From Cyanobacteria bacterium J06621_15 (GTDB taxonomy: Bacteria > Cyanobacteriota > Cyanobacteriia > Cyanobacteriales > Nostocaceae): DNA of 32,000 nucleotides. A program made the translations under genes and the position numbers. This document shows, one piece after another, positions 1-32,000 of this stretch; position 1 is the stretch's first letter; every line of letters begins with the position of its first letter. Under the pieces are notes generated by a model. The model was given only the letters and a program-made list of their open reading frames with translations, ran no database searches and had not been told where the DNA came from. Location of the stretch: assembly GCA_038525335.1 (NCBI GenBank), contig JBCBHT010000024.1, positions 4,257 through 36,256 of the forward strand. The letters run 5' to 3'.

Positions 1-118
1 GAACAGGATACATTCTTGTGGGGTGGACATCCCTGTCCGCCAAGTTTCTACCAATTTCCTTTATATTCCACCCAAATGAAAACCGCTATAAGTAGTTAAA
101 CAAAATTAATTACACATT

Positions 119-242
119 GTCATTGCGAGTGGAACGGAGTGAAACGTTAGCGAAGCGTGTCCGATAGGACATAGCAATCGCAAGGGCTGCGATTACTATC
201 TCTCTTCGAGAGACGCTACGCTAACGCTTCGCTCGTAATGAC
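119..242. repeat. Composite palindromic MITE-like element. The arms are GTCATTGCGAG..CGTTAGCGAAGCGTGTCC and GAGACGCTACGCTAACG..CTCGTAATGAC.
   Basis: The left arm (119-165) and right arm (207-242) are imperfect reverse complements. The centre holds small hairpins (TGTCC-GAT-AGGACA; AATCGCA-AGGG-CTGCGATT). The GTTAGCG[A/T]AGCGTGTCC core recurs at 5377-5432 and 6289-6344. Confidence 0.5.
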
Positions 243-282
243 GGTAAATATTTTTGTTGACTTACTTATTCACCGCTAACCG

Positions 283-313
283 AAAAAAATCAGCCATCTC
301 CCAGAGACGACTG
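283..313 (-). terminator. Rho-independent terminator of groEL
   Basis: On the minus strand, CAGTCGTCT-CTGGG-AGATGGCTG forms a 9-bp stem with two G-U pairs. It is followed by ATTTTTTT and lies about 65 nt downstream of the groEL stop. Confidence 0.6.
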
Positions 314-375
314 TTTCAAAAATAGGGGTTTTATTCAATTAACGTAAATTAACGTTTCAGTAAGCTTTCTTCGAC

Positions 376-2016
<1,641 letters not shown>

Positions 2017-2126
2017 CTACTTGTACCTTCGCTTATTCTTTCTGTAAAAAATGTTGTTATTTATCGCTTAATAGCTCTTGATTACCAGTTGTTTTCAAAG
2101 AGTAAAGGCAAGGGGAAACAGCTAAA

Positions 2127-2160
2127 AACCTTTGACCTTTAACCTTTAACCTTTGACCTT
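2127..2160. repeat. STRR-like heptamer array ([A/G]ACCTTT, about 5 units) in the groES-groEL spacer
   Basis: Tandem units AACCTTT GACCTTT AACCTTT AACCTTT GACCTT read directly from the sequence. Confidence 0.85.
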
Positions 2161-2172
2161 GTTAACTAACAA

Positions 2173-2484
2173 CTAGCTAACAATCGCTAAAATATCTTTC
2201 TCAGAAAGCAGTACATACTCGTCAGTACCCAACTTGATATCGGTACCAGCGTACTTGGAGTAAAGAACTTTATCGCCAACCTTTACATCCACTGTCTGAC
2301 GATTGCCATCGTCCTTCATCTTACCGTCGCCTACTGCTACTACTTCGCCTACTTGGGGCTTTTCCTTAGCAGTATCAGGTAGATATAAACCACCAGCAGT
2401 CTTTTCTTCCGATGGGTTAACCTTTACAAAAACGCGGTCACCTAAAGGTTTTACTGTTGAAACGCTTAAAGATACAGCTGCCAT
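2173..2484 (-). CDS. groES: Co-chaperonin GroES (Cpn10)
   Basis: 103-aa [14 protein letters not shown] and the mobile-loop-like [27 protein letters not shown] are typical Cpn10 features. It lies upstream of groEL. Confidence 0.97.
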
Positions 2485-2499
2485 AACTTATTTGCCTTC

Positions 2500-2526
2500 T
2501 TAGCACTCTCGACTCCTGAGTGCTAA
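2500..2526 (-). promoter_or_regulatory. CIRCE operator (HrcA binding site) upstream of groES
   Basis: Perfect match to the CIRCE consensus TTAGCACTC-N9-GAGTGCTAA (TTAGCACTC TCGACTCCT GAGTGCTAA). It lies 15 nt upstream of the groES ATG. Confidence 0.9.
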
Positions 2527-2554
2527 TTTAGCGAAGCTACACCTATGATGGCAA
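2525..2554 (-). promoter_or_regulatory. Putative sigma70-type groESL promoter overlapping CIRCE
   Basis: On the minus strand: TTGCCA (2554-2549), an 18-nt spacer, then TAAATT (2530-2525). The -10 element abuts or overlaps the CIRCE left arm. This is motif reading only. Confidence 0.35.
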
Positions 2555-3548
2555 TATTTTCTAAAGTACGGGTTCCCGAACTAAGACGAAAGCAGGTTAA
2601 CCTAAGTATAAATGCTCAATTTTCAATGGTGTTTCGGGTTTTATGCAACTTCGGAAGAAGAGCTTGATATGGTTAGCTATTATTTGCAAAGCCAAGAAAT
2701 TGTAATAGAACTGTAAAATGTAGCCTTTTTATGCGTGATGATGCAGTGTTTCATTCGAGCGTTCAAGTACAAAAAACAACTAGCCTTCTACCCTATAAAA
2801 TCCTTAATAAATTATATAGAAACTTTAGGGTTGTCAAAAAATCGACAACGTGTATTTCTATGGAATTTAGGTTTAATTTCTATTCGATTAGACCATAGAA
2901 GCTAGTTTTAGTTTTTGAAATACTTGAAAAAGTGACTATTTAAGCTCAAAATGGACTCTGTACAACTGGAAAAACCGGCAACGGTATCCGAGCAAAAAAC
3001 CAACTACTTGCGGGAGCGGTTGTTCTAGAACAATAATAGTAGCTTACCCCGTGTTTATTTGTGGTAGCTACTCCTTTATCTCCCGAGTTATTTATCGCGT
3101 TTTAACCGAACGCATAAAAAGCTTATTTTGAGGCTAGCTATTCAATACGAAAACAAGTTTGTTCCCTACTTCCTTAGACTTCCTTAAATAAGAAATAAAA
3201 TCTTAGAGTTAAAGGAAAGCATTGAGTTAGATACGTAAAAGCAATTTAAAGATGAAAGCGCGGGTAACTTTTACAAGAAGTATGTTCGCCCAATACTTCT
3301 CTTGTGAACCCTGGCATATTATTATCTGATGGAATGTTTTTAGCCCGCACTTTTCAAAGCGATGTATAATAGCGCATTATAATACTATTGCTCTACGTAT
3401 CCTTACTGTAGCTCTTAGAGTTGATGGTGAAATTTCAATGGAGGCGGTAATCTCCTTTGAGACTTCCTCGAATAGAAGAGCAAGGTAAGCGGGAAAAAGG
3501 GACAACATCTCAATCATCCACCAATTAGGATAACTATTCAAGACCTTG

Positions 3549-4226
3549 ATGGATCTAAGCGCGACAAGTGCCACTGCTATGAAAGAACCCAGCATGAAAG
3601 ATCACAAACGATTACTGCTTATAGATGATGACCCTAATCTCATCTTGCTGGTAAAAGACTACCTCGAATTCCGAGGATATGAAGTCGTCACAGCCGAAAA
3701 TGGTCGAGAAGCTCTGGAAATACTGGAGCTAGACATCCCAGACATGATTATTTGCGACGTAATGATGCCGGAAATGGACGGTTACACCTTTGTAGAACAA
3801 GTCCGACAAACAGAACGTACTAGTTGGATACCTGTTCTCTTCCTTTCTGCAAAGGGACAAAGCGCAGACAGAGTGAAAGGTTTGAATAAAGGGGCTGATG
3901 TGTATATGGTCAAGCCCTTTGAACCAGAAGAACTCGTAGCCCAAGTTGAATCCTCGCTCAAACAAACAATTCGTTGGAAAGAACATCAAGCTAAAGGAGG
4001 CGAAAACGGCTCCCGTATCCAAGTACCTTTTGATGTCCAACTAACCCCAACAGAACTCAAAGTAGTGCAATTTGTTGCTAGAGGTATGGCTAACAGAGAA
4101 ATCGCTGAAGAACTCAACGTTTCTCAGCGTACTGTTGAAAGCCACGTCTCCAATATGTTGGGTAAAACCAACCTCCACAATCGCACCGAACTAGCACGTT
4201 GGGCTATTGAAAATCAAATGGCATAA
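3549..4226 (+). CDS. NarL/FixJ-family two-component response regulator (Ycf29/Rre1-like)
   Basis: Receiver domain motifs (LLLIDDDPN, DMIICDVMMPEMDGY, LSAKG, KPF) plus a C-terminal LuxR-type HTH (LTPTELKVVQFVARGMANREIAEELNVSQRTVESHVSNMLGK). The start is ambiguous: ATG at 3549, 3579 or 3594, or TTG at 3546. Confidence 0.9.
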   Translation: MDLSATSATAMKEPSMKDHKRLLLIDDDPNLILLVKDYLEFRGYEVVTAENGREALEILELDIPDMIICDVMMPEMDGYTFVEQVRQTERTSWIPVLFLSAKGQSADRVKGLNKGADVYMVKPFEPEELVAQVESSLKQTIRWKEHQAKGGENGSRIQVPFDVQLTPTELKVVQFVARGMANREIAEELNVSQRTVESHVSNMLGKTNLHNRTELARWAIENQMA

Positions 4227-4255
4227 ATTAGATTTTGGATTTTGCGGAAAGTTAA

Positions 4256-4295
4256 GCCATTGCGGTCTTGGGGGTTTCCCCCATGAGCAAATGGC
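4256..4295 (+). terminator. Compound stem-loop downstream of the response-regulator gene (possible terminator or dispersed palindromic element)
   Basis: GCCATTGC..GGGGG-TTT-CCCCC..GCAAATGGC forms a nested hairpin 30 nt after the stop. A second TTGGGG..CCCCAA hairpin follows. There is no clear U-tract. Confidence 0.35.
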
Positions 4296-4447
4296 GTTGG
4301 GGTGTAGATTCTCTTCCCCAAAACTTTCCAAGACGGATTTTACATTTAAATTACTAATCTAAAATCCGAAATTGCTTAATTAAACTAACTGATTACTCCT
4401 TGCACAATCTATCAGTTAGTAGCTATTAGTTATTAGATATAATCTTT

Positions 4448-4492
4448 TACTGCTCACTGTTCACTGCTCACTGATTACTGCTCACTGTTCAC
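4448..4492. repeat. STRR-like heptamer array (CACTGNT units) overlapping the 3' end of cysW
   Basis: The array reads tactgct cactgtt cactgct cactgat tactgct cactgtt cac. The last cysW codons (..VNSEQ*) are encoded by the array itself. Confidence 0.85.
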
Positions 4493-5275
4493 GGTCGTCT
4501 TCCGTTCCAAAATTTCTTTTAAAACCAGGGTGACAAACCCCAAACAAGCAAGTAACACCGCAGCAGCAAAAGCAGTTTCCGTTTCATATTGCTTATAAGC
4601 TTGCTCTACAAACAGCGGCAAAGTTTGAGTTTTACGGATAATATTGCCAGATACAACAGATATCGCTCCGAATTCGCCCATTGCTCTGGCATTAGTCAAA
4701 ATTAAACCATAAAGCAAACCCCAGCGAATATTTGGTAGAGTTACTCGCCAAAAAGTTTGCCATTGACTCGCACCCAGAGTATTAGCAGCTTCCTCCTGAG
4801 AAGAACCGATTTCCTCCAAAACCGGAATCACTTCCCGAGCCACAAAAGGCATAGTAACGAAAGCGGTTGCCAAAACCATTCCTGGAAAAGCGAAAATTAC
4901 CTTAAAATTAATCGCTTCTAAAATTCCTCCAAACCAGCCATTCTGACCGTAAAGCAAAATCATCATCAAACCAGCAACCACCGGAGAAACCGAGAAAGGA
5001 ACATCCAAAATACTCATCACAAAAGCCCTTCCGGGGAAACGATTGCGAGCCAGAACCCAAGCAGCACAAAGTCCAAAAACCGCATTTATCGGCACCACAA
5101 TCAAAGCAATAAGCAAAGTAAGCCCCACAGCGCTCAGAAAATCATCAGTCGTCAGATAGCCAAAAAACTCCCCAATCCCTCCCTGAAAAGCTTGATAAAA
5201 AACATTGATAGCCGGAATAAATAATACTAAACACAAGTAAGTGATAGCACTGAGAATTAAAAGCTTCTTGCCCAT
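4475..5275 (-). CDS. cysW: Sulfate ABC transporter permease CysW
   Basis: 266-aa polytopic membrane protein with an ABC-permease EAA-type loop (EEAANTLGASQWQTFWRVTLPNIRWG). It is the third gene of the sbp-cysT-cysW arrangement. Confidence 0.9.
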   Translation of the reverse strand: MGKKLLILSAITYLCLVLFIPAINVFYQAFQGGIGEFFGYLTTDDFLSAVGLTLLIALIVVPINAVFGLCAAWVLARNRFPGRAFVMSILDVPFSVSPVVAGLMMILLYGQNGWFGGILEAINFKVIFAFPGMVLATAFVTMPFVAREVIPVLEEIGSSQEEAANTLGASQWQTFWRVTLPNIRWGLLYGLILTNARAMGEFGAISVVSGNIIRKTQTLPLFVEQAYKQYETETAFAAAVLLACLGFVTLVLKEILERKTTVNSEQ

Positions 5276-5280
5276 AATTA

Positions 5281-5353
5281 AATAGTAGTTAGGAGTTAAT
5301 AGTTAGGAGTTAATAGTTAGTTGATAGTTGTTAGTTGTTAGTTGATAGTTATC
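5281..5353. repeat. STRR-like heptamer arrays (TAGTTAG/GAGTTAA/TTAGTTG units)
   Basis: Read directly in the cysT-cysW spacer. Confidence 0.8.
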
Positions 5354-5376
5354 AAATATAACTTTTTCCTATTTAC

Positions 5377-5432
5377 TGATAACTGTATGTCCCTCCGGTA
5401 CACGCTACGCTAACACTGATAACTGTTAACTG
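5377..5432. repeat. 56-bp dispersed element, copy A (inverted relative to copy B at 6289-6344)
   Basis: TGATAACTGTATGTCCCTCCGGTACACGCTACGCTAACACTGATAACTGTTAACTG. Its reverse complement matches 6289-6344 except for about 5 positions. Confidence 0.8.
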
Positions 5433-5440
5433 TTAACTGA

Positions 5441-6286
5441 TTACTGATACCTTTTTCCCCAAGCTTGTAATAAATTAATTATTAATAAAATTAACAGCGA
5501 AATTCCTAAAAGAACCGTTCCAATTACCGTCGCACCAGGGTAATCATATTGTTCCAAACGTTGAAAAATTAACACTGATGCAATTAAATCTTTGAAAGCA
5601 ATATTTGAAGAGACAATTACAATCGAACCGTACTCTCCCACAGCACGAGAAAAACCTAAAGCAATACCCGTTAATAAAGCTGGAAATAAAGGTGGAAAAA
5701 TTACTTGCCAAAAAGTTTGAAACTTCGATGCTCCCAAACTCCAAGCAGCTTCTTCTATCTCATGTTCCATTTCTTGCAACACCGGTTGCAATGCTCTGAC
5801 AATAAACGGTAGTGAAATAAATAACATTGCCACAAAAACACCAGCCCGCGAAAAAGCTATTTTAATTCCCAAGGGTGCGAGCAATGAACCAAGCCAGCCA
5901 TTTTCCGAATACACATTAGCTAAAGTCAAACCCGCTACCGCTGTGGGCAATGCAAAAGGTAAATCAATTGCCGCATCAACTAATCGCTTCAGCGGAAAGT
6001 TATATCTAACAAGCACCCAAGCAATTAATAAACCGAATCCACCATTGAATAGAGTCGCTACCAAAGCAGTCACAAAAGTCACATTATAGGCAGATAAAGC
6101 CATCGGACTTGTAGCAATCCGCCAAAATTCGCTTAATCCAACCTGAGAAGCTTCCAACAGCAAAGCCGTCACTGGAAGCAACAGCATAATAGTCAAATAA
6201 CCAATCGTAACTCCCCAAGGTAAAGAGAATTTTAGATTTGGGATTTTAGATTTTGGATTGTGAATTTGAGATTGTGCAACAGTCAT
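5441..6286 (-). CDS. cysT: Sulfate ABC transporter permease CysT
   Basis: 281-aa polytopic membrane protein with an EAA-type loop (EEAAWSLGASKFQTFWQVIFPP). It lies between sbp and cysW. Confidence 0.9.
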   Translation of the reverse strand: MTVAQSQIHNPKSKIPNLKFSLPWGVTIGYLTIMLLLPVTALLLEASQVGLSEFWRIATSPMALSAYNVTFVTALVATLFNGGFGLLIAWVLVRYNFPLKRLVDAAIDLPFALPTAVAGLTLANVYSENGWLGSLLAPLGIKIAFSRAGVFVAMLFISLPFIVRALQPVLQEMEHEIEEAAWSLGASKFQTFWQVIFPPLFPALLTGIALGFSRAVGEYGSIVIVSSNIAFKDLIASVLIFQRLEQYDYPGATVIGTVLLGISLLILLIINLLQAWGKRYQ

Positions 6287-6288
6287 TT

Positions 6289-6344
6289 CAGTTAACAGTG
6301 AACAGTGTTAGCGTAGCGTGTCCCGGAGGGACATACAGTTATCA
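6289..6344. repeat. 56-bp dispersed element, copy B
   Basis: CAGTTAACAGTGAACAGTGTTAGCGTAGCGTGTCCCGGAGGGACATACAGTTATCA. It contains an internal TGTCCC-GGA-GGGACA hairpin. Confidence 0.8.
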
Positions 6345-6350
6345 ATGAAT

Positions 6351-6430
6351 AGTTAGGAGTTAGGAGTTATGAGTTAGGAATTAATGATTATTTCTTACCT
6401 TTAACCTTTGACCTATGACCTTTGACCTAT
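6351..6430. repeat. Two STRR-like heptamer arrays (AGTTAGG type, then ACCTTTG/ACCTATG type); the second runs into the sbp 3' end
   Basis: Read directly. The sbp C-terminus ..IGQRS* is encoded by GACCTAT/GACCTTT units on the opposite strand. Confidence 0.8.
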
Positions 6431-7480
6431 CCTCTCCTGAATCTCATCAAAAGCAGCACCATCAGCAAAAAATCTATTTTGAACCTTATCCCAACCACCT
6501 AATTCTTCGACGGTAAACAAAGTTTTGACAGGCGGATATTGATTAGCAAATTCTTGTTTTATAACTTCATTTACCGGACGAAATCCTATTTTTGCAAACT
6601 CTCTTTGTGCTGCGGGAGTAAATAGATATTCAACAAAAGCTTCTGCTACTTCTCTATTACCATGTTTATCTACGTTCCTATCAATAACCGCAACAGGATT
6701 TTCAATTAAAATATTAGTTTCTGGAACAATATAATTACTCGGTTTACCTTTTAAACCAGCTAAAATTAACTCGTTTTCATAATTAATTAAAACGTCTCCC
6801 TGTCCCTGATTAAAAAATGCATCGCTCGCTTCTCTTGCATCTCTAGGTAAAATGGGAACGTTTTGATAAACTTTGCTGGTAAAATCCAATGCTTCATTTT
6901 CTGCACCAGTTTTCGATTGGGAACCATATAAAGCCAGAAAATTCCACCGTGCAACCCCAGAAGTTTTTGGGTTTGCGGTAATAATACTAACGTCTTCTTT
7001 TGCTAAATCTTCCCAACTATTAATTTGTTTGGGATTACCTTCACGAGTAACTAAAGCAGCAACAGATTGAGTCACCATGCTGTTATTTGCTGCTTCTTTT
7101 TCCCATCCTGGCTGAATCAACCCAGCTTTTTCAATTCTCTGCATATCTAGCGCTAGAGCCAATTCCACCACATCAGCATCCAAACCATCAACAACAGCAC
7201 GGGTTTGCGCTCCCGAAGCTCCATAACTTTCGTAAAAACGCACGGTTTGATTGTGTTTTTGCTTCCACTCCTGCACGAATTGCGGAATAATTTCTCTATA
7301 GGCTGGTTTTGTAACTGCATAGGAAACCAGCGTTAAATCCACACGTTTAGAAGTTTGAGCATTCGATGCAGAACAAGATACCAGCGAAACGCTCAAACCC
7401 CAACCCAATAAAAATAGTAGAGCAAAACTTTTTAATCCACCCCTTCTAGTCAAGCGAGCAACGAAGCGTAACAGCCCCAT
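6413..7480 (-). CDS. sbpA: Sulfate/thiosulfate-binding periplasmic protein (lipoprotein)
   Basis: 355 aa. It has a signal peptide with lipobox LVS-C, and ITANPKTSGVARWNFLALYG resembles the conserved Sbp/CysP segment. It lies upstream of cysT and cysW. Confidence 0.9.
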   Translation of the reverse strand: MGLLRFVARLTRRGGLKSFALLFLLGWGLSVSLVSCSASNAQTSKRVDLTLVSYAVTKPAYREIIPQFVQEWKQKHNQTVRFYESYGASGAQTRAVVDGLDADVVELALALDMQRIEKAGLIQPGWEKEAANNSMVTQSVAALVTREGNPKQINSWEDLAKEDVSIITANPKTSGVARWNFLALYGSQSKTGAENEALDFTSKVYQNVPILPRDAREASDAFFNQGQGDVLINYENELILAGLKGKPSNYIVPETNILIENPVAVIDRNVDKHGNREVAEAFVEYLFTPAAQREFAKIGFRPVNEVIKQEFANQYPPVKTLFTVEELGGWDKVQNRFFADGAAFDEIQERIGQRS

Positions 7481-7566
7481 TTCAAAATTCCCTCGTTAAT
7501 CTACGGTAACTCGGTCAAGATACCGGGTTTTATATTTTTAATCGTACAGCAAAAGGGGAATATGTA

Positions 7567-7589
7567 GAGATATTGCACTGCAACGTCTC
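7567..7589. repeat. Small palindromic element (GAGA-TA-TTGCA-C-TGCAA-CG-TCTC)
   Basis: Imperfect hairpin in the sbp/7742 divergent spacer. It belongs to the same GAGACG...CGTCTC class as the palindrome at 12600-12619. Confidence 0.4.
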
Positions 7590-7741
7590 ACTATATTTAA
7601 ATTCACACTGTTAATTTAGTGAAATAAATATTTAAAGTATTGAATTGGCATCAGAGATAATACTTAATTAAATCGAATCTATTACGGAATTTATATAGTC
7701 ATCTATGTATCATGTAGTGAAATGAAATTTTAAAACTACTT

Positions 7742-8161
7742 ATGGAACCTTTAACAGCTGGTGCGATCGCCACTCTTGCTTTTACCAAAGCTTTTGAAAA
7801 GACGATTGAAAAATTTACTGAAACAACCTGGAATAAAATTGACGCGCTACGCAAGAAGATTTGGCATAAATTAGCTGGAAATGAAGAAGCGGAAAAAGCC
7901 TTAGTTGCTATTGATTCAGGTTCTAAGCAAGATTTTGAATTAATTGCTCGATACTTAGAGCAAGAGATGGAATGGGATAAAAATTTTGCTCAAGAAGTGC
8001 AAACTTTAGCGCGTGAAATTGAGCAAGAAATTAATATCGGCAAAATACAAGGAAAGAATGTGCAAAATGTTTATGGTGGAGAAGCGCAGCAAAATAATGC
8101 AAATAACACTAATGCACCAGTAATCCAAGGTGGTAGCGGACACAATATTACATTTAATTGA
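7742..8161 (+). CDS. 139-aa all-helical protein with a hydrophobic N-terminal helix and a Q/N/G-rich tail. It is probably the detached N-terminal module of the downstream NB-ARC/TPR protein.
   Basis: ATG start. MEPLTAGAIATLAFTKAFEKTIEKF is followed by charged, helix-like segments, and the tail is GKIQGKNVQNVYGGEAQQNNANNTNAPVIQGGSGHNITFN. It ends at TGA 8159-8161, in the same frame as the NB-ARC ORF. Confidence 0.6.
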   Translation: MEPLTAGAIATLAFTKAFEKTIEKFTETTWNKIDALRKKIWHKLAGNEEAEKALVAIDSGSKQDFELIARYLEQEMEWDKNFAQEVQTLAREIEQEINIGKIQGKNVQNVYGGEAQQNNANNTNAPVIQGGSGHNITFN

Positions 8162-8275
8162 CTACAGTCGTCGGGAAGGGAACCGACAAAGTATCGTCCC
8201 ATCAAATATATACCTAACCGTGGTGCAACTAACTTTGTAGGAAGACGAGATGAACTTATCATAATTCATCGAAAG

Positions 8276-10978
8276 TTGCATAAAACCAATGCTCTAGCAA
8301 TTTTAGCTGTTGCCGGAATGGGTGGTGTGGGTAAAACCGAATTAGCGACACAGTACGCACGAAGACACGAAAATGATTATCCAGGTGGTATTTACTGGAT
8401 AAATGCCAGAAGTGGGAATATTACAGCACAGATAATTGGATTTGCTTTAAATTTAGGTTTGCAAGTTCCTCAAAAAGACTTTCAAGATAAAGCTTTGGGT
8501 ATTGTTAAGCAGGTACAGTGGTGCTGGCAAAATTGGCAGCCACCCAAAGGATTAGTATTATTTGTTTTAGATGATGTCACTGATTTAGAAGGTTTTTCTG
8601 AACTCTTACCCACAGATAGCCGCTTTCGGGTTTTAATAACAGCTAGATTGCGAAATCTCGACACCAACATTGAGGAAATATCTCTCGATGTATTGTCAGC
8701 AGAAGAAGCTTTAGAATTATTAAAAAAAATAGCTGGTGAAAAGAAAGTAAATAAAGAATTAGTAATAGCAAAAAAACTATGTACATGGTTGGGATATTTG
8801 CCTTTAGGAATAGAATTAATCGGAAGGTATATAAAGAGAAAACCTCCTCATTTTACTTTAAAGAAGATGTTAGAACTGTTGAAACAGCAACGACTGCATC
8901 AAGAAGCCATAATAAATACCCAACAAAAAACCTTGAGTACCTCACAACTGGGAGTTTTAGCAGCATTTGAATTAAGTTGGGTGGAATTGAGTGAATCAAC
9001 ACAGCAACTTGCGACGTTGTTAAGTTTATTTGCAGCAGATATTTTTGTTTGGGAATGGGTAGAATCTATGGCTCAATCCCTCAATTGGAATGATTCTGAT
9101 GTTGAGATAGCAATTGAGCAACTTTATCAACGTCATTTGGTACAGTCTTTGGAAGAGGGAGAAGAATATTACTATAAAATTCATCCTTTAATTCGAGAGT
9201 TTTTGCAAATTAAATTACAAGCATCTGCACAAATCAACGAATTAAAACGAGTGTTTACCAGTACTTTTATTGAAATTGCTCAAACAATTCCTCAATTAGC
9301 AACCTTAGAATTTATCAATTCAGTAAAAAACGCTATTCCTCATTTAGCAGAAGTTGCAGAAAATTTAACTGATGCAGTTAACGATGAAAATTTGTTTGGG
9401 GCTTTTACTGGTTTAGCTAGCTTTTACGACGCACAGGGTTTATATACATTGGCAGAACTTTGGTATGAGCAATGTGTGTCAATAGTCAAATTCCGTTTAG
9501 GAGAAAACCATCCCGATTTTGCATCCAGCTCGAACAATTTAGCTTTACTATATAAATCACAAGGAAGATATGATGAAGCCGAATTGCTTTTTATTCCAGC
9601 ATTAGAGTTAACAAAACGCCTTTTTGGCGAAAATAATCCCTACACTGCTACAAGCTTGAACAATTTAGCTGGACTCTACCACTCCCAAGGAAGACACGAT
9701 GAAGCTGAAACGCTTTTTATTCAAGCTTTAGAATTATATAAACAGCTATTGAGAGAGAAAGGAGAAAATCATCCCCAAGTTGCAACCAGCTTAAACAATT
9801 TAGCTGAACTCTACAAATCTCAAGGAAGGTACGGTGAAGCTGAAACGCTTTTTATTCAAGCTTTGAACTTAACACAGCGCTTCTTTGGTGAAAATCATCC
9901 TTACACTAGTACCACCTTGAACAATTTAGCTGGACTCTACTCTAATCAAGGAAAGTACGATAAAGCTGAACCCCTTTATATCCAAGTTTTAGATTTAAGA
10001 AAACAGCTACTTGGAGAAAACCATCCTGATACTGCTACGAGCCTCAATGATTTAGCTTTACTATATAAATATCAAGGAAGATACGATGAAGCTGAGCCTC
10101 TTTTTATCAAAACATTGAAATTAAGAATACGTATTTTAGGAGAAGATCATCTTGACACTGCTAATAGCTTGAATAATTTAGCTTTTCTTTACGATTGGCA
10201 AGGAAGATACGATGAAGCTAAACCCCTTTATATCCAAGCATTAGAGTTAAGAAAACGGTTACTTGGATTAAATCATCCTGACACTGCATCTAGCTTGAAT
10301 AATTTAGCTGGACTTTACTATCACAAAGGAAGTTATAAAGAAGCTGAACCGCTTCTAATCGAAGCATTAGAGTTAAGAAAGCGGTTACTTGGATTAAATC
10401 ATCCTGACACTGCATCTAGCCTAAACAATTTAGCTGAATTCTACCGTTCTCAAGAAAGATATGATGAAGCCAAACCGCTTTTTATCCAAGCTTTGGAGTT
10501 ACAAAAACGTCTACTTGGATTAGATCATCCCGATGTTGCACAAAGTTTGAGTAACTTAGCTGTTCTATGCTACTCCCAGCAAAGATACCATGAAGCCGAA
10601 CTGATTTTTATCAAAGCTTTGGAGTTAAGGAAACAGTTATTCGGAGAAAATCATCCCGACGTTGCACAAAGCTTGAACAATTTAGCTTCTCTCTACCACT
10701 CCCAGGGAAAGTACTCAGCAGCAAAACCTCTTTTAAAACAAGCACTAGAGTTGTATAAACAGCTATACGGAGATAATCATTCCGATGTTGCACAAAGCTT
10801 GAACAATTTAGCTTCTCTCTACGATTCGCAAGGAAAGTACTCAGTCGCAGAATCGCTTTATATCCAAGCTTTAGAGATTGCGGAGCGGGTTTTGGGCACA
10901 AATCATCCGAATACGGCGACAATTCATAATAATCTAGAATATTTACGAGTAAAGCACAGAGAAAATAAGAATCAGTAA
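8276..10978 (+). CDS. NB-ARC (STAND) NTPase fused to about 12 TPR repeats (NLR-like)
   Basis: Walker A GMGGVGKTELA (8315-8338), Walker B LVLFVLDDV, RVLITAR, GLPLA-like GYLPLGIELIG and MHD-like KIHPLIREF. These are followed by 42-aa kinesin-light-chain-type TPR units (..NHPDTASSLNNLAGLY..G.Y.EAEPL..). The TTG at 8276 is only the first possible start; homology extends upstream to 8162. Confidence 0.9.
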   Translation: MHKTNALAILAVAGMGGVGKTELATQYARRHENDYPGGIYWINARSGNITAQIIGFALNLGLQVPQKDFQDKALGIVKQVQWCWQNWQPPKGLVLFVLDDVTDLEGFSELLPTDSRFRVLITARLRNLDTNIEEISLDVLSAEEALELLKKIAGEKKVNKELVIAKKLCTWLGYLPLGIELIGRYIKRKPPHFTLKKMLELLKQQRLHQEAIINTQQKTLSTSQLGVLAAFELSWVELSESTQQLATLLSLFAADIFVWEWVESMAQSLNWNDSDVEIAIEQLYQRHLVQSLEEGEEYYYKIHPLIREFLQIKLQASAQINELKRVFTSTFIEIAQTIPQLATLEFINSVKNAIPHLAEVAENLTDAVNDENLFGAFTGLASFYDAQGLYTLAELWYEQCVSIVKFRLGENHPDFASSSNNLALLYKSQGRYDEAELLFIPALELTKRLFGENNPYTATSLNNLAGLYHSQGRHDEAETLFIQALELYKQLLREKGENHPQVATSLNNLAELYKSQGRYGEAETLFIQALNLTQRFFGENHPYTSTTLNNLAGLYSNQGKYDKAEPLYIQVLDLRKQLLGENHPDTATSLNDLALLYKYQGRYDEAEPLFIKTLKLRIRILGEDHLDTANSLNNLAFLYDWQGRYDEAKPLYIQALELRKRLLGLNHPDTASSLNNLAGLYYHKGSYKEAEPLLIEALELRKRLLGLNHPDTASSLNNLAEFYRSQERYDEAKPLFIQALELQKRLLGLDHPDVAQSLSNLAVLCYSQQRYHEAELIFIKALELRKQLFGENHPDVAQSLNNLASLYHSQGKYSAAKPLLKQALELYKQLYGDNHSDVAQSLNNLASLYDSQGKYSVAESLYIQALEIAERVLGTNHPNTATIHNNLEYLRVKHRENKNQ
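9386..10950 (+). repeat. 126-bp periodic intragenic repeats encoding the TPR array
   Basis: Units are exactly 126 bp apart. For example, 10238-10294 and 10364-10420 are 56/57 identical, and 10661-10696 and 10787-10822 are identical. Confidence 0.8.
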
Positions 10979-10983
10979 AAAGT

Positions 10984-11364
10984 CTATAAAATCGCAGACG
11001 ATATTTTTTCCAAGGAAACCAAACCATTGTCTTCAAAATTTATTTCTAGATGATATCCTTCCATCAAAGCAACTCCCAATAAAGGTTTATTACCAGAAGC
11101 TAAAACAAGGACTACTTTTTCTACATTGTCCCAAATAATTGTTGCTGAATGTATGGCTGATAGAGCTTGACTACCGTCAGCTAAGCTTATAAGCGTACTA
11201 GAATATACAGGAAGATTCATCGCATTGACAGCTTGTGGTGGTAAGGTAAGATAACCGTTGAATCCAGTATCGATAACAAAATCCACAGAAAAATCTGGCT
11301 GTGAAGGTAAACGGAAAATGACTGGAACTATTGCTTTACCCTCACTAATTCTTCCATTAATCAT
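10984..11364 (-). CDS. Retropepsin-like (clan AA) single-domain aspartic protease
   Basis: 126 aa. The catalytic D-T-G sits in a hydrophobic context (DFVIDTGFNGYLTL). The size fits a homodimeric retropepsin fold. Its start overlaps the upstream stop (ATGA). Confidence 0.75.
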   Translation of the reverse strand: MINGRISEGKAIVPVIFRLPSQPDFSVDFVIDTGFNGYLTLPPQAVNAMNLPVYSSTLISLADGSQALSAIHSATIIWDNVEKVVLVLASGNKPLLGVALMEGYHLEINFEDNGLVSLEKISSAIL

Positions 11365-11636
11365 TTAACTGTACGGTTCATCGGAGCATGACCAAAGCTG
11401 AATGCAACATCATAACCGATTCGCATGGTAAATAATCTAGCCATTGGCTTCTTCTCTTTTAACTTGATTGCTGTTTCTATACCAGTTTTATCAATTCCGT
11501 ATTCGCCAGTTTCAGCATCAATCGTAATCATCTTACCAATATTATCGTCATGCTCAACTTGTTGACGAATACCATTTTCATAAAATTCTTTAGCTCTGCG
11601 AGCAACTTCTTCGACAGTCCAGAAAAGTGATTGCAT
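11361..11636 (-). CDS. 91-aa hypothetical protein translationally coupled to the retropepsin-like protease
   Basis: ATG start and a 4-bp ATGA overlap with the protease gene. No motif recognised. Confidence 0.6.
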   Translation of the reverse strand: MQSLFWTVEEVARRAKEFYENGIRQQVEHDDNIGKMITIDAETGEYGIDKTGIETAIKLKEKKPMARLFTMRIGYDVAFSFGHAPMNRTVK

Positions 11637-11694
11637 AATTACACCTGCTTTCTACTATTGTCTATAAAATATGTCTATTTTTATTATAATTTAA

Positions 11695-11856
11695 TCAATA
11701 TTCCATAAACAAACTCGCATCAAAATGAAATAAATTACCCAACTTTTGAGCCTGTTGTGCAGTTATTTCTAAATCACCATTAATTACTTTATCAACATTT
11801 TCAATAGAACCGAAAATTGAAATTAGACTTTCCTTATTTTTATCTTGTGCTTCCAT
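11695..11856 (-). CDS. Small XRE/HigA-like HTH fragment (53 aa from the internal ATG; the ORF track extends to a TTG at 11901)
   Basis: SIFGSIENVDKVINGDLEITAQQAQKLGNLFHFDASLF resembles the recognition-helix half of antidote-type HTH proteins. It is short and has no partner toxin gene. Confidence 0.35.
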   Translation of the reverse strand: MEAQDKNKESLISIFGSIENVDKVINGDLEITAQQAQKLGNLFHFDASLFMEY

Positions 11857-11936
11857 TAAGTGTAAAATCGCAGAAATATTCTGGGATGAAAAAATTATCA
11901 ACCCAGAATATCACAAATTCAATTCCATCTTAAAAA

Positions 11937-12419
11937 TTATTTCGCTGGTCTTTCACCTAACTCAACCGACAAAGGAATAATTTCTTCATCTCGTTGAACT
12001 TTTAAATTCAAAGTATCACCAACGCTGCTTTTATTAACAACATCAAGAACATCTTTTGCTATCGTAGTTGATTTTTCTGAAATTTCTTTAATCACATCAC
12101 CTTGACGCAAACCAGCAGTTGCTGCTGCTGAATTTGGAAAAACCTTCAGAATAAATATACCTTCAGTATTTGGTAACTTAAAACCAAAATCAGGATTACT
12201 ATTGAATTTCTCAATGACTTTAGGATTAAGGGTAAGCATCTGAATACCCATAAAAGCTTTCTGTTGTTGATTTGGCTTTGAGTTAGGTATTGGCTGCTCG
12301 GTAGCTTCAGGATTAGGAGAATTAGGTACAGATTCATCAGATGTTTGAGCAAGTGTTGCAGATGAAATTCCTAATGTAGTGGTAAATAGAATAGTTAGAG
12401 GTAGTAGTAAGCGTTTCAT
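11937..12419 (-). CDS. Secreted PDZ-domain protein
   Basis: Signal peptide MKRLLLPLTILFTTTLGISSATLAQ, a low-complexity P/N/Q linker, then a PDZ-like segment (GIFILKVFPNSAAATAGLRQGDVIKEI..GDTLNLKVQRD). Confidence 0.75.
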   Translation of the reverse strand: MKRLLLPLTILFTTTLGISSATLAQTSDESVPNSPNPEATEQPIPNSKPNQQQKAFMGIQMLTLNPKVIEKFNSNPDFGFKLPNTEGIFILKVFPNSAAATAGLRQGDVIKEISEKSTTIAKDVLDVVNKSSVGDTLNLKVQRDEEIIPLSVELGERPAK

Positions 12420-12599
12420 TTTTATTAACCCTAATAGACCGAGTATCGCTTTACTATCATGATAAATATAATTGCAGCAGCTTGGTTAAGGTTACATTTT
12501 TAGAAACAGGTTTTTGCAGGGAATAAAATAGAAATATAATTATCAAAATCAAACAAAATTAAATAGTTTATGATAGAAGTCAACTTTCAATTATTGTAC

Positions 12600-12619
12600 A
12601 GACGTAATATATTACGTCT
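12600..12619. promoter_or_regulatory. Perfect 20-bp palindrome AGACGTAATATATTACGTCT, 10 nt upstream of the DUF99 start codon
   Basis: Read directly; the sequence is fully self-complementary. Its function (operator, 5'-UTR hairpin or dispersed repeat) is unknown. Confidence 0.4.
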
Positions 12620-12629
12620 CTCCTAAACC

Positions 12630-13214
12630 ATGAATCTTGAATCTCTCCTCAAATTAAATCGTACAATCCGCGTAATTGGTTTCGATGATGCTCCATTTAT
12701 TCGTGGTTCTGGAGAAAAAGTTAATTTAGCGGGAATAATTTGTGGTGGAACAAGATTTGAAGGAATGGTTTGGGGAGAGTTAGAACAAGACGGTTTTGAT
12801 TCCACAGAAACCATTTGCAATTTATTAATTAACAGCAAATTTTTACCGCAATTACATATAGTATTATTGGACGGAATTGGCTTTGGTGGATTTAACGTCG
12901 TAGACCTACCAAAACTAGCCGAAACACTCCAACTTCCCTGCGTCGCTGTAATGCGTCGTCAGCCCAATTTAGAAGCAGTTATAGACGCAATGAGTCGCTT
13001 ACCGGAATTAGAAAAAAGAAAAGAATTATTGCAGCGTGCGAGTACAATTTACGAATATCCACCCTTCGTATTTCAAGTATGTGGTGAAGACCCAAAAATC
13101 ATAGCCAAAGTATTAGAAAAACTCACAGATTGTGGAAAAGTTCCTGAAGCATTGCGACTAGCACATTTGATTACCGCTGCTGTCATGAAAGGAGAAAGCG
13201 GAAGCTCTGCATAA
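12630..13214 (+). CDS. DUF99/UPF0215-family protein (a largely archaeal-type family)
   Basis: 194 aa. The pattern IGFDDAPF...GMVWG...DG.DST...IVLLDGIGFGGFNVVD...LPCVAVMRR.P....PEALRLAHLI matches my memory of the DUF99 signature. Confidence 0.7.
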   Translation: MNLESLLKLNRTIRVIGFDDAPFIRGSGEKVNLAGIICGGTRFEGMVWGELEQDGFDSTETICNLLINSKFLPQLHIVLLDGIGFGGFNVVDLPKLAETLQLPCVAVMRRQPNLEAVIDAMSRLPELEKRKELLQRASTIYEYPPFVFQVCGEDPKIIAKVLEKLTDCGKVPEALRLAHLITAAVMKGESGSSA

Positions 13215-13226
13215 GAATATTTGCTC

Positions 13227-13282
13227 GTAGTAAAGGCTTCAGCCCTCAAAAGCTTAAAATGAAGGACTGAAGTCCTTACTAC
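13227..13282. terminator. Long hairpin between convergent genes (putative bidirectional terminator or dispersed palindrome)
   Basis: GTAGTAAAGGCTTCAG ..24 nt.. CTGAAGTCCTTACTAC. The arms are complementary apart from a central mismatch. Confidence 0.45.
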
Positions 13283-13292
13283 AAACATTTAA

Positions 13293-14327
13293 TTAACTTA
13301 CCAACTCCCCAACAACCTTCTCCAAACCCGAAACAACCCTCGCTAACTTTTCGTAATCAATATTCTCAGAAACATCATCCAAAGTATGATACTGAGTATA
13401 ACGAAAAGGAGCAGTATCCGTAACCATAATAGCTTGATAACCTTGCTGCCAAAAAGACCAGTGGTCAGACCAACCAATACCGGGTATTTGATTGAAAAAT
13501 GCTAAACCTTCAGAAGGAAATTTTACCTGCTTGCGAAATAATTTAATAGTCTTTTTAACCAATGAACTAGAATTTGTATCACCAACAAAAGCAATAAAAT
13601 TACCCTGAGAAGGATAAATTAAATTAAGTGGAAACGGATAATTTTGACTTTCTTCTTTATTAGAAAAATAACCCATAGTTTCCAAACTCAACATTGCGAC
13701 AACATTTTCATCTCTTTCCTTACAACCCTTCGCATAAACCAAACTTCCCATATTTTTAGTCCAAAAATAAGGTGGTTCTTCATTCGTAAATTCCACAAAC
13801 CGTAAAGTTTTGCTAGGCTTTTTATCCTTAAATCTTCGCGCTAATTCCAACACAGCAGCAACACCAGAACCGTTATCATTAGCCCCAGGAGTTGTAAAAG
13901 CTGTATCGTAATGTCCACCGACTACAACAATTTCATCGGGTTTATCAACACCCTTAATTTCAACTTCTAAATTAGTAAAAGTCTGATTATTTATCTGATA
14001 ACTTTGCTCTTTAACTTTATAACCAGCTTCCTGAAAAGAAGACTCTAAAAAATCCTTAGCAGCATTAATATTTTCATAATTGCTATAATTACGCATTCCA
14101 ATTTCAACACTTAACTTATTAATATCTCGCTGTAAATTATTTTGAATAACTCTTTCTTCTGCCGTTAAAGAAACTAATTCACCCCTATAACTTATTCCTG
14201 GCATTTGAAAACATGTAAACCATAACCAGCCAATCAAACTTAATAATATCGAACCTAAAATACCAAGCCTTATTAAAGCAGCTTTATTTAAAACTTTTAA
14301 TTTACGTTTTTTCTTCATTCTCTTCAT
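13293..14327 (-). CDS. M28-family metallopeptidase (aminopeptidase-like), N-terminally membrane-anchored
   Basis: VVVGGHYDT, GANDNGSGVAAVLELAR and FTNEEPP match M28 zinc-ligand motifs. There is a basic N-terminus plus a TM helix. Confidence 0.85.
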   Translation of the reverse strand: MKRMKKKRKLKVLNKAALIRLGILGSILLSLIGWLWFTCFQMPGISYRGELVSLTAEERVIQNNLQRDINKLSVEIGMRNYSNYENINAAKDFLESSFQEAGYKVKEQSYQINNQTFTNLEVEIKGVDKPDEIVVVGGHYDTAFTTPGANDNGSGVAAVLELARRFKDKKPSKTLRFVEFTNEEPPYFWTKNMGSLVYAKGCKERDENVVAMLSLETMGYFSNKEESQNYPFPLNLIYPSQGNFIAFVGDTNSSSLVKKTIKLFRKQVKFPSEGLAFFNQIPGIGWSDHWSFWQQGYQAIMVTDTAPFRYTQYHTLDDVSENIDYEKLARVVSGLEKVVGELVS

Positions 14328-14376
14328 CGATTACACCCTAAATTAAAGTAAATAATTCATTATAGTAAAAATTTTT

Positions 14377-14447
14377 TATAGGGTGTATTGCGGCTTTAAT
14401 ATATTAAAGAATAAATCTATCATGTTGAAAATGCCGTAACACATCAT
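14377..14447 (+). mobile_element. Hairpin MITE-like element, copy 1 (about 70 bp; degenerate)
   Basis: TATAGGGTGTATTGCGGC...GCCGTAACACATCAT. The terminal inverted repeats are related to copies 2 and 3. Confidence 0.55.
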
Positions 14448-14604
14448 TTCCCTTATATAAGAAGGTTTTTAGACAACTATACTAAATTATTTTATATACT
14501 TATTTTCAATCTGAAATCAAACAAATATATCCGTTTCTAACAGCTCATCCGTTGCCAAAATTTCCTTACTGTCATAATAGACATAAAAGCCAAAACCTAA
14601 GACT

Positions 14605-15264
14605 ATGACAGCTACAACCACCACACAACAAAAATCCGATATCTTCTATCCTAGCTCCGACGGAGAACCCGTGGCTGAAACCTATATTCACCTCTACGCT
14701 ATATTGACAACCCTGGAAGTACTCAGACAATACCTCCAAGGACAACAAGCAACCGTTTTAGCAAATCAATTTTTATATTATGCTCAAGGATTTCCAAAAT
14801 TACGAGTAGCACCCGACGTAATGGTAATATTTGATGTCGAACCTGGAGGAAGAGACAACTACAAAATTTGGAAAGAAGGTAAAGTTCCCTCAGTAATTTT
14901 TGAAATGACATTAAAGGGTACTCAAAAGCAAGACATCGAGCAGAAAAAACTTTTATACGAACAATTAGAAGTACAAGAATATTGGCTTTTCGACCCCAAA
15001 GGAGAATGGGTAGAAGAAAAATTACGAGGTTATCGTTTACAAGAAGAAACTTACCAATTAATTACAGATAGTCGCAGCGAAGCATTAAAATTACGTTTAA
15101 CAATAGAAGAAGAATTAATCAGTTTTTATCGTGAAGACACCGGAAAAAAATTATTAATACCCGACGAACTAGCATCTAAGTTAAATGAAGAAACTCAAAG
15201 AGCAAACGAAGCAGAAGAACTTTTAGCTCGTTATCGAGAACGTTTTGGAGAATTAGACGAATAA
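14605..15264 (+). CDS. Uma2-family (DUF820) PD-(D/E)xK nuclease-fold protein
   Basis: YPSSDGEPVAE, VAPDVMVIF and PSVIFEMTLKGT...LLYEQLEVQEYWLFDP match the Uma2 pattern that is abundant in cyanobacteria. Confidence 0.8.
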   Translation: MTATTTTQQKSDIFYPSSDGEPVAETYIHLYAILTTLEVLRQYLQGQQATVLANQFLYYAQGFPKLRVAPDVMVIFDVEPGGRDNYKIWKEGKVPSVIFEMTLKGTQKQDIEQKKLLYEQLEVQEYWLFDPKGEWVEEKLRGYRLQEETYQLITDSRSEALKLRLTIEEELISFYREDTGKKLLIPDELASKLNEETQRANEAEELLARYRERFGELDE

Positions 15265-15265
15265 C

Positions 15266-15337
15266 TTGTAGGGTGCTGTTACGGCTCCAATATCTTAAAC
15301 CATAAACTACCATCTAAAAAATGCCGTAACGCACCAT
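15266..15337 (+). mobile_element. Hairpin MITE-like element, copy 2
   Basis: TTGTAGGGTGCTGTTACGGC ... GCCGTAACGCACCAT. The ends are inverse-complementary (GGTGC.GTTACGGC / GCCGTAACGCACC). Confidence 0.65.
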
Positions 15338-15391
15338 TTAAAATCAATCAAAAAAGGTTATAACCGATAAACATTTAATACAAAATTATAA

Positions 15392-16459
15392 ATGTCAGAA
15401 TCGAAAATTTCAGAATTAACACCAGAACAGCAAGCTTTAATTCCAATATATCGAGAAAAATGGATAAAAATAGCTCTTTCAACAGAAAGAATTGATAGAG
15501 AAAAAGCAGTAGAAGCGATTAAACAAGCTTATGATTTTGTGGGTGAAAAACAACCAAAAGTTCTATTTCTTAGAAGTCCAGTAGAAATATTAGAAAAATT
15601 ACATATTTGGAAAAAGCATAATATTGAATATAGACCAATTAATAAAATATGGAAATTAATTACCAACCTGCATGACAATATAGTTGAAAAATTAGAAGAT
15701 AAATTCGGCGAATATATAGATGATGATATTTATCTTCAATTATCTGAACCAATAAATCTCTGTTGCGAAGAAATATGGGGTGGTATTAGTTCAACGGTTA
15801 GTAAAGATTTATTTCCACTATTTTATGATTTAGGCAATGATTGTAAATTAAATGATGAAACTGTACATGCTAGCTTTTTAGATTATTATTTGAAAGTTTT
15901 AAACATCAGCATCAGCCACATAGAAAATTCACAATGGGAAATTTATAAATCACTAATTTTAAATTGCGGTTGGATAATTTTCGGTAAAAATGTTTGCTTA
16001 GTTTCCGAACGTCCTTTAAAGCTATTTCTTAATAATGAAAATCTCCTCCACGCACAAGCTAAACCAGCATTAGAATATGCAGATGGGATAAAAGTATATG
16101 CCTATCATGGAATGATAATACCCGAAAAATACGGAAAATACCATCCCAATCAATGGGAACCATCATGGCTTCTACAAGAACAAAATGCCGAACTCAGAAA
16201 AATATTAATTCAAGAAATAGGTTATCACCGTATTCTCGAAGAATTACAAGCCATAGAAATAGATTCTTATCAAGAATACACTTTACTTAAAATAAATTCA
16301 GACATCGACATTGAACCAATTTACTTATTAAAAATGACTTGTCCTTCCACAGGAGATATTCACGTTTTGCGAGTACCTCCTCAAATGAAATCAGCCCATG
16401 AAGCGATAACTTGGATAAATTGGGGAATTCCACCCGAAGACTTTGCAATTCAAACTTGA
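15392..16459 (+). CDS. 355-aa conserved hypothetical protein (possibly DUF6745-like)
   Basis: Long, AT-rich ORF with an ATG start. The N-terminal LTPEQQALIPIYREKWIKIALSTERIDREKA and C-terminal LRVPPQMKSAHEAITWINWG segments resemble a family I recall from cyanobacteria and actinobacteria. The function is unknown. Confidence 0.65.
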   Translation: MSESKISELTPEQQALIPIYREKWIKIALSTERIDREKAVEAIKQAYDFVGEKQPKVLFLRSPVEILEKLHIWKKHNIEYRPINKIWKLITNLHDNIVEKLEDKFGEYIDDDIYLQLSEPINLCCEEIWGGISSTVSKDLFPLFYDLGNDCKLNDETVHASFLDYYLKVLNISISHIENSQWEIYKSLILNCGWIIFGKNVCLVSERPLKLFLNNENLLHAQAKPALEYADGIKVYAYHGMIIPEKYGKYHPNQWEPSWLLQEQNAELRKILIQEIGYHRILEELQAIEIDSYQEYTLLKINSDIDIEPIYLLKMTCPSTGDIHVLRVPPQMKSAHEAITWINWGIPPEDFAIQT

Positions 16460-16502
16460 AATTATGTTTTTAGAATAAATTATTTAGTTATTTTTTAAAT
16501 AA

Positions 16503-16573
16503 TTGGTGCGTGACGGTATAATCAAATTCTTAATTACAAAACAACATTATTCTGCACCGTCACACACCCTACA
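16503..16573 (-). mobile_element. Hairpin MITE-like element, copy 3 (inverted orientation)
   Basis: Its reverse complement reads TTGTAGGGTGTGTGACGGTG...ACCGTCACGCACCAATT, which matches the termini of copy 2. Confidence 0.6.
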
Positions 16574-16608
16574 ATCTATCTAATTATCAGAAGAAAAAGT
16601 TTTTTCTA

Positions 16609-16644
16609 CCCCCTCTTCCCCCTCTTCCCCCTCTTCCCCCTCCC
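16609..16644 (-). repeat. (CCCCCTCTT)x4 tandem 9-mer; this is a G5-N4 G-quadruplex motif on the asnS sense strand
   Basis: The plus strand reads CCCCC TCTT CCCCC TCTT CCCCC TCTT CCCCC T CCC. It lies 30 nt downstream of the asnS stop. Confidence 0.85.
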
Positions 16645-16673
16645 AAAAAATAGGAAGTCTTGAATAAATAAAT

Positions 16674-18065
16674 CTAAAACTCCGCACTCTCCGGAGTCCT
16701 CGGAAACGGAATTACATCGCGAATATTCCCCATTCCTGTCATAAACTGCACCAGTCTTTCAAAACCCAATCCGAAACCAGCATGAGGTACTGTACCATAA
16801 CGACGTAAATCCATGTACCACCATAAATCTTCTGGTTTCATACCTTGAGCTTTTATGCGATTTTCCAACACATCGTACCTTTCTTCACGTTGGGAACCAC
16901 CAATTATTTCACCAATTTTTGGTGCTAAAACATCCATCGCAGCTACGGTTTTTTCATCGTCGCTCAACCGCATGTAAAATGCTTTGATTTCTGTGGGATA
17001 ATCGCTAACAATAACCGGTTTTTTGAAAAGTTTTTCGCACAAATACCGTTCGTGTTCCGATTGTAAATCCGAACCCCATTTTACAGGATATTCAAATTTA
17101 GCATCGGCTTTTTCTAATAGTTTGACCGCTTCTGTATAGCTAATTCGCTCAAACTGATTATTAATAATATTCTCTGCGGTTTCCAATACTGTTTTATCAA
17201 CTCGTAAATTGAAAAAGTCCATGTCTTCCGGACATTTATCCATCACGTATTTGAAAACATATCTCAAAAATTCTTCCGCTAAATCCATGTCTTCAGATAG
17301 TTGGCAAAAAGCCATCTCCGGCTCAACCATCCAGAACTCTGCAAGGTGACGGGAAGTGTTGGAATTTTCGGCACGGAATGTAGGTCCAAAAGTATAAACG
17401 TTACCGAAGGTCATAGCCATAATTTCGGCTTCTAACTGACCGCTCACCGTCAAGTATGTCGGTCTACCGAAAAAATCTTGACTGTAATCTATTTGTTTAT
17501 CTTCCGTGAGCGGAACGTTTTTTAAGTCCAAATTAGTAACTCTAAAAAGCTCACCCGCACCTTCGCAGTCGCTAGAGGTAATAACAGGTGTATGAACCCA
17601 CAAAAAACCGCGCTGTTGGAAAAATTCATGGATAGCAGCAGCACAAGCATTTCTTACCCGGAATACAGCACCCAAGGAATTGGTACGACTGCGTAAATGT
17701 CCAATTGTTCTTAAAAACTCAAAAGAATGACGTTTCTTTTGTAGCGGATAAGTTTCTGGATCTGCTTCACCATAAACTGTTACCGCTTCTGCTTTTAGCT
17801 CAATTCGCTGTCCTTTTCCTTGAGACTCTACTAATACTCCTGATGCTTCTACAGAAGCTCCTGTGTTTAATTGTTTTAAAATATCATCATAGTTTGGCAA
17901 ATCTTGGTCTAGCACAACTTGTAAACTAGCCAAAGATGAACCATCATTAACTTCAATAAAAGCAAATCCTTTTAATTCGCGCTTCGTTCTTACCCAACCC
18001 TGCACCTTTACTGATTCGTCGGGTTGAGCGCTCCGCAATATTTCTGCAATTCGTTTTTCTATCAT
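16674..18065 (-). CDS. asnS: Asparagine--tRNA ligase
   Basis: OB-fold N-terminus ([26 protein letters not shown]), the class II motif [21 protein letters not shown] and GFGLGFERL. The ATG at 18065 is preferred over the TTG at 18080. Confidence 0.95.
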
Positions 18066-18090
18066 AGAATTTTCTTCCAAGAATAATAAT

Positions 18091-18219
18091 TTAGTGCTGT
18101 TAGTTATTAGTTGTTAGTTGTTGGTTGTTGGTTATTGATTGTTGGCTGTTAGTTGATTAATCTACTAACCACTATCCACTATCCACTAACCACTATCTAC
18201 TAACCACTATCTACTAACC
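18091..18219. repeat. Paired STRR-like heptamer arrays (GTTAGTT/GTTGGTT, then CCACTAT/CTACTAA)
   Basis: Read directly. The second array runs into the stop codon of the 18214-18624 ORF. Confidence 0.85.
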
Positions 18220-18624
18220 AGCAATAGACTTTAATAACCAGCCTATGATAACGCCCAATCCACCAAAACGGACTACTTGCCAAAACAAGTCTTTCAGTCC
18301 GCTTTTAGTAAATATAACGCTACCACCAAACAGCACTAAATAACTCTCGGAAAATAGTCCTAAAGCATTATCCAAACTTTCTAATTTTTCTTTAATTTGT
18401 CTCAACTCCGCTTTCAAGGATTGCGAAGTCGTTTGCTGCATTTCCTTTTTTATTTCATCGAAACGTCGTACCAGTTCTATCTGACGCTGTTTGTCGTTAA
18501 GCATTTGAGCGTATCGCTGTTTTAAGCCATCAATACTTTGCTCAACTGATAATATTTCTTGTTCTAATTCTTGTTCGAGACTTTCCTCAGTTGTTGAGGG
18601 GGAAGATTGTTCGGGCGACTCCAT
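18214..18624 (-). CDS. Hypothetical coiled-coil protein with a C-terminal hydrophobic segment
   Basis: 136 aa with an ATG start. It has an acidic, coiled-coil-like N-terminal two-thirds and a C-terminal FGGLGVIIGWLL hydrophobic stretch. No family recognised. Confidence 0.55.
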   Translation of the reverse strand: MESPEQSSPSTTEESLEQELEQEILSVEQSIDGLKQRYAQMLNDKQRQIELVRRFDEIKKEMQQTTSQSLKAELRQIKEKLESLDNALGLFSESYLVLFGGSVIFTKSGLKDLFWQVVRFGGLGVIIGWLLKSIAG

Positions 18625-18662
18625 GAGGGACGTATTACAGTAAAAGAGACGTTATTATCGCC

Positions 18663-18959
18663 ATGCAGGTTATGACTCAATCCAGCCAACTCCCTAAAAA
18701 TAGACAATTGCAAGACATAAGTACATTAGAAATAGCTCAAGCTCTATTGGAGAGATTGAGTATATCTCCTAACGATTGGCATCGTCTCAAGTCTAACCGC
18801 AAAGTTCGCGCTTGCGAACAAACAGCCGCTGCTCTAGTATTTCTTCTTTCCGACCAACCAGAAGAGGCACAAACTAGATTAGAACAAGCGACAGGCTGGT
18901 TAAATCGTTCTATCAGCGCTCCACCTTGTCCAACTCATGGACAAAAAAAAGACGGTTAG
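18663..18959 (+). CDS. Hypothetical 98-aa protein
   Basis: ORF with an ATG start, divergent from 18214-18624. No motif recognised. Confidence 0.5.
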   Translation: MQVMTQSSQLPKNRQLQDISTLEIAQALLERLSISPNDWHRLKSNRKVRACEQTAAALVFLLSDQPEEAQTRLEQATGWLNRSISAPPCPTHGQKKDG

Positions 18960-19060
18960 TTATTAGTTGTTAGTTGTTAGCTGTTAATTATTTAACTCCT
19001 AACTCCTAACTCCTAACTCCTAACTCCTAACTCTTAACTCTTAACTCTTAACTCTTAACT
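18955..19060. repeat. STRR-like arrays: GTTAGTT type, then TAACTCC x5 and TAACTCT x4
   Basis: Perfect heptamer phasing from 18993 to 19060, read directly. The array begins at the stop codon of the 18663-18959 ORF. Confidence 0.9.
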
Positions 19061-19065
19061 AAAAA

Positions 19066-19527
19066 CTAATTCCGTAATAAAGGTATTGGTATCCTTGAAC
19101 GTTTGTGTTCTAATTGCTTGCACAAGCGCAGTTCAGTACCTCTACGATTCCATTCTACCTGGTCAAAAATTAGATGCAGTATCGATAAACCGCGACCATT
19201 TTCTGATTCATCAGGTGGCAAAAATTCGGTGGGGTCTTCTTCACAGTCGCATTCGGGAATAAACCCTTTGCCTTGGTCTGATATTACCCACCAATATCTA
19301 TCATCAATTAAAGAAAAGCGAACTACTACTTTTTTCCCAGGATCGAGATTATTGCCGTGCTTCGCTGCATTAACTAAGGCTTCTTGAAGTCCTAATCTCA
19401 ACTCAGCCTGCATTTCTCCTGGAATTTCTGCCAAAAGCAAATCTAAAATCGGGCAGAGATATAGAGTTGAGGCAAAACTAATAGTGCCCCAGTTGCGTCC
19501 TATTGGACGGAGTGAAATGGTAATCAC
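19066..19527 (-). CDS. RsbW/SpoIIAB-type anti-sigma-factor serine kinase (HATPase_c only)
   Basis: N-box EALVNAAKHGN, G-boxes DQGKGF and NGRGLSI. It is 153 aa with an apparent GTG start. Confidence 0.75.
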   Translation of the reverse strand: MITISLRPIGRNWGTISFASTLYLCPILDLLLAEIPGEMQAELRLGLQEALVNAAKHGNNLDPGKKVVVRFSLIDDRYWWVISDQGKGFIPECDCEEDPTEFLPPDESENGRGLSILHLIFDQVEWNRRGTELRLCKQLEHKRSRIPIPLLRN

Positions 19528-19946
19528 AAGAGAAACCCCGTAGCTTTCGGCGACCGCTAGACATGACTTTTGCTATCTACCGCGCACCCTGAAATTCTAT
19601 AGAGGTGGTCATGTTGCCTTGATTTTTATGTACGTACAACTAATTTTTGTATTGCTACTTAGCATTGACTCTTTTTATAGAAAAAAGTTTGCTTAAATTT
19701 AAATCGGCTGATTTCTATCTACAAAACTTTACAAACTATAAATTTACTTGAAGCATCAATGAGCATTTTCATACTCTAAAAAAAGTGCCGATTTGTAATT
19801 TAAATAACCCCTTCTTTCTTTTTTTTAAGAGTCCGTTACTATGTCAATTTCTTTATACAAAAGGTATTCTATATTTAGATTAATTCAATTTTAGCATTTT
19901 TACTATGCGCTAGACTACAATTTTAAAATTTTACGCGAGAATTACA

Positions 19947-21329
19947 CTAAGTACCTTGACGGGCATCAGATAGTACAAGAAATGCTGCTACCTCCACATG
20001 AGCGGTTTGAGGAAAAAAGTCAGCAGGTTGTACTCGCGACAATGTGTATAAACCATCTTGACAAATTAACTTTAAGTCACGAGCAAGTGTAGTTGGTTTA
20101 CAACTTACATAAACAATACGAGCCGGTTTTGCTTTGCGTAAGGTTTCGATTACGGTCTTTTCGCATCCTTTTCTTGGGGGGTCAAGTATAACAATATCTG
20201 GTTTCTTTGATATCCGAGACAGTAATTCTTCTACCTTTCCCGAATGGAAGGTCACGTTATTTATGTGATTATACTGAGCATTATTTTTTGCAGCAGCTAC
20301 TGCTGATTGTTGTACTTCTAAACCAATAGCAAGATTTACTTGTTTAGCAAGTGGCAAAGTTAAAGTACCAATTCCACAATAAGCATCAACTAGTATTTCA
20401 TCACCTTTTAATTTTAATTCTGATTTAATTTCGTATAATAATGCCTCTGCTGTTTCAGTATTAACTTGGAAAAATGTATCCGGTCTTATTTGAAATTTTA
20501 AAGAAGCAAATTCTTCTTCTAAGTAAGGTCTCCCCGTAACAAGTCGAGTTTCGCTACCAAAAATTTTATTTGTCCGATGGTCATTCCGGTTTAACATCAC
20601 TCCTACTAGTGGGGGATAGTGGTCTAACCACTCTTGTGCTTTTTCGCCAATTCTTGGTATATTCCAGTCTTTAACTATCAAAGTCAGTAAAATCTCTCCA
20701 CTACGGCGACCAATACGTAAACCCAAATGCCGTATGATTCCGGTATGGCTACCTTCGTCATAAATTTCCCAGCCTAGTGATTGAATATCTTGTTTAACTT
20801 CTCTAAGAATTGGGTTTAACCGCGAGTCCTGTACCGGACATTGATTTAGGTTAACTATTTGATGTGAAGATTTCTGGTAGTAACCAATTTTGACCCCACC
20901 AGAGGTCGATATTCCCACCGGATAAGTTGCTTTATTCCGGTAATCTAATGAGCTACCCCCAGTTATTACCGCATCAACTCTGGGTTGTGTAAAACCACCG
21001 ATACGTTCTAAAGCTTGAATAACAGCTTTAAGCTTAGCTTCTAGTTGATACTCGTAATTTATATGCTGCCACTGACAACCCCCGCATTTATCAGCAACAA
21101 TACAAGCCGGTTTAATTCGATGAGGCGATGACTGTAATAATTCTTTAACTTTAGCTTTAGCATATTTTGGTTTGACATTTATCAAACGCACAACAACACG
21201 GTCACCGGGTACGGTATCCGGTACAAACACCACTAATTCAGCGCTTCGTCCGACCCCATCACCCGTATCGCTCAAGTCGGTAATTTCAATTTCAGCCAAA
21301 TCACCCTGCTTCAACCTTGGTCTAGTCAT
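19947..21329 (-). CDS. rlmD: 23S rRNA (uracil-C5)-methyltransferase RlmD/RumA family
   Basis: N-terminal TRAM-like domain, Fe-S cysteines (C..KCGGCQWQH..C), SAM motif DAYCGIGTLTLPLA, DPPRKG, and the catalytic YVSC. Confidence 0.9.
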   Translation of the reverse strand: MTRPRLKQGDLAEIEITDLSDTGDGVGRSAELVVFVPDTVPGDRVVVRLINVKPKYAKAKVKELLQSSPHRIKPACIVADKCGGCQWQHINYEYQLEAKLKAVIQALERIGGFTQPRVDAVITGGSSLDYRNKATYPVGISTSGGVKIGYYQKSSHQIVNLNQCPVQDSRLNPILREVKQDIQSLGWEIYDEGSHTGIIRHLGLRIGRRSGEILLTLIVKDWNIPRIGEKAQEWLDHYPPLVGVMLNRNDHRTNKIFGSETRLVTGRPYLEEEFASLKFQIRPDTFFQVNTETAEALLYEIKSELKLKGDEILVDAYCGIGTLTLPLAKQVNLAIGLEVQQSAVAAAKNNAQYNHINNVTFHSGKVEELLSRISKKPDIVILDPPRKGCEKTVIETLRKAKPARIVYVSCKPTTLARDLKLICQDGLYTLSRVQPADFFPQTAHVEVAAFLVLSDARQGT

Positions 21330-21330
21330 C

Positions 21331-21440
21331 AGTTACCAGTTATCAATTAACAGTTATCAGTTAACAGTAACTAGTCACCAGCGAACAGTTAAGGATTTTA
21401 AACTTTTAACTCCTGACTCCTAACTCCTAACTCATTACTC
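21331..21440. repeat. STRR-like heptamer arrays (CAGTTAN type, then TAACTCC type)
   Basis: Read directly in the rlmD/apcD divergent spacer. Confidence 0.8.
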
Positions 21441-21524
21441 ACTCCTTCCCCTCCCCTTCACTTCTTGGCACTAGAATCGGTAAACTATCAGTAATAATAA
21501 AAAAGCACTTTCTTGTTACTTGTT

Positions 21525-22010
21525 ATGACTGTAGTAAGCCAAGTTATTCTCCAATCTGACGACGAACTGCGCTATCCAAGCAGCGGCGAACTTAAGAATA
21601 TCAAAGAGTATTTGCAAACCGGCGAACAAAGGGTGCGAATTGTCAGCACCCTAACTGAAAATGAGAAAAAAATAGTCGAACAAGCGACCAAAAGTCTTTG
21701 GCAAAAGCGTCCTGACTTTATTGCTCCAGGAGGTAACGCTTACGGACAGCGCGAACGTGCGCTATGTATCCGCGACTATGGTTGGTATTTACGCTTAGTC
21801 ACCTACGGAATACTCGCTGGTGATAAAGAACCGATTGAAAAAATTGGTTTGATTGGTGTAAAGGAAATGTACAACTCTTTGGGAGTTCCTGTACCCGGAA
21901 TGGTTGAAGCAATTAAGGGATTGAAAGAAGCTTCCATTAGTTTGTTAAGCGCTGAAGATGCTCAGCAAGCTGCTCCTTATTTCGATTTCATTATTCAAGC
22001 GATGTCCTAA
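21525..22010 (+). CDS. apcD: Allophycocyanin alpha-B subunit
   Basis: [24 protein letters not shown]...[50 protein letters not shown]...[10 protein letters not shown] matches ApcD closely from memory. The ATG at 21525 is preferred over the TTG at 21513. Confidence 0.93.
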
Positions 22011-22284
22011 TTTGACATCTTGTTTCAAAATAACCTGTCATACTCAATCTTCTTTACTGAAGATTAATCAGGATAAAACATTAATGACACGGGATATTGG
22101 AAAACCCTTTAATTAAATAAGGATTTAAAGCCAATCCATACCGGATTGCTATTTGAATTCATCTTCCCCACACTTGGTAGTGGCTGTGGCAGATTTACTG
22201 TCAAGTTGCCAACAAGTCGTGGGGAAACTTATTCAGTCAAGAGCGAGCAGTAATTATTAGCCTAATGCCCAATTCTCAATTCAT

Positions 22285-22326
22285 AAATACAAAAAGCCGA
22301 CAGTCTCTTACTTAAGGCTGTCGGCT
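22285..22326 (-). terminator. Orphan rho-independent terminator oriented for the minus strand
   Basis: AGCCGACAG-N14-CTGTCGGCT forms a 9-bp stem. On the minus strand it is followed by TTTTTGTATTT. No annotated minus-strand gene lies upstream of it. Confidence 0.5.
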
Positions 22327-22898
22327 ATTAGTGTGTTCCCTATTAATGACTCGGCTAGAGTTCAGTTATATATAATTATGCTCCTAACTCTATTATCAGC
22401 AGAGGATCTTAATCATGTATAGTTGTGATTCTTGTCACAACCAAGCTGCATGGAAGCTGTATCATATTTATTTCTATTAGCCAAAAAATACTGATAGCTT
22501 GCTATCTTAAATTTACTTTATCTTGGATACAATTGGTACTGCTCGGTTTTACAGCGCTATTTCCCATAACCGCGTCATACCTATACTAGCAATTTCCTTT
22601 TTTTTACTAAGAAGCAGTTCGGACTTTCTTCCACCCACAGAGTCTACCTATAAAAAATATGAAGAAATCACGATTAGGAAGGCATAATCTAAAAATATTC
22701 TATTTGTCAGACATGTAATTATTGTAAATTCAAGAAAAAGAAAATTCATCCTATAGATAGTTGTGGCATAGTTTATAAAAGATATTAATTTTAAAAACAG
22801 TCTTCATTTCGCCTCCTGCTTGTCCGAATCACAACCGAACGAGTCAAAATAGAAGAAGAAAGCATTCATTTTAAGAGCAATTCAAATTCTGTGCAGTT

Positions 22899-24245
22899 AT
22901 GACATACGATTACGATTTATTTATAATGGGTGCTGGTTCCGCTGGTGCGGCTGCTGCTTCAAAAGCTGCTTCTTTGGGGTTGCGTGTAGCTGTAGCAGAA
23001 CAAGAAGCCATAGGTGGAACTTGTTTGAATCGCGGTTGCATTCCTAAAAAGTTGATTGTATACGCCGCTGACTTTGCGCTACATAATAAAATTGCACCTG
23101 ATTATGGTTGGAGTAAAAGCTCATCACATTTCGATTGGACGCAATTTATCCGCTCCGTACATAAACAAATAGACCGCATTAATAGTTCGTATCAAGAAAA
23201 ATTTAAGAAGAGTGGCATTGAGTTGATTCGTGGTCATGCTGGTTTTGTTGACGCTCACACAATTAAAGTTGATGAACGTAAAATTACTGCTGACAAGATT
23301 TTAATTGCTGTAGGTGCAAGTCCTTTTATCCCGGATATTCCGGGTATCGAATACGCTATTACTTCCCGTGAAATGTTTCATTTACCCTACTTACCCAAAC
23401 GTTTAGCAATCATAGGTGGGGGTTATATTGGTGTAGAATTTGCTAGCATGATGAACGCTTTGGGTTGTCGCGTTACTGTTGTTGATACTGATGAAACGAT
23501 TCTAGAAGGATTTGATAACGATATTCGTAAAACCCTGCAAGAAAGTTTATCTAGAAGAGGAGTTAAGTTTGTCAACAACAGCACCGCAACCGAAATTAAG
23601 CATTATGAGGAAGGGTTGCTATTAACTGTAAGTGGTAAATACAAGAAAACCATAGCTGCTGATAGTATTTTAGTTGCCACAGGACGCGCTCCCAACACCG
23701 AAAAGCTTGATTTAGATAATGCTCAAGTTGAAATGGGCGAAAAAAATGCAATCAAAGTAGACGAATATAGTCGCACCAATCAAGAAAATATTTTTGCCGT
23801 TGGAGATTGTACCAACCGCTTGCAGTTAACCCCTGCTGCGAAATCAGAAGCTGAAGCTTTTATCAATACTGTATTTGCTAATCAACCAGAAACAGTTAAT
23901 TACGATGATATACCTTCTGCTGTTTTTGCTCGTCCGGAAATGGCTAGTATGGGGATGACTGAAGACCAAGCTCGTTCGGAATTTGGTGACTCAGTGAAAT
24001 GTTACGACCATAAATTCCAACCTTTAATGCATCAGTTGGCTTCAAGTGAGGAGCAAACAATAATTAAGGTAGTAGTTGAAGGTGAATCAGAACGTGTTAT
24101 CGGAGTTCATATGTTGGGTGAGCATGCTGCTGACATTATTCAATGTCTTGGTGTAGCCATTCGTAAAGGTATAACCAAACAAGATTTAGATAAAGCTATT
24201 GCGATTCATCCAACTACCGCAGAAGAATTTTTAACATTAGATTAA
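22899..24245 (+). CDS. Class I pyridine-nucleotide-disulfide oxidoreductase: a diverged glutathione-reductase paralog
   Basis: 448 aa. FAD-binding GAGSAG, redox-active CLNRGC (23022-23039), second dinucleotide fold GGGYIG, and C-terminal HPTTAEEF. It is roughly 45% identical by eye to the downstream gor. Confidence 0.9.
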   Translation: MTYDYDLFIMGAGSAGAAAASKAASLGLRVAVAEQEAIGGTCLNRGCIPKKLIVYAADFALHNKIAPDYGWSKSSSHFDWTQFIRSVHKQIDRINSSYQEKFKKSGIELIRGHAGFVDAHTIKVDERKITADKILIAVGASPFIPDIPGIEYAITSREMFHLPYLPKRLAIIGGGYIGVEFASMMNALGCRVTVVDTDETILEGFDNDIRKTLQESLSRRGVKFVNNSTATEIKHYEEGLLLTVSGKYKKTIAADSILVATGRAPNTEKLDLDNAQVEMGEKNAIKVDEYSRTNQENIFAVGDCTNRLQLTPAAKSEAEAFINTVFANQPETVNYDDIPSAVFARPEMASMGMTEDQARSEFGDSVKCYDHKFQPLMHQLASSEEQTIIKVVVEGESERVIGVHMLGEHAADIIQCLGVAIRKGITKQDLDKAIAIHPTTAEEFLTLD

Positions 24246-24275
24246 ATTAAACGTTGCGAAACCCACAATTTTTTG

Positions 24276-24289
24276 TTTTGATATCAAAA
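24276..24289. promoter_or_regulatory. Perfect 14-bp palindrome TTTTGATATCAAAA between the two reductase genes
   Basis: Read directly. Function unknown. Confidence 0.3.
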
Positions 24290-24358
24290 ATTAGCTTAGC
24301 CTAGATGTAATAGTATTTTTTTCGAGCGCATTTGTAGCCTTCTAACACATTTAAAATT

Positions 24359-25735
24359 ATGACCTACGATTACGACCTATTTGTAATTGGTGCTGGTTCT
24401 GGAGGTTTAGCAGCTTCCAAACGCGCTGCCAGCTACGGAGCAAAAGTGGCGATTGCTGAATACGATTTGGTGGGAGGTACATGTGTTATCCGTGGCTGCG
24501 TTCCCAAAAAGCTGATGGTTTACGCTTCTCATTTTCCTTCGTTATTTGAAAGCGCTGCCGGGTATGGTTGGAAAATTGGTGATACCGAATTAGACTGGGA
24601 AAAGTTTATTACCTCTATAAACAATGAGGTTAACAACCTATCAGCGCTGCATATAAACTTCTTAGAAAGAGCAGGAGTTGAATTAATTCAAAGTCGCGCT
24701 AGCTTAATAGACGACCATACTATAGAAGTTGATGGACGCAAAGTTACTGCGGATAAAATTTTGATTGCTGTTGGAGGACGACCAACTAAACCAGATATAC
24801 CTGGGATGGAACACGCAATCACCTCCAATGAAATTTTTCACCTTAAAGAAAAACCCAAGCACATGGCTGTTATAGGAGCTGGGTATATAGGTTCGGAATT
24901 CGCTTGCATTATGCGCGGTTTGGGTTGCGAAGTTACCCAAATTATTCGTGGTGATATGATTTTAAAGGGTTTTGACGAAGATATCCGTACCGGAATTCAA
25001 GAAGGAATGATAAATCATGGTATTCGGATGGTCAAAAATACCGTAGTCACATCTGTAGAAAAAACATCGCAAGGCTTAAAATTGAGTTTGTCTGGAGATG
25101 AAGAATCAATCATTGCTGATGTGTTTTTAGTCGCAACAGGTCGGATTCCCAATGTTCAAGGGTTGGGTTTGGACAAAGCTGGAGTGGATATTGTAACCAA
25201 TGCTATGGATGGTCCTGGATACGATACCACAAGCGCCATCGCTGTCAACGAATACAGTCAAACCAATCATTCACATATTTTTGCTGTAGGTGACGTGACT
25301 GACAGAATTAATTTAACTCCCGTAGCAATTGGTGAAGGTAGAGCTTTTGCTGATAGCGAATATGGTGATATGAGACGTATTTTCAGTCATGAGGATGTCG
25401 CAACTGCCGTGTTTACACAACCAGAAGCTGCTACGGTTGGTTTAACAGAAGCTGAAGCTAAAGAAAAATTTGGGGATGACAAAATAAAGATTTATCGCAC
25501 TCGCTTTCGTCCTATGTTTTATACTCTACCGCAACAGGAAGAAAGAACAATGATGAAACTAGTTGTACATAGCGAAACCGATAAAGTTTTGGGCGCTCAT
25601 ATGGTGGGAGACTATGCAGCAGAGATAATTCAAGGTGTAGCGATAGCTGTAAAAATGGGCGCAACAAAGAAAGACTTTGATGCTACCGTTGGCATTCATC
25701 CCTCAGCAGCAGAAGAATTTGTGACGATGCGGTAA
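24359..25735 (+). CDS. gor: Glutathione-disulfide reductase
   Basis: 458 aa. MTYDYDLFVIGAGSGGLAASKRAASYGAKVAIAE, GGTCVIRGCVPKK and GIHPSAAEEFVTMR match the Anabaena-type Gor from memory. Confidence 0.9.
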   Translation: MTYDYDLFVIGAGSGGLAASKRAASYGAKVAIAEYDLVGGTCVIRGCVPKKLMVYASHFPSLFESAAGYGWKIGDTELDWEKFITSINNEVNNLSALHINFLERAGVELIQSRASLIDDHTIEVDGRKVTADKILIAVGGRPTKPDIPGMEHAITSNEIFHLKEKPKHMAVIGAGYIGSEFACIMRGLGCEVTQIIRGDMILKGFDEDIRTGIQEGMINHGIRMVKNTVVTSVEKTSQGLKLSLSGDEESIIADVFLVATGRIPNVQGLGLDKAGVDIVTNAMDGPGYDTTSAIAVNEYSQTNHSHIFAVGDVTDRINLTPVAIGEGRAFADSEYGDMRRIFSHEDVATAVFTQPEAATVGLTEAEAKEKFGDDKIKIYRTRFRPMFYTLPQQEERTMMKLVVHSETDKVLGAHMVGDYAAEIIQGVAIAVKMGATKKDFDATVGIHPSAAEEFVTMR

Positions 25736-25736
25736 T

Positions 25737-25855
25737 CAATTTTCAATGAACAATTATCAATGAACAATTATCAAGTAATTGGTACCTTTGAGGTGAAAAT
25801 TGGTAATTGGTAATTGATAACTGATAACTAATAATTGATAATTGATAACTGATTT
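25737..25855. repeat. Tandem repeats: CAATGAACAATTAT x2, then seven phased heptamers (TGGTAAT/TGATAAC/TGATAAT)
   Basis: Read directly. The left and right arrays are partly inverse-complementary (CAATTATCAA vs TTGATAATTG). Confidence 0.85.
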
Positions 25856-26492
25856 GCACTACATCTACCTTCATGGCTTTGCATCGAGTCCTAACTCTAA
25901 TAAAGCTAGGTATATAGCCGAACGCTTTGCTCAAAATCAAATAGAATTGGAAATTCCTGATTTGAATTGTGATGACTTTTATCACCTCACAATTACCCGA
26001 CAGTTACAACAAGTTGCTGCTATTTTAGAACCACATAAAAGTGCAACAATCATTGGTTCGAGCTTAGGAGGTCTAACAGCAGCTTATCTAGCAGAAAAAT
26101 TTTTACAAATCGAACGTTTAGTTCTTCTTGCTCCAGCTTTCGGATTTTTATCTCATTGGCTACCTAGTTTAGGTACAGAAGTTATACAGTGCTGGGAAAA
26201 TGAAAAATATTTAATGGTTTATCATTACGGCAAAAAACAAGAACTTGCTTTAAGTTACGATTTTTTGATTGATGCAAATAAATATCAGGAAACAGTTTTG
26301 CAACGTCAGGTTCCTACGCTTGTTTTACACGGAAAACACGATGAAGTGATTCCCATTGAGGTCAGCCGAGATTTTACTCAAAAGCGTTCCTGGGCAGATT
26401 TAATAGAACTTAATAGCAATCACGCACTAGGTGATGTGATGATGGAAATATGGCAGAAAATTGAAGATTTTTGTCACTTACCCAAAGCTTAA
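25842..26492 (+). CDS. YqiA/UPF0227-like alpha/beta-hydrolase (esterase)
   Basis: YLHGFASSP, nucleophile elbow GSSLGG, and late HGKHDEVIP and NH motifs. Only TTG starts are available (25842 or 25854), and these lie inside the heptamer array. Confidence 0.7.
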   Translation: MITDLHYIYLHGFASSPNSNKARYIAERFAQNQIELEIPDLNCDDFYHLTITRQLQQVAAILEPHKSATIIGSSLGGLTAAYLAEKFLQIERLVLLAPAFGFLSHWLPSLGTEVIQCWENEKYLMVYHYGKKQELALSYDFLIDANKYQETVLQRQVPTLVLHGKHDEVIPIEVSRDFTQKRSWADLIELNSNHALGDVMMEIWQKIEDFCHLPKA

Positions 26493-26626
26493 CTGAAGTA
26501 GTCCAATTCAAGAGAGCCAATATAAAATCGCACTAATCGGACACCGTGACAATTACATAAGTCCTGATAAATTCTAAAACCTAAAACCTAAAATAAATAC
26601 ATCCGTTATTGAAATCCAAAATTAAT

Positions 26627-27784
26627 ATGCTTCCTTTTCTCCGCAATGATTTAGTCGAACTAGCAGCTTACAAACCTCAACTTGGAGTTTACAAAGCTTC
26701 TCCAGTTTCTGATATCCCAACTCAGTCAGATAAACTTGATACCAACGAAAGTCCTTATGATTTACCAATTGAGTTAAAAGAAAAGTTGGTTTGGAATTAT
26801 AAAGAGTTAATCGAAACCAATCGTTACCCGGATGGGGGACATCTTTTACTCAGACAGTCAATCAGTGAATATGTTAACGAATCAGGAAAAATTTCTTCTA
26901 ATGTTTTTGCAAGCAATAATATCTCTCTCGGAAATGGTTCAGATGAACTAATCCGTTCTATTTTGATTGCTACCTGTTTGGGAGGAAAGGGTTCGGTGCT
27001 TGTGGCTCAGCCTACTTTTTCCATGTATGGAATTTTGGCACAAGCTCTAGGTATTCCTGTAGTAACAGTACCTAGAAATTCAGATAATTTTGAAATTGAT
27101 TTAGAAGCAGCTTCCGAAGCGATAAGAAATAATAAAGAGCAGCCTATTAGAACAGTTTTTGCAGTTCATCCAAATTCTCCTACAGCTAATCCGCTAACAG
27201 CAGCAGAGTTGGAATGGTTAAGGAATTTGCCAGAAAATATTTTAGTAGTGATTGATGAAGCTTATTTTGAATTCAGTCAAACTACTTTGGCTGGTGAATT
27301 GTCTCAACATCCCAATTGGGTAATATTACGGACTTTCTCAAAGGGTTTCCGCTTGGCTGCGATGCGTGTAGGTTATTCGGTTGCTCATCCGGAAGTCATT
27401 GCGATTTTAGAAAAAGTTAGATTACCCTACAATCTTCCGAGTTTTTCAATCGCTGCTGCATTAATAGCAATACAAAATCGTTCGCTTCTACTTGAATCTG
27501 TTTCTCAGACTCTCAACGAACGGTCTAAATTAATTGAAGCCTTATCTCAATATCCAGAATTACAAGTATCTGAAAGTGCTGCTAACTTTATTTTTCTTCG
27601 TCTTAAAGCAAAAGATGCTAAACCAATAGATAATTCTTTAAAAAATCTTCATAAACAACTGAAGGATTCTGGCACCTTAATACGATTGACTGGTGGAGGA
27701 TTAAGAATCACTGTAGGCTCTCCTTCAGAAAATGCCCGTACCTTAGAAAGATTTGAGATGGCTTTTAAAAATCTCGAGTTATAA
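26627..27784 (+). CDS. hisC: Histidinol-phosphate aminotransferase
   Basis: Class II aminotransferase pattern: [28 protein letters not shown], and the PLP-lysine context [16 protein letters not shown]. The ATG at 26627 is preferred over the TTG at 26609. Confidence 0.88.
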
Positions 27785-27820
27785 CCTAAAAATTAGTATT
27801 TTTTAATTAATCCTATCAAT

Positions 27821-28357
27821 TTAATTACCCAAACGGCGGACTATTGCTACTGTTTGTGGCAAAACTCCCACCAACATGGCAAATGCTTCATCTGGTAATT
27901 GACTTACTATTTCTGGTGGGAAATATTGTTCAAACTGGTCGAGAATTCTTTGAACTCTTTGCTGCGGAATTGGATTTTCAGTAATTTGCTTAATAAGGCG
28001 AATCCACTGCCTTCTTATTAAATAAGACTTTTGCCGTTCGTCAGAAGAATTTGTTGCTAATAACATAGACGAAATATTTCCAATAGGCAGAACGTGCAGA
28101 CAATCTTGGTCATAATCGCCGCCGACTGCTGCTCCGGGTCCGGCAAATTCTGCATGATAGCCTTTAAAAAGTATTAGCCCATTTCGTCTACGACTATTGA
28201 CCATAAAAACCTTTCCACTATGAAGTTTTGCCAATAGGTCGGAGCCATAAGATTGCTCAAGTCCATCTGGCATTACAAGATAGTCAAGGAAACAAGTGTC
28301 AGGATAATAAGTTGATACCATAGCAGTTTGATAGCGTTGGTGCTTTTCGCTATCCAT
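27821..28357 (-). CDS. 178-aa hypothetical protein with a possible C-terminal HTH
   Basis: ORF with an ATG start. The C-terminal LPDEAFAMLVGVLPQTVAIVRRLGN resembles a helix-turn-helix. No family recognised. Confidence 0.55.
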   Translation of the reverse strand: MDSEKHQRYQTAMVSTYYPDTCFLDYLVMPDGLEQSYGSDLLAKLHSGKVFMVNSRRRNGLILFKGYHAEFAGPGAAVGGDYDQDCLHVLPIGNISSMLLATNSSDERQKSYLIRRQWIRLIKQITENPIPQQRVQRILDQFEQYFPPEIVSQLPDEAFAMLVGVLPQTVAIVRRLGN

Positions 28358-29216
28358 CTTTTCTAAAAAATTTAAACAATAAATTGACTTATTTGAACCG
28401 TTACAAGTGATAGAGATTTACGTCAATAAATACAGCTATTAGTTTTACTATTGCCTAAAGCTTTATTATTAGGTTTTAATTTGAATCAAATTAATTAGAT
28501 AAACCGGTTTAAGTAACCATATTTTATGTGATTTAACTGGATTTGTCTTCCACTACAGGAATGTTTACTTAAAGTTTCGATAAAGATAGATGTTTTATAT
28601 ACGAAGTTCATGTAAGGCATTAGTCAGTTTTAGTGAATTGTTAAGTTTACTGCTTGTAATACTTATCTTAAGATATTTTAAATATCAAATGAATATTTAA
28701 ACAACAAAAAGCTATTACAGCACTTCAGTAATGGAGCTTCTATACGAATACTATATTCTATTTAGTCTACAGAAATTAGCTTACTACAACTACATCCACA
28801 ATATTTTAAAGAAAATATAAAAAAACGAAGATTAAGAATAAAGTTGTTGTGACCTTATAGTTTTATCTTGCTCCTAGATGGTTATTAAAACAGATAAATA
28901 ATTTCTATAGTATAAAATATCTAAAAAATTGTTGTCCAGATAGCTTTTGGATATATTAAACAGCATCATACAAAACGAACAAAATCCTATAAAAAGTATG
29001 GATGTTTTTATGCAATAAAATATAAAGAAATGTAAAAGAAATATTCAGTTGGGATTATGAAACTTAGTTGATTTAAAACACTATATAGTTAGCTAAATGA
29101 ATATTTGAATTTCATTAACATTAGTTGAATAATTAGTCAAGATATTAATTTGCATTTGTTGAATGTTGTTTATGTGTAAGTAACACTTATAATTTGTGCA
29201 GAAAGTAAAAAATTAT

Positions 29217-29861
29217 TTAACAGTCTAAAAGATGTTTGTAAAGTAAAATCTGTCGCGAACGTCTAAAGAAGAATGTATTCCAGTTAGAATCAATTTGGTG
29301 CATCCGATATCCTGATTTAAAATAAAGTTGCCGCGCTTGATGGTTGTTTTCCAATACATGGAGATATAAATCTTGAAATCCCCATTCACAAGCAACTTTT
29401 TCACAGCTATGTAACAATGCAATAGCCGCTCCTTGCCTTCTGTATTGTGGATGTACGGCTAAATTAGACAAATAAGCAAAACTTTTTCGAGTACCTGTAT
29501 AAGTCCAAGCATCGCTCAAACGCACGCTTAATTCTACAGTTGCAACTAGATTTAGATTTGCTTGATTACTAGTATCAACAGCAACTAAACATACATGATG
29601 GGGTGCTGAAGTTGTTAAACGATGTCTCAAGTCTTCGTAAATACCTAAACGCATCAAAGGAAAAGCCCATCCCCATATACCATTACGAGAGTGAAAACTT
29701 TCGGAAATAATATGGGCAATACCAGCGAAATCAGCAGAAGTACATAGCCGAATTTGGAACTGTGAGGTAAGTGGGGTGGTAGCTACCGTAGTTGGTTTTT
29801 GGTGGGATGGAAGAGAAAACCAAGCAGTTGTCAAGGCTAATTTACTGTTAAAGTTATTCAT
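29217..29861 (-). CDS. GNAT-family N-acetyltransferase
   Basis: The acetyl-CoA pocket motif LAVHPQYRRQGAAIALL is followed by LHVLENNHQARQLYFKSGY. Confidence 0.85.
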   Translation of the reverse strand: MNNFNSKLALTTAWFSLPSHQKPTTVATTPLTSQFQIRLCTSADFAGIAHIISESFHSRNGIWGWAFPLMRLGIYEDLRHRLTTSAPHHVCLVAVDTSNQANLNLVATVELSVRLSDAWTYTGTRKSFAYLSNLAVHPQYRRQGAAIALLHSCEKVACEWGFQDLYLHVLENNHQARQLYFKSGYRMHQIDSNWNTFFFRRSRQILLYKHLLDC

Positions 29862-31274
29862 TTATGCAGGTGAGTCAAAAATCATACAATACCATCCGTA
29901 CTAATATCAAAACTCTTGTTTCATACATTTCTCAATTTTGAAACTGGAGCTTGATATGGAATATTTTTTTGGCGTTGCTGTTAGCGTTCCCAGGTCGCGT
30001 GTGGCTCAGCGTGCGTGGCGTTAGCCATATACAGGTATGAATTTCTGAAGGCATATAACTATTATGGCGACCAATATCCCCCTATTTAGGGAGACTTTAA
30101 ATTCTCAGTACCCCCAGAGTTGGGGGTCACGGGGGCAGGGGTTGGAGCTATTCATACTTTTTATCAGCAACGCCATTTTCTTTATCCCTCAAATATATAA
30201 AATTGATTCGCTCATCTTAGCCAGATTTAATGGGAGCATGGCAACTATTTGTTGTGGATTTTGAACTCCTCACTAGATACTCTTTCACCCTCCTGACTAA
30301 TGATAGTAACAACTTCTTTATCAAATACCGCATTTTTTATGTGAAGCTTTCCTATTGGAGTAACCCCATCCGGAGACTGGACATATTTTGGGATTTGAAA
30401 TTGATAGTTTCCTCAAACATAAGGTTTGCAAAACTCCACGCGAATAAATATTTTAATCCATGTTTAATGCCTTTTGCTTCGGTTACACCTTTTCCAAATC
30501 AATGGACTTTCGTAACAAAGGCACTTTTAATACCTTAAGAGGTATTGTTGTTACTTTGTGATTATTCAACTGTAAGTACGATATTTATATTTTGCGCTTA
30601 ATATGATACAAGCATTTATTAACGCAGTTAGATTGGCTTCACAATTACTACAGAGTTCATTGATTGTGTATACAGGCTTATAAAAGCTCGTTTATAAGCG
30701 AAAACCACTAGAATTAAAACGTCGATTATCATTTTGCTATCAAATCAGATTCTAATGGCATTGATACAGTAGCAATTTATCTACAATAAAATTAAATGCT
30801 ATCACCGTAATTTAACTGAAGTTTCTATATTTTTTAAGACATAGGATATTATGCTTGACCAGTAATATTACTTGACCACATGTGACTGTCATCAATAAAA
30901 ATTACTATCAAATGTTAGTGTTGGTGTTCGTGCGGGAAAACTAATAAAGCAGATGCTAGATGGATAATTCCAACAGTGTTAATAATTGTACGTTTAATCC
31001 ATAAATAATTGCTGGGGGTGAAGAAAATTTGGCTAAAAAATACCGATTTTTTGGAAATAAAGCCGATTATGAAACGTATTTAGGTATCTTTCTAACGAAT
31101 TAGCGTTGATTGATAGTACGTTCCTCTGGCTTCGCAGTTTACTGCCAATAAACTAGCTTTAAACCAAGCGATTGCCCATTGCAATTAAAATGTCGTGCCA
31201 CTATATCGAATGTTAAAACATTCTTACCCGATTAAATTGTTTATCCGATTGCCGTTACTGCATGGAAGCGGTGC

Positions 31275-32000
31275 ATGAAATCTCAAGTAAACAGAAAGCC
31301 AAAAATATTGGTTGTCGATGATGAACCTGACAACCTAGACCTGCTATACCGTACTTTTTATCGCGAATATAAAGTGCTGCGAGCTACAAACGGTCCTGCA
31401 GCATTAGAATTATTGGCAAACGAAGGAGATATATCAGTAATTATCTCCGACCAGCGAATGCCGATGATGAGCGGTACGGAATTCTTGAGCCTGACAGCTA
31501 CTCAGTATCCGGATATTATTCGGATTATTTTGACTGGCTACACTGATGTCGAAGACCTAGTGGAAGCCATAAATGCCGGCAAGGTTTTCAAGTATGTAAC
31601 TAAACCGTGGGAAGCAGAAGAACTTAAAGCAGTAGTGCGTCAAGCTTTAGATACTCACAATGTTCTGAAAGCGCGTACCTACGAATTAACTCGTACATTA
31701 CGTCAAGAATCGCTGCTCAATTCTTTAACTAACACCATTCGCGGCGCTTTAGATTATCGACAAATTTTACAAGCAATTGTAGATAATGTTGGTCACATGT
31801 TGGAAGTTGATGTATGTCTTTTACGTCCCTTTCAAAATGGACATTTGGTTAATGAAGGTTTTATTTTTCAAAAAAATCTTGAAGAAAAAGAACTTGAAGA
31901 AAAAGAATCAAACAGCGAATTAAAGAATAAAGATAAACCTGCTGAATCAAATGAATTAAATTTTCTGCCTTCATCAGCCGAACTTTTAGCCCATACAGTA
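31275..32000 (+). CDS. Response-regulator receiver domain followed by a GAF-like domain (3'-truncated by the window edge)
   Basis: I translated this by hand from the ATG at 31275. KILVVDDEPDNL, VIISDQRMPMMSG, LTGY and KYVTKPW mark the receiver, followed by LRQESLLNSLTNTIRGALDYRQILQAIVDNVGHMLEVDVCLL (GAF-like). The frame is open to position 32000 (242 codons). It is absent from the ORF track because no stop lies within the window. Confidence 0.85.
   Translation, partial: MKSQVNRKPKILVVDDEPDNLDLLYRTFYREYKVLRATNGPAALELLANEGDISVIISDQRMPMMSGTEFLSLTATQYPDIIRIILTGYTDVEDLVEAINAGKVFKYVTKPWEAEELKAVVRQALDTHNVLKARTYELTRTLRQESLLNSLTNTIRGALDYRQILQAIVDNVGHMLEVDVCLLRPFQNGHLVNEGFIFQKNLEEKELEEKESNSELKNKDKPAESNELNFLPSSAELLAHTV

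Follow-up and report, generated by a model that had tools for sequence, protein, structure and literature searches.

Results

Two open reading frames share one frame across a TGA codon

The window (the whole stretch of DNA analysed here, 32,000 nucleotides from Cyanobacteria bacterium J06621_15) carries a 139-codon ORF, hereafter ORF1, whose reading frame stays open past its TGA stop, through the nucleotides CTA CAG, to 10978, where an NB-ARC/TPR ORF ends with a stop at 10976-10978. The features of the locus, all on the forward strand, are as follows:

7742-8161, + strand: ORF1, ATG at 7742, 139 codons, stop TGA 8159-8161
7742-8032, + strand: N-terminal helical domain (ORF1 residues 1-97), Bell-like, N-terminus MEPLTAGAIATLAF
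8033-8158, + strand: Gly/Asn/Gln-rich tail (ORF1 residues 98-139), NIGKIQGKNVQNVYGGEAQQNNANNTNAPVIQGGSGHNITFN, putative amyloid signalling motif
8159-8162, + strand: stop tetranucleotide TGA-C, probably recoded, as judged from junction conservation
8162-8275, + strand: start-free linker and FVGRRDEL segment, 38 in-frame codons, FVGR at 8234-8245
8162-8169, + strand: 8-nt spacer CTACAGTC, consensus CUNNAGYC (in alignment A2, A17 and G18 at least 90% conserved, C20 invariant)
8170-8187, + strand: hairpin predicted from covariation, stem 1 GTCGG 8170-8174 / CCGAC 8183-8187, loop GAAGGGAA 8175-8182
8178-8200, + strand: pseudoknot stem 2 predicted from covariation, loop GGGA 8178-8181 / TCCC 8197-8200
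8264-8929, + strand: NB-ARC NTPase domain (Pfam NB-ARC, E 2.4e-17), P-loop GMGGVGKT 8315-8338
8276-8278, + strand: TTG, first start codon after the stop and the NLR start chosen by gene callers
9323-10906, + strand: TPR sensor array (Pfam TPR_12, E 1e-174; TPR_10, E 8e-164)

The downstream ORF has the layout of an NLR-like STAND NTPase, in which a P-loop-bearing NB-ARC domain precedes a repeat sensor domain. A first-pass annotation of this DNA had proposed that the two ORFs are in one frame and parted only by the TGA, that TTG 8276 is the first possible start after it, and that initiation there would delete the FVGR..EL segment that precedes the P-loop; each of these points holds. ATG, GTG and TTG are all absent from the 38 codons of 8162-8275. 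Counted from the stop, the Pfam match to AAA_16 starts at residue 24 (FVGRRDEL), which lies upstream of TTG 8276, and that to NB-ARC at residue 35. In GCA_039817465.1 the annotated gene begins at the position equivalent to TTG 8276, which would cut off the conserved FVGRxxEL segment, and this TTG is probably not the real N-terminus of the NLR. No promoter-like site was found between ORF1 and the NB-ARC/TPR ORF, and the window holds no tRNA gene.

The ORF1 product resembles a Bell-type effector with a putative amyloid tail

Searches with ORF1 returned 215 close homologues, and 470 by profile, most of them standalone proteins of 130-155 aa. At the N-terminus, M1, T5, A6 and A10 do not vary, and conservation of E2 and P3 is at least 90%. 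The AF2 model (mean pLDDT 68) has five helices, the first of them hydrophobic (residues 6-18), and places a hydrophobic helix at an N-terminus whose MEPLT start is similar to ‘MEPIS’, a motif described in Bell/Hell/Bab domains. The helical domain found no match in Pfam, in the PDB by sequence profile or with Foldseek, where a search of the model against the PDB, the deposited Bab structure included, gave nothing at E <1. Judged by its N-terminal motif and a model of moderate confidence, the domain resembles Bell domains. The tail that follows is strongly conserved, rich in G/N/Q/V/I and predicted to be disordered (pLDDT <50), a composition that suggests a putative amyloid signalling motif.

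In BASS pairs such a motif is shared between effector and receptor, but the ORF1 tail has no similarity to the window's own NLR. At a Leptothoe locus (L068), the NLR next to an ORF1 homologue is initiated separately, and its N-terminus shares 65% identity over 37 aa (E 1e-16) with the homologue's tail, a classical two-gene arrangement with a duplicated motif. Close NLR relatives have an N-terminal motif and an ATG of their own, whereas the window's NLR has neither. Because it lacks a copy of the motif, the motif would reach the NLR in the window solely through readthrough. In two distant relatives (P0261 and P0267) the ORF1 N-terminal domain is fused directly to NB-ARC-TPR, and a fused product is therefore a viable architecture.

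The stop codon and its 3' context are conserved

At 76 such junctions the stop is TGA in 72, TAG in two and TAA in two, both TAA loci being ordinary two-gene pairs of the non-readthrough kind, and the base at +4 is C at all 74 TGA/TAG junctions; the junction sequences are phylogenetically related, and these counts overstate the number of independent events. One locus has A at +4. Carriers belong to the Nostocales, Coleofasciculaceae, Leptolyngbyaceae and Microcoleaceae, and the divergent members L079, L080 and L082 show the same pattern. Of 187 other long ORFs at these loci, 21% stop with TGA and two (~1%) with TGA-C. Leu codons directly after the stop are never TTR (0/68), although TTR accounts for 50% of those further downstream. 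The codons seen at this first position, CTA, CTG, CTC, CCN and CAG, include no start codon. A C at +4, above all after UGA, terminates poorly in bacteria, where readthrough follows the order UGA > UAG > UAA (PMC5289835), in agreement with the earlier suggestion that TGA CTA is a weak context. Both the leaky stop and its 3' context thus appear to be selected at the nucleotide level, as at a readthrough site.

The coding frame continues beyond the conserved stop, a further property of readthrough sites. A STAND NTPase is reached in frame at all but a few of the TGA/TAG junctions, and the frame is kept despite indels that leave FVGR 23-28 codons downstream, or 40 codons in one locus. No frame-0 stop occurs within 150 codons of the junction in 64 of 71 loci, and the first 150 post-junction codons contain 0.32 stops in frame 0, against 8.3 and 9.6 in the other two frames.

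We considered whether an ordinary fused gene had recently acquired a nonsense mutation or been misread in sequencing or assembly, as the first-pass annotation had allowed. Seen in one sequence alone, a lone in-frame stop flanked by intact frame is typical of a fresh nonsense mutation. Comparison with orthologues had been named in advance as the decisive check, and it went against decay: the same TGA is present in three independent assemblies, 74 of the 76 junctions, from several cyanobacterial orders, retain the stop, both of its flanks are under constraint, and among 5.8 billion database proteins no fused version has a sense codon across the junction. A lineage-specific stop accompanied by decay is not what these loci present, and we regard this explanation as refuted, its residual probability being negligible.

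A compact, covarying RNA structure follows the stop at a fixed distance

The first-pass annotation had also described the hairpin GTCGG-N8-CCGAC downstream of the stop, and alignment of the junctions shows it to be kept with compensatory changes, as part of a predicted pseudoknot. The distance from the stop to stem 1 is 8 nt at most junctions and 9 nt at about ten. In stem 1, 97.7% of cells are paired and three of five pairs show compensatory changes (CG 38 / UA 25 and CG 38 / GC 9 / UA 7), with the synonymous third position of codon +4 covarying with the amino-acid-changing second position of codon +8. In stem 2, 89.6% of cells are paired and all four pairs show compensatory changes, in few lineages (for example, AGGC/GCCT, CGGC/GCCG and CAGA/TCTG). 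For the two stems combined, 94% of cells are paired and seven of nine pairs are compensatory, a result equalled by none of 500 shuffles and compared with 21-56% pairing in slid controls. An alignment-free test agreed, finding a helix of at least 4 bp between the loop and downstream sequence at 92% of junctions but at 17% in a control window. Third-position entropy is ~0.3 bit in codons +1 to +9 versus ~1.6 bit in the NB-ARC core, which indicates that synonymous variation is suppressed next to the stop.

Taken alone, the window's hairpin is thermodynamically ordinary (z = -0.29), so that support for it comes from covariation rather than from folding energy. Three Coleofasciculus loci keep TGA-CTG-CAG and have no hairpin. 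A downstream RNA structure at fixed spacing, with covariation, is what is found at known readthrough sites, and by analogy this one may have a stimulatory role.

A conserved UGA close to a small 3' hairpin is also the general layout of bacterial SECIS genes, in which SelB directs the reading of UGA as selenocysteine. At L066, L067 and L082, however, UAG stands in place of UGA with the same hairpin and frame, and no homologue has Cys or any other sense codon at the site, which lies in a length-variable, disordered linker and not in a redox motif. The loop, moreover, covaries with a downstream strand, unlike a conserved protein-binding loop. The cyanobacteria surveyed in PMC1273633, all of them picocyanobacteria, were classed as non-Sec-decoding. 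A selenoprotein gene, with a strict UGA and Cys homologues, is thus disfavoured and in our estimate extremely improbable.

Independent initiation of the NLR is an unlikely alternative

A different possibility is that the locus consists of two separate genes. ORF1 would always terminate, and the NLR would be made either by the terminating ribosome, reinitiating at a non-canonical codon directly behind the stop, or from an internal start (TTG 8276 in the window, GTG/TTG before FVGR in Nostoc), with the hairpin acting in translational coupling or mRNA stability. This is how gene callers annotate the locus, and coupling of termination to reinitiation is widespread in prokaryotes. About half of the loci have an in-frame GTG or TTG before FVGR, and in a Nostoc subgroup these lie just before FVGR and could act as independent starts. 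The other half, the window included, have no in-frame ATG, GTG or TTG before FVGR, and the first post-stop codon is never a start. By eye, TTG 8276 has no evident Shine-Dalgarno sequence, and its use would truncate FVGRxxEL. Independent initiation puts no demand on the frame, which nearly every junction nonetheless preserves in spite of indels; such initiation also leaves the NLR without a motif tying it to the effector, does not explain why only leaky stops with C behind them are used, and finds no promoter-like site between the ORFs to support it. We therefore consider two separate genes unlikely.

The TGA-hairpin cassette is portable between effectors and sensors

The same TGA-hairpin cassette also follows an alpha/beta-hydrolase (lipase-like) effector, and it leads into NB-ARC-TPR, NB-ARC-APAF1_C, NACHT-HEAT and AAA_16 NTPases as well as some non-NTPase modules. 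Its portability covers both effectors (Bell-like, lipase-like) and sensors (NB-ARC, NACHT, AAA_16).

That one junction joins such varied upstream and downstream modules suggests modular exchange at or near it, as would be expected if the cassette were a DNA or RNA element with no part in decoding, for example an RNase processing site or a recombination junction by which N-terminal modules are shuffled among NLR genes, with the in-frame layout as a by-product. A portable recoding cassette predicts modular exchange equally, however, and the compensatory changes point to a single strand that folds rather than to a fixed recombination core. An element of this kind would need neither an open, start-free, in-frame linker nor a leaky stop followed by C, and we judge it very unlikely.

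Discussion

The conserved stop, its context, the preserved frame, the RNA structure, the lack of an NLR start or motif in the window and the portability of the cassette together form the basis for a readthrough reading of this locus. With a probability of roughly 0.75, resting on sequence comparison, we propose that the conserved UGA-C and pseudoknot mark one recoded gene with two products, a free effector and an effector-NLR fusion. Programmed readthrough was one of two interpretations offered by the first-pass annotation, and TGA or TAG followed by C at 74 of 76 junctions, together with a covarying structure, supports it. We infer readthrough itself and, with it, its level, the inserted amino acid, amyloid formation, membrane toxicity and the trigger. 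An abundant free N-terminal module and a rare fusion would be the expected outcome, a stoichiometry that gains a rationale from the amyloid-type tail on the free module, which the NLR otherwise lacks.

In the proposed mechanism, most ribosomes would terminate at UGA 8159-8161 and release a 139-aa protein, a Bell-like domain, presumed to be membrane-targeting and cell-killing, with a Gly/Asn/Gln-rich tail. A minority would decode the UGA as sense, most likely as Trp via near-cognate tRNA-Trp, favoured by the weak UGA-C, the conserved 8-nt spacer and a compact H-type pseudoknot at the mRNA entry, and would yield an effector-tail-linker-NB-ARC-TPR product. Once the TPR sensor is triggered, NB-ARC may oligomerise, and the clustered tails of the fusion could nucleate an amyloid fold that converts the abundant free effector and amplifies a death or defence signal. 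Readthrough would thereby stand in for the second motif copy found on the NLR of classical Bell/BASS-NLR pairs, would ensure that sensor and effector carry identical motifs and would set the effector in excess over the sensor.

Eukaryotic viruses provide the textbook examples of programmed readthrough stimulated by a 3' RNA element. For bacteria, to our knowledge, context-dependent leakiness alone is documented, for example in phage Q-beta, and structure-stimulated readthrough is not known from bacterial ribosomes. We lean slightly towards the broader claim that this is an immune gene family using structured programmed readthrough, the first such signal described on bacterial ribosomes, in which a single amyloid motif serves both the effector and the nucleating fusion and sensor dosage is tied to termination efficiency (RF2 activity). 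If true, a stop-spacer-pseudoknot cassette in hundreds of cyanobacterial loci would mean that 70S ribosomes use a viral-type strategy, annotation pipelines would systematically mis-start one class of NLR genes, and bacterial amyloid-signalling immunity would have a third architecture, one gene with two products, besides the two-gene and all-in-one forms. The system, with its small RNA element, defined stop and defined partners, can be tested directly, and it could show what controls effector-to-sensor stoichiometry and motif identity in NLR signalosomes and whether the state of the translation-termination machinery is coupled to immune output.

Comparison with known systems

MuLV gag-pol readthrough uses UAG, an 8-nt spacer and a pseudoknot, and type II viral readthrough, in alphaviruses and tobraviruses, uses UGA-CUA/CGG with a 3' stem (PMC3159437). 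The window's element shares with these viral signals a leaky stop with C at +4 (often UGA-CUA), a spacer of ~8 nt, a 3' structure with compensatory changes, suppressed synonymous variation and a design suited to an abundant short and a rare long product. It differs in lying in a bacterial chromosomal gene read by 70S ribosomes with RF2/RF1 release, and its structure (5 bp + 4 bp) is far smaller.

Among bacterial cases, UGA-C is generally leaky in E. coli and the coat/A1 gene of phage Q-beta is read through at UGA by tRNA-Trp, and low-level UGA decoding would likewise give a C-terminally extended minor product here. We know of no downstream structural stimulator for Q-beta, which is moreover a phage gene, whereas the window's locus belongs to a cellular immune gene family. 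In dnaX, tau and gamma arise by a -1 frameshift with a hairpin, and prfB uses a +1 frameshift at UGA-C; both resemble the proposed gene in making two polypeptides in a set ratio with an RNA element nearby, prfB at the same weak UGA-C, but in the window there is no frameshift and the downstream ORF lies in the zero frame. Bacterial SECIS genes share an in-frame UGA with a close conserved hairpin and differ in the UAG variants, the absence of Cys homologues, the linker site and the loop held in a pseudoknot.

As in the fungal HET-S/NWD2 and SesB-lipase/NLR systems, a pore-forming or lipase-like prion-motif effector would be under NLR control, and both effector types occur with the cassette. Fungal signalosomes consist of separate genes, each with a copy of the motif, or of all-in-one fusions; the literature searched describes no stop-codon-split fungal amyloid signalosome, nor did we find in it an earlier description of a stop-split effector-NLR arrangement. 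The closest known systems are the Bell/BASS-NLR amyloid signalling pairs of multicellular bacteria (Dyrka et al., bioRxiv 10.1101/2020.01.06.895854) and the E. coli Bab/Agp abortive-infection pair (bioRxiv 10.1101/2024.11.07.622273). As in these systems, the gene directly ahead of an NB-ARC/NACHT receptor in filamentous cyanobacteria encodes a small helical effector with a conserved hydrophobic MEP.. N-terminus and a G/N/Q-rich motif at its C-terminus. Unlike in those pairs, the receptor in the window has neither a copy of the motif nor a start of its own and would instead be joined to its effector through a leaky stop and an RNA structure.

Results

Conservation of the in-frame stop

ORF1, a small Bell-like putative effector ORF, and the NB-ARC/TPR ORF downstream of it (hereafter NLR) share one reading frame. 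Checking the window sequence bore out what the first-pass annotation had described: split ORFs separated by TGA 8159-8161, CTA CAG after the stop, and 38 start-less codons before a first possible start at TTG 8276. The features of the locus are as follows.

Features of the ORF1-NLR locus and its 3' flank
7742-8158, plus strand: ORF1, ATG start, 139 codons, followed by the TGA
From 8162, plus strand: bases after the stop, CTA CAG
8162-8275, plus strand: 38 codons with no ATG, GTG or TTG
8170-8174 and 8183-8187, plus strand: GTCGG and CCGAC, the hairpin (stem 1), beginning 8 nt past the stop
8178-8181 and 8197-8200, plus strand: loop GGGA and downstream TCCC, possible pairing (stem 2)
To stop 10976-10978, plus strand: NLR ORF, in the frame of ORF1, open for 938 codons past the TGA
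10984-11364 and 11361-11636, minus strand: small ORFs of 126 aa and 91 aa, overlapping by 4 nt
11695-11901, minus strand: further small ORF

In Pfam searches, the downstream ORF matched NB-ARC at E 2.4e-17 as well as a large array of TPRs, and an AAA_16 match began at post-stop residue 24, at FVGRRDEL, upstream of the first possible start. The two overlapping minus-strand ORFs, directly 3' of the NLR and convergent with it, are reminiscent of a toxin-antitoxin-like pair in layout. Within ORF1, GCGATCGC at 7763-7770 is HIP1, a palindrome characteristic of the genomes of cyanobacteria, in agreement with the source names of P0001, a protein identical to ORF1 from Cyanobacteria bacterium J06636_27, and of Rivularia and Calothrix relatives. 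Elsewhere in the window, TGACTNNAGNC matches once more at 23956, out of frame with the ORF holding it; this was dismissed as a chance match.

ORF1 has 215 close homologues, and among the matches listed 120 of 120 are standalone proteins, 129-149 aa long and all from filamentous cyanobacteria; searching 1.84 billion representatives with a profile returned 470 homologues, mostly of 130-155 aa. Carriers include Calothrix sp. CCY 0018, Tolypothrix tenuis PCC 7101 and Scytonema sp. HK-05. We fetched 74 genomic loci and inspected the junction, that is, the stop ending the ORF1 homologue and its in-frame continuation, in each. Among the resulting 76 junctions, which include related sequences, so that locus counts are not counts of independent events, the stop was TGA in 72, TAG in two and TAA in two. 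The TGA of the window is thus kept in orthologues, with the frame open for hundreds of codons past the stop in nearly all TGA/TAG junctions. FVGR, the conserved segment preceding the P-loop, follows the stop by 23-28 codons in most junctions, and the P-loop itself by 50-55. No frame-0 stop occurred within 150 post-junction codons in 64 of the 71 junctions with enough sequence, the mean being 0.32 per 150 codons in frame 0 versus 8.3 and 9.6 in the two remaining frames.

The stop is no accident. The first-pass annotation had allowed for a fresh nonsense pseudogene or a sequencing error, which is refuted by the conservation of the stop among loci and by the agreement of independent assemblies, the TGA and its flanks being identical in one NCBI MAG assembly and two assemblies from separate sequencing runs. 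Its context is also constrained: all 74 TGA/TAG junctions have C after the stop (CTACAG in 36, CTGCAG in 13), while 187 other long ORFs of the same loci end in TAA (51%), TAG (27%) or TGA (21%), with only two instances of TGA-C. Directly after the stop, 68 loci have CTA, CTG or CTC, and none has TTA or TTG; because TTR accounts for 50% of the Leu codons further downstream, selection acts on the +4 C as a nucleotide.

A query spanning the junction, run against 5.8 billion proteins, found none that covers both sides, and hence a sense-codon variant is not on record. A Trp at the stop in database protein P0132 was rejected as a natural TGG variant since the DNA reads TGA and the gene caller had applied a TGA=Trp code (L075:488-1648); P0162 has a similar W, probably also at the stop. 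Such "fused" Trp entries in public protein collections could mislead homology-based annotation.

Production of the NLR by independent initiation or reinitiation is unlikely: a Nostoc subgroup does have GTG/TTG codons before FVGR, but this reading leaves unexplained the conservation of frame, the absence of start codons in half the loci and the exclusive use of leaky stops.

A candidate RNA structure follows the stop

The GTCGG/CCGAC hairpin noticed in the first-pass annotation is present, with both-sided pair changes across a 74-sequence alignment, and together with the GGGA/TCCC pairing it would form an H-type pseudoknot. In this alignment, 94% of cells were paired versus 21-56% with the partners slid, both-sided changes affected seven of nine pairs, and the observed structure score was reached in none of 500 shuffles. 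Stem 1 pairs alternate among CG, UA and GC; stem 2 changes in concert (AGGC/GCCT in L062, CGGC/GCCG in L066, CAGA/TCTG in L067, GAGG/CCTC in L079 and CGGAT/ATCCG in L080), support that comes from few divergent lineages. In a test that used no alignment, the loop could form a helix of at least 4 bp with downstream sequence in 92% of 78 junctions, versus 17% when a control window 50 nt further along was used. The distance from the stop to stem 1 is 8 nt in most junctions and 9 nt in about ten. The hairpin alone has unremarkable folding energy and no unusual stability, and no Rfam family matches the junction region.

At third codon positions, entropy is about 0.3 bit over codons +1 to +9 versus about 1.6 bit in the NB-ARC core, and within codons +5 and +8 the third position is less variable than the first two. 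Additionally, covariation links a synonymous site in codon +4 to a site in codon +8 that changes Pro/Arg/Gln. This entropy pattern and covariation argue that RNA, rather than peptide, is under selection. That the junction is purely a recombination or processing element is very improbable, as this would leave the coding constraints unaccounted for. The loop sequence GGGAA was also considered as a Shine-Dalgarno element and rejected: it changes together with its downstream partner strand (AGGC, CGGC, CAGA, GAGG) rather than remaining complementary to the anti-SD, and no start codon follows it.

Variant and damaged loci

A divergent ORF1 homologue (L080:1-4784) lies beside AbiEi/AbiEii and an Eco57I-like gene, a neighbourhood that suggests a defence island. 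Its junction, TGA-A, is the only +4 exception. Both the hairpin (GCCGG/CCGGT) and the pairing of the loop with downstream sequence (CGGAT/ATCCG) are kept, and the open frame leads into a non-NTPase ORF. Three Coleofasciculus loci (L039, L052 and L064; junctions at 4418, 4415 and 4346) retain TGA CTG CAG with the hairpin absent or degenerate and continue into a 137-codon ORF without Pfam match; these may represent decayed or differently working cassettes (stop-C, spacer, hairpin/pseudoknot). In Cyanobacteria bacterium FACHB-63 (L069:4454-4520), a second in-frame TGA lies 19 codons past the junction stop, just upstream of FVGR, which points to a pseudogene or else to another leaky stop.

Three members look damaged: L063 by a frameshift or premature TAG within ORF1, L065 by an NB-ARC frameshift and L034 by a stop just after the P-loop. 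Such damage fits the turnover typical of an immune-gene family, or possibly reflects assembly errors. In a Chroococcales-labelled MAG (L046) and a Nostoc MAG (L049), a short insertion (MSTTGYAYA...) before the P-loop, about 50-62 codons past the junction, moves the P-loop from codon 55 to 62, with the in-frame ORF still open for more than 400 codons. At L081, an ORF1 homologue (3501-3941) has a peptide-chain release factor gene (2172-3167; Pfam PCRF and RF-1, called at 331 aa) as its immediate upstream neighbour. This homologue is of the non-readthrough type, its TGA TTT being followed by an other-frame ORF resembling a protein kinase by sequence. The adjacency may be coincidence, yet is notable for a family in which other members apparently depend on termination efficiency.

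ORF1 and its partners

In the AF2 model, ORF1 folds into five helices, of which the first is hydrophobic, and ends in a disordered Gly/Asn/Gln-rich tail about 40 residues long. Its N-terminus, MEPLT, is similar to the "MEPIS" motif reported for Bell, Hell and Bab domains and several antiphage NLRs, the Bell domain being a hydrophobic helix 1 cupped by four helices (bioRxiv 10.1101/2024.11.07.622273). Judged from its sequence, ORF1 resembles a Bell-like protein with an amyloid-type tail; as neither a Foldseek search of the model against the PDB nor a profile search of PDB sequences gave a significant match, Bell family membership is unproven at the fold level. The sole Pfam match, DUF4378, was below threshold, and hmmscan did not recover the PF20701 label that two homologues carry in precomputed annotation.

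In the two Leptothoe loci (L068, L070), the ORF1 homologue ends in TAA, and the NLR has its own ATG, in a different frame, and an N-terminus that duplicates the effector tail (65% identity over 37 residues, E 1e-16). Bell/BASS-NLR pairs are described with this same paired-motif layout (bioRxiv 10.1101/2020.01.06.895854). Close relatives of the window NLR likewise have their own ATG and N-terminal Asn/Tyr/Gly-rich motif. The window NLR lacks a start codon, and comparison with the ORF1 tail found no motif copy in it. Its closest separately initiated relatives, P0270, P0271 and P0272, have the KPIKYIPKxGSxNFVGR linker in common and carry an N-terminal Asn/Tyr/Glu-rich motif (NYNERIEGNYIEGDYY) different from the ORF1 tail, which implies that motifs were swapped on an otherwise conserved NLR. 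Distant relatives of the ORF1 domain occur in direct, stop-less fusions to NB-ARC-TPR, TIR, CHAT-TIR or GUN4.

The cassette itself is followed in frame by NB-ARC-TPR, NB-ARC-APAF1_C, NACHT-HEAT, AAA_16/TANC1-like NTPases and, in a few cases, ORFs of non-NTPase type. Scanning metagenomes for the DNA pattern yielded 53 stretches, mostly chance matches on non-cyanobacterial contigs; only L090, L099, L119 and L127 hold real cassettes. In L090, L099 and L127 the cassette lies downstream of another effector and is followed by an in-frame NB-ARC-TPR. This effector is an alpha/beta-hydrolase, about 300 aa long, that only just reaches threshold for a DUF676/PGAP1-like match and has an Asn/Gln-rich motif at its end.

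Discussion

We conclude from sequence comparison that the junction stop is probably a programmed recoding site, because UGA is far more frequent than UAG, UAA is never used, +4 C is obligatory and stop-CUA, 8-nt spacer and structure recur in a fixed layout. The most likely decoding event would be reading of UGA by near-cognate tRNA-Trp, as known from E. coli and phage Q-beta. Decoding as selenocysteine is scarcely credible, given that UAG variants exist, that Cys homologues are lacking and that the site is located in a linker. The preference for UGA over UAG, the avoidance of UAA and the +4 C requirement agree with how stops are ranked by leakiness in bacteria (PMC5289835), and viral readthrough signals have the same layout of stop-CUA, 8-nt spacer and downstream structure (PMC3159437). 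Among open-access papers and preprints, none turned up that reports readthrough in genes for bacterial NLRs or amyloid signalling, or readthrough stimulated by RNA structure in cyanobacteria, and the preprint of Dyrka et al. (bioRxiv 10.1101/2020.01.06.895854) mentions neither stop codons nor readthrough.

Programmed readthrough would yield an abundant free effector and a rare effector-NLR fusion. From the amyloid-signalling literature and the Leptothoe comparison, we infer a functional model in which oligomerisation of the NB-ARC would let the rare fusion seed the abundant free effector. Fungal systems include helical pore-type and lipase-type effectors, each with an amyloid motif and an NLR, and the pairing of a putative pore-type or lipase-type effector with an amyloid-type motif and an NLR at the cassette loci parallels them.
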